Assembly (NCBI GenBank): GCA_965204745.1
Contig: OZ242010.1
Span: 4,704,001-4,768,000 of the forward strand
Direction of reading: 5' to 3'
Source of the DNA: Candidatus Latescibacterota bacterium
Lineage (GTDB): Bacteria > Latescibacterota > UBA2968
DNA length: 64,000 bases
Shown here one piece after another: positions 1 through 64,000 of this stretch. The notes beneath the pieces were generated by a model. That model saw only the letters and a program-made list of their open reading frames with translations, was not told the origin of the DNA and did not search any database. Made by a program: the position numbers and the translations under genes. Numbering within the stretch: position 1 is the first letter of the stretch; every line of letters begins with the position of its first letter.

Positions 1-34
1 TTATCCTGCGGTTCTGAGTGAAGGAGGAAGTGAC

Positions 35-325
35 GTGCGGTTTCAAGGCAAAATTTATCGGAACGGAAAATTTTGCCTTGCGGAAATCCCAATTCTCGAC
101 GCGATGACGCAGGGATATACGCGAGAAGAAGCATATCGCATGGTCAAAGATCTGCTGGAAACACTGGTCAACCGCCCGGATTTTTCCGTTGAAATTCACC
201 GCGCAAAACGCGGCAATTTCGAGGTCAGTGCCTCAGATATGTGCGCTATGATCAGCCTGATGCTTCGGCGTCAGCGCGAGGATAGAGCTTGCCCGCGTTC
301 ATCGCAAAGTAGCGAATCAGCGTGA
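35..325 (+). pseudogene. HicB-like antitoxin, apparently truncated (C-terminal HTH missing)
   Basis: RBS AAGGAGG then GTG. The N-terminal pattern LAEIPILDAMTQGYTREEAYRMVKDLL resembles the HicB RNase H-like fold. The sequence degenerates after LRRQRE, where an HTH would normally start. Confidence 0.55.
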
Positions 326-357
326 AAACTATCATTGGCAACTTGCGAATGAATAAT

Positions 358-637
358 GCGTTTGGTCCTACAGCCTCATTGGTTGCCTCCGATGCCTTCG
401 GCGACTTACTTTTTTTCAACAGCAAAAAAAGTAAGCAAAAAATGCCGCTCTCAAACGCCGAGGGGCTTGCACAGCGCAAAACGCTTTTGTAACAGAACGA
501 CATGCGTCAGCCTGCAAAGTGGATTGCTAGATGGATGTTGGTTGCGAGACGGACTTGCGCGCTGTGCGTTATGGCTTGATAGGAGGGGGTTTTGCGAGAG
601 CACTTGTTGGGATGTCTTCTTTGAACTGCGGAACGTC
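358..637. repeat. ~280-bp dispersed non-coding element, copy 1
   Basis: Aligns along its length with 56007-56287. Contains the hairpin cttacttttttt...aaaaaaagtaag. Confidence 0.85.
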
Positions 638-726
638 AGGGCTTGATTTTCTTGTCTTCATTCTCTGCTCTGATTATTATCGCGAGGAAATAACGCACGC
701 GATTGCCAAGTGATTTCGAGGATGCT

Positions 727-2028
727 ATGACGCCTAATATTTTGTTTATCCACGTCGATCAGATGCACGCCGATGCGGTTTCTGCGCTCGGGTGCGAACA
801 TTTGCATACGCCTGCGATTGATCGGCTCGTGCGGGAGGGCTATGCGTTTACCAAAGCCTATTGCGCCATGCCCCAGTGTTGTCCGTCTCGGGCGAGTTGG
901 TACACGGGGCGCATGTCCAAAGAACACGGTGTTGTGGTCAATGCCCATCCCATCGATCCCGATGTTCCGGATCTCGGCCAGTGGTTGCGCCGCGAGAATT
1001 ACGATTGCGTGTACACGGGCAAGTGGCACGTTACGGGACGCGAGTTGCACGCGAGTTTTGACGTGTTGCAACCCCAGCACGGCATGGGGGAACTCAACGA
1101 TGGCAATGTGGCCCGATCCGCGGTTGCGTACCTGAAAAACCGCGCCTCTGACAAACCCTTCTTTTTGAGTGTGGGATTTTTGAACCCGCACGACTGTTGT
1201 TTTCCGGCTATGGCGCACGGCGGCCCGGGCAAGTACGCGTTTGCACCGAAAATTGAAGGCGAGTTACCGCCTTTGCCCGGGAATTTTGACGACGAGTACG
1301 CGCAGCGCGGGCGGCCCAATGTTCGCCAGTGGTCGCGCCGAGACTGGCAGTATTATATTTACCAGTACTACCGCATGGTCGAAATGGTCGATGCGGAAAT
1401 CGGTCGCGTGATGGACGCGCTGCGCGCATCGCCTTACGCGGGGAATACCCTCGTGATTTTTGCGTCTGACCACGGCGATGGCTTGGGCTTTCACAGCAAG
1501 ACGAGCAAAGGCTTCCTCGAAGAAGAAGCCTTTCGCGTGCCCACCCTCGCGTGGTGGCCGGGACAGATTCCCGGCGGCGTGCGGAATGGGGACCACCTCA
1601 TTTCGGGCGTGGATATTGCCGCGACAATATGCGACTATGCCGGCGCGCCGCCCTTGCCCAAGACGACCATTGCGCGCTCTTGGCGGCCCATCTTTGAAGG
1701 GCGCGCCGCGCCGTGGCGCGATTACGTCATCGGCGAGACCTCTGTCGGCCCTCTGTCGGTTGCGGTGCGCGATGCGCGGTACAAAAGCATTATTGAACAG
1801 GAAAACACGCGCCTCTACGATCTCGAGGCCGACCCGCTCGAAACCCGGGATCTCGCTGGCGAAGCGCGCTATGCGGATATCGTGGCGCGCCACCGGGCGC
1901 ATTTTCGCGAATACATCTCGCAGATAGAACTGTACCCCGAACCGGAAACCGGTCGTGGATCTGGGAGACGCGGCAACCTGTATCGAGAATACATCGACTG
2001 GTATCACTCTGTACTCAATGAGGCATGA
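727..2028 (+). CDS. Sulfatase (Cys-type, formylglycine-dependent)
   Basis: PNILFIHVDQ, CxPxR motif CCPSRASWYTG, GKWH, SDHG. ATG at 727 follows GAGGA. Confidence 0.93.
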   Translation: MTPNILFIHVDQMHADAVSALGCEHLHTPAIDRLVREGYAFTKAYCAMPQCCPSRASWYTGRMSKEHGVVVNAHPIDPDVPDLGQWLRRENYDCVYTGKWHVTGRELHASFDVLQPQHGMGELNDGNVARSAVAYLKNRASDKPFFLSVGFLNPHDCCFPAMAHGGPGKYAFAPKIEGELPPLPGNFDDEYAQRGRPNVRQWSRRDWQYYIYQYYRMVEMVDAEIGRVMDALRASPYAGNTLVIFASDHGDGLGFHSKTSKGFLEEEAFRVPTLAWWPGQIPGGVRNGDHLISGVDIAATICDYAGAPPLPKTTIARSWRPIFEGRAAPWRDYVIGETSVGPLSVAVRDARYKSIIEQENTRLYDLEADPLETRDLAGEARYADIVARHRAHFREYISQIELYPEPETGRGSGRRGNLYREYIDWYHSVLNEA

Positions 2029-2032
2029 CACT

Positions 2033-2734
2033 ATGGCAATCGACACTTCTACCGGCCCCTATGCCGTCAAGCCCATCCGCGATTTTCTCGGGGATTTCGC
2101 GCCTGTGCAAAAGGCGATAGCGGATGCCGATCAGGCCACGCTGACTTACGATATCCTCAACTGGAACTTCGCGCCCAACCAACCGCCGCCGTGCCCAAAC
2201 AGCGTGTATGGCTCTTTGACCATTCGGCGGGAACAGGGCCAGGTGTATCACGTCCACCAACGGACCCGCATTGGCGGCGAACCGACCTTTTTTAATGCAG
2301 AGATGATTTGCAACGCGGATGACACGCTCGAGTTTTGGACGCTGCACACCTATCGCGCTGATGCCGATGGGGATCCGATTCCGATTTCTGAATTGCGCGA
2401 AAGCTGGACAAATGAAGCCGGGCGCATTCGCTCTCGAGATGGCGCGTATCAATATCGCGCAACGCGGCCGGTTTTCAGCCACTGGGTGCTCCCGCATCTC
2501 TTGTTGAGACGCCCGGTTTCGATGGCGTTTGACATGTTGCAAGACCTTTCCCTTTTTCGGCCCAACCATAAGCTCGTTCCGGATGGGCGCGTGGATCTCC
2601 CCGTCGGCTCTTATGACGTATATGCCCAAACGGGCGAAGGTGTTTTGCCCATCCACTACTTGCTGGACAAAGACCGCCGCCCGCAACTCATTGCGTTTGG
2701 GCTTATCGCTTGGGCATTGCGGGATGTCGCATGA
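2033..2734 (+). CDS. Hypothetical protein
   Basis: Long ORF packed between the sulfatase and coaD on the same strand. No motif recognised. Confidence 0.7.
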   Translation: MAIDTSTGPYAVKPIRDFLGDFAPVQKAIADADQATLTYDILNWNFAPNQPPPCPNSVYGSLTIRREQGQVYHVHQRTRIGGEPTFFNAEMICNADDTLEFWTLHTYRADADGDPIPISELRESWTNEAGRIRSRDGAYQYRATRPVFSHWVLPHLLLRRPVSMAFDMLQDLSLFRPNHKLVPDGRVDLPVGSYDVYAQTGEGVLPIHYLLDKDRRPQLIAFGLIAWALRDVA

Positions 2735-2746
2735 AAGGGAATTTCC

Positions 2747-3235
2747 ATGAAAAAAGCCGTGTACGCCGCCAGTTTTGATCCCGTTACCAACGGCCACCTG
2801 TGGGTTATTCAGCAGGCGGCTCGGCTTTTCGATCAACTCGTCGTCGCCATTGGGATCAATCCGGAAAAGGACTATACTTTTTCCCTGAAAGAACGGCTCG
2901 ACCTGCTAGAGGAAACGACGGCTCAGTTCGACAATGTCACCGTCGCCAGCTACGAGAATCAATTTCTCGTCACGTACGCGCGGGGCATTGGCGCGGATTA
3001 TATCGTGCGCGGCATTCGCACGCAGACCGATTATGAGTTTGAACGCAGGATGCGCTATATCAACAGCGATCTCGACAACAGCATTACCACCATTTTTTTG
3101 ATGCCCCCGCGCGAGATCGCCGAGATCAGTTCCAGTTTTATCAAGGGCTTGGTCGGGCCTGACGGCTGGCGAGATGTGGTGAAACGCTATGTGCCGGAAC
3201 CCGTGTTTCACAAGTTTATCGAGCATTTTGAATAG
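2747..3235 (+). CDS. coaD: Pantetheine-phosphate adenylyltransferase
   Basis: SFDPVTNGH (HxGH-like), [18 protein letters not shown]; 162 aa. Confidence 0.96.
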
Positions 3236-5615
3236 CCGGCTTGCGCGGGCGTTTCATCAGGGCGGTTTTGAGGACTTGATCCATGTGCGATGCGAATATT
3301 AGTCTGAGGTCCTTGCGCGTGGTGTCGGGGATTTCGCGGGTGTCTTTGCGGTTTGCTTCGGGCAAGATGACGGTTTTCGCGCCTGCTCGGTGTGCTGCCA
3401 ACACTTTGTCGCGGATGCCGCCGATAGGCAACACTTTGCCGCGCAAGGTGATTTCGCCGGTCATCGCCACATCTTTGCGGACGGGCCGGTTGGTGAATAC
3501 CGATGCCAGCACGGTCGCCATGGTAATCCCGGCCGAGGGACCATCCTTGGGCACCGCGCCGGCGGGTACGTGGACGTGTACATCCGCCTTCTCGTTGAAT
3601 TGCGCGTTGAGGTCCAGTTCGTGCCAGCGCGACCGCACGTAGGTCAGTGCGGCATGCGCGGATTCTTTCATCACATCGCCGACCTGCCCGGTCAGATTTA
3701 ACCCGCCCTTGCCGGGCACGACAGACGCCTCGACAAACAGGACATCGCCGCCGGCAGCGGTTACGGCCAGCCCGGCAGCGACTCCGACCTCGTGATCTTC
3801 TTCGGCGACTTCGTAGCGGAACTTTTGTGGCCCCAAGTAGTCGGCCACATTTTTTTGTTGTACGCGCACGCGCCGCTTGCGGCCCTGGGCGAATTTGCGC
3901 GCCACTTTGCGCGCTATGGTTGCGATCTCGCGCTCCAGGTTGCGGACGCCGGCCTCGCGGGTGTGGTACTGAATCACCTCTTGCAGGGCGGCTTTGTCGA
4001 ACGACATGTTTTTTGCGGTCAAGCCGTGTTCTGAAATCTGCCGTTTGACCAGGTACCGGCGCGCGATCTCCAGTTTTTCGACTTCGGTATAGCCCGAAAC
4101 CTCCAACACCTCCATCCTGTCCATCAGCGCAGGGGGAATGGTGTGGAGGGAATTGGCCGTCGCGAGAAACAAGACTTCTGACAGGTCAAAGGCGACGTCC
4201 AAGTAGTGATCCACAAAGGTGTTGTTTTGCGCGGGGTCTAAAACCTCCAACAGGGCGGCCGACGGGTCGCCGCGAAAATCCGCGCCCAATTTGTCGATTT
4301 CATCCAGCATAAACACCGGGTTTTTCGTGCCAGCGCGCCTCAAGCCCTGAATGATGCGCCCGGGCAACGCGCCGATATAGGTGCGGCGGTGCCCGCGGAT
4401 TTCCGATTCATCGCGCACGCCCCCCAAGGACATTCTCACAAATTCGCGGCTGAGTGCTCGGGCCACGGATTTGCCCAGGGAGGTTTTGCCCGTGCCCGGC
4501 GGGCCGACCAGCAACAAAATGGGGCCGCGCATGTCGTTTTTTAAGTGGCGCACGGACAGGTATTCCAAAATGCGCTCTTTGGGTTTTTCCAACCCGTAGT
4601 GGTCCGCATCCAAAACGCGCTCGGCTTTTGTCACGTCCAACTGATCGTCCGTTTTCTTTTGCCACGGGAGTTCGACCAACCAGTCCAGATAGGTGCGCGA
4701 TACGGTGTACTCTGCCGAGGCTTCGGGCATGCGCGCCATGCGATTGAGTTCGCGCTCGGCTTCGGCGCGTGCTTCTTCGGACATGCCCGCGGCTTTGACC
4801 TTTTCGCGCAGGTCTTCTCGTTCGGCCCCCAGGTCTTCGCCTTCGCCGAGTTCATCTCGAATGGCCCGCAGTTGTTGGCGCAGAAAATACTCTTTTTGGG
4901 CATCTTCCATCGACCCCGCGGCTTCCGAACTGATCTTTTCCCGCAATTCCAATATTTCAACTTCGCGGTTTAAGGACTGGTTGATCGCTTCCAAGCGCCG
5001 ATGCAGGTCGCGCTCAGACAGGATTTTTTGTCGTTCTTCAAACCCGATGTTGAGTTGTGAGGCGATAAAATCCGCTTTGTGGGTTATTTCGGAAAGGGCG
5101 TCTAAGGCCGCGCCCACTTCTCGGGGCACGTTGGGGGCGAGGGCTATGGCTTTTTTGAACTGGCCGAATACGTTGCGGGCGAGGGCTTCCAATTCCGTGT
5201 TTTGCTCGACGATAGAGGTCACTTTCTCGACTTGGGCCAGGGGAAAGGGATGCGACTGCAACACGTCTATCAGGGCGAGGCGGGCCATGCCCTGCACGAG
5301 TACCTGCATGCGTCCGTCGGGTGTTTGCGCGGAACGCGCGATGTAGATCGCAGTGCCCACGGGATACAAAAACTCGCGGCGCACGTCTTCCCCGCGTTCT
5401 TCAGCATCGCTCGCTTTGAGTTCTCCGAAAATGGCGATCACTTTGTGCCCGGCGTCTATCGCGTCTTGCGCGGCTTTGATTGCACGCTCGTCTTCCAACA
5501 ACAAGGGCGCGGCCATCAGGGGGTAAATCACCACTTCAGATGTGACCAGCATGGGCAATTCAGAGGGGATGCGATACGCTTCGATTGCGTTCACGCTCGT
5601 TAAGGGGTCTGCCAT
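3216..5615 (-). CDS. lon: ATP-dependent Lon protease
   Basis: LON N-domain, Walker [15 protein letters not shown], catalytic [16 protein letters not shown]. Confidence 0.98.
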
Positions 5616-5840
5616 GACATACACTCCTATGGATGGGTATTATCGCAATGGTGCATGTATATGCAACATCCGTGCCGAAAAAACAAAAATTTGGCTAATT
5701 GTTTCATTTACAACAAAATATAAATTTTCGCGCCTAATGTGCGATCCGATCCGCACGCTGGCGTTCGTCAGAATGGCAGTTGGGACAACGCTCTGTATGA
5801 TATTATTTTACGCTGGAAACGCATTGGGAGTTTCGCAATC

Positions 5841-7004
5841 ATGTCTTCTACTTACCACACCCTCGTCATCGGCGCGGGCATCAATGGCTTGAGCACTTGC
5901 TATCATCTCTCGCGGCAGAACGTACGCGGTATTGGCCTGCTTGAACAATTTGCACTCGGTCACGACAGGGGCAGTTCGCACGGGCACTCGCGCATTACGC
6001 GCAGCGCGTACGTGAACGCGCATTACGTGCGTCTGATGCAAATCGCGCACAACGAGGCATGGCCGCAACTCGAACGCGACTCGGGCAGACAACTCGTCTA
6101 TCCCACGCCCGGTTGCTTTTTCGGTCCGCCGAATGGGAAATACAAAAGCTATGCCCAAGCGGTTGCAGATGTCGGGGTTGACATGGAACAACTCACCCCG
6201 GAAGAAGGCAGGAGACGCTTTCCGCACTTTCGGTTTGAAAATGCCGCGGGCGTTCTCTGCGACCACACGGCCGGCCTCATCGCCGCCGCGCAGACCATTC
6301 AATCGCTCATTCGCCTCATTCGCAAACGGGGGGTGGACATCCGGGAAAACGCGATGGTTCAGCGCGTCGACCCGACGCGCGATCCCATTCGCGTCGAAAC
6401 CTCTGTGGGCGATCTCGAAACCGAGCGTCTCATCGTCACGGCAGGCCCTTGGGCAGCGCGGCTTCTGCCGGTTCTCAACTCGCGCGTTGCGGTGGCGCGG
6501 CAGACGGTGGGTTATTTTCGACTTGCGGGAGTGCGGGAACGAGATGCGTTCCCGGTTTGGGGCTATCTTTTGGGCAGGGGCGATATGGGGTATTACGGGT
6601 TGCCGCAATTTGGGCGGGATGGGATCAAGATCGCCAAACACATTGTCAGCGGCGTCGATGACGATCCGGACGACGTGCCGGTGCAGATGCCCGAAGTTGC
6701 CATTGACGATCTTCGCCGGTTCATCGAAGAACAATTCGTGCCGCCGGTTGCGCGGTTTGTAGGTTGGGAGACGTGTCTTTACACCAATACGGACACTGAG
6801 GATTTCATCTTGGACGTCCACCCGGACAATCCCCATGTGGTTATTGGCGCGGGCTTTTCTGGGCACGGGTTCAAGTTCGGCCCGCTCACGGGGCGCATCC
6901 TGTCTGAACTCAGTCTGGATGGAAAAACATCAATACCCGAATTTGAGGCGACCAGAGAGATGTTTAGGGCGGACTTTCAGCGCGTGTTGGACGCCCAGGG
7001 GTAG
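5841..7004 (+). CDS. Monomeric sarcosine oxidase / N-methyltryptophan oxidase family FAD oxidoreductase
   Basis: GAGING, GSSHGHSRITR, CLYTNT, GFSGHGFKFGP. Confidence 0.9.
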   Translation: MSSTYHTLVIGAGINGLSTCYHLSRQNVRGIGLLEQFALGHDRGSSHGHSRITRSAYVNAHYVRLMQIAHNEAWPQLERDSGRQLVYPTPGCFFGPPNGKYKSYAQAVADVGVDMEQLTPEEGRRRFPHFRFENAAGVLCDHTAGLIAAAQTIQSLIRLIRKRGVDIRENAMVQRVDPTRDPIRVETSVGDLETERLIVTAGPWAARLLPVLNSRVAVARQTVGYFRLAGVRERDAFPVWGYLLGRGDMGYYGLPQFGRDGIKIAKHIVSGVDDDPDDVPVQMPEVAIDDLRRFIEEQFVPPVARFVGWETCLYTNTDTEDFILDVHPDNPHVVIGAGFSGHGFKFGPLTGRILSELSLDGKTSIPEFEATREMFRADFQRVLDAQG

Positions 7005-7167
7005 GCCACTCCACTCAACCGCCCGTGCGGCCTCACCTCGCCATCCCGCCGCGTCTGAATCGCGGATTAAACGGATTGCGCGGATTGCGCGGATTACCCC
7101 ACACATCCCCACCACCGCTTCATCGTTCCCACTCCGCTGTGTCCTTCGCACTACCCGCCGCCATAGC

Positions 7168-7393
7168 CCTATCCCCCCGGCCCCCTTTCCTACGAGGAAA
7201 GGGGGAGCGCAGGGCTTTCTTGAAGGTTTGTATCCCTAGCTGTTCTGATGGCTTTGACCGAATGGATAATGCCATGAAATCCAACCCCCTCTCGCGCAAT
7301 CCCTCGCAAAACCTCTCGCCATTCCCCCCTTCTTCGCAGGCACAGGCGTAGCCTACAATGAGCGAAGCGAATAACGGGGCCAGGGGGGTAGGT
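7168..7393. repeat. REP/BIME-like palindromic element (ccccctttcct-n-gaggaaagggg family)
   Basis: Same GC hairpin and terminal motifs as 48709-48936, 51778-52733 and 55567-55724. Confidence 0.8.
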
Positions 7394-7407
7394 ACCAATT
7401 TGCTAAA

Positions 7408-7447
7408 TAAAAAATCGGGACATGCGCGACATGCCCCGATTTTTTTA
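7408..7447. terminator. Probable bidirectional intrinsic terminator
   Basis: aaaaaatcggg...cccgatttttt hairpin between convergent genes. Confidence 0.55.
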
Positions 7448-8557
7448 TGCCCTGGGGTCGCGTTTGAGCAAGGGCAGGGGATTGGGCGTGACGAGTACGC
7501 CGCCGTTTTCGTAGGATTCTATCGCCGCCCAGGTGTATTCGAGTGCGGCGAGGGCATCGCGTCCGGAGGCGCGGAGGTCTTCGCGGGGTACGCCACGGAC
7601 GACGTCTTCGAGAAATGCGTGGATGCGATTTGGGAATGTGGAACTAAAATCCGCAATTCCCGAATCATCGACAACAGGGCCGGCCGCAGTGCCGTGCGAC
7701 ATGTCTTCCGGATTGGCTACCGTGCCGGGCGCGGGCCAAAAGGTGATTTTTTCCACGCAGTTCTCAATACAAAATGTGCCGCGCGTACCGCCCACTTCAA
7801 CGCTCCACCACCCGCCCATGCCAAACGTGGTGTCTCCGCGCTGGCTGAGCAAATAGCCCATCGCGCCGCTTTCAAACCGCACATGGATGCTGTTGAGGGA
7901 AATCATGAGATCGCCCGCTTGCTTGCGAAAACTCGGCCGGTCAAAAAACGCCTGCACATGCGTGATGTCGCCGCAAAACTCGCGCATCACGCTGAAGGGA
8001 TGCGTGAGAAAGGCTTTGACGTGAAAATAGGGATGGCCCCAGGATTTCGGCCCCTTGTTGGGCCGATAGGTCGCTTCGCCGCCCGCAAAGCCCATTTTGT
8101 GGATGCAATAAATCTGTTCGCCCACCATGCCCGCGGCGAGATATTCCCGCGCTTTGTCCGCGGGTTGCGAGAAGTGATGGTTGAGATTGCAGCCGAGGTA
8201 GCGGTTTTGTTCTGCGGCATAGGCGACCATCTCCCGGGCTTCGTCAATGTCGTTGGACAGGGGTTTCTCGCACAAAACGTGTTTGCCTGCCGCGAGTGCT
8301 TCCATAGTGGGTTCGCAGTGCCAACTGCCGTTCTCATTGCCCCCGGTCGTCACGTCGACAATATCCAAGTCTTCGTTCTCGACCATGTCTTTGAGGCTGT
8401 AATACGCCTTAACGCCGTGTCGCGCAGCGGCCCTGTCTGCGGATGCTTCGACCACATCGCACACCGCGACGAGGTCTGCGAGATCGTCTGTTGCGTGACA
8501 AGCCGCATGCCGATTGCCAATGCCGCCCATCCCGACAACGCCAACTTTCAGTGCCAT
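7445..8557 (-). CDS. Gfo/Idh/MocA family oxidoreductase
   Basis: GVVGMGGIG Rossmann motif, AGKHVLCEKP. Confidence 0.92.
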   Translation of the reverse strand: MALKVGVVGMGGIGNRHAACHATDDLADLVAVCDVVEASADRAAARHGVKAYYSLKDMVENEDLDIVDVTTGGNENGSWHCEPTMEALAAGKHVLCEKPLSNDIDEAREMVAYAAEQNRYLGCNLNHHFSQPADKAREYLAAGMVGEQIYCIHKMGFAGGEATYRPNKGPKSWGHPYFHVKAFLTHPFSVMREFCGDITHVQAFFDRPSFRKQAGDLMISLNSIHVRFESGAMGYLLSQRGDTTFGMGGWWSVEVGGTRGTFCIENCVEKITFWPAPGTVANPEDMSHGTAAGPVVDDSGIADFSSTFPNRIHAFLEDVVRGVPREDLRASGRDALAALEYTWAAIESYENGGVLVTPNPLPLLKRDPRA

Positions 8558-8599
8558 GGTATCCTCTCCAAAAAAGGTGAAAAACGCACGCTGACCCCA

Positions 8600-9769
8600 T
8601 CAACGCATCGCGGAACGCTCAAACCGCTCCAGCACGACCCTCAATCCGGCCAGGGGTACGACATCGCGGCGGGAGTGCCGTTTCGCGCCCCCACAGACGA
8701 CCACTTTGCCCGAGATTTGCGGCAACACCCGTGCAATGCGGTTGAGGGCATCGTCTGAGGCAACCGTCGCGCTGGCTTTGATCTCGATTGCGCCGATGCC
8801 ATTGCCATTTTCGTACAAAAGGTCGCATTCCAATCCCCGGGCGTCTCGGAAAAATGACAGGTTGGACCGATAGCCCCGGTTGAACCGGTGTTTGAGTGCC
8901 TCCACGATGACCGCATTCTCAAACAGCGCGCCGCGAAGCGGATGGGTGGCAAGTTGCCCGGCGTGCTCGATGCCGATGAGGTAACTCGCCAGCCCCACGT
9001 CGTAAAAATAGAGCTTGGGGGACTTGACCAACCGCTTGCGTATATTGGCGTAAAACGGCGGGAGTAGGAAGACCACGTAACTCGCTTCCAAAACCGTCAG
9101 CCAGTGCCGCGCTGTGGGGTGCGAAACGCCGGCGTCCGCGCCCAAAGCAGAGAGATTGGCGAGTTGCCCCACGCGCCCGGCGCACAAGCGCACAAACCGG
9201 CGAAAGTTAGACAAGTTGCGAATCTCTCCAATTTGGCGCACATCGCGCTCCACATACGTTTCAAAGTAATCGCCGAGGGCTTGACGCGGTTCGAGTTTTT
9301 GATCGTGAATACGCGGATAACAACCCGAGTACAAAATGTCGTCTATGCGGTCACTCGCGCCGGTTTGTCGCCGTTCATCCAAAGAAAAGGGCAACAGGCG
9401 GAGCAGTGCAGTGCGCCCGGCCAGCGATTGGTTGATCGCATCGGAGAGCCTGAATTGCTCGCTGCCCGTGAGCACGAAAAGGCCGTTTTCGCGCTGTTCG
9501 TCTGCGAGGACTTGCAGGTAGGACAAGAGAATGGGCACGCGCTGGATCTCGTCCAAGATGGCACCACCGCCGAGTTGCGCGAGAAAGCCGCGGGGATCGG
9601 ATTCGGCAAATTCCCGCAGGTCGGGCGCTTCCAAGTTGGCGTACTGGAGATGGGGAAACGCGGCCCGGCAAAGCGTGGTCTTCCCAGACTGACGCGGCCC
9701 GGTCACTGTGACAAAGGGATACTTGCCGAAAAGCTCGACCAAGCAAGGTGTAATCTCTCGCGTAATCAT
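8600..9769 (-). CDS. AAA_14 ATPase with DUF4143 C-terminal domain
   Basis: Walker A GPRQSGKT, LDEIQR, LTGS, KSPKLYFYDVGL, GALFEN, ECDLL...IEIK. Confidence 0.9.
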   Translation of the reverse strand: MITREITPCLVELFGKYPFVTVTGPRQSGKTTLCRAAFPHLQYANLEAPDLREFAESDPRGFLAQLGGGAILDEIQRVPILLSYLQVLADEQRENGLFVLTGSEQFRLSDAINQSLAGRTALLRLLPFSLDERRQTGASDRIDDILYSGCYPRIHDQKLEPRQALGDYFETYVERDVRQIGEIRNLSNFRRFVRLCAGRVGQLANLSALGADAGVSHPTARHWLTVLEASYVVFLLPPFYANIRKRLVKSPKLYFYDVGLASYLIGIEHAGQLATHPLRGALFENAVIVEALKHRFNRGYRSNLSFFRDARGLECDLLYENGNGIGAIEIKASATVASDDALNRIARVLPQISGKVVVCGGAKRHSRRDVVPLAGLRVVLERFERSAMR

Positions 9770-9849
9770 GTTGTTCTCGGATAAAAATTCCTGCGGTTGA
9801 GCGCGATGTGTTCGATTTCATCGATCTCTTTATTGGAAAGACCGTCGCG

Positions 9850-9956
9850 AGTTTAGCCACAAAAGGCACAAAAGGCACAAGCGGGGTACAACTGGCGATA
9901 GACAGTTCAAAGGCACGAGCGGGGTACAACTGGCGATAGACAGTTCAAAGGTGAGC
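9850..9956. repeat. Two tandem 38-bp units preceded by ggcacaaaa 9-mers
   Basis: Unit ggcacgagcggggtacaactggcgatagacagttcaaa. A three-unit version lies at 11206-11350. Confidence 0.9.
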
Positions 9957-10082
9957 GATTTGTGTAGAGATGGTGCCCCCGTGCTCGCCCAAAGATACAA
10001 GAGGTGAGTTTCAAAATATCTCATCGCCAATCGCGATGCGGACGTGCTCGCCTTCGGCGATTCCGTTTTCGTAGATGGCGTC

Positions 10083-10670
10083 TCATCTTTCACGCCTTTG
10101 CGGCAGGGCGATGCCTGCAAATTCCAGCAGTTGCGCGACCAGGCGATAGGTGAGGCCCCACAGCGCCGGGCGGTTGGGGCCGAGCAGATCGAGCGCGGGC
10201 ATGTCGCGCCAGCCTTCGAGGTCGAGCACTTGCCTGCGGCGGGGATCGGTCAAATGTGCAAACGGCGTCCAAAAAACATCGCGGATCTCTGCATTGGGCG
10301 CGACCACCACGCCTCGGCGGATGGCATACGCAAAACAAGCCACTTGGATGGGCAGGGTCGCGCCCGTCACATCGTCCAACCGCCCGAGGTATTGCGCGCC
10401 ATGCAACTCGAGACCGAGTTCCTCGCGGGTCTCGCGCTCTGCCGTGTGTTTGAGGTCGCGGTCACAGGGTTCTGCTGTGCCGCCGGGAAAGGCGATGTGG
10501 CCCGACCACGGATCGGTCGGATGCGCGGCGCGCTCGATGAAGAGGAGATAGAGATCATCCGGGCGCAGGTGGAAAATCGCAGCGACAGCCGCCTGCGTCT
10601 TCTCCGGTTCCGAACGGGTATGGGGTCGGTGAGCCGATAGGGATCGCGTGAGGGTTTGGAATGGCGTCAT
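10083..10670 (-). CDS. Nudix hydrolase, CoA pyrophosphatase subfamily
   Basis: PWSGHIAFPGG...TAERETREELG Nudix box, LWGLT. Confidence 0.9.
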   Translation of the reverse strand: MTPFQTLTRSLSAHRPHTRSEPEKTQAAVAAIFHLRPDDLYLLFIERAAHPTDPWSGHIAFPGGTAEPCDRDLKHTAERETREELGLELHGAQYLGRLDDVTGATLPIQVACFAYAIRRGVVVAPNAEIRDVFWTPFAHLTDPRRRQVLDLEGWRDMPALDLLGPNRPALWGLTYRLVAQLLEFAGIALPQRRER

Positions 10671-11182
10671 TTGAGTTCGCCCATCCGAAACAGCGCGTGC
10701 AATTCAACACCCGCTTTGGCGAGATTCTCCGCGCCGCCCGATTCGCGGTCAATCACGCATAAGGCGTGCGAAACCCGCGCGCCGAGGGTGCGAAGGTCTT
10801 GCGTGGAAAGGGCGATTTGCCCGCCGGATGTGACCACATCCTCCACGATCAAAAGGCGTTTGCCCGCGATGTCGCCCCCTTCGGCGAGTTTGCAAGTGCC
10901 GTAGGTTTTGGCTTCTTTTCGCACAAAACAGGCGGGCAGGCCGCAAAGTTGAGAGAGCATCGTTGCGAGAGGCACGCCGCCGAGTTCAAGCCCTGCGAGC
11001 ACGTCCGTCTCGTCGGGAATGAGGGGCTGAAGGTGCGCGGCGATTTCGCGGAGGAGTTCGGGATCGGTTTCAAACTGGTACTTGTCGAAGTACTCCGTTG
11101 CAATCGCGCCTGACCGCAGGGTGAATTGCCCGGTCAGATGAGAAGTCTGATAAATGCGGCGTGCGAGTTCAAATCGGGTCAT
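10667..11182 (-). CDS. pyrE: Orotate phosphoribosyltransferase
   Basis: FTLRSG, YFDKY, VRKEAKTYGT, PRPP loop VEDVVTSGG. Confidence 0.93.
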   Translation of the reverse strand: MTRFELARRIYQTSHLTGQFTLRSGAIATEYFDKYQFETDPELLREIAAHLQPLIPDETDVLAGLELGGVPLATMLSQLCGLPACFVRKEAKTYGTCKLAEGGDIAGKRLLIVEDVVTSGGQIALSTQDLRTLGARVSHALCVIDRESGGAENLAKAGVELHALFRMGELK

Positions 11183-11205
11183 TGCGTCATCTCACTGAAA
11201 AAGGA

Positions 11206-11350
11206 AGTTTAGCCACAAAAGGCACAAAAGGCACGAGCGGGGTATAACTGGCGATAGACAGTTCAAAGGCACGAGCGGGGTATAACTGGCGACAGACAGT
11301 TCAAAAGCACGAGCGGGATACAACTGGCGATAGACAGTTCAAAGGTGAGC
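11206..11350. repeat. Three tandem 38-bp units
   Basis: Direct-orientation homologue of 9850-9956 with one extra unit. Confidence 0.9.
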
Positions 11351-11397
11351 AGTGAGTGTAGGTCTTCTCCCGTCTTGCCTCTCACCTCTCACCTTTT

Positions 11398-12042
11398 TTA
11401 CGTGTCAAAATAGGGCAATGGCGTCTTTTCTCGGCGCATTTTTAAGAGGAAGGGCACGCGGAGATCGTGCCCTCGTGAAAGCGATGGCAATTTGTTTTCG
11501 CTATAAAAGTCGATTGCGGTCGCTTCCCATGTTATTTCGGGGTTGAGATTTTCGCACCTCATCTCAAAGACTGCATTGTAGAGATGCAGGTTGTTTCGGC
11601 TTTTCCATTTTCTCGAATCGAAGATGGCGAGCAGTTGGGTGGCGGTTCCTTTGAGGCGGGTTTCTTCGTAGAGTTCGCGCCGTGCTGCTTCGGCCCAAGA
11701 TTCGCCGACATCGACAAGGCCGCCGGGCAAGGCCCACAACCCGTCGTCGTGGCGTTTGATGAGCATGATGCTATCCCCCCTAAAAACAGCGGCTTCCACG
11801 CCCAAGAAGGGACAGACATGGGTTATGTCGTCGCGGTAGAGTGCCAAAATTTCGTCGGCATTGTGGCGGGTGAGCACGCTGATCATTCGGGCACTGATCG
11901 AGAGAATTTTTTTGTAGCGTTCTCGGTCGTGAATATTTTCTGTGTAGAACAAACCCCTGTTGGCAAGAGCGCGGAGTTCATCGGCAATGAGGGATAGGGC
12001 TTCGTTTGGAGGCATAGAGGTTGGCCTTGGGGTTATGGGCAC
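11398..12042 (-). CDS. Nudix hydrolase with Nudix_N domain (ADP-ribose pyrophosphatase-like)
   Basis: LRALANRGLFY..N..DRERY N-domain; WALPGG...EAARRELYEET. Confidence 0.88.
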   Translation of the reverse strand: MPITPRPTSMPPNEALSLIADELRALANRGLFYTENIHDRERYKKILSISARMISVLTRHNADEILALYRDDITHVCPFLGVEAAVFRGDSIMLIKRHDDGLWALPGGLVDVGESWAEAARRELYEETRLKGTATQLLAIFDSRKWKSRNNLHLYNAVFEMRCENLNPEITWEATAIDFYSENKLPSLSRGHDLRVPFLLKMRREKTPLPYFDT

Positions 12043-12046
12043 AACA

Positions 12047-13540
12047 CTACGGATTGATCAATTTGTAAAACTCGACCTTTCCATTGACGATGCGATTGAT
12101 AACCGCGCTCTTGGTCGGATGGCGGTTTTCGTTGTAGCGAGCGATCATCGTCGCGCCGCTGTAGTTTTGGGTCGCCGCGATTTGATCGCGGATCGCGTCG
12201 GGCGTCAAGTCCTCTGTGCGACACATCGCCTGAACCACCAAGCGCAGGGCGTCGTAGCCCATCGCAGCGCCCCCAGGGGGCGCGACGCCAAACACAGCGG
12301 TATAGGCGTCGATAAACCGATAGGCTTCTTCGCTCAAATCGTCCGGGCCGACTTGAGATGAAAAGTGACCGCTGAAAAAACTCCCGTCGAACGTAGCCCT
12401 ATTCATGGTAAGCAAGATCGCGTTGTCCCAGCTATCGCCGCCGAGAAAGGTCGCCAGGAGGTCGATGTCTCGTTTGGCTTGTCCAATGACGAGCGGTATC
12501 TCGGGGAAAAAGCCCGACAAAAAGACCACATCCGGCGCGGCTTGGGCTATGGCGGTCAATTGCGCGGTGAAGGTGGTATCCGCATCCATGTAAAATTCCC
12601 GCGCCACGAGCGCGCCGCCAGAGGCATTAAAATTGTCGGCGAAGGTTCGCGCCAATCCCTCTGAATAGATCGCGCCTTCTTGGGCGATGATCGCCGCGGA
12701 TTCCGCCCCCAACTCTCGGGCGGCAAACTGCGCCATCACCCTGCCCTGAAAGTCGTCTGTAAATGCCGCCATAAACACGAAGTCGCCCGCTGCTGTGACC
12801 GTGGGATTGGTGGCCGTGGTGGTCATCATCGGAACCCCGTGCGCTTGCGCGACTGCCGCGACCGCCACGGCATGCCCCGAGCGGTTGGGGCCGACGAGTG
12901 CCATGACTTCCCGTTGGGCAATCAATTCTTCTGCGGCCTCTGCGGCGTATTCGGGGGTGGTCAGGCCGCCGCGGGGGATGAGCTCTATCGGCACGCCGCG
13001 CACCCCGCCCGCTTCGTTCATTTGCATCGCCGCCAACTCCGCGCCTCTCAACGTATTGCTTCGGGAAAGCGCGGTATAGAGAACGCCGATTTTAAGGGTC
13101 AATGGCGTTGACCGCCTCACCCGCGCCTTTCCGTCAATGGGCAAATCGAGACGCGCCTCGTAGCCGCGGTTGATCGGAATGCTCGTCCACGCGCCGATCT
13201 CGCGCCCATCCAGCGTTGCGCGTGCGAGATAATAACCCGTCACATCGCCCGACGCGATCTCCACCCGCGTCTGTCCCTCCTCATCGGTCATCCCCGACCA
13301 CTGATACGACGCGGCCTGCCCCGCGATAGAACGCGAAAATTCGACTGTCACACCGGTCACGGGCCGATCATCTCGGCGCAAAGTCGCCACCACCACCGCT
13401 TGGGGCGCGGTGCTCTGTCCCACAGCCACTTTGCCCAAGGGCCGCCCGACCTGCTCCTGCTCGCCTGACTGCATCACGCGCTCGCCCCCACATCCCCACA
13501 ACAGGGCGAGCATCAATACCATCGCACAACGCCTCGACAT
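12047..13540 (-). CDS. Lipoprotein: N-terminal beta-rich module fused to a LivJ-type ABC substrate-binding domain
   Basis: Lipobox LWGC; GAELA..QMNEAGGVRG, ATNPTVT, DFQG, GYDAL in the C-terminal ~350 aa. Confidence 0.85.
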   Translation of the reverse strand: MSRRCAMVLMLALLWGCGGERVMQSGEQEQVGRPLGKVAVGQSTAPQAVVVATLRRDDRPVTGVTVEFSRSIAGQAASYQWSGMTDEEGQTRVEIASGDVTGYYLARATLDGREIGAWTSIPINRGYEARLDLPIDGKARVRRSTPLTLKIGVLYTALSRSNTLRGAELAAMQMNEAGGVRGVPIELIPRGGLTTPEYAAEAAEELIAQREVMALVGPNRSGHAVAVAAVAQAHGVPMMTTTATNPTVTAAGDFVFMAAFTDDFQGRVMAQFAARELGAESAAIIAQEGAIYSEGLARTFADNFNASGGALVAREFYMDADTTFTAQLTAIAQAAPDVVFLSGFFPEIPLVIGQAKRDIDLLATFLGGDSWDNAILLTMNRATFDGSFFSGHFSSQVGPDDLSEEAYRFIDAYTAVFGVAPPGGAAMGYDALRLVVQAMCRTEDLTPDAIRDQIAATQNYSGATMIARYNENRHPTKSAVINRIVNGKVEFYKLINP

Positions 13541-13830
13541 TACAACCTCCTTTGGAAGTATAAACTGACCTGTCCCATCTCCGTAGGGACAGGCCCTCGT
13601 GCCTGTCCTCGCACTTAGCGACGCGGCGGGGGCTGAACGCTATTTTCCCCAAACCGCAGAAGTGTATCAATAAACGAAAAAATGAAAAGTGAAAACACAA
13701 AAAAATCAACCGCGATATTCCACGGGAAATACCCATTGACACCACCGCAACCCGCCATAAATTCACCGCAACCGCATGCCATCCCGGTTTCAACGGGACA
13801 AACGCCTATCGCAAAAAAGGGAGGCACGCC

Positions 13831-14820
13831 ATGAAGAACCTGTCATACATCCTGATGCTCGCAACACTCCTCGTTTCGTGTTCTGATTCTGAAAAAAAAG
13901 TATTGGCGTGCGTGAAAATCGGTGATAAGTGGGGGTATATCAACCCGAAAGGCGAGATCGTTATCAAATTGCAATTTGACGATGCGGGGTCTTTTTCCGA
14001 AGGATTGGCGCGTGTGAAAATCGGTGATAAGTGGGGGTATATCAACCCGAAAGGCGAGATCGTTATCAAACCGCAATTTGACAATCGACCGGGGTCTTTT
14101 TCCGAAGGGTTGGCGCAGATGAAAATCGGTGACTTCTTCCGTAGCAAGTATGGGTATATCAACCGGAAAGGGAAGATCGTTATCAACCCGCAATTTGACT
14201 ATGCGTGGCCTTTTTCAAAAGGGTTGGCGCGTGTGAGAAGCGGTGACAAGTATGGGTATCTCAATCATTTCACTTCCGTGAATCGGGTCGAGTTCCTTCT
14301 GAGATTCGGTGACAAGTATGGGTATATCAACCCGCAAGGCGAGATCGTTATCAAACCACTTGACTCTGCGGAGTTTTCTTCAGAAGGGTTGGCACTGGTG
14401 GAAAGCGGTGACAAGTGGGGGTATATCAACCTGAAAGGCGAGATCGTTATCGAGCCGCAATTTGACCGTGCGTGGCCTTTTTCAGAAGGGTTGGCGGGTG
14501 TGAAAATCGGTGGCAAGGAGGGGTATATCAATCCGAAAGGCGAGATCGTTATCGAGCCGCAATTTGACTGGGCATGGCCTTTTTCAGAAGGGTTGGCGCG
14601 TGTGAGAAACGGTGCTAAGTGGGGGTATATCAACCCGAAAGGCGAGATCGTTATCAAACTGCAATTTGACTGGGCGGGGTGGTTTTCAGAAGGGTTGGCG
14701 TGGGTGAACATCGGTGGCAAGGATGGGTATATCAACCCGAAAGGCGAGATCGTTATCAAACCGCAATTTGACGATGCGGGGTCTTTTTCCAATGTGCATA
14801 AAACCTTAGTCATCCCCTGA
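13831..14820 (+). CDS. WG-repeat lipoprotein
   Basis: Lipobox LVSC; about eight repeats of KWGYINPKGEIVI.PQFD.A..FSEGLA.V. RBS GGGAGG. Confidence 0.92.
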   Translation: MKNLSYILMLATLLVSCSDSEKKVLACVKIGDKWGYINPKGEIVIKLQFDDAGSFSEGLARVKIGDKWGYINPKGEIVIKPQFDNRPGSFSEGLAQMKIGDFFRSKYGYINRKGKIVINPQFDYAWPFSKGLARVRSGDKYGYLNHFTSVNRVEFLLRFGDKYGYINPQGEIVIKPLDSAEFSSEGLALVESGDKWGYINLKGEIVIEPQFDRAWPFSEGLAGVKIGGKEGYINPKGEIVIEPQFDWAWPFSEGLARVRNGAKWGYINPKGEIVIKLQFDWAGWFSEGLAWVNIGGKDGYINPKGEIVIKPQFDDAGSFSNVHKTLVIP

Positions 14821-14956
14821 AAGCCGATTGCTAAAAAAAATAAAAAGCCCCATCTGAAATCGCTTGTGCGACCTCGGATGGGGCGATTTTTTGGTGCCTG
14901 TGCGTTTTGTCGCGTACCATGAACCGAATCAGAGCCTTTATCTTCCGATTTATGGA

Positions 14957-17900
14957 TCAATCCGCTGTTTGGGCGTCGTCTGTCCAGCGGGTGGACCTTT
15001 GGAAACTCAGCGCGGCAATCCGTTTGAGTGCGCCGCGCAAATCGTCCAACAAAATGTAGAACAGGGGAATCACAAACAGGGTCAGAGCCGTTGATACAAT
15101 CAACCCGCCCATCATGGTAATGCCCAGTGGCGCGTAGGGCATGCCCATCATCGTGCTGCTGCCAATCGCCATCGGAAACAAGCCGAACACGGTCGTGCAG
15201 GTCGTCATCAAAATGGGCCGAAAGCGATTGTGACCGGCCGCCCTAATCGCCTCGGTGCGATCCATACCCGATAGGCGCGAGCGGTTGATCATATCGACCA
15301 GCACTATCGCGTTGTTGACCACCACCCCGATCAGCACTATCGCGCCTACATTGGCCATAAAATCCATTGTCGTGCCCGTCAGCCACAAGCCCCAGTACAC
15401 GCCCAAAAACGAAAATGGAATGGCAAAAATCACGGCAAAGGGCAAAATGACCGACTCGAACAACACGCCCATCAGCAAAAACACAAATGTAATCGCCATC
15501 ACAATGGCGAAAGTCATGGCCTGACTTTCCCGGCTGTATTCCGAATGCCGCTCGCCCTTGTTCCACTCGTACCCTCGCGGCAGGGTGAACCCATCCATCG
15601 CGTCGTCGATCTCTCGATACATCCCGTCGATATCGGCCTTGGTGGTATAGACGCGCACGCGCAACCGGTTGCGCCCATTGTGCCTGAAAATATGGCTCGG
15701 CCCCTTGGTGATTTCAAAGGTCGCAAAACTCGACAAGGGCAATTTTTCGCCCGCATCGGTTACAAACGTAAAATTCTTCAACTGCACCAGCGATTGCCGG
15801 TCCGATTCGTCCAAAATCAGTTGCACGTCCACCTCGTGGTCGTCCGTCTGAAACCGCGGCAAGGTGGCCCCGCGCAGTTGGTACGCCAGGGTGCGGCTGA
15901 TCCGCTCTGCGGGAATCCCGTGTTTTTTCGCCTGTACGCGGTTGATGCGGATGCGGATCTCGTCTTTGCCAAATTCCAAGTCGCTCTGCAAACTCGTCAC
16001 GGCCGGGATTTGCTGCAACCGGCGTTCCACCTCCCCGAGCATGTCTTCCAATTTTTCAAAATCCGGCCCGTACAAATACACGCTCACGTAGGGATCGCGC
16101 CCGCCGGAACTGCGCGATTCCACGGACACGCGAAAGCCCACGTAGCGCGGCACGTCCCGGTTGAGTTCGTCGATGATCGCTTTGCGCGTCATCCACTGCG
16201 CCACGGGAAAGCCGATGCCCTTGCGCGCCCAGCGATACACCGCGTACCACCACGCTCGATGCGGGTCTTCTTCGAGATTCATCCGCAAATTGATGTACCC
16301 GCGCCGGAAGTACGTCATGACATTTTTGATTTTGTACCGGTCGCGGCGTTCATTCACGTAATTTTCGAGGTCGCGCGCAATTTTGTCCATTTCTTCCAAT
16401 GAAAAATTGTTGGGGCCGTACATGCGAATGGTCACGCGGTTCGAGGAAAAACTCATCTTATCCGTTTTCTTCACCTTCTCTATGGGAAAGACGATGGTGG
16501 CGAACAACAGGAGCGCGATCAAAAACGCATCCCTGCGGTGGTGAATGGCCCAGTTCAGGCAACGCCCGTACAGGCTACGCGCAACTGCGATGGACTTCGG
16601 GTCGGCGCGCACGACCACATCGCCAAACCGCTGTGCGGCCAGGGGGATGAACAACAGCGCGACGAACAAAGACGCCACCAGCGCGAACACCACGGGCATC
16701 CCGATTTTCGACAACAAGAATTTCATGTCAAAGCTGTCGTTCATCAACATCATCGGCAAGAAGACCACCACGGTGGTCAGGGTTGCCATCGTGATCGCCA
16801 GCCCCACTTCGCTCGCGCCGTAAATAGACGCCCGGCGCGCATCTTCGCCCGAGGCCCGCAACCGGTAGATGTTCTCCACGATCACTATCGCATTATCGAC
16901 CACCATGCCCACGCCCACCATCAAGCCCATCATCGTCAGCAAATTGAGGGACCAGCCCATAAAATAGAGCACGGTCACGGTCAGCATCACGCACAGGGGA
17001 ATGGACAAGGTGATCAGCGCGGTCATCCGCACGGCGCGCAAAAAGAACAACAACACCAGCGCGGCGAACAACCCGCCCCACAAACCCGTGACTTTCAAAT
17101 TGTCCATCGAGTCTTCGATCAACTTGCCCTCGCTGTAAAACAAGCGGAACGCGGCCGGGGTAGTGGCTTCGATGCGCGCCATCTCGCCCACGACTCGTTT
17201 GCACAGATCCACGATGTTCTCGCCGGATTCTTTGTACACATCCAAGCCCAAATTGCGTTGCCCATCCACGCGCCACACCCGGTCTCGGGGCGGTGCCGCG
17301 TACACCACGTCGGCCACGTCTTTGAGGCGCACCTGCGCGGTGCTGTGCCGGCTTTGCACGGCGATGGTTTCGATTTCCGTTAGGCTTTGATAATGCGCCA
17401 ATGACCGCACGTACAACCGCTTCCCGCCTTCGCGGATGTGCCCGGCAGACAGGGAAAAATTGTCCTGTTGCAAGGATGCCACGAGTTCATGCGTCTCGAT
17501 GCCGTGCGTCCGCATGCGCTCTTGATCCACCAAGATCAACACTTCCTTGTCCTCAAACCCCCAGATGCTGGTCTTTGCCACGCCGTCGATCCGTTCGATG
17601 GGATCGATCACATGGGTTTGCACCCATTGTTCCTTGTCCGCAATCTCCTCTGGGATGGACAGGCCCGTCCAGATCACCTCGGAATCGGTTTCCTGATTCC
17701 ACGAATACACCTTGATTCTATCGCGCACTTCTTCGGGCAAATCGAGTTTGGCATGCTCCAACCGGTCTGCCACGCGCGTGTATGCATCGCGCATGTCTGT
17801 GCCGCGGTGAAACTTGAGCTCGACCCCGGCCCACGGGTTGCCGGCAAAAGCGTAAATATCGCTGAGTTCGCGCACGGTTCGCATGTGCCGTTCCATCGGC

Positions 17901-18121
17901 AATGCGATGGTGTGAAACCGCTCTTGCACGGACGCATTTTCCTGCGCCACATCCACCCAAAACCGGTTCCAGTCATTGCCCGACGCCCACGCCTGAATGG
18001 GAATGCGCCAATACGCCACCAACCCAATCACCATCAGCCCGACCAAACACATGGTCACGGTGACGGGCCGCATGATGGAGATGCGGGGGAGGAGGGAGGA
18101 TTTTGTTTGTTTGTTGGTCAT
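14957..18121 (-). CDS. RND efflux permease (AcrB/AcrD/AcrF family)
   Basis: 1054 aa; GMVVDNAIVIVENI, GVVVNNAIVLVD, RFRPILMT. Confidence 0.95.
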   Translation of the reverse strand: MTNKQTKSSLLPRISIMRPVTVTMCLVGLMVIGLVAYWRIPIQAWASGNDWNRFWVDVAQENASVQERFHTIALPMERHMRTVRELSDIYAFAGNPWAGVELKFHRGTDMRDAYTRVADRLEHAKLDLPEEVRDRIKVYSWNQETDSEVIWTGLSIPEEIADKEQWVQTHVIDPIERIDGVAKTSIWGFEDKEVLILVDQERMRTHGIETHELVASLQQDNFSLSAGHIREGGKRLYVRSLAHYQSLTEIETIAVQSRHSTAQVRLKDVADVVYAAPPRDRVWRVDGQRNLGLDVYKESGENIVDLCKRVVGEMARIEATTPAAFRLFYSEGKLIEDSMDNLKVTGLWGGLFAALVLLFFLRAVRMTALITLSIPLCVMLTVTVLYFMGWSLNLLTMMGLMVGVGMVVDNAIVIVENIYRLRASGEDARRASIYGASEVGLAITMATLTTVVVFLPMMLMNDSFDMKFLLSKIGMPVVFALVASLFVALLFIPLAAQRFGDVVVRADPKSIAVARSLYGRCLNWAIHHRRDAFLIALLLFATIVFPIEKVKKTDKMSFSSNRVTIRMYGPNNFSLEEMDKIARDLENYVNERRDRYKIKNVMTYFRRGYINLRMNLEEDPHRAWWYAVYRWARKGIGFPVAQWMTRKAIIDELNRDVPRYVGFRVSVESRSSGGRDPYVSVYLYGPDFEKLEDMLGEVERRLQQIPAVTSLQSDLEFGKDEIRIRINRVQAKKHGIPAERISRTLAYQLRGATLPRFQTDDHEVDVQLILDESDRQSLVQLKNFTFVTDAGEKLPLSSFATFEITKGPSHIFRHNGRNRLRVRVYTTKADIDGMYREIDDAMDGFTLPRGYEWNKGERHSEYSRESQAMTFAIVMAITFVFLLMGVLFESVILPFAVIFAIPFSFLGVYWGLWLTGTTMDFMANVGAIVLIGVVVNNAIVLVDMINRSRLSGMDRTEAIRAAGHNRFRPILMTTCTTVFGLFPMAIGSSTMMGMPYAPLGITMMGGLIVSTALTLFVIPLFYILLDDLRGALKRIAALSFQRSTRWTDDAQTAD

Positions 18122-18174
18122 GTGGTCATGTGGTCAGTGGTCAGTGGTCATGTGGTCAGTGGTCAGTGGTCAGT
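18114..18174. repeat. Hepta/octamer tandem repeat (gtggtca/tgtggtca)
   Basis: About eight units overlapping the RND start codon. Shorter runs near 19680, 45130 and 51196. Confidence 0.85.
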
Positions 18175-18414
18175 CCCCGCCTGTCCCTTCCGCCGCTTAA
18201 ACAATCAAGTATCTAATATCATTCCTGCGAAAGCAAGCGTCTAGTGACTTTTTGCACTTCTACACAATATAGACACATCCCTGACCGATTCGGTTTTCTT
18301 TTTCGCAAAAAATCCACATAGCCAATTCTCGCGCTGTTATCGTTTGACTTTGGTCGCGCTCGCGTTTATATTTGTCGTGTTCGTTTTGGAAAGGCATCGA
18401 CAAAGGAGGTTGAA

Positions 18415-18747
18415 ATGGCAGATCGAGAATTGGATCAACGCATTGGACTTGCAGAGTTACGCGGTGAAATGGTGCAGATGAACAAGCGCGTTGACGATGT
18501 GAACAGGCGCATTGACGATGTGAACAAGCGCATTGACGATGTGAACAGGCGTATTGATGGCGTGGATAAGCGCATTGACGAAGTGAATAGGCGCATTGAC
18601 GATCTCCGCACTGAAGTTCGCGCAGAAATTGCGGATGTTCGCGCAGAAATTCGGGATCTGCGGGCTACGTTGCGATGGGTGATCGGCATCCAAGTCACGA
18701 TGTTTATCGTTTTGGCTGGCCTGATTTTGCGCGGCATCGGGTCGTAA
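18415..18747 (+). CDS. Coiled-coil protein with heptad repeats and C-terminal TM helix (Bdr/DUF1640-like)
   Basis: RBS AAAGGAGG; 21-bp DNA repeats encoding (N.RIDDV)n; hydrophobic C-terminus. Confidence 0.85.
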   Translation: MADRELDQRIGLAELRGEMVQMNKRVDDVNRRIDDVNKRIDDVNRRIDGVDKRIDEVNRRIDDLRTEVRAEIADVRAEIRDLRATLRWVIGIQVTMFIVLAGLILRGIGS

Positions 18748-18772
18748 AATCTGACGAACAGAACAAAAATTG

Positions 18773-18806
18773 AAGCCCTTCTGCAAAACAGGAGGGCTTT
18801 TTTTTC
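18773..18806 (+). terminator. Intrinsic terminator
   Basis: aagcccttctg-caaaa-caggagggctt followed by a T tract. Confidence 0.75.
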
Positions 18807-18865
18807 GGTCTCGAACCGAGGCGAAGAGACGCTTGCGATAGATCGCCATAACTTCAATCCTCAAA

Positions 18866-19660
18866 CTACGGCGTGCTTCGGCGGGTGCCGCCGTCCATGT
18901 AGATCGAACTGCCGAACACGTAAGAACACGGCTCGGACGACAAAAATGCCACGACATTTGCGATCTCTTCGGGTTCGGCCATGCGCCCGGCGGGCAATGC
19001 CGCGCCCAACTCGTCGAGCACGGCTTCGACATCGCGGCCCTCGCGGTCTGCACGCGGTCGTTGCTGTGCGCGCGCTCGCGGGGTATTGGTCAGGCCAGGG
19101 CAAACCGCGTTCACCAAAATGCCATCGCCTGATACCGCATCGGACAACGCTCGCGTCATGTTCAAAATGGTGATGTTGGCGGCCCCGGTGGGGATATTGT
19201 TGCGCGTGGGGCTCGTGCCTGCGCCGCCCGCGATATTGACGATGCGCCCCCAGCCATTTGCCCGCATCAGCGGAATCACGCGCTGCGCCATCCGCAAGTA
19301 GCTATACGTTTTCAACTGCAATGCCTCGCTGATGTGCGCGGCGTCCAAGTGCAAAATATCGGCATTGCGCGCGGCCCCCACATTGTTGACCAAAATATCC
19401 ACGCCGCCAAATGCGCGCACTGTCTCATCCACGACCGCGTCGCAATTTTCGCGCACGGTCAGATCGATTGCAACCGCATGCCCTTCGCCACCTGCCGCGT
19501 CGATCTCGGCGACCACCGAATCCAATGTTGCCCGCGTGCGTGCAGCAATACACACGCGCACTCCTTCCCGCGCCAATGCCAAGGCGCAACACCGGCCAAT
19601 GCCCTGACTGCCACCGGTCACGATGGCGCGTTTTTCTCGCAATCCCAAATCCATTGCCAT
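18866..19660 (-). CDS. SDR family oxidoreductase
   Basis: TGGSQGIG, DILVNNVG, VNAVCPG, MDGG. The catalytic YxxxK is not evident. Confidence 0.9.
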   Translation of the reverse strand: MAMDLGLREKRAIVTGGSQGIGRCCALALAREGVRVCIAARTRATLDSVVAEIDAAGGEGHAVAIDLTVRENCDAVVDETVRAFGGVDILVNNVGAARNADILHLDAAHISEALQLKTYSYLRMAQRVIPLMRANGWGRIVNIAGGAGTSPTRNNIPTGAANITILNMTRALSDAVSGDGILVNAVCPGLTNTPRARAQQRPRADREGRDVEAVLDELGAALPAGRMAEPEEIANVVAFLSSEPCSYVFGSSIYMDGGTRRSTP

Positions 19661-19777
19661 TCTCCAATCACTGCCACGCGGTCAGCGGTCAGCAAAACAA
19701 GCGTTAGCGCTTTGGGCGGATCTGAAAGCATTTCGCCTTCGGCCGGGCGAGTTGCCTTTCTGTTCATCTGCGGATAC

Positions 19778-20638
19778 TCAATCCCACGCGGTCAGGCCCA
19801 GCAACTTTTCGCCCAATGCGGTCAACTGCGCGGGTTGCTGGGTTTTGTGTTCCCAATCCCTCGGATCGCCCGGCCAGCGCGGCGTGGGCCTGCATTCTCG
19901 CCATGCCTGCACGCGCTCTTGTCGCTCGGCCTCGCCGCGGCCTTCTGCGGGCGACATGGTGATGTATTGCGCCAAGCGGGGCCTGTCCGAGCGGTTGTGC
20001 CCATTGCCGTGGGCGAGCAACCGATGCCAGATCAGCAAATCCCCGGCTTTGCCCGGAATGGACTTCACCTCCATGCCATCCAAATTCGGACGCCGCGGAT
20101 CGCGGTCTACCGGCTGGGTCTCAAGCCACTCTTCAAAATAATTATGGAACCCCGGCACGCATTGAAACCCGCCTTGATCCGCTGACGTCTCCGTCAAATA
20201 CAACACTCCTTGCACCCCAAACGGCACGTTGGGCACGGATGTATCCGTGTCCCAGTGGATCATCCCCTCGTTTTGCCAATCGGGTTTGTCCGGCCGTGAC
20301 GGCGGCTTCATGTTCGCGCGGTCCAGCGACACCCACAACTTTTCCGTGCCCCAAATCTCGGAAAACGCCCGATGCACTTTGGGATATTGCCGGTTGTCCC
20401 ACAGGGCTTGGTGCTGATAGATTTCCACCATCCCGGACGCGGAGATCATCGAACATGGATTGCCTCGCGTATAGGGTTTGTACTTGTACCAATCCTCTAT
20501 ATTGCGGGGATCCATATCCAAGAACGCCCAGATCGCATCCACCATCGCATCCAGATTCTCCTGCGGCACGGCGTCGTGAATCACCACGTACCCGTTCTCG
20601 TGCCAAAAATCCCGATCCCGCTGACTCAAAACAGACAT
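19778..20638 (-). CDS. Phytanoyl-CoA dioxygenase (PhyH) family protein
   Basis: FWHENGYVV, HxD (HWD), GDLLIWH..LAHG, RLAQY. ATG follows AAAGGAG. Confidence 0.9.
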   Translation of the reverse strand: MSVLSQRDRDFWHENGYVVIHDAVPQENLDAMVDAIWAFLDMDPRNIEDWYKYKPYTRGNPCSMISASGMVEIYQHQALWDNRQYPKVHRAFSEIWGTEKLWVSLDRANMKPPSRPDKPDWQNEGMIHWDTDTSVPNVPFGVQGVLYLTETSADQGGFQCVPGFHNYFEEWLETQPVDRDPRRPNLDGMEVKSIPGKAGDLLIWHRLLAHGNGHNRSDRPRLAQYITMSPAEGRGEAERQERVQAWRECRPTPRWPGDPRDWEHKTQQPAQLTALGEKLLGLTAWD

Positions 20639-20859
20639 CGTTCTCGCTCCTTTCAAATCATTTTCCTGCAACATCGGGCAGAATTTCTCTAATTTTTGAC
20701 AGCGTTCCAAGCAGTGGCGATCATCGTCCGCCAGAGTCCGCCATCAGAAAGCAGTATAACCAGCCCGGTCGGCTTCGCGCTACTATTTTCTTACCGGGCG
20801 CGAGTTTGGGTTTGAAATGAAAAAAGGCCGTAAGGATGGATGCCCCTACGCCCTTTTTT

Positions 20860-20935
20860 TGGTGACCCCGAGGGGAGTCGAACCCCCGTCTCCAGAGTGA
20901 GAGTCTGGTGTCCTAGGCCACTGAACGACGGGGTC
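20860..20935 (-). tRNA. tRNA-Glu (CTC)
   Basis: Acceptor GACCCCG/CGGGGTC, anticodon arm CCAGA-CTCTCAC-TCTGG, GTTCGA T-loop, encoded CCA. Confidence 0.96.
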
Positions 20936-20971
20936 ACCCAAATGCGATGGCAAGAACCTAACAAAGACCGA

Positions 20972-22231
20972 TTATTTTGTCAAGGCCGTCTCGAGGGCAT
21001 CATAGACCAGCGGTTGAAAATGTCGCGTGACATTGCCCGCCCCGCGCAGTTGCGTCCACACCATTGAAATCATCTCGTTTTGCGGATCGATCCAGAAATG
21101 GGTTTTGGCAATGCCCGACCAATAATACGTCCCGTTATGATCCACCCAGTCGGTCTCGGTTTCATCGACGATGACGGCGAACCCATAGCCGAACCCATCG
21201 CTCTTGCGCTGCCGGTGGCGATAGGGCGCGGTCTCGGGCAGGTGATTGGCGGTCATGAGGCGGACGGTTTCGGGTTTCAAAATGCGCGTACCGTACAATT
21301 CCCCGCCATTGTGCAACATTTGGGCAAAGCGGAGATAATCGCGTGCCGTGCTCACCAACCCGCCACCGCCGGATTCCCACGCGCCGGGCCGCGTATTGCT
21401 CTGCGTATTGCGCGGTTCGAGTTTGCCATCCCTTTTCCGATAAAGCGTTGCCAAGCGGGCGCGCTTTTCTTCGGGCACGTAAAAACCCGTGTCGAACATG
21501 TCCAAAGGCGCGAAAATGCGTTGCGAGAAAAATTCGCCCAAGGACATGCCCGAGGCGACCTCGACCACGCGACCGAGGATATCGGTCGATACGCCGTACA
21601 GCCAACGGGTGCCGGGCTGAAAGCGCAGGGGAAGGCGCGCGACCTTTCGGGCAAATGCCGCGTTTGATGGGGACGAAAACAGGTTTGCAGCGCGGTAGAG
21701 CGTATCCACGGGCGTTTGCCCAAAGTTGCCGTAGGTCAATCCGGAGGTGTGCGAAAGCAAGTCCGAAATGGCGATGGCGCGTTTGAGCGGCGCGAGCATT
21801 GGGTTTTGCGACCCGCCGCCTGCATAGACTTTTGTTTTCGCAAATTCCGGGATGAACTTGGACACCGGATCGTCCAAGTTGAGTTTGCCATCTTCGTAGA
21901 GCATCATAATCGCGACGCTGGTGACGGGCTTGGTCATGGAATAGATGCGAAACAGGGCGTCCTCGGTCATGGGCTTGGACGATGCGAGGTCCTTGAACCC
22001 CACGGTCTCGAAATGGACGATTTTGCCTTTTCGGGCAACGAGCGTCAAAATGCCCGCGAATTTCCCGGAATCGACAAGGGCCTGCATCGCGGGTTGGATT
22101 TTCCCAAGGCGTTCTGCGGAAATCCCGACTTCCGCGGGGTCCGCACGGGGAATCTCTGTGGCGGCGACCGATTGGATGCCCGAGAAAACCGCGATCAGGA
22201 CGAACAAGGTGTTTTGCAAAATGCGCGTCAT
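20972..22231 (-). CDS. Serine hydrolase, beta-lactamase-related family, secreted
   Basis: Signal peptide, SxxK (FRIYSMTK), LLSHTSG, FQPGTRWLYG, GGGGLVST..DY. Confidence 0.9.
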   Translation of the reverse strand: MTRILQNTLFVLIAVFSGIQSVAATEIPRADPAEVGISAERLGKIQPAMQALVDSGKFAGILTLVARKGKIVHFETVGFKDLASSKPMTEDALFRIYSMTKPVTSVAIMMLYEDGKLNLDDPVSKFIPEFAKTKVYAGGGSQNPMLAPLKRAIAISDLLSHTSGLTYGNFGQTPVDTLYRAANLFSSPSNAAFARKVARLPLRFQPGTRWLYGVSTDILGRVVEVASGMSLGEFFSQRIFAPLDMFDTGFYVPEEKRARLATLYRKRDGKLEPRNTQSNTRPGAWESGGGGLVSTARDYLRFAQMLHNGGELYGTRILKPETVRLMTANHLPETAPYRHRQRKSDGFGYGFAVIVDETETDWVDHNGTYYWSGIAKTHFWIDPQNEMISMVWTQLRGAGNVTRHFQPLVYDALETALTK

Positions 22232-22305
22232 TGGGATATTCTCCTCGTTGATAACAAGTGTCATTAAGAAAGGGTTACACCTTTCGATGCAACCCTTTCC
22301 GCGTG

Positions 22306-22382
22306 TGGTGCGGACGCCAGGATTCGAACCCGGAACCGTCTGATCCGTAGTCAGGTGCTCTATCCAGTTGAGCTACGTCCGC
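22306..22382 (-). tRNA. tRNA-Arg (ACG)
   Basis: GCGGACG/CGTCCGC acceptor, CCTGA-CTACGGA-TCAGA anticodon arm, GTTCGAAT, CCA. Confidence 0.96.
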
Positions 22383-22718
22383 CAAAATCAGGTGCTGAGC
22401 ACACAGACGCTACGAAGGCCATCAAAGATATCAAAAGCGCGAAATATGTCAAGTGGAAAGCCGATTTGCGGAAAGGCGATTTTGGGTTGCTCGCAGAGGG
22501 GGGATGTATAATTATGGGAGTCAGTCGTCAGTCCCCACCCGTCCCAACCACCGAGTTGTCAGTTGTCAGTTACCCCGCCGCTCCACCCCTGAATGCGACT
22601 TGTTTTGCTGATTGCCCATGCGTTGGGGCTACGCCTGTGCGCGCTTTTGTCGTGGATTGAAAAAATTAGAAAAAATAAAAATCAAATAAAAAAAAATAAA
22701 CTCTCTCAAAGACATTTA

Positions 22719-22757
22719 AAAAAAGAGACCGAGGTTTCAAAAACCTCGGTCTCTTGG
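22719..22757 (-). terminator. Intrinsic terminator of the TonB receptor gene
   Basis: aagagaccgaggttt/aaacctcggtctctt perfect stem, with an A tract on its left (U tract on the minus strand). Confidence 0.8.
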
Positions 22758-22797
22758 TTTATGGGACTATCCACCTGATGATGGCTTGGGTCAGTCC

Positions 22798-25449
22798 TTA
22801 AAATGAGAAGGAGTACTTTCCGTACCAGAACGCGCCGCCGAAGCCGAATGGGCTGAATTGGCTGTACAAGCGGCCGAGGCTGGTCGCGTTTGGATTGACG
22901 TCGGGGTAGATGTCGAGGACGTTTTGCGCGCCCACAGTGAGCCGCGAATGATTGGCAAAGGCGTAACTGGCTTCCACGTCGAGCACAAATTCGCCACTAT
23001 AGACATGATCGTCTTCCGAATCGTACCATTCAGAATAGTAGCGCACGCGGCCCAAGACCTCAAACACCTCTTTCAGGGGCACGGTCACGGTCAAGTTGCC
23101 GCGGTGCTTGGGCAGGCCCTCTTCCAATTCCCGAATCCGCTCATCGTTCAAGGTCTCCTCATTGTAATCGGTCACTTCGGTGCTGGTGAAGTTGTACGCC
23201 ACGCTGATCTCGCCATCGCAGCAAAACGGCGTGGTGAGCACGAAGTCGATGCCCTGCGTCGTCGTTTCAAAATCATTGATGAAGAACCGGAAATTTCGCA
23301 GGTTGCGCGCGCTGGTGATGCCTTCGCCGATTAATTGAGTCTTCTCGGCTTCGTTCAGACTGTAGTTCTGCGAGAACGACAGGCGATCCTTTACGGCAAT
23401 GTTGAAATAGTCGAGCGTGACATTGACCGGCGGGATATTGGTATCCACGGGATAAATGGGAATGGTCATCACCACGCCGCCCGTGAAGTTGAGCGACTTT
23501 TCGGGCGTGATTTGTTTCCCGCCCCGGAGTTGTGCAACGCGAAAGGTCGAGGGAATGGTGCCGTTGTTGACCAACCCGACCCCGGGCGTAAATTCGGTCG
23601 AGACGTTGAAGGTGTTTTGTTGTCCGGGCGTGGGTGCGCGAAAGCCCGTGCTGAACGAGCCGCGCAATTTCGTGCTCTCGCTAAGCCCGACGTTGGTCGC
23701 CACCTTGTAGTTGACCGTGGAGCCGAAATCCTCAAAATTTTCAAAGCGCAAGGCCAAGGCCAGCAACCAGTTGTCCATCGGGGTGACTTCCGCCTCGCCA
23801 TAAATTGCGAAGTTCCCGCGGCTCCAATTGCCCGCGGCGATCTCGTCGCTGAACCCGGGAAATCCATTGGAAGCCGAACTAAAGCCGTAGTCCGCCAAGG
23901 GGCCGATTTGGAATGACTCGGGTTGCCCTTGCACAACTTCAAAATTCTCGATGCGGTATTCTGCCCCGGCCGCGAGGAAGACTTGCTCGCTAAACGGATA
24001 GGTCACGTCGAAGTTGAAATTGGTCTCGGTTTGGATGTATGTCCCCGGGTCAAATTCCGTTGGCGAGTTGGCCCCCAACGAGGCATTCACCGTATTGAAG
24101 ATGAAGAAATCGGCTTCGTGGCGCCCCCGATACGCGCTGAAATCCCAGGACATCAGGGAGGCCGCCGTGCCCTTCAAGCCAGCCAGAACAGCGTAGTCCG
24201 TCGTGTTCCCGCCAAACCGGGGCGTGAACCCGCCGGGAAAGCGTTCGCGGAACGTCCACAAATTGGGATCGCTCTGCACCTGTGCCAAAGCGGCCTGGTC
24301 CGGCACGCGGCAAACGATGGGCACCACGGGCACGTCGCCGCCGGCCATGTTGCCCACGAGCAATGTCGCGGTCAGGGTGCCGTTCACGCCATTCACAATG
24401 CCGAGTTCTTCGGCTTCGGCTTGGGTGTGGTAATTCGTGCCGTCGAACATGAGCACAGGGCCTCTGTACACGCCCCCCCGCGTGTTGGGATTGCGGTAGA
24501 AGAACCCGCCTTCGACTTCTTTGCTGGCAAAGTTGCCGTGCCCGTAAAACTCGATGTTGTCGTTGATGGACAGGCCGTAGTTGGCGAGGATTTTGAGGTC
24601 GTTGCGGACAAAGGGCTGACCCCAAATTTGCGCGGGGTTTGCCACGCCTTGATTGCCCGCTGAAATGAGACCTGCGGCATCGGCGCGTTGCACCGAGCGG
24701 TCCGTATCATCTGAATTGCCGTATTCCGCGCTGAGGTTGATCCAGGCATTTGGGTTGCCCAAGCCGATATTGCCCGCAACCGCGTACGTCATGCCGTCGC
24801 CTTGCTGGTAAATGCCGGGCTTGATTTCAAAGGACCCGCCGCTGTAATTGTCTTTCAACGCGAAATTCAGCACGCCGGCAATGGCGTCAGAGCCGTATTG
24901 CGCGGATGCGCCGTCGCGCAGGACTTCTACGCGCTTGAGGGCGATAGACGGAATCGCGGAGATGTCAGGGCCTTGCGCGCCATCGGCAATGCCATTGCCC
25001 AGCCAGTGAATCACGGCGGCGCGGTGGCGGCGTTTGCCATTGATGAGCACGAGCGCGTGGTCAGGGGCAAGGCCGCGCAGGTTGACCGGGCGCACCACGG
25101 TTGACGCATCGCTGATCGGCTGCGTGTTGACATTGTAGGAGGGTACGATGTTTCGGATCAGATTCAGCAAATCCGTATCGGCCTGTTTGGCGACTTCTTC
25201 GCCGGCGACCACGTCGATGGGCACGGCGGACTCGGTGACAGAACGCGGTTGGGCGCGCGACCCGATAACCACCAATTCTTCGAGCACGATCACATCTTCG
25301 AGAATATCCGTGACCTCGGTCGCAGTGGTATCCGCGCTTGCGGCGGGCTGGCTCTCCTGCGCGATAGCAGTGCCACTCATGGCGAGCGCGATGCCGAGCG
25401 CGAGGCACTTAACGCGGGTGAGAGACCTCAAACAATACCTATGTGGCAT
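22798..25449 (-). CDS. TonB-dependent outer membrane receptor
   Basis: TonB box ELVVIGSR, plug LVLINGKRR and RVEVLRDGASAQYGSDAIAGV, terminal Phe. RBS AAGGAG. Confidence 0.95.
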   Translation of the reverse strand: MPHRYCLRSLTRVKCLALGIALAMSGTAIAQESQPAASADTTATEVTDILEDVIVLEELVVIGSRAQPRSVTESAVPIDVVAGEEVAKQADTDLLNLIRNIVPSYNVNTQPISDASTVVRPVNLRGLAPDHALVLINGKRRHRAAVIHWLGNGIADGAQGPDISAIPSIALKRVEVLRDGASAQYGSDAIAGVLNFALKDNYSGGSFEIKPGIYQQGDGMTYAVAGNIGLGNPNAWINLSAEYGNSDDTDRSVQRADAAGLISAGNQGVANPAQIWGQPFVRNDLKILANYGLSINDNIEFYGHGNFASKEVEGGFFYRNPNTRGGVYRGPVLMFDGTNYHTQAEAEELGIVNGVNGTLTATLLVGNMAGGDVPVVPIVCRVPDQAALAQVQSDPNLWTFRERFPGGFTPRFGGNTTDYAVLAGLKGTAASLMSWDFSAYRGRHEADFFIFNTVNASLGANSPTEFDPGTYIQTETNFNFDVTYPFSEQVFLAAGAEYRIENFEVVQGQPESFQIGPLADYGFSSASNGFPGFSDEIAAGNWSRGNFAIYGEAEVTPMDNWLLALALRFENFEDFGSTVNYKVATNVGLSESTKLRGSFSTGFRAPTPGQQNTFNVSTEFTPGVGLVNNGTIPSTFRVAQLRGGKQITPEKSLNFTGGVVMTIPIYPVDTNIPPVNVTLDYFNIAVKDRLSFSQNYSLNEAEKTQLIGEGITSARNLRNFRFFINDFETTTQGIDFVLTTPFCCDGEISVAYNFTSTEVTDYNEETLNDERIRELEEGLPKHRGNLTVTVPLKEVFEVLGRVRYYSEWYDSEDDHVYSGEFVLDVEASYAFANHSRLTVGAQNVLDIYPDVNPNATSLGRLYSQFSPFGFGGAFWYGKYSFSF

Positions 25450-25909
25450 GACAAGCTCCTTTCGTCGGGCGATGCCGGTGTGACAGATGACGTGTCGCGC
25501 CACGGATTTTATTGCGCGTCAAGCGTGCATCTGTTTCTATACGCTGCGAGATACAGCGCATTCTGACGGGCTAATTTATGCAAAAAGGTTCATTTAGTCA
25601 ACATTTTCAATAAAGATGTGAGAACGGACAGAGAATGGATTTCCGCGGCCGATACGGGCTTGCGTCGCCGCGTTGCTTTCGGGCTAAAGTCCGTCGGCAA
25701 ATGGCCGAATACTCCTGCGAGCGGTTGCGGTGCGGTTTGCCTGCGTTTTCCGTCATCGGTAAGCCAACTTCATCGGCGTATCAATCGCCTAAAAGAAAAT
25801 GATAGCGGGGCCAGAACGCAAGCGCGAAATGTAACGCATTGAAAAACAAAACCGCCCAATGCTACCGGAAAGGTGAGAGGTGAGAGGCAAGACGGGAGAA
25901 GACCACCCC

Positions 25910-26109
25910 TCTCACGCCTTTCATCTCACCTCTTGCGTCTCACCTCTTGCGTCTCACCTCTTGCGTCTCACCTCTTGCGTCTCACCTCTTGCGTCTCACC
26001 TCTTGCGTCTCACCTCTTGCGTCTCACCTCTTGCGTCTCACCTCTTGCGTCTCACCTCTTGCGTCTCACGCCTTTCATCTCACCTCTTGCGTCTCACCTC
26101 TTGTATCTT
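25910..26109. repeat. 14-bp tandem repeat (tctcacctcttgcg) x ~11
   Basis: Directly visible. Preceded by the inverted arm aggtgagaggtgagaggcaagacgggaga. Related runs near 11366, 34101, 43975, 51215 and 57541. Confidence 0.95.
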
Positions 26110-26120
26110 GGAAGTAAGGG

Positions 26121-27875
26121 TTAATTAGGTGTTGCGCCCTCGTATCGAGATAAGCCATCTTGATGCTCGGCCTTTAGTTCTTTGGTGTGTTCATGCCAAT
26201 AGAACGCGATCAACTTGTGCATCCGCACGCAGGTCACTTTGTCAATGCAGACCAGCATGGCCTTGCCGGTCTCCCACGCCGCCGAATAGTGTTGCGTGAA
26301 ATCCCGTGCCAACTGGTCGAGCCGCCGGCCCGCGGTTATCAGGTGGTAGTCGCGCTTGAGGTCCCGCTCCAACCGCTGTGCCACATCCACATCCTCGAGA
26401 TCTAACGCATCTAACTTTTCGGCGATGCGCGTATTCAGATCGCCAACCCCCACGCCCAACTTGTCGCCGCGGGCGTCGTAGTACAGCGGCACTGTGGCCC
26501 GATCCGCCACGGCCCGTTGAAAATCGTATGTCGAGATGTACGCGCCAAAAACCCGGCGCGTGATCTCGTCATCGACAAACAACGGCGTGCCGGTAAACCC
26601 GATATAACTGGCATTGGGCAACGCGGCGCGCATGTTGGCCGCCAACTCGCCGTATTGCGTGCGGTGCGCCTCGTCCGTCATGACGATGATATCGTCGCGC
26701 TGTGTGTACCCCGCGTTCGCATCGCGGTTGAATTTCTGAATCAAGGAGAAGACATGCGACTTGTGTTCGGTCAACAATCGGTTCAGATGCGCGCCGTTCG
26801 CCGCACGGCACGGGTCGAGATCGTGGTTCACCACGCCGCAACCGGCAAAGGTCTTGTAGATCTGCCGGTCGAGATCGTCGCGGTCCGTCAGCACCAAAAA
26901 CGTAAAATTGCCGCCCAATTTGCGGTGTACCTTGCGGGTGAACAGCACCATCGAATAGCTTTTGCCCGCGCCCTGCGTGTGCCAAAACACCCCCAGCTTG
27001 CCTTGCCGCGTCTTTCGCTCGCGCACCGCCTCAATCGCCCGGTTCACGCCCAAAAACTGGTGGTTGCGGGCGAGGATTTTCCGGACTTCGCCCGACGAGT
27101 CGTCGAACAAAATGAAGTTCTCCACGAGGTCCATGAAATCGCGCTTGTTGCAAACGCCCTTGAGTAGCGTCTCCATATCGACTGCGCCCGGCTCGTCTTC
27201 GGCCAATCGCTTCCACTCGTGAAAATGCGCCCACTCGCTGGTAATCGATCCGATCTTCGCCTGCTCCCCATTGCCAAACATCACCACGGCGTTGTGGTGA
27301 AAAATGTGCGGGATGGTATCTCGATAGTCCGAATAGTTCTCCTCGAACGCCGCCTTGAGGTCGCGGTGAATGTTCTTGCACTCGATGAACAACAGCGGCA
27401 GGCCATTGACAAAGCCGATGATATCCGCCCGCTTGCGATAGATATCCCCGCTGATCCAAAGTTCGCGCACGCACAAAAAGGCGTTGTTCTCCGGCGTCTC
27501 AAAGTCGAAAACGCGCACCCGCTCCCGCACTCGCTCGCCCTTGTCGTTGCTGAACTTGACCAGCACCCCATCGCGCATCAAATCGCACTTTTCCCGGTTG
27601 GTGGCGACAAGGGTCTGCGAGGCAACCGGGGCGATAAGTTGCCGAACCGCATCCCCATAGGCGTCATCGGGCAGGCCCGGGTTCAACGCCTCCAACTGCT
27701 CGCGCAACACGCGCACCAACACCACCTCGCGGTCAGAAGCCCGCCCCAACAAACCCTGCGGCCCAAAGTCCTCGCTGTTGTACGCATAGACCGATTCCCA
27801 CCCGAGTTGTCGCTCGAGATAATCGACAGTGGTCTGCTGAACGAGTGTGTCTTCTGTGTAGGAAGGTATGTTCAT
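26121..27875 (-). pseudogene. hsdR: Type I restriction subunit R, C-terminally truncated
   Basis: RADIIGFVNGLPLLFIECK nuclease motif, HTQGAGKS, DEAH, FTGTP. Ends at 584 aa just after GKAMLVC, so most of RecA2 is missing (full length is usually ~1000 aa). Confidence 0.85.
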
Positions 27876-27905
27876 CCTCTCTCCTGTGATTCGACAAATT
27901 CGCTT

Positions 27906-28748
27906 TCACACTTCAGATATCTGCTTGGCAAATTCAGCCACTTGATCCTGTTCCGGATGCCCAATTTTTTTAACTATCTGCGCCGCACTCGCAACGAGTA
28001 GCCGACTTAGCGGCTCTAGGTCGATCATCTGTGCTTGCTCGCAGACAGCCAGTACCCGGTCAAAGTGTGTATCGAGCAACTGGCGTATCTGGTATTTTCC
28101 GTCCACGACCCCATCGGTCATGTAGTGGGCGAGTATCTCGGCCGCCTTCGCTAAGTGATAGAGTCCGATCAATTCCAGTGCGGTCGCCTTGGCATGAACC
28201 GGCTCCAACGCTTCGAGATGATCCTTTTCAAAATCAGCTTGAGCGTCGCGCAACCGGGATATTCGCTCTAAGACCTCGTCGCGGTCCGACCATCCATCCT
28301 TGCGGATAAGTCGTAGCCAAACATCCAAGACCGTCGCCCAAGTACGCCTACGCCAATCTTTTGAATCGATGGGAAGATCGGGCCATGGATCCTCTTTCAT
28401 CCATCGCGCCGCATCTCTACCCTTGTCGCCCAATACGGCGAGAGTTCCTGCTCTCAACAAAAACATCCCCGCTTCGAGAGGATCTTTTGGTCTCGGCAAG
28501 ACGCGGAGCAGACGGAAAGCATCGGCGGCAGCGCGTTTCAATTCCCTTTGTTTTTCCTCATCGTCCGCAAGGTCTTCAAGCACGAGATCGAGCACAGCGA
28601 TTTCCAGCATTTCGGCAGATTGCCGGATCAATTCATCGTCCACTGCGGAGGGCGCATTGTGCGATTCGCGGAAAATCTGTGCACGCTTAGCTTGCTTTCG
28701 CGCCCGTTGGCGCGTCTCGCTGAGTTTGTCGAGCAACCAATGGCTCAT
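27906..28748 (-). pseudogene. Alpha-helical protein resembling the N-terminal part of a HamB-like SF2 helicase; helicase core absent
   Basis: RBS GGAGGT. Directly follows a PD-(D/E)xK gene as in Hachiman-type pairs. No Walker motifs. Family assignment from memory. Confidence 0.45.
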
Positions 28749-29532
28749 GATCCACCTCCCGATACGCGATATGGAAGATCGGCAATTGTGCAGGGCAGAT
28801 TATCAAACGACATGTGGTTGGGGCTTGTAGTGACCCCGCCAACGTTTGTCCTCGTACTCGCAAATCCAATTCATGGGGTTGCGTGTCCCGGATCAGAACG
28901 CCAAAGAGCGCGATAGCCCTGTTGCCTGAATCGAAAAAAAGTCCGACAGCCGCATTGAAGGACGCCTCGTATTGCGTGTTCTTACAACGAGGCGAAAGCC
29001 ATCTGAGAATTTGACGAATCCGTGACAAGTCGTTCGCCAAAACGTCAATCTGATGCGTCATACCGCTCTTACCGCTCATCACTTGAGGCGGATAACGGTT
29101 TTCGCTGGAAGATTTCACTTCCCCAAGCACGAGGTACTCAACCCCGTCAACATTTGTAAATCCAATCAAATCCGCACCAGGAAGGCTCGCATTGGGATTG
29201 CGCTTGTCGCGTGCCATGTTCCATGGCCAGATAACTGCGTACTCGCGACTCAGGTACGCTTCGGCTATGGCTTCGCCCACTGCCCAATCCCGTTCTTCAG
29301 GAACTTTAGCGTTCAGAATAGCGTCGAGGCTCTCGCGACCAAAGCCCGTACTCGGTAGCCCCCGAAGGATTGCTTCAAATTCGGCGTTGCCCTCTTCATC
29401 GTGAAGCCGCGATGAAACATCGTTGGACATAAACGTATTAAATTCGGCGTCATCTCTCATGCTTACACCCCGCCATGTGACCTGCCCGGCTTGATCTTCG
29501 TAGTTGACGGTTGTTAGGGCAATTCCCGTCAT
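28687..29532 (-). CDS. PD-(D/E)xK nuclease, HamA-like, with probable frameshift near 28800
   Basis: GEAIAE...PGADLIGF...LGEVKSS. An alternative frame LPCTIADLPYRVSGGGS* ends in an ATGA overlap with the next gene. Confidence 0.65.
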   Translation of the reverse strand: MTGIALTTVNYEDQAGQVTWRGVSMRDDAEFNTFMSNDVSSRLHDEEGNAEFEAILRGLPSTGFGRESLDAILNAKVPEERDWAVGEAIAEAYLSREYAVIWPWNMARDKRNPNASLPGADLIGFTNVDGVEYLVLGEVKSSSENRYPPQVMSGKSGMTHQIDVLANDLSRIRQILRWLSPRCKNTQYEASFNAAVGLFFDSGNRAIALFGVLIRDTQPHELDLRVRGQTLAGSLQAPTTCRLIICPAQLPIFHIAYREVDHEPLVARQTQRDAPTGAKAS

Positions 29533-30614
29533 ACAGCCACCTCCCCATTCATCAGGCGCGGCAAAAGCAGATCGCGGGCTTTTGCAAGTAGTTTGTTTTG
29601 TTCGAGAAGTACTCTTATTTGGTAAAAATTGTGCGATACTGATTCTTCAAACATACTCACCATAGTACCTTTTGGAACGAGCAATGGCAATCTTTGTAAG
29701 TCTTTAGGGTAAACGTGAGGTTGCGCTGCACCCTTTTGGAATCCAAATATCTCCTTCTGTTTTGATTTCATAAGTTCAAAAAGATAGTATAGATGCTCTG
29801 TTGATTTCCTGCTGATATAAGAGCAGTCAGAGGCCCAGATATCTTCGTGGTAAAGATTCACGTATCCGGCGTTGGCTCCAGAGGCACTGACAGTGATGAC
29901 TGGCCCAAGCACATTGGCGGTATCGTGGTAATAGGCTGGAGATAAACCGCCAGCAACAACCGGCACAGAGCCATTGGTATTAGCTGAATTTTTGGTGATG
30001 TTCTTTCCCCTTGTTACATCCACTATGTCGCCCAAGGTCTTTCTCTCCCACCCCTCCGGCACGCCATCAATAATTTTGGCGCGTTCATACCCCGGAAAGC
30101 GTAGGTGGACGAACCACTCTTTGTAGAGCAACCGCGCCGCCTGTTCCAGCAACTGAATCCGCCGCCGGTTGTTTTCGATGAGGTCGTCGTAGGCAGAGAG
30201 GATGTCAACGATTCTGTCCTGTGTTGGTAGCGATGGGATAGAAACCTTGAGTTGCAAAGCGTTTGATCTATTCAGCCCGGGAACAGCAACGTCAGTGTTC
30301 ATGCGAGCAAGTGGTAATGTCTTCAGCAAGTAGTAAATGTACCTCAGTCGCGTGTCCTCTGTTTTGGGAACGACGTAATAGGTCGTGTCTATGGGGTAGA
30401 AATCCCGAGCTGTCCAATACACGGATCCAATCGTCCCTTTACGACCAACCACCACACCTGGGCCTTGAACGAGAGCTTGGTTGTGAGTATCGACAATGCC
30501 ACCCGATCCATACACGGGAACAGCCCCAGGTTTTCGATCACGAGCGGGTAGTCCTTTCCCATAAACAAACTGAACTAAATCACCGAGGTGCGCGTTTTTT
30601 GCTTTATCCTTCAT
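29529..30614 (-). CDS. hsdS: Type I R-M specificity subunit S
   Basis: Two TRDs; central conserved PSLPTQDRIVDILSAYDDLIENN...LYKEWFV; terminal ARDLLLPRLMNGEV. Confidence 0.95.
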   Translation of the reverse strand: MKDKAKNAHLGDLVQFVYGKGLPARDRKPGAVPVYGSGGIVDTHNQALVQGPGVVVGRKGTIGSVYWTARDFYPIDTTYYVVPKTEDTRLRYIYYLLKTLPLARMNTDVAVPGLNRSNALQLKVSIPSLPTQDRIVDILSAYDDLIENNRRRIQLLEQAARLLYKEWFVHLRFPGYERAKIIDGVPEGWERKTLGDIVDVTRGKNITKNSANTNGSVPVVAGGLSPAYYHDTANVLGPVITVSASGANAGYVNLYHEDIWASDCSYISRKSTEHLYYLFELMKSKQKEIFGFQKGAAQPHVYPKDLQRLPLLVPKGTMVSMFEESVSHNFYQIRVLLEQNKLLAKARDLLLPRLMNGEVAV

Positions 30615-30706
30615 ATTCGTTGCTCCTCCTGCGATACGGGTACGAAATTGCGCGCCACCCCGCCATGTGCGTTATACCAAACGGACAACCCGAAAGCGAG
30701 TTGGTA

Positions 30707-30901
30707 TTACAGCCCTTCATACATCTCTGGATCCGGTTCAATTTCCACGACCTCGCCATCGCGCATCACGACAACGCTTGTGCCGGTCTGATGCGCGATC
30801 TGGTGTGCGCGTCTGGCGGCTCGCATGAGCGCGGCCGGCACAGCCTGCATATCGGGGTCTGTCAGTTTGGACACGGGGATTTGGTATTTGTCCTTCTTCA
30901 T
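30707..30901 (-). CDS. Small putative antitoxin partner of the zeta-like ATPase
   Basis: 64 aa, ATGA-type overlap with the upstream ATPase gene; ALMRAARRA..IA..TGT.VVV.RDG. Confidence 0.65.
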   Translation of the reverse strand: MKKDKYQIPVSKLTDPDMQAVPAALMRAARRAHQIAHQTGTSVVVMRDGEVVEIEPDPEMYEGL

Positions 30902-31407
30902 CTGCTGTTCTCTCCTTCATCTTCCAGAACGAGCCTAATGCCGCTGGCATTCAATTTTTGCCAGTAATCAACGCAATGTCGGTATATCGTCTCGAAGTTC
31001 AAAAGACCGCTGGCGAAACGACGGCGTATGACCGCTTCTGGAACCTGATGTCCGCCTTGTCGCACCCGCGCTTGCACGCGCCGAATGGCTTCCTCGGGCG
31101 TCGCAAGCGACAGAAATATCAGTTTGACCCTGTAACCATCATCGCGCCATTGCCGAATCATCTCGACATATCCCCGCCCCGATAGCGTGGTTTCAAAGGC
31201 AAAATTTCTTCTGTTGCGAGCGTGACGGTTGATTTCCTCCAGCATCAGTCGCCCGGCGCGAATAGTCGCGGGGCGAAAGGGCGATAGCCCTACGGCGATC
31301 AAGTCCGCATTGACAAAGATCGGACAGCCCGCCTCATTGGGCAGATATTCTCGCGCAAAGGTCGTCTTACCGGCCCCATTCGGCCCGGCGATGATAATGA
31401 TTTTCAT
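30898..31407 (-). CDS. Zeta-toxin-like P-loop kinase/ATPase
   Basis: IIAGPNGAGKTT, FVNAD, FAFETTLS, RV..RV.QGGH.VPE. Confidence 0.88.
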   Translation of the reverse strand: MKIIIIAGPNGAGKTTFAREYLPNEAGCPIFVNADLIAVGLSPFRPATIRAGRLMLEEINRHARNRRNFAFETTLSGRGYVEMIRQWRDDGYRVKLIFLSLATPEEAIRRVQARVRQGGHQVPEAVIRRRFASGLLNFETIYRHCVDYWQKLNASGIRLVLEDEGENSR

Positions 31408-31590
31408 TGCTTGATCGCCAAACTCTGAAAAAAAATATAAGACGTTCCGCGTTCATTTTTCCCAACCGCGTTTCCACGAATCCCGAAGCCTTCTTTGCAA
31501 AGCGACCGGGTCATCCACATCTCGAAATGTCCGAATTTTACCGGCGAAATCCGACAGGCGGTTTGCCCCTTTTGTGGCGGAACCCACTTT

Positions 31591-32583
31591 TCATCCTATC
31601 TCCCTCCCACGCTCGGTCAGCCGATACTTTTGGTCTCTTGCGGTGGGCGATTCGGGGCGCGTCATTTCCACCAGTCCCGCGGACAATGCCGGGCGAATGT
31701 AGTTTTTTCGGAACGTTGGGCGATGCGATAGGCCCATCTCTGCCATCAATTCAGCCGCGGTTTTCGGGCCTGTTCGCAAGGCAACGAGCAACCGCGCTAC
31801 TTGGTCGCTTACTTGGTCGCTTACTTGGTCGCTCAGCGTGGGCATCTGGAGTGCCGCGTGAACAATCTCCAGCATGAACGCAATGAACGGCGTGCTTTCG
31901 CCCACGGACGAACTCTGTCTGATGGCTTCGTAGTAATCGCCTTGGCGGGCATAAACCAAACTCTCTACGGAAATGTGGGCGAATAGGGATTTCCAGCGGG
32001 TCAGAATCAGGGTCTGCCAGAGCCGCCCCATCCGACCATTGCCATCTTCAAAGGGATGAATGAACTCAAACTCATAGTGAAAGACCGAACTGGCAATCAG
32101 CGGGTGCTCATCGGTGCTACCCAACCATGCCAACAAATTCGCCATGAGCAGTGGCACGCGCCGGGCCGGCGGGCCGATGTGATGGACTTCGCCACCGCCC
32201 ATAACGCCAATGCCGGTGCGGCGGTATTGCCCGGGCGCGTCCAACAAGCCGAGCATCAGAACTCGGTGCGCGTGCAACAGATCGGCCTCGCTACCCGGAT
32301 CCCACTGCCGGTATTGGTCGTAGGCTTTGATGGCGTTGCGAACTTCCTGAATATCTCTCAATGGGGCAGCGACCGGTTTGCCATCGAGAATCGTGGAAAC
32401 TTGCTCCTCGCTGAGGGTATTGCCCTCAATGCCCAGCGAACCGCGAATCGTGCGAATGAGATTGATGCGCCGCAACCGCAAATTCTGCGAGACACCCGCC
32501 GCCTCTGCCCGGCCAATGGCTTCGCCGATTTGTTCGACGCGAAACAGCATGTCCGCCGTGATTGAGTATGGTGGCTTCGTCAT
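31591..32583 (-). CDS. Fic family protein with C-terminal winged HTH
   Basis: Canonical HPFEDGNGRMGR; SLGIEGN inhibitory-type motif; SDQV x3 linker. Confidence 0.93.
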   Translation of the reverse strand: MTKPPYSITADMLFRVEQIGEAIGRAEAAGVSQNLRLRRINLIRTIRGSLGIEGNTLSEEQVSTILDGKPVAAPLRDIQEVRNAIKAYDQYRQWDPGSEADLLHAHRVLMLGLLDAPGQYRRTGIGVMGGGEVHHIGPPARRVPLLMANLLAWLGSTDEHPLIASSVFHYEFEFIHPFEDGNGRMGRLWQTLILTRWKSLFAHISVESLVYARQGDYYEAIRQSSSVGESTPFIAFMLEIVHAALQMPTLSDQVSDQVSDQVARLLVALRTGPKTAAELMAEMGLSHRPTFRKNYIRPALSAGLVEMTRPESPTARDQKYRLTERGREIG

Positions 32584-32638
32584 CCGAACCCCTCAACGCC
32601 CTCTCGACACATAAAAAAGAAAGGCGTCATATTTCGTT

Positions 32639-34045
32639 TTAAGACAACGCCTCAATCCCATTCCAAAACGCCTTGCCCCACTCGCTTTGTGCATCATCCC
32701 AATCGTCGCGCCACTGAAACAGGGTAGCGCGCAACGCATTGAGCCTGCCCGCGTGTGCCTCGTCATCCGCCAGATTGTGCAATTCCAGCGGATCGGTTTC
32801 CAAATCGAACAACTGAGTCGTGCGCCGCCCATTCACCGCGTATTCAATCAGCTTAAACCGCTCGTCTTTCACCATGCGCTGAAAGCCGCGATAAGCCGCG
32901 AACAGGGTCTCGCGCACTTGCACATCGCCATCCTCCATCGCCGAAACCAAACTCGCCCCCTCCACAGAACTCGGCGTATCGACCCCGATCAACGCGCACA
33001 GGGTTGGGAAAATATCGAGCAAATACACATACGCGGATCGCCGCTCGCCCGCAGGCACGCCTGGCCCGGCAAAAATCAGGGGCACGCGCACGCTGTGCTC
33101 GTACATATTCTGCTTGCCCAAAAGCCCGTGTTGCCCCACGGCCAACCCATTATCCCCGGCAAAAACGACGATGGTATTGTCCGCCTTTTTAGATGCGGTC
33201 AGCGCGTCCAACACCCGCCCCATCTGCGCGTCCAAATGCGTAATCATCGCGTAGTACTCGGCAATGTGCCGGCGCACCTTATCGGGATCCCGAGGAAACT
33301 CCTCGAGCACCTCATCGCGCACCTTCAAATCGCCATTGTCAAACGGGTGCCCGCCCATGAAATTCTCCGGAAGCGGCACATCCTCCGGATCGTACATATC
33401 CAAATACGCCTGCGGCATCGTGCGCGGATCGTGCGGGGCCATAAACGAAAGGTACATAAAAAACGGATCATCGGAATCGCACTGCGTCAACCAATCAATC
33501 GCGCCCTCGGCAAACAACTCGCTGGAATGCTTGCCCGCCCTGACGTGGTCCCCCTTCCGAATCTTCAACGCATTTGACCGAAACGCATCTGGGCACTGCG
33601 GCAACACCGAATCGTAGTTGCCGGTCGGATCGTAATCAAACGCGGGCACATTCCAATGATCGTCCATCCCCCCGAAAAAGATCTCTGCCCCATCCGAAAA
33701 GCTGCGGGCAAAAGAAGCCGGGCCATTATGCCATTTTCCCGTGCCCCATGTGCGATAGCCATGGGCCTGCAAATGCTCGCCTAACATCACATGATCTGCG
33801 GGAATGCCCTGCCCCGCGCCCTCGAGGTGAAACAGCGTGCGCCCGGTGTGCAACATCGCCCGGCTCGGCATGCAAATTGCGCCCGACGTCCCCCCGGGAA
33901 TATGCGCGTGCGTGAACGTCGTGCCCTCTGCCACCAGCCGATCCAAAGTCGGCGTTTGCACATCCGCATTGCCCAGCGCGTGAATTGTGTCAAACCGCTG
34001 ATCATCCGTAAAAAAGAACACGATATTCGGCTTCTGATTGCCCAT
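32639..34045 (-). CDS. Sulfatase
   Basis: KPNIVFFFTDDQR, CMPSR, GKWH, GDNG, GKQNMYE. ATG follows GGAGG. Confidence 0.93.
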   Translation of the reverse strand: MGNQKPNIVFFFTDDQRFDTIHALGNADVQTPTLDRLVAEGTTFTHAHIPGGTSGAICMPSRAMLHTGRTLFHLEGAGQGIPADHVMLGEHLQAHGYRTWGTGKWHNGPASFARSFSDGAEIFFGGMDDHWNVPAFDYDPTGNYDSVLPQCPDAFRSNALKIRKGDHVRAGKHSSELFAEGAIDWLTQCDSDDPFFMYLSFMAPHDPRTMPQAYLDMYDPEDVPLPENFMGGHPFDNGDLKVRDEVLEEFPRDPDKVRRHIAEYYAMITHLDAQMGRVLDALTASKKADNTIVVFAGDNGLAVGQHGLLGKQNMYEHSVRVPLIFAGPGVPAGERRSAYVYLLDIFPTLCALIGVDTPSSVEGASLVSAMEDGDVQVRETLFAAYRGFQRMVKDERFKLIEYAVNGRRTTQLFDLETDPLELHNLADDEAHAGRLNALRATLFQWRDDWDDAQSEWGKAFWNGIEALS

Positions 34046-34435
34046 ATTATTCCCTCCTGAAAAGTGGTCAATATCTTCGGGCGAGCACGCTACACCCCAA
34101 AAGGTGAGAAGGCAGAGGCAAGACGTGAGAACCACCCCTCTCCCCTCTTGCGTCTTCCCTCTTGCGTCTTCCCTCTTACGTCTCCCCTCTTACGTCTCCC
34201 CTCACCTGAGCAATAAACCTTTCTCCCGCCGCAAAGTCAAGTTCCCAAACAACCACCTCAAAACGCGCTTCTCTTTCTGCTTTCGCTCTGCCGTGTCCCA
34301 TGATATATTGCAACCGACAACCGTCCACTTTTTCGGGGCACCCCCATGAAAACGTTCTGTTTTGCACTCCTCGTCTCGTACATCGCGCTCGCCGGCAACG
34401 CTTATGCCCAACCACCCAACAGAAAGGAATTCGCT

Positions 34436-35449
34436 ATGAAGTATCACATGTACGTCGCGGTCTCTAAAGACCAGAAACTCCTGCGCTACGACATGGACGC
34501 CGACACCGGCGACCTCACCCTCGTCGAAGAAGTTCTCGCCAAAGGCGGCATCGGCCCGCTCTGCACGGATCCGCGGCAAAAATACCTCTACGCGGCCTTG
34601 CGTTCGTCCAAAGAACTCGTCACCTACGGCATTGACCCCGAAACCGGCGCGCTCGACCACATCGCCACAGTGCCCTTTGACGGTGGCTCGTGTTACATCA
34701 GCACGGACAAAACCGGGCGTTATCTTTTTTCCGCGTACTACGGCGAGGGAGCCGTGGCTGTCAACGCCATCGACAACAATGGGGCCGTGCTCGCCCCGCA
34801 TCGCCAGTGGATCCCCACAGACGAACACGCCCACTGCTTCTTTCCCGATCCCTCCAATCGCTACCTGTTCGTGCCGCACACCATGCCGCCCAATGCCATT
34901 TATCAATTCACCTTTGACGAAACCACAGGCGAGTTGGCGGCCAACGCGGTCGCAAAAGTCGATGCGCGCCCTGGCGAAGGCCCGCGCCACTACGAATTTC
35001 ATCCCACCTTGGACGTGGTCTATGTCGCCAATGAAAACGGCTCCAGCGTCACGGTCTATGACCTGAACCCGGACAAGGGCACCCTCACGCGCCGCCAAAA
35101 CCTGTCAACTCTGCCGGCGGGATACGCGGATCACAACACCTGCGCGCAAATCCACATTCACCCCTCGGGCAACTTCCTCTACATCTCCAATCGCGGGCAC
35201 GACAGCATCGCGCGCTATGCGGTTCGAGACGACGGCTCGCTCAAGTCCCTTGGGCAAACCCCCACAGAACCCATCCCTCGACCCTTCAACCTCGACCCCG
35301 AGGGCAACTTCCTCTTTGCCGCCGGTCAAAAATCAGACAAAATGGCCGCGTACCGCATCGACGCCGAAACCGGCGACTTGATGCCCCTCAAAGTCTATGA
35401 CGTGGGCGCGCAACCCATGTGGATCATGATTCTCAAACTCGGGAAGTGA
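34436..35449 (+). CDS. Lactonase family beta-propeller (6-phosphogluconolactonase-like)
   Basis: HAHC, GPRHYEFHP, YISNRGHDSI. A possible upstream start at 34346 would add a signal peptide. Confidence 0.9.
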   Translation: MKYHMYVAVSKDQKLLRYDMDADTGDLTLVEEVLAKGGIGPLCTDPRQKYLYAALRSSKELVTYGIDPETGALDHIATVPFDGGSCYISTDKTGRYLFSAYYGEGAVAVNAIDNNGAVLAPHRQWIPTDEHAHCFFPDPSNRYLFVPHTMPPNAIYQFTFDETTGELAANAVAKVDARPGEGPRHYEFHPTLDVVYVANENGSSVTVYDLNPDKGTLTRRQNLSTLPAGYADHNTCAQIHIHPSGNFLYISNRGHDSIARYAVRDDGSLKSLGQTPTEPIPRPFNLDPEGNFLFAAGQKSDKMAAYRIDAETGDLMPLKVYDVGAQPMWIMILKLGK

Positions 35450-35459
35450 AAGCGACCCC

Positions 35460-36851
35460 ATGGCCAAAACCCGCAAAACCATCCTCGCGTGGATGATGTA
35501 CGACTTTGCAAACTCCTCCTTTGCCAACAACGTCACCACATTCATCTACGCGACCTTTTTTGCCAAAGTCATCGCTGACAATGAAGTTGCCGGTACGGTT
35601 TTGTGGTCTCGGGGCGTGGCGATCATCATGCTCGTCGTCGGCTTGCTGTCTCCCCCCCTCGGCGCGCTGGCGGACCAAGCCGGGTATCGCAAACGCTTTT
35701 TGATGTGGACCACGCTCCTCGCGGTGGTCTTCACCGCCCTGCTCTATTTCCCTCAACAAGGGCAAGCCACCTTCGCGCTGACCCTCTACATCATCGCCTG
35801 TATCGGCTTTGAAATGGGCACGGTATTCTACAACGCCTTTTTGCCCGACATCGCCCCATCCGAACGCCTGGGCCGCGTTTCGGGACAGGCTTGGGGCATG
35901 GGCTACTTGGGGGGCCTGCTCTCGATGGTCGTGCTCATGGTCGGCTTTGTATCCCCGGAAACCCCGTGGTTTGGCCTGTCCAAAGAAACCCACGCGCACA
36001 TCCGAGCGACCAATATCGGCGTCGCGATCTGGTTCGCGCTCTTCAGCCTGCCGGCCCTGCTCTATTTGCCCGAAACGCCAGCGCGGCAAACCCACCACAA
36101 ACACCTGCTCCTTTCGTCTTACCGCCGCCTGCTCCAAACCTTCGGCGAACTCAAACACTACCGCGAAATTTTCAAACTCTTGCTCGCCCGCCTCGTGTAC
36201 AACGATGGCCTGACCACCATCTTTGCGTTTGGCGGTATTTACGCGGTGGGCACATTTGGCTTTACGCTCGAAGAGGTCCTGCTCTTTGGCATTATTATCA
36301 ACATCGCCGCCGGCATCGGCGCGTGGTGTTTTGGCTTTTTAGACGACCGCATCGGCGGCAAACGCACCATCCAAATCACCTTGATCGGCTTTGTCATCGC
36401 GGCTCTCATCGCCGTCATCCCGCAGGAACGCTTTCAGTCTTGGGTCAACTTCCTGCTCTACGATGCGGGCCTGCTGCTCGGCCTGTTTGCCGACTCAAAC
36501 CCATCGGCCCTCCAATCCTTCATTTTCGATACGAAATTCCAGTTCTGGATCGCGGGCTTGTTGGTCGGCCTATTCGCCGGCCCAAACCAATCGGCCAGCC
36601 GCTCCCTCATGGGGCGTTTTGTACCCCGGAAAAAAGAAACCGAATTTTACGGCTTTTACGCCTTCTCGGGAAAAGCCACCGCCTTTCTCGGCCCCATGCT
36701 CATGGGCATAATCACCGAAGCCTTTCAATCCCAACGCATCGGCATGGCAACCGTGGGCCTGTTCTTCATCGCGGGTAGCCTCCTCCTGCGAACCGTCGAC
36801 GAACGAGCCGGCATCCGCCTAGGCCAATCGCCACCGAGAACAGACCCCTGA
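35460..36851 (+). CDS. MFS transporter (UMF1/ATG22-like)
   Basis: AWMMYDFANS, FYNAFLPDIA, GPNQSASRSLM, FYGFYAFSGK. Confidence 0.9.
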   Translation: MAKTRKTILAWMMYDFANSSFANNVTTFIYATFFAKVIADNEVAGTVLWSRGVAIIMLVVGLLSPPLGALADQAGYRKRFLMWTTLLAVVFTALLYFPQQGQATFALTLYIIACIGFEMGTVFYNAFLPDIAPSERLGRVSGQAWGMGYLGGLLSMVVLMVGFVSPETPWFGLSKETHAHIRATNIGVAIWFALFSLPALLYLPETPARQTHHKHLLLSSYRRLLQTFGELKHYREIFKLLLARLVYNDGLTTIFAFGGIYAVGTFGFTLEEVLLFGIIINIAAGIGAWCFGFLDDRIGGKRTIQITLIGFVIAALIAVIPQERFQSWVNFLLYDAGLLLGLFADSNPSALQSFIFDTKFQFWIAGLLVGLFAGPNQSASRSLMGRFVPRKKETEFYGFYAFSGKATAFLGPMLMGIITEAFQSQRIGMATVGLFFIAGSLLLRTVDERAGIRLGQSPPRTDP

Positions 36852-36873
36852 TCGCTCGCCCAAAAATTCCCAA

Positions 36874-37001
36874 AACAAAAAAGCCGTTCGCAATGGTCAG
36901 CCCTCGCCCGCTCCCCCAAAGACGAGAAACCCATCGTTGGCCCTCGTGCCCGGCCGAATGTTTTGTCGATGGGCGTTTTGTCGTGTATAAAACAAAAAGC
37001 C
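36874..37001. repeat. 128-bp direct repeat, left copy
   Basis: Ungapped match with few substitutions to 41947-42074. Confidence 0.92.
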
Positions 37002-37025
37002 GCTCGCAACAACGAGCGGCTTTTG
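36994..37025. terminator. Bidirectional intrinsic terminator
   Basis: aaaaagccgctcg-caacaa-cgagcggcttttt between the convergent MFS and PLD genes. Confidence 0.85.
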
Positions 37026-37045
37026 CTATTCATCGTCCATCTAAT

Positions 37046-37900
37046 TTAGGAATTTCCGGATAGCGTCTCAGGTGCGAGAAATGCGAGCCAATTCTGAACC
37101 GTTTCCATATCTCTTCTCGCCTCGGTGGCACTGAGTTTATAGGTCTCGGCAAGCGAGCGGGATGCAATGAGAACTTCCATGTTGTGTAGTTGTATCACGG
37201 TGTTGGTAAAAGGGGCGGCGAGCAGACAAGCCGAAGCCCACATTCGGATCTGCTCATCGGTCAATCCTGGAGGGATTAGGAGGGCTTGGATATCGCGTCG
37301 CGCCGCTCGTTGCTCATCAAATGAAGCTATCTCGTCTTCTCTGCCTCGATAAGAGCGTTCAAAATTCCGAAAATCACGAGTCGCTGGTCGCCAAGTGTCA
37401 AATCGGGGTTGACCACCAGTAATCACGCTACTGCTTTGATCACTGATCTTGGTTATGGCTTCCCAACGCACGAATTCATCATCGCTTATTTCCCTCGCGC
37501 CTTCCAGCAGGTGCTGTTGAAAGGCATCTACATTGAAGTCGTCGCCAGGGCCACATAAAATCTCCAGATTAGATTGAAGTGACCAACCCAATGCCGAAGC
37601 GGTCAGGTTCGCAGAGCCAATGAGAACCACATCATCGATTCGATAGTATTTGGCGTGCAGAGACGGATGGAGCCTAAACGAACCGCCACGCTCGGTAACA
37701 ATAGTGCGGCATTCGGTATCCGACACACCTAAAGCGAGATCGTGTGGATTCCACCTCGTGATACAGATGAGAGATGTTGTTGAACTAACATCAACCAGAA
37801 TTTTAGTAAGCGCATCAGCCTTGATGTACGGCGCCGCAATGATGAGTTGCTGAGCATCTGAACAAAGGCTACGCAACAGATCTCCTGGCCTGTGATACAT
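37046..37900 (-). CDS. Phospholipase D-family (HKD) putative nuclease
   Basis: Single HKD motif LHAKYYRIDD...IGSANLT...NLE; APYIK. Confidence 0.85.
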   Translation of the reverse strand: MYHRPGDLLRSLCSDAQQLIIAAPYIKADALTKILVDVSSTTSLICITRWNPHDLALGVSDTECRTIVTERGGSFRLHPSLHAKYYRIDDVVLIGSANLTASALGWSLQSNLEILCGPGDDFNVDAFQQHLLEGAREISDDEFVRWEAITKISDQSSSVITGGQPRFDTWRPATRDFRNFERSYRGREDEIASFDEQRAARRDIQALLIPPGLTDEQIRMWASACLLAAPFTNTVIQLHNMEVLIASRSLAETYKLSATEARRDMETVQNWLAFLAPETLSGNS

Positions 37901-37902
37901 GG

Positions 37903-39762
37903 CTATCCGTCTCTCTCTCGCAACTGGCTGATGACCTTATCTACTTGGCGTCCCCAATTTATAGCAATGTCCTGAATACGTGTGCGCTCTTCCCTGGATT
38001 CGGTCTGGTCTTCCATCCGTGCCCAAGACGACAACAATAATCTGATGGCGACAATGGCCTGGAATGCAGGATCGTTCTCGTCGCCATTCTCGTCAAGATG
38101 TCCTTCAACATGCTTGAGCAAGTCGTAGATCGGGTGGTCAGTATTGAGATTGATGTGCAAGACGCCATGGCTAGAGCGCACATTAAATATTTGGTGTCCA
38201 TCCAGTTGGGCAGGATTGAATTGGTATGAAAGTCCCTCTTGCACCAACATCTTTGCGAGTTGTTGCGCCGCTTGATCGGGTTGACCAGATGCGATGAACT
38301 GTTTCGTAAGTCCAGCCTCCCGATCTTCAGATGAAATCAGATCGCGGTCAATATCAGTTTTGGTCCGCGGCTCTTTACCGGCCGCTATAGCATCTCGGTC
38401 TGCGTCGGTGGCAGTCTGCACGGCCTTGTTTTCAGGGCTTCTTCTATCGCCTGCTGTTTTCTCTGGGTCGTCCCGTCTCTGATCAAACATCTGCTTTATT
38501 TGACTCATCATGGCGCGCGTCTGATCACGGATATCTCCTACTATGGTATAGATGATGTCGTCGTCGATTCCCATCTCGTCTAGTATTACCTGATTGGAGC
38601 GGTCATCACGGGCGAGCGTTTTCGCAGCATGTGTGAAATTTGCAGCCATCTGCTTGTTGTGATCTACGCCAAACAACTCATCGCAACTGCGAGGGAAATG
38701 CACCTCACAACCCCACCAGCGATTCTGCGGGTTCTCAGCACTCCCACCTTCTCTAAGAAAGGCGTCTTCGAGCACAATCTCCCTGTCCTCTCGGACGACT
38801 GATACGCCGATGTTGTGTCTGGCGTGAGTACCATGCTTTTCAGCACCGGGATTCTGCGTAACTCTGTTCGTCTGCAAGGCTTCAGGCTTAACGATTGAAT
38901 ACTTCACTTCAATAGTGACCTCTTTGCCCTCCACGGTGGGCGTATATTCTTTTTTAGTCCATTCTCTAAACATCGGTTCGTTACTCCAAGGCCCAGGAGT
39001 AGAGGAAGGATTCATCAGGTAGAGAGGATCGTTTGCGACAATACAATCCTCGCCCTTAATTTCGGTAGGGCGGTTATTAAGAAAAAAGCCGACTCGTATT
39101 TTTGTCATCTCCGCATCAATCCAGTGCCGATGGATCCGACCGACCTCTCGGGCTGTGTGTCTGAGGATCGTGTTGCCGGTTCTCCACTGAATCTTGTCCA
39201 GTTTGGTCCAAACGACAAGCGTACCCGAGCGACGTTCATATATTTTGTCGCTACCGGCCTCCCTCCAGACCTCGGGTATAGGTGTCTCTTGATCGGGAAA
39301 AGGAACCTCATGGTCCCCTTTCTCGATGTCGTCAGAGTCTATGCTGGAGTGCCAGGCCGAATCTATGCCTTCTTGCCATGTCCATACATCCACTCGCTTG
39401 CATTGAGACATTGATGAAGTGGGAAGGCCCATGCCATATTTGCCGATCCCCCTATCCGAATTATGACGGGTTCCCCCGCCAAATTTGAGGGCATCAAGGA
39501 GGGTCTTTACGTCCATCCCATCGCCGTTGTCAAGTACCGCCACTTCGGAAACTCGTCGCCGAGTCTGTGCCCCTACTCTCTGAGGCTCTTCCATGCAGAG
39601 GAGGTCAATCTGTCCAGCATTCGCCTCTATCGAGTTGTCGATGAGTTCGGCAATGGCATACGCGGTGTTGTGATACCTGCTGTCCCGCAGGGCACGGATG
39701 GTAAAATGACCGGGGAATAGGCTACGGTCTGCATCTTTTAGTGCGGCGAGTTGGTCGTCCAT
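37903..39762 (-). CDS. GHKL (MORC/HSP90-like) ATPase
   Basis: AIAELIDNSIEA (N box), LDNGDGM (G1), GKYGMGL (G2), GTLV (G3). RBS GGAGG. Confidence 0.9.
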   Translation of the reverse strand: MDDQLAALKDADRSLFPGHFTIRALRDSRYHNTAYAIAELIDNSIEANAGQIDLLCMEEPQRVGAQTRRRVSEVAVLDNGDGMDVKTLLDALKFGGGTRHNSDRGIGKYGMGLPTSSMSQCKRVDVWTWQEGIDSAWHSSIDSDDIEKGDHEVPFPDQETPIPEVWREAGSDKIYERRSGTLVVWTKLDKIQWRTGNTILRHTAREVGRIHRHWIDAEMTKIRVGFFLNNRPTEIKGEDCIVANDPLYLMNPSSTPGPWSNEPMFREWTKKEYTPTVEGKEVTIEVKYSIVKPEALQTNRVTQNPGAEKHGTHARHNIGVSVVREDREIVLEDAFLREGGSAENPQNRWWGCEVHFPRSCDELFGVDHNKQMAANFTHAAKTLARDDRSNQVILDEMGIDDDIIYTIVGDIRDQTRAMMSQIKQMFDQRRDDPEKTAGDRRSPENKAVQTATDADRDAIAAGKEPRTKTDIDRDLISSEDREAGLTKQFIASGQPDQAAQQLAKMLVQEGLSYQFNPAQLDGHQIFNVRSSHGVLHINLNTDHPIYDLLKHVEGHLDENGDENDPAFQAIVAIRLLLSSWARMEDQTESREERTRIQDIAINWGRQVDKVISQLRERDG

Positions 39763-41009
39763 AGATCCTCCCAATTTGTGAATGCGTCAGCCACGGACCC
39801 GAATCCCGGAAGATTCGTGTCGGCAACGGTGAGTATCTCGGCTTTTGAGTTTCCGCCAGATCTAGGGCCGCGCATTGCTCGGCCCGCCATCTGCGAATAG
39901 AGCACCAGCGAAGTGGTGGGGCGAGCGATAATGACGCAACGAGTACGGGGCGCATCAAAACCGGCGGTGAGCACGCCATAATTGAATATTACCTTATGCT
40001 CTCTGCTGTCGCTTCTAAAAGCATCGATGATAGCCTGGCGATCTTCGCTAGATGTACTGGCTGTCACCACATCAGTTTCAATCCCTTTGTCTCGAAGGCG
40101 TTTATTGCATTCTAAGGCACTCTCTACCGACGGACAAAACACTATGGTGCGAGGGTGGCGTGCAACAGCATGCTCTGCGAGTTCGACGATCTTGCGCGTG
40201 CGCTGTTGGTCGCGGCCCAATTCATCCAGATCATCCGTGCTGTAATCCATACCGGGTTGAGGATCGGTGATGGCCGTCTCTGACTCAAAGCTGATTGGCA
40301 CAAAGCGCGGATCGGCCAGATACCGGTTTTGGATGAGATAGGTGACGGGGTTGCCGTGTCCGCGTGGATCTATCGAAACTTTGTTGTGATTGAACATGCT
40401 GGCAAGTCGATAGTCCGCATCTGTAAGACTCGAGGTACGTCCCGGCGTGGCCGTAAGCCCGAGAAGTGGCGGCCTAACACTACATAACTGCTCGGTTATG
40501 AAGGAATAGGTTTTTGCAACTGCCTGATGAGCCTCGTCGAAAATAACGGCTACGGCACAGTTCGCAAGGTGTGCAAGAAGGGTATTGTCTTGGAACGCAA
40601 CAGAGCGCAACTTGGCAAGCCCTGTCACCAAGAACCCTGAACGGAGACGCCGTAGATCAAGCGACCGATTGCCCCAGTATCGATGAACGCAGATATCTCT
40701 AAACCCAAGATGAGTCCACGCTTCGGAAAGTGTGTCTGCTGCTTGTTCGCAAAGTTCCTCTGTGGAAGCCAGCCAAATAACAAGGGCGTCCTCAATGTCC
40801 TTGTCGTTTAAGAGACGGCAGGCAGCGTGGGCCGCGATTCTGGTCTTTCCGGCACCGGTAGGTAGATGAGCGACGACTCGACGCTCATGAGATGATAGCG
40901 CACGCAAGAGGTCGGTCAGCACCTGCCGTTGGTATGGATGCAACGGATACTTAGGACGGACCGTTGCCGCGTGTGTCTCAAACACCACAGAGTCCCTCGC
41001 ATTCCTCAT
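39738..41009 (-). CDS. SF2 DEAD/DEAH helicase (ResIII + Helicase_C)
   Basis: HPYQ, LPTGAGKT, DEAH, GLTATP, LTAGFDAP, QMAGRAMRG. Start uncertain. Confidence 0.9.
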   Translation of the reverse strand: MRNARDSVVFETHAATVRPKYPLHPYQRQVLTDLLRALSSHERRVVAHLPTGAGKTRIAAHAACRLLNDKDIEDALVIWLASTEELCEQAADTLSEAWTHLGFRDICVHRYWGNRSLDLRRLRSGFLVTGLAKLRSVAFQDNTLLAHLANCAVAVIFDEAHQAVAKTYSFITEQLCSVRPPLLGLTATPGRTSSLTDADYRLASMFNHNKVSIDPRGHGNPVTYLIQNRYLADPRFVPISFESETAITDPQPGMDYSTDDLDELGRDQQRTRKIVELAEHAVARHPRTIVFCPSVESALECNKRLRDKGIETDVVTASTSSEDRQAIIDAFRSDSREHKVIFNYGVLTAGFDAPRTRCVIIARPTTSLVLYSQMAGRAMRGPRSGGNSKAEILTVADTNLPGFGSVADAFTNWEDLWTTNSPH

Positions 41010-41847
41010 TGAAAGGATTGATCTCGCTCGACTCTTGTGTTTCTCGTTCTGCGATGACACTGGCGAGAGGGCGACGTGCGGCATGCAAATACGGCCGCCC
41101 GGTCAACAATTTCCGCACTGGATTTTTCTTACTGTGGCGAAGCCATTGATCAAAATGCACAGCTTCCTCATAGCTGTCTGGTTCAGACTGCTTCAGTTCC
41201 AGCCAATGTTCGTCTGACCGATAAGGACAGATGACGCAAGCCGACCGAGGCAGGTAGCGACCTGGGTATTCAGCGTCAAACCACGCCACGCAATCTCCGC
41301 GCGTCATACCAATATCCACCAGAGGCCAGCGGTGTTCGACCCATCGTTCTCGGCTCGGCTTCATGCGGCCCACTTCGTCCAGCGAAATTCCAAGCCACAT
41401 CTCGGCGTGGGTATCTTTTGGAAATGGCCGTCCACGTTGCCCACCCGCGAGTTCTCTGATCCGTCGATAAATGGGTCTGATTTTGTAGTGGTTGGTACAT
41501 TGCCTCCGCAACATTCCCTTTTTTCCGTCCTCATTGACCGTGAACAATGGAACATCGACAAAGCTGTGACCCGACGCCGTGAGGCCCTTTCTGAGATTGG
41601 TTTTCAGATTACCTGCGGACACGCGAATCAATGGATATTGGAGTTGCTCTTCAAGCCAGTCCAGATGTCGATACACATACTCCGGCTCCCATCCAGTGTC
41701 GGCAAAGACAGCGGCGTCAGGCGTGGGATAACCCGCCTCAACCAAGCGCGGATCGGACCTCGACAGAAGAAGTGCCAGAACTGAACTCTGCACGCCAGCC
41801 CCTAAACTCAGGGCACGATAGGTTACGGTGCTTGTCTTCTCGACCAT
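40978..41847 (-). CDS. PP-loop / PAPS-reductase-like adenine nucleotide alpha hydrolase with Cys clusters
   Basis: SLGAGVQSS PP-loop, FADTGWE, RQCT, GISLDE..R, WPL, SACVICPY, terminal ECEGLCGV. Confidence 0.8.
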   Translation of the reverse strand: MVEKTSTVTYRALSLGAGVQSSVLALLLSRSDPRLVEAGYPTPDAAVFADTGWEPEYVYRHLDWLEEQLQYPLIRVSAGNLKTNLRKGLTASGHSFVDVPLFTVNEDGKKGMLRRQCTNHYKIRPIYRRIRELAGGQRGRPFPKDTHAEMWLGISLDEVGRMKPSRERWVEHRWPLVDIGMTRGDCVAWFDAEYPGRYLPRSACVICPYRSDEHWLELKQSEPDSYEEAVHFDQWLRHSKKNPVRKLLTGRPYLHAARRPLASVIAERETQESSEINPFNEECEGLCGV

Positions 41848-41907
41848 TTCGGAAGCCCCCTTGTTCCGTTGTGTAACTTATGTTTAAGACAGATAAACGA
41901 TAGACGG

Positions 41908-41936
41908 ATTATAGTCAGTAGTGGTAGCGAGGTCAA
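41908..41936 (-). promoter_or_regulatory. sigma70-type promoter for the four-gene cassette
   Basis: Minus strand reads TTGACC-17 nt-TATAAT, about 60 bp upstream of the ATG at 41847. Confidence 0.8.
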
Positions 41937-41946
41937 GGGAGATGTG

Positions 41947-42074
41947 AACAAAAAAGCCGCTCGCAATGGTCAGCCCTCGCCCACTCCCCCAAAGGCGAGA
42001 AACCCATCGTTGGCCCCCGTGCCCGCCCGAATGTTTTGTCGATGGGCGTTTTGTCGCGTGCAAAACAAAAAGCC
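41947..42074. repeat. 128-bp direct repeat, right copy
   Basis: Matches 36874-37001. Confidence 0.92.
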
Positions 42075-42104
42075 CCCTGGATCGGAGGATCCAGGGGGCT
42101 TTTT
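42067..42104. terminator. Bidirectional intrinsic terminator
   Basis: aaaaagccccctggatc-ggag-gatccagggggcttttt. Confidence 0.85.
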
Positions 42105-42229
42105 GCGTGGGTTGAGCGAGTTTTAATCATCGGGATCACTTTCAATTTCCCCCTTGGCGACCCCCTCGGCCACCATCTTGATACGGTGGAGATCGGTTTG
42201 CGTGGGCGCGCTCACCTTTTTGTCGAGCG

Positions 42230-43356
42230 TCAACTTTCCTCTGAAGCCACCTCATCATAGACCTGGCAGACGGATTTCAGTTGGCCGGCGTATTGGTATA
42301 TATCATTCACAGAATCGATGGGCACTCGGAGCTCTTCCCTGTCCGTACCTTCGAAGGTAAAAGTCTCCAAGTATTTCTGGGATCTGTTGAAGTGCAGTCT
42401 GCTGTTGAAAGTCTGGGCTTTCTGCCGTTGTCGTCCAAGAGGATACCGCAATAACTGATGCGGTCGCGCATCGTTACGCGCGAAAGGTTGACCGTGCCGT
42501 AAAGGATGGATTTCACGGCAAAAAATGCCTCCCACTCTTCTTCGGTTGTAACGATCAAATCATCACCTTCTCTATCTTCATCGTCTTGGGCCACGTCCAA
42601 ATCTGGTTGCTCCGAGTCCGGTGCAGAGACAGGGGCAACTTCGCCTCCGAGTGCTGATTTTAGTCGCTCATTGAGGATATCATTTACAAATTGATGGAAG
42701 GCCCGCTTAGCGACAGGTGCAAACTGTTCAATCACGGTTTGGGTTTTGGGTCGAGAATAAACATTGGTGATACAGAAGCGCACAAAATCCTCTGTGGGAG
42801 ACTCGTATTCCGCAGCCAAGATGTGTTTGATTTCCCGCATATATTTGAGCTCGCTTGCCGTGCTCAAGATGCTACCAACATCGAAATTGGCTTTGGTAAA
42901 TTTTTTCAGTTGCTCGACAAGAGATTCCCGAATGTCCAGCAGATTCAGCTCGAGAAATGGTTTGTCGTCCATCCGGTTTGCGGCTTCAATATCCGAAAAA
43001 AAGCGATATGCGATACCATTGGTGAGCACGCCGAAGCGAACCTCTTGAATAGCCGAAAAGTAGCGAAAAAGTTGACTGACATGCTCGCCGTCGAGATCAG
43101 CACCCGCAACCTTGCATTCAAACAAAATCGCAGGGGAGCCATCTTTGAAAATGGCGTAATCGACCTTCTCGCCCCTTTTGGTGCCCACGTCAGCGGTATA
43201 TTCGGGCACCACCTCGCGCGGATCAAAAACGTCATACCCCAACAAACGAATGAACGGCATAATGAGCGCGTTTTTGGTCGCTTCTTCAGTCTCCAACACA
43301 TCTTTCAAATCGAGTGCTCGCTCCGCCAGTTCTCGAATTTCATCAATAAAGTCCAT
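42230..43356 (-). pseudogene. HsdR N-terminal-domain (type I restriction-like) endonuclease protein, frameshifted near 42410
   Basis: TEEATKNALIMPF...PEY.AD.GTK.GEKVDYAI...LFECK. After LLDDNGRKP the expected RLHFNRSQKY continues in another frame. Confidence 0.8.
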
Positions 43357-43450
43357 CGTGCCTCCTTTTGGGTTGTGATGGGATTGTATCCGGCAAATCA
43401 CACTGACCGCATCGGCAATCGTATGTATTCGGTCAGGAGCCGGATGCGAT

Positions 43451-43802
43451 TGTGGAAGCCAGCCAGATAACAAGGGCGTCCTCAATGTCCTTGTCGTTTA
43501 AGAGACGGCAGGCAACGTGGGCCGCGATTCTGGTCTTTCCGGCACCGGTAGGTAGATGAGCGACGACTCGACGCTCATGAGATGATAGCGCCTGCAAGAG
43601 GTCGGTCAGCACCTGCCGTTGGTACGGATGCAACGGATACTTAGGACGGACCGTTGCCGCGTGTGTCTCAAACACCACAGAGTCCCTCGCATTCCTCATT
43701 GACCGTGAACAATGGAACATCGACAAAGCTGTGACCCGATGCCGTGAGGCCCTTTCTGAGATTGGTTTTCAGATTACCTGCGGACACGCGAATCAATGGA
43801 TA
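43451..43802 (-). pseudogene. Internally deleted duplicate of the PP-loop/helicase junction
   Basis: 43451-43702 matches 40761-41012 and 43693-43802 matches 41528-41637, joined at tcctcattga. Confidence 0.92.
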
Positions 43803-44025
43803 ATCGTCTCGCCATCTCGCGTCCAGGTTTGCGCGCCATCGTCGCTGTAATTGAACACCTTGACATGGCATGAAAACGCCCGCGGAGCCAACACGCGCAT
43901 GCCGGCTTCCCAATCCCCATCCGGAAAATTCGCCTTGGGCGGGAGTCAGAGGTGGGCGGTAGGGACTGATGGCTTTTCGCCTTTTGCCTTTCACGTCTTA
44001 CGTCTTACGTCTTACCTCTTACGTC

Positions 44026-45117
44026 TTACCTCTTACGCCCTTCAAAAACCGGCGCGACGTATTCGGGGGCGTATCGCAGACAGCGATAGATGGCGCGGCG
44101 GCCATTTGGATGGTGGTAGGGGTTGGTAAATTCCCAGACGATGTCCTTATCTGGCGTGACTTCAAAGAGGCGGGAGCGACCGCCTTCGCAGATCAGGGTG
44201 TTGCCATTGGGCAGGCGTTGCGCGCCGGAGATGGCCCGGCTGAAGAACGCATCTTTGGGATCGGCCACGTATTCCCAAGCAATGGTTTCGGTGATGGGAT
44301 CGAGTTCGATGACGCGAGAATATCCGCGCAGGGTGCCGTTGTCAAAAATGAGGACATTGCCATTTGCGAGCATGTGGGGCTTGTGTTGCCCGTCGATGAT
44401 GCCCGGCCCCCAGGCCCAAACGATGTCGCCCGTGGCGTAGTCGATGACGCCGATGACGTCGTTGCTGCGGTACGAGAAGAAGATGTTGCCGGGCTTGAAC
44501 CGCGCATCGCGGTGGGTTTCCCAGGTTTGGTTGGCCGGGATGAGTTGGAGCGTGTTGTTGTGCGCCCAGTCAAAGGCGAATTGCCCGGTGGCGCGGTCCA
44601 AGACGTGTTGCCACGCTTCGGGCGACAAACAGGCTTCCAAGTCTTCGAGATGCTCCTCGCCTTTCCATTCCCACACCAAGTCCTTGTCGCGGGTGATTTC
44701 GATCATGTAGGGATGACGCTTGAGTTCAGGCCCCAAGGGCGGGCACATGGTTTCGTTGAGGGTGTGGATGAGCAAGTTGCCGTTGTCGCGCACCTGAAAG
44801 TCGTGGTCCGTGCGACAGCGCACGCGCCAGACCAACGCGCCATCCGGGTCGTATTCAAAAATGCCGACAGTGTTGCACTGGGTGACGCCCGAGCGGTCGT
44901 GCGTGGGCACCAAGAGATGCCCGTTGGGCAACAGCCTGCAATGCGATTGCACCGTGTGTTGCGCGAGATGCCACGTATGGGCAGGCTCTCCGTCCATGTC
45001 GATGAGGTACACCACCGCTTCTTTGCCGACTTCCCAGTTGGGTTCCGCAAAGGTTTCCGAAAACAAGGTGTAACCGCGATAGGCTTTGTCGGGATTGTGC
45101 TGTGTGATAGGTGACAT
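44026..45117 (-). CDS. Aryl-sulfate sulfotransferase (ASST) family beta-propeller
   Basis: GYTLF, HDF, DWAHNN, GQH.PH, FDNG, SGAQRLPNGNTLICEG. Confidence 0.88.
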   Translation of the reverse strand: MSPITQHNPDKAYRGYTLFSETFAEPNWEVGKEAVVYLIDMDGEPAHTWHLAQHTVQSHCRLLPNGHLLVPTHDRSGVTQCNTVGIFEYDPDGALVWRVRCRTDHDFQVRDNGNLLIHTLNETMCPPLGPELKRHPYMIEITRDKDLVWEWKGEEHLEDLEACLSPEAWQHVLDRATGQFAFDWAHNNTLQLIPANQTWETHRDARFKPGNIFFSYRSNDVIGVIDYATGDIVWAWGPGIIDGQHKPHMLANGNVLIFDNGTLRGYSRVIELDPITETIAWEYVADPKDAFFSRAISGAQRLPNGNTLICEGGRSRLFEVTPDKDIVWEFTNPYHHPNGRRAIYRCLRYAPEYVAPVFEGRKR

Positions 45118-45430
45118 TGTGAGGCTCCTGTCAGTGGTCAGTGCCCATCCTCTCCACCCCGCTACCCGTTCAAAGACGAGTAGCGTGTGTAGGGGCGACG
45201 CCCCCGTGCGCGCTCAAAGATACAAGAGGGAAAGGCGAAAGGCAAGAAGGTAGGAACGCGGCCCTTGTGCCCGCCCCAAGTGCATCCATGGCCGCAACGG
45301 GTTTGGCGGTGCGGGGGGTAATCCGCGTCATCCTTAAATCCGCTTAATCCGCGATCCGCTTTTTGAATTTTTTCTCATGATAACGCCCAAAAGTGCATCC
45401 ATGCCGGTGTAAAAACAAGCGTGGTCTGTC

Positions 45431-45459
45431 TTGACAACGCGCCAATCGTTCCGTAGTAT
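45431..45459 (+). promoter_or_regulatory. sigma70-type promoter
   Basis: TTGACA-17 nt-TAGTAT. Confidence 0.65.
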
Positions 45460-45505
45460 TCCGCATGGTTGCGTTTTTTGGATGTCCTATTTGAAAGGAG
45501 GAAAC

Positions 45506-45571
45506 ATGAAAATTTTCGTCCTCGCACTTTCGGCAAACAGCATACCCGATTCGCCTCCGGTGAGGTGCTGA
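45506..45571 (+). CDS. Putative 21-aa leader peptide MKIFVLALSANSIPDSPPVRC
   Basis: Strong RBS GAAAGGAGG 4 nt upstream; in frame with the downstream gene. Confidence 0.45.
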   Translation: MKIFVLALSANSIPDSPPVRC

Positions 45572-45691
45572 CGGCGGTTTGGTCGTTCACAATCTGTCCG
45601 TCATATCGCTCCTTTGGAGCCGCGGGTCTGGTATGTGAGGCACGGTAATTCGCCCACCATATCCATACCCTTGGAGGAGACGAGCGGACAA

Positions 45692-46066
45692 ATGTACAAT
45701 CCTGATTTTTGGGAAGTTCAATTCGATCAATCGGACTTGGAAATGATGCCGGACGATGTCGGCCTGTGGTACGAATCGCCCGAAGACCAACATTCGCGCT
45801 ACGACAGGGAAGACCGGGTCAAACGTCTCATCCCGCAGATCGATACCCTCTTGAATCGATCCCTGACGCAAAAACAATTTGAAGCCGCGGTCTTGTATTT
45901 CAAATACGGCAAAACCCAGCGGGAAATTTCCGAGATTATGGGCATTTCTCGCAGGGTGGTCAGCCAGCACTTGTTCGGCATTACGCGAAACGGAAAATCC
46001 GTGGGCGGGGCAGTGAAAAAACTTCGCAAGCTCTGCCACAAACACGGTATTGTCATCACGAACTAA
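45692..46066 (+). CDS. Sigma-70 region 4-type HTH protein
   Basis: SLTQKQFEAAVLYFKYGKTQREISEIMGISRRVVSQHL. Terminator follows at 46065-46099. Confidence 0.8.
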   Translation: MYNPDFWEVQFDQSDLEMMPDDVGLWYESPEDQHSRYDREDRVKRLIPQIDTLLNRSLTQKQFEAAVLYFKYGKTQREISEIMGISRRVVSQHLFGITRNGKSVGGAVKKLRKLCHKHGIVITN

Positions 46067-46357
46067 AAACCGCCTGGGCAATAAGCTCAGGCGGTTTTTG
46101 AATGAAAAAACTGCATCCACATTTGTGTTAAGTAGCCGAACCAACGGGTTGGTGCGGTTTGCTGGTATATCGGCACTCACCGCGCAAGACGCCTTCCGGA
46201 AGCGGATTTGTGCACAATCGAAAGGAGGTTCAATATGTCGCATAGTTACCCGGAGGGAATCGCCTGATTTTCGGGCTTTAACCCTTCAGCCGTTGGGCCG
46301 GAGACAGTGTCTCTGGCCCTTTTTTTGTGCTCCGGTCTGCGGTTGTTTTTTTTTGGC

Positions 46358-47830
46358 CTACGGATGGCGGTATTTGTCTCCGAATTTCTCTCGCAGTAGC
46401 GCGGCGCCTTCAGCGCGCCCGGTCTTTTCCAAGCGGTCGCAATAATTTTCAAACGCGCCCCAAGTGTGCATGGGGCCGCCCTCTTGCATGACGGTCCACA
46501 GCGGGTCATTGTCATGTGGACGCGGCATGGTCGCCATCATCTGGTCGTGCCAGTTCATCAAGCGGTACACCGCGTCGCGGCACACAGCGGGATTTTCGGT
46601 TGCGACATCGCGCATCTCCCACGGATCGTCTGCCAAGTTAAACAGCATCTCGCGGGGATAGAGGCGATACCCGTCGTGATACGTGCGAATATAGATCCAA
46701 TCGCCAAAGCGAACCGCGCGTTGACACACATGCGCGCACTGGCTTAGGATCAACTCGCTGCGCCCGGCGTCTTTGCCCTCGGCAATCGCGGGGGCATAGC
46801 TCTCGCCATCCCACAACGCTTGCTTCTGCCCGCCCAAGAGATCGGCCAAGGTGGGCGCCAAGTCGATGTTGTAATGCAGTCCGTCATCCACGATCCCGCG
46901 TTGCCCGCCCGGCCATTTGACGATCATCGGAATGTGGCAGGTGGCCTGATCCGCTGTGCCGTGCTCGCCGTAAATGCCGAGTTCGCCCATGTTCTCGCCG
47001 TGATCCGCGCTGATGATGATCGCGGTGTCGTCTAGCACCCCCGCGTCTTCCAACATGCCCACAATCAGGGCGATTTGATCATCCACATACCGAATCGCCG
47101 TGTCGTACCCGTCGATCATGCGCCGCAAATCGCCTATCGCGTCCAACCGCCCGGGATGCCGGGGAAAGCGCGGATTGGGCTGGTCGTGCCACATCATAAT
47201 GTCCTGCGCGGTGTGGGGGCCGACGAGCTTTTTGTGTTCTTCGAGCAACTCGGGCGTCAACCAGTCTGGCAGGGGCGCGTCGGCAAAGGGGTCGCCGTAA
47301 TCCGCAGGCGCACGATAGGGCGTGTGGATGTCCCAGTAATTGAGGTGCAAAAACCAGTTGTCGTCTGCGGCATTGTCCCGCAACCACTTTTCGACCACTG
47401 GGGTCACGTCTTCTGCGGACTCCATGCCGCCCTTGCCCGTGTTGTGAATCTCGTTGAAGCCCGCGTAAAAATGCCACGCCGCATGCCGCTGTCCAAACGG
47501 GCTGATCATCGCGGTTTTCAGCCCCCTGCGTTGCAAGAACCCGGCCAGACCCTCGTTGGCGAGCCGATCCCGAAACCCGCGGTCCGGCCCATTGATGCGC
47601 CGCTCTGCGGCCGTGCCGCCGTGCCCCACCACGCCCGAATGAATGCCGAATTGCCCGGAGTAAAACGCGGTGCGCGATGGCAAGCACGGCGCGTCCGTGG
47701 TATAGACCTGATTGAAGCGAATGCCTTGCGCCGCGATTTTATCTATAGTCGGCGACGTGTTGCGGTGATACCCATAGCAACCCAAGTGCGTGGGGTTCAG
47801 CGCGTCGAGGTCGAGGTACAAAATACGCAT
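46358..47830 (-). CDS. Sulfatase
   Basis: CLPSRTAFYSG, YWDIHTPY, SADHGE. Confidence 0.93.
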   Translation of the reverse strand: MRILYLDLDALNPTHLGCYGYHRNTSPTIDKIAAQGIRFNQVYTTDAPCLPSRTAFYSGQFGIHSGVVGHGGTAAERRINGPDRGFRDRLANEGLAGFLQRRGLKTAMISPFGQRHAAWHFYAGFNEIHNTGKGGMESAEDVTPVVEKWLRDNAADDNWFLHLNYWDIHTPYRAPADYGDPFADAPLPDWLTPELLEEHKKLVGPHTAQDIMMWHDQPNPRFPRHPGRLDAIGDLRRMIDGYDTAIRYVDDQIALIVGMLEDAGVLDDTAIIISADHGENMGELGIYGEHGTADQATCHIPMIVKWPGGQRGIVDDGLHYNIDLAPTLADLLGGQKQALWDGESYAPAIAEGKDAGRSELILSQCAHVCQRAVRFGDWIYIRTYHDGYRLYPREMLFNLADDPWEMRDVATENPAVCRDAVYRLMNWHDQMMATMPRPHDNDPLWTVMQEGGPMHTWGAFENYCDRLEKTGRAEGAALLREKFGDKYRHP

Positions 47831-48018
47831 GATGCGATCCTTTCAGTTTTGGTGTGTGGGACAAGTTATCTCTGAACGCGCTTTTTGGCAAGTCTCCCAC
47901 CCGCCCTTTGGTTCGGGTTATATCGGCTAAGAAACTTGCCTGTGATGGCTGAATAGGGTATCATATTGCCAAAGCGTTGTGTGCGTTTGTGGATCATCTA
48001 TTTTTGGGAGATAGAATT

Positions 48019-48645
48019 ATGAGCGGCGTATTCGTCTATTGGGATAATTCCAATATTTTCAATGAGGCGCAGCGCATTGCTTCAGAACGAGAAGGCACGG
48101 CGGGGGCCCGCTATTTGGTTCGCATCAATTTCGACAAGATGCTGCGCTTGGCACATGCCGACCGGTCACTGGAAAAAGCAGTCGCCGCCGGCTCTGTCCC
48201 GCCGGAAATGCGCCAATTGTGGAATCGGTTGGAAAATCAAGGCGTGGAAGTCCAGCTGTATGATCGGGGTGCTCCAGACCGGGGCGAACAGGAAATCCCC
48301 GACCGCTGGCTACAGTTGCGTATGCTAGAGCACGGTTGGGATTACAACGGCGACCCCGGCATTGTGGCACTGCTGACCGGCGACGGTGCGGGCTATTACG
48401 AGGGCAGAGGGTTTCACAGCACATTGGAGCGCATGCACCGACGGGGTTGGAAGATAGAAGTTTTGTCATGGGAACATTCATGCAACCGAAGAATGCGCCA
48501 ATGGGCAGAGGAGAACGGCGTCTTTGTTCCGCTGGACGATTATTACTGGGCCATAACTTTCAGGGAACCGTCTCGAGAAGGTCACGAGTTTGCACCCGCG
48601 CGCGACGAGATGGAACTGGATCTGACGCAACGACCAATGGTCTAA
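48019..48645 (+). CDS. NYN domain (LabA/DUF88, PIN-like) protein
   Basis: VYWDNSN, GEQEIPD, LLTGDG. Upstream TTGCCT-17-TATCAT promoter. Confidence 0.85.
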   Translation: MSGVFVYWDNSNIFNEAQRIASEREGTAGARYLVRINFDKMLRLAHADRSLEKAVAAGSVPPEMRQLWNRLENQGVEVQLYDRGAPDRGEQEIPDRWLQLRMLEHGWDYNGDPGIVALLTGDGAGYYEGRGFHSTLERMHRRGWKIEVLSWEHSCNRRMRQWAEENGVFVPLDDYYWAITFREPSREGHEFAPARDEMELDLTQRPMV

Positions 48646-48708
48646 GCCCCATCTCGCCTAACGCATTGTAGGGCCGTGCCCCCGGCCCTCTTGTTTAGGT
48701 TCTGTATC

Positions 48709-48936
48709 GGGACCTACCCCCCTAACCCCCCTTCCTGTGAGGAAGGGGGGAACTGTGAGCGGTTTTGCGAGGGGATTGATGAGGGATTTCTAATCGCTTT
48801 ATGCCCTCGCGCAACGCCATCAGAGCAACCAGAACTCTACGCCATCAAAGGGACTTTACTCCCCTTTCCTCGTAGGAAAGGGGCCGGGGGATAGGTCCCC
48901 TCGCGCAACGCCATCAGAGCAACCTAAGCCATCAAA
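48709..48936. repeat. REP/BIME-like palindromic element
   Basis: gggacctacccccc...gggataggtccc ends with GC hairpins; same family as 7168 and 51778. Confidence 0.8.
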
Positions 48937-49151
48937 GGACCAAACGCATTAACTGAGCAAGCAACACATTTGCTACTCTGTGCGTAACGGTAAAAAAATG
49001 AAATGTCAACACAACCTAGCCAAAAAAGGCACGCTGGGCGACAGCCTGTTCAAAGGCAAGTAGTGTGTGTAGGGGCGGTGCCCCTGTGCTCGCCCGAAGA
49101 TGCAAGAGGGCCGCTCTGGCCCATCAACTCGTCGTACACCAAGGAGGTCTC

Positions 49152-50159
49152 ATGAAAATTCTCGTCACAGGTGCTGCCGGGCAGGTCGGTTGTCGGCTCG
49201 TGCGGCAGTTGCTCGATCAAAACGATGACGTGCGCGGCACCATTCTCACAGGCGATCCCGCACGCAACCGGCTCGACGGACTCGACATCGAGTTGCGCGA
49301 AGGCGACCTGACCGATTTCGACTTTGTCGCGGATGCGGTCAAGGGCGTGGACGCGGTCATTCACACGGCCAACCTCGTCGGCCCGCATTTTGAACTCAAC
49401 AACCAGATCAACCTGCAAGTGACCCGCGCCTGCGAGGCATTTGCGGACCGCCTCGAACGCTACGTCTATACCAGTTCGTCGGGCGTGTTCCCCAACAATG
49501 GCGAAAGCGTCCCGTGCGCGTACCACCCAGTTGACGAGTTGCATCCCAAACGGCCCGACAGCGAATACTCCATGTCCAAGTATTTCGGGGAGATCATGGC
49601 GGAACGCGCTGCGCGGGAAACCGGGTTGCGCTATTCAATCGTGCGGCCCAGCCACGTCTTGTCCGGAACCAAAATCCTCAACCAGTTCAGCGTTGCCCGC
49701 GTGGTCAATACGCTCAAAAAAAGCCAGAGCAGGCCCGGCACGGAACTCCACATGCCCGACGGCACAGAACTCTGGCACGACATCGAAGCCCAAGCCGCGT
49801 CCCCGAATCAACCGTGTAGCATCACGGATCGAGACGGGCACCCGTGGCTGTACCAACCCCAAGACGCCCGCGACATCGCCCATTGCTTGGTCTGTGCCCT
49901 GAAATCGGGTGCGGCACTCGGCGAATCGTTCAATGCCGGCGCGCCCGAACCCTTCCCCTTTCCGGAAGGCGCACGCTTGATCGAAATAAAAAGAGGGGTC
50001 GAACCCCTCGAGGTGCAAGTCCCCCTCCGATACATGTACGATCACGCCATCGGCAAAGCCAAAAGCCTGATCGGCTATGCTCCGCAAGGCGATTTGAACG
50101 CCATGATCGAATCGGCCTTTGCGTGCGAGGAGGGCGAAACGGACTATACGTGGGATTGA
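49152..50159 (+). CDS. NAD-dependent epimerase/dehydratase
   Basis: MKILVTGAAGQVG, YTSS, YSMSK (YxxxK). RBS AAGGAGG. Confidence 0.92.
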   Translation: MKILVTGAAGQVGCRLVRQLLDQNDDVRGTILTGDPARNRLDGLDIELREGDLTDFDFVADAVKGVDAVIHTANLVGPHFELNNQINLQVTRACEAFADRLERYVYTSSSGVFPNNGESVPCAYHPVDELHPKRPDSEYSMSKYFGEIMAERAARETGLRYSIVRPSHVLSGTKILNQFSVARVVNTLKKSQSRPGTELHMPDGTELWHDIEAQAASPNQPCSITDRDGHPWLYQPQDARDIAHCLVCALKSGAALGESFNAGAPEPFPFPEGARLIEIKRGVEPLEVQVPLRYMYDHAIGKAKSLIGYAPQGDLNAMIESAFACEEGETDYTWD

Positions 50160-51181
50160 GACAGGCGTGCGCGCAACGCGTCGAGTAGCCCATCTGCGGG
50201 TTCGCAGGGCAAATCCACGGGGCGATGGGACAACGCGCTCGTGTAAATCCCGAGCAGAATATTGAAATCGCGCAGGGCCAAGTCGAGATTGAGCGGATGA
50301 ATTTTTGCATCGTCTTCAACCCAGGCGAGCATCGCATCGGTCATCGCGGCCTGGCCCAAAACATCTTCCTCCGGATATTCGTGCGTGCCGCGCTCGATGC
50401 GTCCATCGATTCCCACTTCCCATGACCACATCGTCCAATGCACAAACCCGCGCGTGCCGTACACCGCGACCCGCTTGTGGACATTCGTGCGATCCTCATC
50501 TTTCACGCGCGGGGCACAAGGCCCGGAAATGAGTTGGGCGCGCAGGCCATCGGCGTATTCTATCGCGCCGATGCACTGGTCCGGCGCGAAATGCTTTTGG
50601 GGCGTATCCGCCAAGCCATCCGCGCCAGCGACTTGGCCCATGACCCCAATCGGCACGCCCTCCGGATGAAACGCGCTTATGGCCTGCAAGGTGTGCGTGC
50701 CTTGATACGCCAGATTCATGCCACAACTCGCGTCGATAAATCGCACCTCGCCGATATCTCCCCGGCGGACGATGGCTTGCAACTGTTGCCTGCGCGGGTG
50801 AAAATGGAGTTGGTGATTCACGGCAATTTTGGTTTTCGCAGTCGCGGCAAAATCCCGAATCGCACGCCAATCCTCGCCCTGAATCGCTATGGGCTTCTCC
50901 ACCAGCACCGCGGGAATACCCGCGTCCTCTGCCGCCTCAAAAATCTCCAGCCGCACGCTCGGCGGCGTGTTCACATGCACGAGGTCCGGCTTTTCCCTTT
51001 CAAACATCTCCCGGTAATCCACATACCGCCTGTCCACGCCAAACGCATCGCCGAATGCGTGCAACTTCTCTGTTGTGCGCGTGGAAATTGCGGCGAGTTT
51101 TCCGCGCGTGACACACTGATACGCCTCTGCCAACCCGCGGGCGCGCCCGCCACTCACGCCGATGATCGCACATTTGAACAT
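50144..51181 (-). CDS. Gfo/Idh/MocA family oxidoreductase
   Basis: CAIIGVSG, DYREMFEREKPDLVHV, VEKP. Confidence 0.88.
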   Translation of the reverse strand: MFKCAIIGVSGGRARGLAEAYQCVTRGKLAAISTRTTEKLHAFGDAFGVDRRYVDYREMFEREKPDLVHVNTPPSVRLEIFEAAEDAGIPAVLVEKPIAIQGEDWRAIRDFAATAKTKIAVNHQLHFHPRRQQLQAIVRRGDIGEVRFIDASCGMNLAYQGTHTLQAISAFHPEGVPIGVMGQVAGADGLADTPQKHFAPDQCIGAIEYADGLRAQLISGPCAPRVKDEDRTNVHKRVAVYGTRGFVHWTMWSWEVGIDGRIERGTHEYPEEDVLGQAAMTDAMLAWVEDDAKIHPLNLDLALRDFNILLGIYTSALSHRPVDLPCEPADGLLDALRARLSQSHV

Positions 51182-51358
51182 ATATCCCCCAAAGTAGTCA
51201 GTGGTCAGTGGAAAAAGGTGAGACGCAAGACGGGAGAGGCAAGAGGGCCGCCCATCCACCCCGCCGTGTGCGTGCCCTTCCACTCTACCCCGCCATTCGT
51301 GCGTGCCCCGCTCATCCACCCAGCCGCCCGTGCGTGCTCTTTCCGCCTCGGGGAGGGG

Positions 51359-51763
51359 TTACAACTTATTCCGATTCGTCTCGGGTTGCCATGCGCGGAT
51401 GACAGCGGTTTCGAGGGCGTCGGTTTCTTCGGGGGTGGAGGTGAATGCGACAGAGAACATCGCGATGTCGCGGAACGTGCGGATGATGCGGCGCATGGCC
51501 GGATTGGGCACGTTGCGGCGGGGCAATTCGTCCGCGCAGTCCCGGAGGTGTTGCAACAATCGGCGGCGGATGCAGGTTTCGGATTTGCCCACGTAGATGC
51601 AGTCATATCCGTCTCCCACGGTAGCGGGCAACCACAGCGCGTACACCCCGCAGCGATTTGCAGGCAAGTTCCGCACCTGTGCGTGGCAAAACTGGAAGCG
51701 CGAGCGTTGCAAGCGGTATTTCATCCCGAACACGCGCTCTGCGATAGTGGGTTGATAAGCCAT
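51359..51763 (-). CDS. Small GIY-YIG nuclease family protein
   Basis: GVY...IYVGKS...RRRLLQH...LE..VI....P..N pattern. Confidence 0.8.
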   Translation of the reverse strand: MAYQPTIAERVFGMKYRLQRSRFQFCHAQVRNLPANRCGVYALWLPATVGDGYDCIYVGKSETCIRRRLLQHLRDCADELPRRNVPNPAMRRIIRTFRDIAMFSVAFTSTPEETDALETAVIRAWQPETNRNKL

Positions 51764-51777
51764 AGTGCCAATGTCCT

Positions 51778-52733
51778 GGGACCTACCCCCTAACCCCCGT
51801 TACTCGTTTCACTCGTTGTAGGCTACGCCTGTGCCTGCGAGAAAGGGGGAACAGTGATCGGTTTTGCGAGGGTATTGATGAGGGTTTTTAATCGCTTTAT
51901 GCCCTATCGGGACCTACCCCCCTAACCCCCCTTCCTAAAAGGAAGGGGGGAACAGTGATCGGTTTTGCGAGGGCTTGCGTGGGGGATTTTAATCGCTTTA
52001 TGCCCGCGCTCAAAGCCATCGAAATAGCCCTTGCGTTCAGCTATCAAGCAAGCCCTACTCCCCCTTTCCTCGCAGGAAAGGGGGCCGGGGGGATAGGTCC
52101 CATTGGGCAACGAGGATCGGTTTTGCGAGGGCTTGCGTGGGGGATTTTAATCGCTTTATGCCCGCGCTCAATGCCATCAGAACGGCCATTGATATAAGCC
52201 ATCAAAGGAGCTTTACTCCCCCTTTCCTCGCAGGAAAGGGGGCCGGGGGGATAGGTCCCATTGGGCAATGAGGATCGGTTTTGTGAGGGTATTGATGAGG
52301 GTTTTTAATCGCTTTACGCCCGCGCTCAATGCCATCGAAATAGCCCTTGCGTTCAGCTATCAAGCAAGCCCTACTCCCCCTTTCCTCGCAGGAAAGGGGG
52401 CCGGGGGGATAGGTCCCATTGGGCAATGAGGATCGGTTTTGCGAGGGTATTGATGAGGGTTTTTAATCGCTTTACGCCCGCGCTCAATGCCATCAAAACA
52501 GCCCTTGCGTTCAGCTATCAAGAAAGCCCTACTCCCCCTTTCCTCGCAGGAAAGGGGGCCGGGGGGATAGGTCCCATTGGGGAACAGTGATCGGTTTTGC
52601 GAGGGTATTGATGAGGGTTTTTTAATCGCTTTATGCCCGCGCTCAATGCCATCAGAACGGCCATTGATATAAGCCATCAAAGGAGCTTTACTCCCCCTTT
52701 CCTCGCAGGAAAGGGGGCCGGGGGGATAGGTCC
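51778..52733. repeat. BIME-like mosaic tandem array: five ~158-bp units plus left-end modules
   Basis: The hairpin ccccctttcctcgcaggaaagggggccgggggg recurs with a ~158-bp period. Confidence 0.95.
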
Positions 52734-55552
52734 AGCCTCCCCTGTTCTTCGGTCTTCATCCGCACGAGGATGTCCTGCCACGCTTCGACCAGATGGTTGA
52801 AGATGACCGCGTTTTGGGACTCGCCTTTGCGGTCGTAGTGTTCGTAGAGGATGCGCGCCAAGCGTTCGATAGACTCCACGCTGCCATCCATGGCGCGGGC
52901 CACTTGCGCTGCGCCTTTAAGACCTTCGCCATCGCGCTTGGGGTCCAAGTGATACGCCATGCGGAAACAGCCCTCCCACGCGGTCATCTTGGGCAGGCGG
53001 AGCGGACGGTCAGGGCCGTATTCATCGACCGGTAGCAGGCGCACTCGCCCGGCCCCGGCGGTGAGCAGATCGCGCATGGCTAGGGCGTTGATGGATACGT
53101 TCTTGGCTTGGGCGAGCACCTCGGCGTCGCCGTACTCGCCTTCGCCATAGCCATTCTGCCGAAGCCAGTCCATGCAAAACCGGCTCTCCGCGTCCAAGTT
53201 GCCCTGTTCCCGCTGGTGGTATTCGGCGATGACGCGGTTGATCTCGGTCAATGCCTCGCGCACGGGCACGGGTTCGCCATCGATGGTCTCCACGCTGCGG
53301 TACTGGGAGTAGATTTTCATGCCCGGCCCAATGGCTGCTTGCGCCAAATCCACCGGGGCGATGTGGCCCTCCCGCGTGAGGTGGTCGAGGTCCGCGGGCA
53401 AATCGCGCTCTAAGGCGTCCAAGAACTGGCGGCGCGTTGCCATGGGCGCGTCCTCATCTCGCGGCCGGCAGACCAAGACGACAGACGAGGCCAGCGCGTT
53501 GGTTCCGAGCGAAACGGAACGATTGCCCAACTCGGTTCGCATCGGCCAAGTGCCGATGATCTGAAAACCGGCATTCACCAGCGCGGACAACATCGTATCC
53601 CAACCCGTAGAAGTTTTGCCGCCGCGTTCCATCTCCTGTTGTTTGTAAGCGTAGAAAATGGACGACGGAAATTCCGGGCTACAACGCTTTCGTATCAACC
53701 GCAAGGTTTTGTTCAACAAGTCCTCAAACCGCTCGCGGGAATTTTCAAACCGAAACGGCGTGGCAATCATCTCTTCCGCTTTGGGTACCAGAATGCCGGC
53801 AAACAGATCAGGGTAGATGTCGCGCAACAATGGGCGCAACCATACATAGAAGAAGTCGGAGAGATCTGCGTAACCAATGTTGTCGTAATAAGGCGGATCC
53901 GTAACGATGACGGGACCCGCTTCGGCATAGATGGTCGTTGAGGCGTCGGCTTGGTGCGTTTTGCCTGCATTCGCATCGGAAGGGAGACGCTCGACAGCCT
54001 TTGATATCCATTCAATGTGAGCGAGCCAGTTTCCTGTTGAGTTAGAAAAGGGATTCGATTCGGCAAAATCCCAAACCATCGGGATTGCCTGACGTGCGAA
54101 AATGTTTCTTAACTTTTCACCCGGTACATTCCATGTCGCAAAACTGGAACAATAGTCCGCATTTTTGCCAACCGCCAACGCGAGATAGGTGCGAATCGCA
54201 TTGGCGTATTCCTCATCTGCCCCGTCTTTCATCACCAAATCCCCGACCTCTTTCAGCAGATCGCTAAACGCGGTCAAAGCGGTTAGTTGACGCTCGGTGA
54301 AAAGCTGATGCCAGTGCGTCAACCCGTAAGCCTGCACTCTGAAACCCAAGGCTTGCTTGGGTAGATTGCCAACAGGTCGCCATTTGGGTTTGGCTTTCTG
54401 CGCTGTGCGGATATGCAACTCAGTCGGCGACGCGAACAGCCGTTTGCGATTTCCTTCGGCGACGATGGCGGTCATCACCTCGCCCATCAGGCCCGCCCGC
54501 GCTTGCTCGCGCACAGAGTCCAATCGCACGCCTGCGTTACACGCGATACAGGTCGCGCCATTGCGGTTCACAGTGCCGCCCGTGGGGACGCCGTCGCTGT
54601 GGTCTTGCACCACAAACGAAATGTCCGCGCCCTCGACGACCGGGCGTATCCAGTGCTCATTGCCCTTTTTCTTCGACACTTGGAAGGTTCGCATCAGGGG
54701 CATTGCCGCGCCGCATGTCGGGTTTGGGCAGGGGATTGTGCGCGCCCACAGCCACGCGATCACCGTGGCCTCGCCGCCATCCATCAATCGCACCTTGGGG
54801 TAGAAATGCCCGACGCGCTCGTGTGCCCGTTCGCGCATCCACCGGCCGTAATACCGAATGTCGTCTGCAAGCCCGGCCGCGCCGCGCCATCCGCGGGTTT
54901 TTTTGGATTTACTTTTTTTGGTGGTTATGCCCATCGGGTCCGCATCCGGATTGATCGGTGGGCGGTTGTGGAATTTGGGCGGCAACTCGATCAGGGCTTT
55001 GGTGATGAGCACCGCGACCGGGTTGAGGTCCGTGCCGACTGCTTTCAGCCCTAGGCGTTGCGCCTCCAGCGGAATCGAGCCACCGCCCGAGAAAGGGTCG
55101 TAAATGGGCAATGCCCTGTCCGCCAAAATCTGAAGGGGAGAATAATTATTCTCCCCAACATCCGCCTCCGAGGTGGGCGCTGTCTCGCCGCGGGCGCGGG
55201 CAACAGATCGGGCGATCTCGTATCGCGCCTCTCGCAACAGCGCCTGCACATCGGTCTTGCGCTCGTCCGTGCTCTCCCACTTGACCAACTCGCGGATGAT
55301 CCCGTGCAACCGCTCGCGCTCGGCCCGCTGTGCCTCCTCTGTGGGAAATTCCTCCTCACACGCCGACGGGTCATCCACCATACTGGCAAAAATGACCGCC
55401 CGACACGCCGCCAATGGCCGCCGCGCCCACCACAAATGCAGGGTTGAGGGATGGCCGTGCCGGATGGATTTCTCGCGGGCCGACTCAGCGTTGATCTCCG
55501 CTAAGGGCAGATCGACCTCGATGAGTTTTTTGCGTACTTTTGATTGTTTCAA
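52688..55552 (-). CDS. DUF1156-domain adenine DNA methyltransferase
   Basis: HLWWARRPL, DPFSGGGSIPLEA (motif I), Zn ribbon CPNPTC/CIAC, TDPPYYD (motif IV). Confidence 0.93.
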   Translation of the reverse strand: MKQSKVRKKLIEVDLPLAEINAESAREKSIRHGHPSTLHLWWARRPLAACRAVIFASMVDDPSACEEEFPTEEAQRAERERLHGIIRELVKWESTDERKTDVQALLREARYEIARSVARARGETAPTSEADVGENNYSPLQILADRALPIYDPFSGGGSIPLEAQRLGLKAVGTDLNPVAVLITKALIELPPKFHNRPPINPDADPMGITTKKSKSKKTRGWRGAAGLADDIRYYGRWMRERAHERVGHFYPKVRLMDGGEATVIAWLWARTIPCPNPTCGAAMPLMRTFQVSKKKGNEHWIRPVVEGADISFVVQDHSDGVPTGGTVNRNGATCIACNAGVRLDSVREQARAGLMGEVMTAIVAEGNRKRLFASPTELHIRTAQKAKPKWRPVGNLPKQALGFRVQAYGLTHWHQLFTERQLTALTAFSDLLKEVGDLVMKDGADEEYANAIRTYLALAVGKNADYCSSFATWNVPGEKLRNIFARQAIPMVWDFAESNPFSNSTGNWLAHIEWISKAVERLPSDANAGKTHQADASTTIYAEAGPVIVTDPPYYDNIGYADLSDFFYVWLRPLLRDIYPDLFAGILVPKAEEMIATPFRFENSRERFEDLLNKTLRLIRKRCSPEFPSSIFYAYKQQEMERGGKTSTGWDTMLSALVNAGFQIIGTWPMRTELGNRSVSLGTNALASSVVLVCRPRDEDAPMATRRQFLDALERDLPADLDHLTREGHIAPVDLAQAAIGPGMKIYSQYRSVETIDGEPVPVREALTEINRVIAEYHQREQGNLDAESRFCMDWLRQNGYGEGEYGDAEVLAQAKNVSINALAMRDLLTAGAGRVRLLPVDEYGPDRPLRLPKMTAWEGCFRMAYHLDPKRDGEGLKGAAQVARAMDGSVESIERLARILYEHYDRKGESQNAVIFNHLVEAWQDILVRMKTEEQGRLDLSPRPPFLRGKGE

Positions 55553-55566
55553 GGGTGCTCCTTTTT

Positions 55567-55724
55567 GGGACCTATCCCCCGGCCCTCGTTATTCGCTTCG
55601 CTCATTGTAAGGCTTACGCCTGTGCCTACGAGGAAAGGGGCGACAATGCAGGCGGACACTTGGAACTTTTTCTTTTACGCCTGTGCCTACGAGGAAAGGG
55701 GAGTAACGTTCCTTTGATGGCTTA
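55567..55724. repeat. REP/BIME-like element
   Basis: gggacctatccccc and tacgcctgtgcctacgaggaaagggg modules shared with 7168 and 51778. Confidence 0.75.
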
Positions 55725-55735
55725 AGTTGTTCCGA

Positions 55736-55889
55736 TGGCGTTGAGCGCGAGGGCCTGTGCGAATGGTTTTCTCGTTGTCCCCTGAGAATACCAAGTTCTC
55801 ATGGCGTTGAGCGCGGGGCCTGTGCGAATGGTATTCTCATTGTCCCCTGAGAATACCAAGTTCTCATGGCGTTGAGCGTGGGGGCCTGT
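55736..55889. repeat. ~65-bp tandem repeat x 2.4
   Basis: atggcgttgagcgcg...cctgagaataccaagttctc repeated. Confidence 0.85.
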
Positions 55890-55945
55890 CCCTACGGGTG
55901 ATGGGGTGCCGCGACTGACTTTTGCCGGATTCTCTTTTTTAAATC

Positions 55946-56287
55946 GTGTTGACATTTTTTTTTTCGTTCCGCACAAATTAGCAAATGTGTTGCTTGCTCA
56001 TCTAAGGCGTTTGGTCCTATAGCCTCGTTGGTTGCCTCCGATGCCTTCGGCGACCTACTTTTTTTCAACAGCAAAAAAAAGTAGGCAAAAAATGCCGCTC
56101 TCAAACGCCGAGAGGCTTGCACAGCGCAAATCGCTTTTGTAACAGAACGATATGAGTCAGCCTGTAAAGTGGGTTGCATAATGGATGTTGGTTGCCAGAC
56201 GGACTTGCGCGCTGTGCGTGATGGCTTTAGCTGATGGGCTTTTGCGATGGCACTTGTTGGGATGCCTGCTTTGAACTGCGGAACGTC
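55946..56287. repeat. Dispersed non-coding element, longest copy
   Basis: 56007-56287 matches 358-637. 55946-56018 matches the reverse complement of 48936-49012. Confidence 0.85.
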
Positions 56288-56383
56288 CGTGAATTTGCAG
56301 ACCGAGAGCATATCCTGCGATAGAGTTTGATTTTCTCGATAAACCGCCCATTCAGTTGCATTGCTCGTAAATGTCAACATAAC

Positions 56384-57043
56384 CTAACACCACTGCGGCG
56401 GCTTTCTGAGGACATAGCCGCTGGCCTTGGCGACCCGCTCTGGCAACTGACTGTCGCTGATTATCCTGCGGCCTATTGTGAACGATGCAGTCGCCGTTTT
56501 GCGAAGTTGTTTGGAAACGCGATTAGGCGGAAAGGCGACGACCACCCGTTTCTTTGGATACCGGTGGCGAACCGCACTTGTCGGGCGTGTCAAATCGCTA
56601 TCGCCTGAGATGATAATCGCCGTGTCGAAAACATCGTCTTGAGCATCGCCGAGCAGTTCAACCGCGATATTCACGTCGGTCATCTTCTCCTCGTAGGTCT
56701 CTTCAACCGCTCCGCACCGGAAGCAAGTTCTGCTTTTTGGCAGAAAGTGTCCGTAGTGGATATGCAAGTCCGGCAATGTTGTTAGGGCCTGCAAGTAAAT
56801 ATCTTGCCGAACCTGTTGATCCATGTCATCGTCGCGCGGCGCGATTTTTGCAGTAAAATACCTGACCATGACCAACCGTTGGCCGGGGCGCAACAACTTT
56901 TCAGATAGACGACGCAGGTCGAGCCAGTAGTAGTGCCGCCAGCCCTTGGACTTGAGGCCGTAGTAGAGATTGAACCCGTCAACGTACACCGACACCCGTT
57001 GTATCGCTGAAGCTACTGGATTCTGAAAATTTAGCCTTGACAT
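56384..57043 (-). CDS. NYN domain (LabA/DUF88, PIN-like) ribonuclease
   Basis: VYVDGFNLYYG, RYFTA, CxxC insert, EEKMTDVNIA, SGDSDL with acidic catalytic residues intact. RBS-like AAAGGTAGGG. Confidence 0.92.
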   Translation of the reverse strand: MSRLNFQNPVASAIQRVSVYVDGFNLYYGLKSKGWRHYYWLDLRRLSEKLLRPGQRLVMVRYFTAKIAPRDDDMDQQVRQDIYLQALTTLPDLHIHYGHFLPKSRTCFRCGAVEETYEEKMTDVNIAVELLGDAQDDVFDTAIIISGDSDLTRPTSAVRHRYPKKRVVVAFPPNRVSKQLRKTATASFTIGRRIISDSQLPERVAKASGYVLRKPPQWC

Positions 57044-57071
57044 ACACGCCCTACCTTTGTATTATTTTGAT

Positions 57072-57137
57072 ACCCCCCCAACGATACCGTCGTTGGCCCG
57101 ACGCTCCTCAGTTCTCAATGAGGGGCGTTTCTTTTTT
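57072..57137 (+). ncRNA. Predicted ~65-nt two-hairpin small RNA, unit 1
   Basis: C7 tract, hairpin ccaacga-taccg-tcgttgg, terminator acgctcctca/tgaggggcgt plus T tract. Confidence 0.65.
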
Positions 57138-57275
57138 GCATCTCCAGTTTCCCCACCTACGCATTCGCTACCGGTTCCTCTCCGGATCCTACCTTTGTAT
57201 TATTTTCAGACCTGTTGTTTTTTTTATTTTCAAAAAAGGATTGACGTACACGCCCTACCTTTGTATTATTTTGAT

Positions 57276-57343
57276 ACCCCCCCATTGATAGTATCTTTGG
57301 GCCGACGCTCTTCAGTTCTCGCTGAGGGGCGTTTCTTTTTTTT
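57276..57343 (+). ncRNA. Predicted small RNA, unit 2
   Basis: C7 tract, imperfect hairpin cccattgat-agt-atctttggg, terminator acgctcttcag/ctgaggggcgt plus T tract. Confidence 0.55.
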
Positions 57344-57476
57344 CTGGTTTCCCCACCTACGCATTCGCTACCGGTTCCTCTCTGGATCCTACCTTTGTAT
57401 TCTTTTCAGACCTGTTGTTTTTTCTCGATTTAAAAAAAGGATTGACATACACGCCCTACCTTTATATCATCTTGAT

Positions 57477-57542
57477 ACCCCCCCAGCGCTAGTACCGCTG
57501 GCCCGACGCTCCTCAGTTCTCGATGAGGGGCGTTTCTTTTTT
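57477..57542 (+). ncRNA. Predicted small RNA, unit 3
   Basis: C7 tract, hairpin ccagcg-ctagtac-cgctgg, same terminator. Confidence 0.65.
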
Positions 57543-57617
57543 GCCTCTCCCGTCTTGCCTCTCCCGTCTTGCGTCTTGTATCTTTTCTCACCTTTCGCAG
57601 TTCCCACTTGATGCGAA

Positions 57618-58391
57618 TTAAGAGGCCAATCTGATGTACCTGTCAATATCGGTGACAGATTTTTCCCGAAAGTCGTTCAGTGCCGGATACTGGGTATCGG
57701 CGTTCTTGGTCAGGTAGGCTCTTTCCTTTTTTCCCAACGCTTCAAAGTCCTCATAAACGACAAGGCTGAAGAACGGCAACTTCTCTTTTTCAAACTCCAA
57801 CAGAGCAATGGCGACATTTTTGGCCTTGTCGTTGCCCGGCACGCCGAAAACATAAAAGTCAACATGTTCGTATTTTAGAAACCAATCTACACTGATGAGA
57901 TATTCAGGGAGCGGGGAATGGTCCGCACGGGGATTAAACCGCTCGAGTTCGGTCGTGACGTATTCCTCCAAATCGTCGTAAAACGCACTGCGGATAATCT
58001 CTCTGCTCCAATAGCGCATATTGCACACTTTTTGCGCGCAACCCGCAAATTGCAATATACTCTCATAGAGTCTGTCCACAGGCGTATCGAGATAGAGATG
58101 GCCCTGATCGTTATGAACGCCGTTGTTGATGAGAATACTGTCAAAAATTCTCTGTCGGGTGTCGGTATTCACCTCGTAAGTGTAGGACAAGCGCATCAGC
58201 GTCATGCCAAAATCGCAAACGCGAACATATCCCGTGCGCTCGGTGCTATCCTGCAAATAGATGTCCACCATATCTCCATCCTCGTGGAGTATGGGCGCGA
58301 TCAACTGGTAATGCCCCGGGCGGCGCTCGTAGAAATCAAAGCCCGCCGCTATCGTGCCGCTCAATGAGGTCCTAATGCGATTGATGTCCAT
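57618..58391 (-). CDS. DUF1828 domain protein
   Basis: PILHEDGDMVDIYL...VCDFGMTLMRL N-domain; C-terminal restriction-endonuclease-like segment (VDW). Confidence 0.75.
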   Translation of the reverse strand: MDINRIRTSLSGTIAAGFDFYERRPGHYQLIAPILHEDGDMVDIYLQDSTERTGYVRVCDFGMTLMRLSYTYEVNTDTRQRIFDSILINNGVHNDQGHLYLDTPVDRLYESILQFAGCAQKVCNMRYWSREIIRSAFYDDLEEYVTTELERFNPRADHSPLPEYLISVDWFLKYEHVDFYVFGVPGNDKAKNVAIALLEFEKEKLPFFSLVVYEDFEALGKKERAYLTKNADTQYPALNDFREKSVTDIDRYIRLAS

Positions 58392-58535
58392 TTTTTTAGT
58401 TTCCCCGCCTACGCATTCGCTACCGGTTCCTCTCCGGATCCTATTCGCGCTGTGAACCTGTCTGAACAGCGACACGTTGAAAACCGATCCGCGTCTTTCG
58501 TCGTTTCGCGCTTCCGCGCTGGACCGACAATCCCT

Positions 58536-59021
58536 TTATCTCGACTTTGATGCCTTGTTGATAGCTTCAGCCAGAGGGCTACCGCATCTCAGCAAATGAA
58601 TGTTGGATCGCTGGTTTCTGAAGCGAATTTGATTGGTTGATTGTTGCAATTTGCGAAGTTCAATGCGATGCACTTTGCCGCCAAAAACAGCGATGGAAAG
58701 AAAAGAAACCTGCTCGTTTCTGGGGATGATTTTCTCGGCAAATTTCGCGCCTGCTTGAAGTTGCTCGATAACTGCTCTGGCCCCGAGACCACCCTTTTTC
58801 AATTCCATCGGCACGAGCCAAACCCGGTCTGAACCTCCGATGAAGATGTAGTCGCATCTTGTTTCGTTCTGTCCAATCGGGAGTTTATCACAATCCATTT
58901 GAATGAGGAAAAACGGTTGTGGTGCATTTTTCAAGCCAACCGAACACCCGCTCATCCCACACTTCCGCGCATGGCATGTCTTGTGAATAGTGGATTGGAT
59001 TCTGCTAACGAGATTTGCCAT
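58536..59021 (-). CDS. Putative PD-(D/E)xK-fold protein coupled to the upstream ATPase
   Basis: RCDYIFIG...PMELKKG...EQLQAG; overlaps the ATPase stop by 17 bp. Confidence 0.65.
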   Translation of the reverse strand: MANLVSRIQSTIHKTCHARKCGMSGCSVGLKNAPQPFFLIQMDCDKLPIGQNETRCDYIFIGGSDRVWLVPMELKKGGLGARAVIEQLQAGAKFAEKIIPRNEQVSFLSIAVFGGKVHRIELRKLQQSTNQIRFRNQRSNIHLLRCGSPLAEAINKASKSR

Positions 59022-60633
59022 GTGCGTTTCCCTCGCCTATCCGACTGGATATTTCCGCATAGTCATTGTACGTGCTGAGGCTGACCTCATCGAAACCGGA
59101 CTGGAAACCGCCAAAATCCACGTCGAGCGGTATTTCCTTTACGACTGACCCCTTGGGCCGTTGCTTCGGCTCGAATAGCCATGCTCCCACTTCGTCTCGG
59201 CTGAGTGCAAAGTCCGCGCTTGCGACACCCCGCCTTTTTGCTTTCGGCAGTTCCGATAACAAGACCAGATTCGCCAATTCTTCTAACACCCACTCGCTGT
59301 GCGTGGTGAGCATCACGCGGACGCCAGAACGCACGACCGCCGCGAGTTGGCGGATAAACGCGACCTGCATCTCCGGGTGCAAGTGAGACTCGGGTTCCTC
59401 GATAATCAGCACATCGCCCGGTTGAACCACATGGCGCAAGTACAACACGACCGGGGCCAACTCCGATACCATTGACGACGCATTCATCAACGGCAGATCC
59501 CGCCGCCAGTTAGTCGGACGATAGACAAACGAAGGATAGTCAATTTCCGACCTCTCAACGCGGACAGTCCCCCCCAATAACGCCCGTTCCAAATCTTGAG
59601 CGAGGACATTCTCGCGTTCGGGGTTGCGTCGAGATGAAGAGGCCAAGGCAACGAGTTGTTCCAGAAAATCCCCGAGAACCCCGGAGAGCACCGGCATCGG
59701 CGTCTCGCGTCTTAGTCCTACACGAGACGCGCTCGCGATCAACCCGCGCACAGCCACTTGATGCGCGTGCATGACGCCGGCGCGGTCAGCGGGAAGGTAA
59801 TACGCCGGGCGACTCAAGGGGCCGATGATGTTAGGAACAACATCTTTGGCAAGCGTTTTAAGCAAATCACCCACAGCACGTTTAGCAAAGTCATCTTTCT
59901 TGTCCAGCCGATTAAATAGCCAATTGACGTTCCTGTTGGTCATCTCCACGGGCCCCAACTTGCGTAATCCTTCATTCATTGCCTCTACCAGCCAATCAGT
60001 GATCCAATTCTCAATAAGGTAGGTATCCTTCAAAGCCACTTGCAAGGACAAGGTATTTGGAATCGAAACATCTAATTTAGCACCTTGCTCTATCACCATA
60101 ACTTCGTGCCCATCAGAGACATTGCATCCGGCGGCCTTTGAGCTATTGCAACGCAGTGAAAATTTTGCCCTGCCATCACTCGGATGACGGATCAAATTTT
60201 TTCCCTTATCCACCCCAAAACATCTGGCGATTTCACTCTCTAAGTTTTCGCTCAAATGCATGGCATTGTTGAGAATTGAGCGTACCAACGCCGCAATGGA
60301 TTCTGGTAATTTAATTGGGTCGGGCTTTTCAGGTTCAGCGGTTTCTAAGCCCGCAATCGTTTCTTTCACCCAAGCAAAAATATTTGAAATGTCATCTTTT
60401 GACACAGTCCGATGTCGCTCGGACAAAAACCGCATGTTGGCCCTTCTGAAACTGGTATCATCGAAGTTTTCACTAAAAAACTGATGCAGTGCGTAAATCA
60501 GAATCGCCAAGTAGGATTTGCCGGTGTTGCTCGGGCCGACGAAGACCGTCAGCGGGCGCAAGTCGATTTCTGCCTTGGCGATGGGGCCGAAGTTGGAGAC
60601 CCTCAGCGCGAGGGATTTTGTGTTGGTCGCCAT
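59005..60633 (-). CDS. ABC-type AAA_15/AAA_21 ATPase
   Basis: NFGPI, GPSNTGKS, signature-like ASSMVSEL, IIEEPESHLHP, TTHS. RBS GGAGG. Confidence 0.9.
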   Translation of the reverse strand: MATNTKSLALRVSNFGPIAKAEIDLRPLTVFVGPSNTGKSYLAILIYALHQFFSENFDDTSFRRANMRFLSERHRTVSKDDISNIFAWVKETIAGLETAEPEKPDPIKLPESIAALVRSILNNAMHLSENLESEIARCFGVDKGKNLIRHPSDGRAKFSLRCNSSKAAGCNVSDGHEVMVIEQGAKLDVSIPNTLSLQVALKDTYLIENWITDWLVEAMNEGLRKLGPVEMTNRNVNWLFNRLDKKDDFAKRAVGDLLKTLAKDVVPNIIGPLSRPAYYLPADRAGVMHAHQVAVRGLIASASRVGLRRETPMPVLSGVLGDFLEQLVALASSSRRNPERENVLAQDLERALLGGTVRVERSEIDYPSFVYRPTNWRRDLPLMNASSMVSELAPVVLYLRHVVQPGDVLIIEEPESHLHPEMQVAFIRQLAAVVRSGVRVMLTTHSEWVLEELANLVLLSELPKAKRRGVASADFALSRDEVGAWLFEPKQRPKGSVVKEIPLDVDFGGFQSGFDEVSLSTYNDYAEISSRIGEGNAHGKSR

Positions 60634-60789
60634 GTTGAATCCTCCTGTGTGTCGCGAGTTTGTCACGAGTTTAGTCGGTGTTTTTCAGGCGGTACACCCG
60701 CTTGTTGATCGCGGCTTTGAGAATCCTTTGAGCGTACTCAATGAAGCCAGCCGCGATCCGATTGCAGGCCCGAGCGGTGAATAGATACG

Positions 60790-63700
60790 CTAATCGTCGG
60801 ATGTGTTCAAGTTCAAATCGAGTTGATGGCTATTCTCGCGCACCGCGCGGGTCGTGCTTTCGGAGAAGCCATCGGCCTTGTGGGCGCGGATGGTGATTTC
60901 GACCGTGATTTCGCCGCCATCGTCTCGCAGGTTGCGGATGATCTCATCGCTCAACATCCGGGCGTCGTCCAAAGAGATTTCGCCCTGCATGGTCTTGGTC
61001 GCGGTGATGCGCCTAGGGCCGCGTGGCGCAGATGGTTCAACGCCCTGTGGTTGTCGGATGTTGTACGGTTCGGCATCCTCCGGCGATGGTTCTGCCGGCG
61101 GGGTTTCTTCTTGAACGAGTTGCGCCATTTCCGGATTGACCAACAGGCCCGAGTCGCCTTCTGCCACGCCGGATGGGGAAGTCGCCATGTCAGTGCCAAA
61201 GCGCAGGTTGTGGTAGTCCTCGTTCTGGTACGCTTCGGCGTACCCAAAGTTGCGGGCCGGCACCCCGCGTTTGATGCAGTCCAACAAGATGGTCTTGTTT
61301 CGCAGGCGGTGCATGTACACGTAGCTCGTCATCATCTCCCAAAGGGCGTCGATGTGGATGTGGTCGTGGTACGCCTTATTTTGCCACACGTATTGCGCGA
61401 GCATACTCGCCAGCGATACCGGGGAGATGGCATCTACGAGGGCCTCTTGCGCGATGAATTTTTCAAACGCGCTGTTGGCGATCTCGCCCGTGTCCTCGGA
61501 CGCGGTTTGGAACGTGGAAAACCCATACTCGGCCCGTTGCGGATCGGCCTGCGTGGGCGCCATGGCCCAGCGATAGGCGCGCACCAGTGCGGTGTCCACC
61601 TCGCCTCGCGCTTGCTTCAAACTGCTGCGCGCCTGGTGCAAGCGGTCGCCCGCGAGATTTGCGATGCGCCGTTCCCCGTGGATGATGGAATCCCACGCCA
61701 GATACGTGCGCGCATTCGCCCGGAGACTGCGGAGGTCGTCATTTCTCGCGGTCAAGAACAGCAGGGTATTGCGGTGAACGCGCGGGGCCTGGCCGCGGTT
61801 TTGGAGAATGTCCTGCGCGACGGGCGTGGCCTCGTCCGTCTCTGCGGCTCGGCTCGGCAGGGACTGGCTCGGATGCAGGATGATGAGACGCACCCAATCG
61901 TCGTCTGGCACCGCAGCGGAACCCTCCGGACAGACGAGCACCTCCCGGCGTTGTCCGATATTCTCGCCCAACTCGCGCACGATGAACTCGGCGAGGGCGC
62001 GGTCGCTCAACTGCGCGGCGCGGTCCGTGGCGACTTTGTTCAGATTTTCCTCGGCGTGAAAGTAATAGCGGTCGTCGTCCGTGTACAAATAATACAGGTC
62101 GCCCACCATCCGTTGCAGCGCGTCATTGTACGCGGAAATCCCGTGCCCCGGTTGCACCACGCCCAAGTGGATGTGGCGGCGGTCGATGCCCTTGACCGCG
62201 CCGCTAGGCGCGCTGCCCAAGAAGATCGCGCGTGCCAAGCGACGGGCCGCGCCGCCCACCTCGGCAAAACGCTGCACCGTGGCGTCGATCCCATCGGCTT
62301 GGGAATGGTCGCTGTCCACCTCGGACAGCACGGGCCGCCATTGCCCCGGCAGCAGGCGGTCAAACTCATTGCCCAAAGAACTGTGGCGCAGCGGCATGGT
62401 GGCGGGCATGATCAAGGGGCCGGCGTCGTTTTGGCGGTACAAGTAGCTGATGCAATTCGCCATCATTCGCAACACCCCGCGCGTGCGTTGGAACTGCGGG
62501 ATGGACGACCAGTCCGCGTAGAGCCGGTCGAAAATTTCCGGGTGGATGGGATAGCAGTCCTTCAGCCGCTGCAAGTATCGGTCTTCGCCGACCCCGGCCG
62601 GATACTCCCCACGGTTCTGCCCGTACATGCGGGAAAAGGCTTGGCAAGTGCGGTCGCGCTCGGCCGCATCCAACTTGTCGCCGAACAGCCGGCGGCGCAC
62701 CACGGCGAACGCCTCGCTGATTTCCAAGGGCTCCCAAACCGCTTCGATGCGCCCGAAAATGTGCTCCAATCGCGCGAGTGCTTCTTGCCCGGCGTCGCCG
62801 CCCAATTCCATGTCGCTTTCCGGCAAGGTGATCACCAATACCACATCGGCCGCGCGGCTGACCGACTGGCTGAGGGCTTGCAAGAAAGTATAGAGGTTGC
62901 CCTCGCGCGTGCTCGGCACATTGCGGACGTACGCCACCAATTCGTCCATCAAAATGAGGGATGGGCCGACCGCGCGGAACAAATCGTCGAGTTGCGCGCC
63001 GCCCGGGGACGTGCCTTCGCGTGCGGCCCGCCCGATGATCTCATACGCCTCCTGCCCGCCCAACTGATACGCCATCTCGCCCCAAAGCGCGTTGCGCGGG
63101 TCCCCGCTTGGCGTGGTTCGCGTATCCGTGGGCGCGAGGTGCGTGCCATCCAAAACCGCGACCGCAGTTTGGGGAATGTCACGAGGAGTCAATCCCGCTT
63201 CTGCGATGAGGGCCGCGATTTCCCGGCTGCTTTGCGAGGTGTCGTTGAGCAAGGCGTCCGCGCTGTTGACCAAGTGGTACAGGGCGATGAGGCTGTGGGT
63301 CTTGCCCCCGCCGAACCCGGTCTTGGTCTGAATCACCGGGTCCCCGCCATTGCCGCTGAGCCGCTTGAGCGCGTTCACGAGCAAGGTGCGAATGCCGGGG
63401 GTGATGTACGTCTGCCGGAAGAAGTTGACCGGGTTGCCATACTCCGAGGCCAGGGCGCGCCCGTCATGCACTTGCTGGAGATCCGCGGCAAATTCGGCTT
63501 CTTGGAACGTGCCCAAAGCCACATCCGAACTCGGGGGCATGACGTCTCGCCAGGCCTTGAGGTCGATAGATGAGCGGGGCTTGCGCGCCGGCTTGGCGTT
63601 TTCGGACTCGGCGGGTGTTTCGCGCGGGGCGGCTTCGCTGACGAGCCGATCCCGGATGCCTTCCACTTCGCGCTTCGCGTCAGATGCGTTGATGCGCCCG

Positions 63701-64000
63701 AGCACGTCGGCAATGTCGTACAAGCGGCTCCGGGCGTATTCTGCGTCCATGTCCCGCGTGTTCGGATGCGCGACTTCGTTGCGGACAGTGACGATCATCC
63801 ACAACAAGCTCTGCACGGTTTTGTCCTCCTTGAACACCCGCCCAAAGACCGCGTGCCACTGCCTGCTGACCAAGTTGGGAAAGTCGTTAATGTCAATCGC
63901 GTCCTCAACGCTGTTGCCCTGCGCCAAGGTCTGGCGAAATTGCTCGGCCTGCCGGTCGTTCAGGGAATTGCTGATCACCTCTTCAACCCGCCTGCCCTTA
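60790..64000 (-). CDS. DUF499 ATPase with N-terminal Swt1-like HEPN domain (5' end outside the window)
   Basis: HEPN RNEVAH, EFAADL, TGFGGGKTH, LMDELV, YPIHPE, FQRTRGVLR. Confidence 0.92.
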   Translation of the reverse strand, partial: KGRRVEEVISNSLNDRQAEQFRQTLAQGNSVEDAIDINDFPNLVSRQWHAVFGRVFKEDKTVQSLLWMIVTVRNEVAHPNTRDMDAEYARSRLYDIADVLGRINASDAKREVEGIRDRLVSEAAPRETPAESENAKPARKPRSSIDLKAWRDVMPPSSDVALGTFQEAEFAADLQQVHDGRALASEYGNPVNFFRQTYITPGIRTLLVNALKRLSGNGGDPVIQTKTGFGGGKTHSLIALYHLVNSADALLNDTSQSSREIAALIAEAGLTPRDIPQTAVAVLDGTHLAPTDTRTTPSGDPRNALWGEMAYQLGGQEAYEIIGRAAREGTSPGGAQLDDLFRAVGPSLILMDELVAYVRNVPSTREGNLYTFLQALSQSVSRAADVVLVITLPESDMELGGDAGQEALARLEHIFGRIEAVWEPLEISEAFAVVRRRLFGDKLDAAERDRTCQAFSRMYGQNRGEYPAGVGEDRYLQRLKDCYPIHPEIFDRLYADWSSIPQFQRTRGVLRMMANCISYLYRQNDAGPLIMPATMPLRHSSLGNEFDRLLPGQWRPVLSEVDSDHSQADGIDATVQRFAEVGGAARRLARAIFLGSAPSGAVKGIDRRHIHLGVVQPGHGISAYNDALQRMVGDLYYLYTDDDRYYFHAEENLNKVATDRAAQLSDRALAEFIVRELGENIGQRREVLVCPEGSAAVPDDDWVRLIILHPSQSLPSRAAETDEATPVAQDILQNRGQAPRVHRNTLLFLTARNDDLRSLRANARTYLAWDSIIHGERRIANLAGDRLHQARSSLKQARGEVDTALVRAYRWAMAPTQADPQRAEYGFSTFQTASEDTGEIANSAFEKFIAQEALVDAISPVSLASMLAQYVWQNKAYHDHIHIDALWEMMTSYVYMHRLRNKTILLDCIKRGVPARNFGYAEAYQNEDYHNLRFGTDMATSPSGVAEGDSGLLVNPEMAQLVQEETPPAEPSPEDAEPYNIRQPQGVEPSAPRGPRRITATKTMQGEISLDDARMLSDEIIRNLRDDGGEITVEITIRAHKADGFSESTTRAVRENSHQLDLNLNTSDD

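Follow-up and report, generated by a model that had tools for sequence, protein, structure and literature searches.

Type III toxin-antitoxin systems such as ToxIN, CptIN and TenpIN consist of a protein RNase and an adjacent non-coding RNA, which is often present in multiple copies, and they occur in a defence setting. Their toxins share the ToxN/AbiQ fold, and the antitoxin RNA is made of 34-37-nt repeats that are cut out by the toxin. To our knowledge, RNA-antitoxin systems have so far been limited to three related families. In type I systems with enzyme-like toxins and a divergent or overlapping small RNA, such as SymE/SymR, RalR/RalA and TisB/IstR-1, the RNA pairs with the toxin mRNA.

Phage PhiTE is reported to escape ToxIN by expanding or hijacking ToxI (PMC3475682). 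Among the candidate defence genes, HEC-09 has been proposed by Payne et al. as a single-gene candidate embedded in the Hma system (bioRxiv 10.1101/2024.01.29.577857). According to that preprint, constructs with about 150 bp of upstream sequence gave no protection in E. coli against the coliphages tried and no toxicity was noted, this being the only published test; the terms 'non-coding', 'ncRNA' and 'small RNA' are absent from its main text. In the literature searched, no paper ties an NYN protein to an RNA antitoxin or RNA motif, and a published study of a Thermus RNase deals with a different NYN-like protein.

The window analysed here is a stretch of 64,000 nucleotides from Candidatus Latescibacterota bacterium (contig OZ242010.1, positions 4,704,001 to 4,768,000), for which a preliminary description had proposed an RNA-controlled NYN nuclease. 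Judged from comparative sequence analysis, the three units next to this nuclease gene are genes for a small RNA of ~60 nt with two hairpins, which is a constant partner of the HEC-09 NYN (PIN-like) nucleases.

Organization of the locus

The predicted features are as follows.

52688-55552, minus strand: DNA methylase HmaB of the Hma defence system (PADLOC HmaB, E 1.6e-300; Pfam DUF1156)
56384-57043, minus strand: NYN/LabA-like nuclease gene, 219 aa, PADLOC candidate family HEC-09 (profile matches)
57037-57065, plus strand: promoter of small RNA copy 1, TTGACA-17-TATTAT, 11/12 matches, with the NYN start codon, on the opposite strand, overlapping its -35 box
57072-57137, plus strand: small RNA copy 1, with 5' tail ACCCCC, hairpin P1 CCAACGAU/GUCGUUGG, terminator hairpin P2 and U tract (model R1 69.8 bits, E 2.5e-17; fold -28.1 kcal/mol, z -5.4)
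57138-57240, plus strand: spacer 1, in which the promoter-spacer segment occurs a second time, together with a segment that recurs upstream of the DUF1828 gene (58401-58445)
57241-57269, plus strand: promoter of small RNA copy 2, TTGACG-17-TATTAT, 10/12 matches
57276-57343, plus strand: small RNA copy 2 (R1 65.7 bits, E 4.5e-16), P1 weakened by a UU/UU internal mismatch
57344-57441, plus strand: spacer 2, with 87% identity to spacer 1 (106-nt spacer family)
57442-57470, plus strand: promoter of small RNA copy 3, TTGACA-17-TATCAT, 11/12 matches
57477-57542, plus strand: small RNA copy 3 (R1 73.3 bits, E 2.1e-18), P1 CCAGCG/CGCUGG
60790-63978, minus strand: ATPase HmaC of the Hma defence system (PADLOC HmaC, E 2.4e-241; Pfam DUF499)

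The NYN gene lies between HmaB and HmaC, all on the same strand, and is thereby embedded in an Hma system, in agreement with the defence island suspected earlier. Its product matches Pfam PF01936 (E 1.8e-14, 54.9 bits, cut-off 24.2) and, from end to end, the PADLOC profile PDLC04163 HEC-09 (E 2.7e-86, 286.4 bits, profile positions 2-202 of 203). No NCBIfam model matches the protein, and by sequence the best PDB hit is 2QIP at only E 0.38. Neither an alignment of 18 homologues nor one of 32 shows any variation at D22, D123, D148 or D150; the active-site role of these aspartates is taken from the comparison with MARF1 in the HEC-09 preprint (bioRxiv 10.1101/2024.01.29.577857). The catalytic set is, on these alignments, intact and nuclease activity is predicted. 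The AlphaFold2 model (pLDDT 90.4) has the NYN fold, with 2QIP (E 7.2e-10) and the MARF1 NYN domains 6FDL and 5YAA (4e-6 to 1e-4) as best PDB matches in Foldseek. The profile match, the position between HmaB and HmaC, the MARF1-like fold and the conserved aspartates all agree with what the text of the preprint says of HEC-09. The family comprises 4512 protein clusters at E <= 1e-5, most of about 206 aa.

A repeat search of the window retrieved a 124-nt family with three copies (57014-57137, 57218-57341 and 57419-57542) at spacings of 204 and 201, the outer copies being 79% and 85% identical to the middle one, as well as a second family formed by two copies of the 106-nt spacer. Exactly three promoter sites were found on the plus strand, one per unit; as this number is not above that in shuffled sequence (2.3 +/- 1.5), the weight rests on the quality and register of the sites and not on their count. 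Terminator-like hairpins are located at 57100-57129, 57304-57333 and 57505-57534. These scans confirm the three tandem units of ~200 bp, each comprising a 5' tail, a variable hairpin and a terminator behind a near-consensus promoter, that had been read from the letters, and the RNAs anticipated at ~65 nt compute to 66-68 nt. The NYN ATG is indeed on the complement of 57041-57043, overlapping the -35 box of unit 1. For the NYN gene itself, the promoter scan revealed no minus-strand promoter, nor was a conserved -10/-35 box seen by eye.

The concern that the triplication is an assembly artefact is settled for one of the two junctions. Between units 1 and 2 (57166-57276), Logan contigs of three runs from two studies show no differences. 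The junction of units 2 and 3 is less cleanly covered, by one contig with seven gap letters (X1) and by short pieces (X3), and the Logan contigs, being short and broken within repeats, carry little information on it. A low-depth joint from 56379 to 57556 (side 21), considered as a possible empty site, was judged to be a product of dispersed repeats flanking the module.

A new family of structured RNAs

Folding predicts for each of the three RNAs (57072-57137, 57276-57343 and 57477-57542) an unpaired 5' tail followed by two hairpins, with energies of -28.1, -26.2 and -27.3 kcal/mol and z-scores of -5.4, -4.5 and -3.9 for units 1 to 3. This two-hairpin fold makes up 0.51-0.66 of the ensemble, and the alternative in which the C tract pairs with the GGGG of the terminator, as the preliminary description had considered, is not favoured. 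The differences between the units are concentrated in the first hairpin, as had been noted, with pairing kept in units 1 and 3; unit 2 has a UU/UU internal mismatch. The run of seven C residues is present in the units of the window, but it is a trait of the lineage and not of the family, in which the 5' tail has the pattern A-C-N-N-C-N and then runs into the first C-C of the stem.

Across the family, 96.9% of cells pair versus 78.4% in shuffles and both sides have changed in 14 of the 16 pairs, counts that lean towards structure because the underlying alignment (A3) was fitted to the model. The covariation score amounts to 0.566 versus 0.227 in shuffles, a value reached by none of 500, while slid controls remain at or below 0.164. 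Both helices covary and, on this evidence, the structure is under selection, as had been suspected from the three units. Conservation is also high at unpaired bases (A1 0.88, C2 0.98, C5 0.94, A44 0.99, C45 0.98) and in the loop A-G-Y-A (0.81-0.90), while the stems vary. Extra RNA copies, some of them promoterless and some more than 200 nt away, have kept the structure by compensatory change.

In Rfam 15, neither the RNA of the window nor those of seven loci from other lineages have a match at or above the gathering score. The best match, ctRNA_pGA1 (RF00236), is sub-threshold (23.1 bits versus a gathering score of 45, E 0.16). This RNA likewise has two hairpins of which the second is a terminator, yet the match rests on the terminator alone and there is no replication gene nearby, so that the RNA described here is not a member. 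The covariance modelling and Rfam search proposed at the outset thus give covarying helices in a family absent from Rfam, and the RNA is, by its pattern of variation, a well-supported new family.

The promoters across the loci mostly have TTGACA/TATAAT boxes, with TAnnTTTG-type boxes in low-GC loci, which we take to be Bacteroidota-like; the RNA promoters appear to follow the host. Two functions for parts of the RNA were discarded: a C-rich anti-Shine-Dalgarno seed, because the C run is not conserved in the family, and mimicry of a tRNA anticodon loop by the P1 loop, because the GAGUA variant does not fit.

Reciprocal linkage of RNA and nuclease

The association between RNA and gene was approached from both sides. 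A scan with the RNA pattern alone yielded 38 genomic stretches from four phyla, with record titles naming Dehalococcoidia/SAR202, Caldilineaceae, Latescibacterota, Phycisphaerae and Bryobacterales. According to the NYN family profile, 30 of these contain the NYN gene or its remnants, whole in one piece in 24 and split or partial in six; tblastn counts 29 of 38. Conversely, among 80 metagenome loci picked by protein only (37-58% identity), 78 have an R1 match directly upstream (E <= 1.5e-4), and in the other two only about 100 nt of sequence is present upstream of the gene. Within the genus, all nine strong HEC-09 matches lie 71-222 nt from an R1 match. The collection of upstream regions that the preliminary description had proposed therefore places the RNA beside its NYN homologues, and the pairing is, as judged from these genomes, reciprocal and extends across phyla. 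Among the 80 metagenome loci and in the genus, there is no testable intact NYN gene of the core clade without the RNA. The reverse does occur, since RNA copies outlast the nuclease, with NYN absent in eight and broken in six of the 38 stretches.

Homologues on small E. coli plasmids (31-39% identity) have only weak, unconvincing R1 matches. One such small-plasmid locus (L169) carries two hairpins at the expected place.

This linkage bears on the view that the units are ordinary trans-acting small RNAs whose C-rich seed is directed at ribosome-binding sites, or debris of promoters and terminators, and that their proximity to NYN is incidental. C-rich 5' tails resemble the seeds of known small RNAs, and the tail of the window copies is seed-like in this sense; in addition, local sequence has been duplicated and reshuffled in the spacers. 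The reciprocal counts contradict it, however, as do the lack of conservation of the C run and the genome-wide search, in which the three copies at this locus are the only ones in their own genome and not part of a scattered motif. We consider this view highly improbable. Recent spread of a single element is also argued against by the 37-82% protein identity among loci.

Orientation and spacing

In 77 loci, the RNA is always divergent from the NYN gene and its start is 39-107 nt (median 62) from NYN codon 15. Such tight divergent spacing suggests some coupling at the promoter level, which a purely trans-acting RNA would not need. It is also an argument for control in cis, as in type I systems, where the RNA would act on NYN expression. 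One route would be antisense pairing with an extended NYN 5' leader whose start is in the RNA gene or past it, another the competition of overlapping divergent promoters. The RNA promoter in many loci contains both the start codon and the ribosome-binding site of NYN, so a leadered NYN mRNA must begin in or beyond that promoter, and the failure to find a separate minus-strand NYN promoter fits this arrangement.

Other loci speak against it. In the core-clade locus L116, the canonical RNA is upstream of NYN and co-directional with it, and in a paralogous NYN clade a related RNA (ACCACCCC tail, hairpin, terminator) forms a co-directional leader in all nine loci, ending about 10 nt before the gene and in some loci comprising two tandem units. 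Antisense pairing is impossible there, and since both orientations occur, divergent in the majority and co-directional here, antisense overlap is not the conserved feature. In 73 loci, the RNA shows no excess of pairing potential with the start region of the NYN message (p 0.74 and 0.92). Moreover, cis-antisense pairing does not require the conservation of unpaired bases across phyla, nor does it account for the extra promoterless or distant copies that keep their structure, and the NYN-less phage copies described below have no antisense target. Cis-antisense control and promoter interference, both named in the preliminary description, are weakened by these observations, and we regard control in cis as unlikely. 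Type I systems are similar in that a small, strongly promoted RNA is located beside, and often divergent from, the toxin gene; the lack of extra complementarity to the start region, the flips in orientation and the conserved unpaired bases set the present RNA apart, although in the divergent loci the NYN mRNA may overlap the RNA.

The strand of the gene beyond the RNA (same in 28 loci, opposite in 17, none in seven, sequence too short in 24) was disregarded, since it is based on crude ORF calls that are unreliable in GC-rich DNA.

RNA copies in phages

The RNA also occurs in 38 viral stretches (30 distinct copies), of which only one has an NYN profile match; among the 21 distinct viral copies flanked by 800 nt or more on each side, NYN is absent in 20. 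The neighbours are phage genes, and many copies are positioned just after a stop codon with no promoter of their own. Thermus phage phiLo has an RNA match at E 1e-16 with only 22 NYN codons alongside. Over ~185 nt, this phage differs hardly at all from a Thermus oshimai plasmid in the 5' end of NYN, the promoter and the RNA, and the likeness ends immediately after the terminator; to all appearances in the sequence, the phiLo RNA is a captured copy with a 22-codon NYN stub. Phages carrying the RNA alone are reminiscent of the pseudo-ToxI and hijacked ToxI of PhiTE (PMC3475682). The phage copies could also have another purpose.

These copies are informative for a further possibility, namely that nuclease and RNA form an RNA-protein enzyme in which the RNA has a positive role, as cofactor, scaffold or specificity element instead of inhibitor. 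Any stable RNA-protein complex would agree with the obligate linkage and with conserved bases in loop and junction, and an RNA that is unmade or misfolded in E. coli would leave HEC-09 inactive, matching the result reported in the preprint (bioRxiv 10.1101/2024.01.29.577857). On the other hand, if the RNA switches on a host nuclease, it is difficult to account for NYN-less phage RNAs, including the captured phiLo copy. In addition, RNA genes persist where NYN is broken, and the variable parts are covarying stems, leaving no free variable segment to serve as a guide. A positive role is therefore rather improbable in our estimation.

A proposed type III-like RNA antitoxin

Linkage beside NYN in several phyla, together with phage copies of the RNA only, suggests that the RNA restrains a defence nuclease. 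We think it somewhat probable that the RNA is a type III-like antitoxin of an NYN protein acting as toxin or defence effector and that this RNA is mimicked by phages. The RNA would be made in excess from strong promoters, at this locus from three copies, and the folded RNA would bind and silence the NYN RNase. On infection by a phage that halts transcription or destroys RNA of the host, replenishment of the short RNA would cease, and the freed nuclease could cut RNA and abort the infection. In response, phages would bring along RNA copies of their own. Transcription, toxicity, direct binding, inhibition and the trigger are the parts of the antitoxin reading that we infer.

In favour of this antitoxin reading we count the reciprocal linkage, the covariation, the conserved unpaired bases, both gene orientations, the intact catalytic set and the RNA-only phage copies. 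The system of an NYN nuclease with an RNA antitoxin or RNA cofactor, as first proposed, gains support from linkage (78 of 80 and nine of nine loci), covariation, the absence of scattered copies and the absence of an Rfam family. Counted against the antitoxin reading are the negative coliphage test of HEC-09, the tight divergent spacing and the E. coli plasmid homologues without a convincing R1 match, as well as a toxin fold and RNA layout unlike those of any known type III family.

The relation to type III systems is thus a mixed one. As in those systems, a protein RNase is accompanied by an adjacent non-coding RNA gene, here co-inherited with NYN (78/80, 30/38 and 9/9), often in several copies and in a defence setting, and locus L116 and all nine loci of the paralogous clade have the order promoter, RNA, terminator, nuclease gene that is known from ToxIN. 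In contrast, the toxin has an NYN/PIN-like fold and not the ToxN/AbiQ fold, and each ~60-nt RNA has two hairpins and a promoter and terminator to itself, instead of consisting of repeats cut by the toxin. The RNA genes of the window are divergent and ~200 bp apart, not co-directional tandem repeats; across the loci, RNA and gene are mostly divergent, and both complex formation and inhibition are putative.

Relative to the text of the HEC-09 preprint, what is new here is the RNA partner with its covariation, its occurrence in several phyla and its phage copies. The ~150 bp of upstream sequence in the published constructs would usually take in one RNA copy. A broader claim, which we hold to be evenly balanced, is that HEC-09 NYN and the ~60-nt RNA form a new and widespread class of RNA-antitoxin defence modules with a PIN-like toxin, horizontally spread over at least five phyla, and that natural phages repeatedly capture the antitoxin RNA gene in counter-attack, with Thermus phage phiLo as cultured example. 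If this is true, the negative test of HEC-09 would reflect the choice of phage or host, or a silencing RNA inside the construct.

In summary, HEC-09 has been listed as a single-gene candidate that failed its only published test (bioRxiv 10.1101/2024.01.29.577857), and a constant structured-RNA partner changes how the system is to be defined, cloned and assayed. Carriers that exist in culture are Thermus oshimai JL-2, with NYN at 205933-206550 of its plasmid pTHEOS01, Thermus phage phiLo and Dolichospermum phage Dfl-JY45. Should the RNA prove to be an antitoxin, the module would bring a new toxin fold and gene layout to RNA-antitoxin systems and would represent a natural, widespread case of a phage-borne RNA decoy.

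Architecture of the RNA array and its surroundings

The three tandem units of ~200 bp proposed in the preliminary description are confirmed within 57037-57543 by a repeat search (one 124-nt family, 3 copies, spacing 204 and 201) and by alignment, and so are their near-consensus sigma-70-type promoters (11, 10 and 11 of 12 positions matched in a promoter scan for units 1, 2 and 3). Each unit comprises a -10 box, an A at the seventh base after it, a C-rich tail, a first hairpin (P1), a short linker and P2, a G+C-rich, terminator-like hairpin followed by a U tract. As also stated earlier, the 219-aa NYN ORF on the opposite strand begins within unit 1's -35 box.

Features of the window
20863-20935 (-), tRNA gene, Rfam tRNA, 61.6 bits
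22309-22382 (-), tRNA gene, Rfam tRNA, 63.1 bits
52688-55552, HmaB, flanking the NYN locus, E 1.6e-300
56384-57043 (-), NYN gene
57072-57137, predicted RNA of unit 1, two-hairpin fold, z -5.4
57276-57343, predicted RNA of unit 2, two-hairpin fold, z -4.5
57477-57542, predicted RNA of unit 3, two-hairpin fold, z -3.9
within 57618-60666, DUF1828 protein, Hma-embedded, PDC-M24B-like, E 8e-14
within 57618-60666, 161-aa protein, Hma-embedded, no family
within 57618-60666, AAA_15/AAA_21 ATPase, Hma-embedded, PD-T4-4_A-like, E 2e-39
60790-63978, HmaC, flanking the NYN locus, E 2.4e-241

P1 pairing, described as kept despite the differences between units, holds for units 1 and 3, which differ by compensatory changes, and is broken in unit 2 by a UU/UU mismatch. 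The C7 tract is present in the window copies, although a run of seven C is a local trait and not family-wide. An alternative fold, in which this tract would pair with the terminator GGGG, is not favoured, since folding prediction assigns 0.51-0.66 of the ensemble to the two-hairpin fold across the three RNAs. Expansion of the array by local duplication is indicated by its spacers, in which part of the promoter recurs, along with a 45-nt segment (57146-57190, 57346-57390) repeating 58401-58445, upstream of the DUF1828 gene.

DUF1828 homologues begin near residue 29 of the annotated ORF, and its start at 58475 probably reads through the non-coding segment 58401-58445. The DUF1828/161-aa/ATPase trio recurs in related genomes (L005, L053, L048), arranged differently with respect to the RNA. 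At 57541-57568 a 14-nt unit, TTGCCTCTCCCGTC, stands in two tandem copies; similar short arrays occur at ~120 places in the genome, a few of them beside an ~87-bp dispersed repeat. This repeat, at 56301-56389 in the window, has >110 copies in the genome (83-92% identity) and very high depth in contigs. ORF 55892-56380 (162 aa) is a doubtful gene, as the repeat overlaps its start, it belongs to no family and no homologue was found in any related locus.

The NYN protein and the HEC-09 family

The window protein matches Pfam NYN (PF01936, E 1.8e-14) and, end to end, the PADLOC candidate family HEC-09 (E 2.7e-86). Its AlphaFold2 model (pLDDT 90.4) most resembles the LabA-like protein 2QIP and MARF1 NYN domains. 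Alignments of 18 and of 32 homologues show no variation at the catalytic aspartates D22, D123, D148 and D150, at C107 and C110, in an FPPxR motif or in a C-terminal P...W. HEC-09 is a large and unusually conserved family: 4512 clusters match (E <= 1e-5), the top 120 of them with 62-99% identity and, for the most part, a length of 206 aa. The name stems from a preprint on Hma-embedded genes, where HEC-09 is a single NYN/MARF1-like gene; a clone including ~150 bp upstream left E. coli unprotected against the phages tested, and the main text of the preprint does not mention a non-coding RNA (10.1101/2024.01.29.577857).

A structured RNA family

The Rfam search suggested in the preliminary description matched no Rfam 15 model to the RNA of the window or to that of seven loci belonging to other lineages. 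The covariance model proposed there (R1) was built from an alignment of 47 RNA copies, and covariation was measured on 92 R1 matches from metagenome loci, an alignment that is fitted to R1 and hence biased towards the structure. The helices covary: 96.9% of pairing cells are paired vs 78.4% in shuffles, both partners have changed in 14 of 16 pairs, and the covariation score is 0.566 vs 0.227 shuffled (reached in 0 of 500 shuffles; slid controls <= 0.164). The same compensatory pairs are already seen in the MAFFT alignment, e.g., one P1 pair is GC in 24 copies and AU in 21. While the stems vary, unpaired positions are conserved in the tail (A1 0.88, C2 0.98, C5 0.94), in the P1 loop N-A-G-Y-A (0.81-0.90) and at the base of P2 (A44 0.99, C45 0.98).

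Rather than being scattered genome-wide independently of NYN, the motif is restricted in its own genome to the window's three copies, with no others detected by BLAST, covariance model or regular expressions. Between one and four copies are present in 12 of 20 other genomes of the genus, and none in 10 genomes from the five other genera of the family. A search of the genome collection by RNA pattern only retrieved 38 stretches, titled Dehalococcoidia or SAR202, Caldilineaceae, Candidatus Latescibacterota, Phycisphaerae and Bryobacterales, each bearing a terminator and a correctly spaced promoter-like site.

Linkage of the RNA to NYN genes

NYN profile matches were found in 30 of these 38 stretches, 24 whole in one piece and six split or partial (L024, L036, L037, L041, L050, L053); tblastn counted 29. 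The profile search found NYN absent from L025, L028, L034, L038, L054, L055, L057 and L059. In three loci without an intact NYN the RNA adjoins an HmaB-like gene: L037, where 26 residues of NYN remain, and L054 and L057, where the gene is absent. In L038 (4113-4885) and L034 (757-1709) the gene divergent from the RNA encodes, by eye, a 195-aa protein with a DUF3800-like YVDETG start and a 284-aa protein of T5orf172/GIY-YIG-like look, respectively; the RNA-promoter unit may be common to other effector genes. In the related genomes of L005 (1134-1511) and L053 (about 3960-4395) an RNA copy diverges from a 125-aa ORF (MLTDRQIRD start), which is not NYN and has no family assigned.

In the reverse direction, upstream regions of NYN homologues were collected as earlier proposed. 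Among the best 80 of 523 metagenome loci found by NYN peptide patterns alone (37-58% identity), 78 have an R1 match (E <= 1.5e-4) immediately upstream of NYN, kin among the loci not being independent; the other two, L089 and L102, offer only ~100 nt upstream of the start, below the usual geometry. The RNA starts 39-107 nt (median 62, n=77, divergent in that set) from the codon aligned with residue 15. Within the genus, an R1 match stands at a distance of 71-222 nt from each of the nine strong HEC-09 hits (286-304 bits), which come from 8 genomes. The RNA promoters match the host type, being TTGACA/TATAAT in most loci and TAnnTTTG-like in low-GC loci, the latter presumably Bacteroidota-type promoters.

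A cultured carrier is Thermus oshimai JL-2, whose plasmid pTHEOS01 encodes NYN at 205933-206550; the RNA (E 2.7e-15) lies upstream of it in divergent orientation. The HEC-09 model also has a hit in the Thermus thermophilus genome that served as control. For remote NYN homologues carried by E. coli plasmids, the R1 search gave no clear RNA. On one of these (NZ_CP063347.1, 3.5 kb; L169, 838-918), two hairpins and a U tract stand where expected, upstream of and divergent from a homologue at 39% identity; they score only 7 bits with R1 and may be a diverged counterpart.

Orientation relative to NYN

The divergent overlap in the window would allow the RNA to act as antisense to the NYN leader. In L116, however, NYN is preceded on its own strand by the canonical RNA with its promoter. 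A paralogous NYN clade of the same genus (217-220 aa, without the CxxC pair) carries a co-directional leader RNA with a ACCACCCC tail, hairpin and terminator, which ends ~10 nt before the gene in 9/9 loci, gives weak R1 matches (19.5-22.7 bits) and is preceded by a second RNA unit in four of the nine. Similar leaders are visible by eye in two further families of the phylum, where they precede more remote paralogues (L189, L191), and in another genus of the order 4/4 core-type loci are divergent with strong R1 matches. Since the RNA is kept in both orientations, antisense overlap cannot account for its conservation. Nor does the RNA show extra complementarity to its own NYN start region (73 loci; two internal control regions; p 0.74, 0.92).

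RNA copies in phages

The P1 plus junction-core pattern retrieved 38 stretches (30 distinct copies) from the viral collection, and R1 matched all 30 submitted loci (E 2e-18 to 4e-5). To judge from neighbouring ORFs of phage type (holin, baseplate wedge protein, exonuclease, two small terminase subunits, scaffold protein), these stretches belong to phage genomes rather than to stray host DNA. The NYN profile matched in one of the 38 stretches, and of the 21 distinct copies flanked on either side by 800 nt or more, 20 lack NYN. Many copies directly follow a stop codon; others have their own -10 box. The one stretch with an NYN match, L225 (8781-9502), contains the full pair of NYN and divergent RNA near a head scaffolding gene, indicating that some phages carry the whole module.

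Dolichospermum phage Dfl-JY45 (GenBank) has the RNA (E 2.8e-13) and no NYN in the whole record. In Thermus phage phiLo (GenBank; recorded host T. thermophilus HB8) the RNA (E 1e-16) accompanies an NYN reduced to its first 22 codons. These codons, the shared promoter region and the RNA form ~185 nt near-identical to the T. oshimai plasmid; the likeness stops at the end of the RNA terminator, and the -10 box is TATAAT in phiLo vs TTTAAT in the plasmid. The phiLo RNA gene thus looks like one captured from a host NYN locus. Such a capture would parallel phage PhiTE, which is described as escaping ToxIN through expanded pseudo-ToxI repeats or a hijacked ToxI (PMC3475682).

Proposed role of the RNA

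Linkage, covariation and conserved unpaired bases together make it very likely that RNA and NYN form a functional pair. Three observations point to the RNA as antidote of a harmful nuclease, whose toxicity and inhibition we infer: RNA genes outlast lost or broken NYN genes, every testable core-clade NYN is accompanied by an RNA, and phages have the RNA by itself. That the folded RNA would act on the NYN protein rather than on mRNA is suggested by its occurrence in both orientations, by tandem copies lacking a promoter and by the absence of extra complementarity. A type III-like antidote of this kind is the reading we moderately favour, direct binding being its least secure step. No paper linking NYN with an RNA antitoxin or RNA motif was found in the literature search, subscription journals and supplements lying outside it. 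The NYN fold and, in the window, the gene layout differ from the toxin fold and layout of type III systems, so that the pair would work like a type III system without being a member. A purely trans-acting RNA does not explain why most loci keep RNA and gene divergent at so short a distance, and promoter coupling may operate on top of the trans action.
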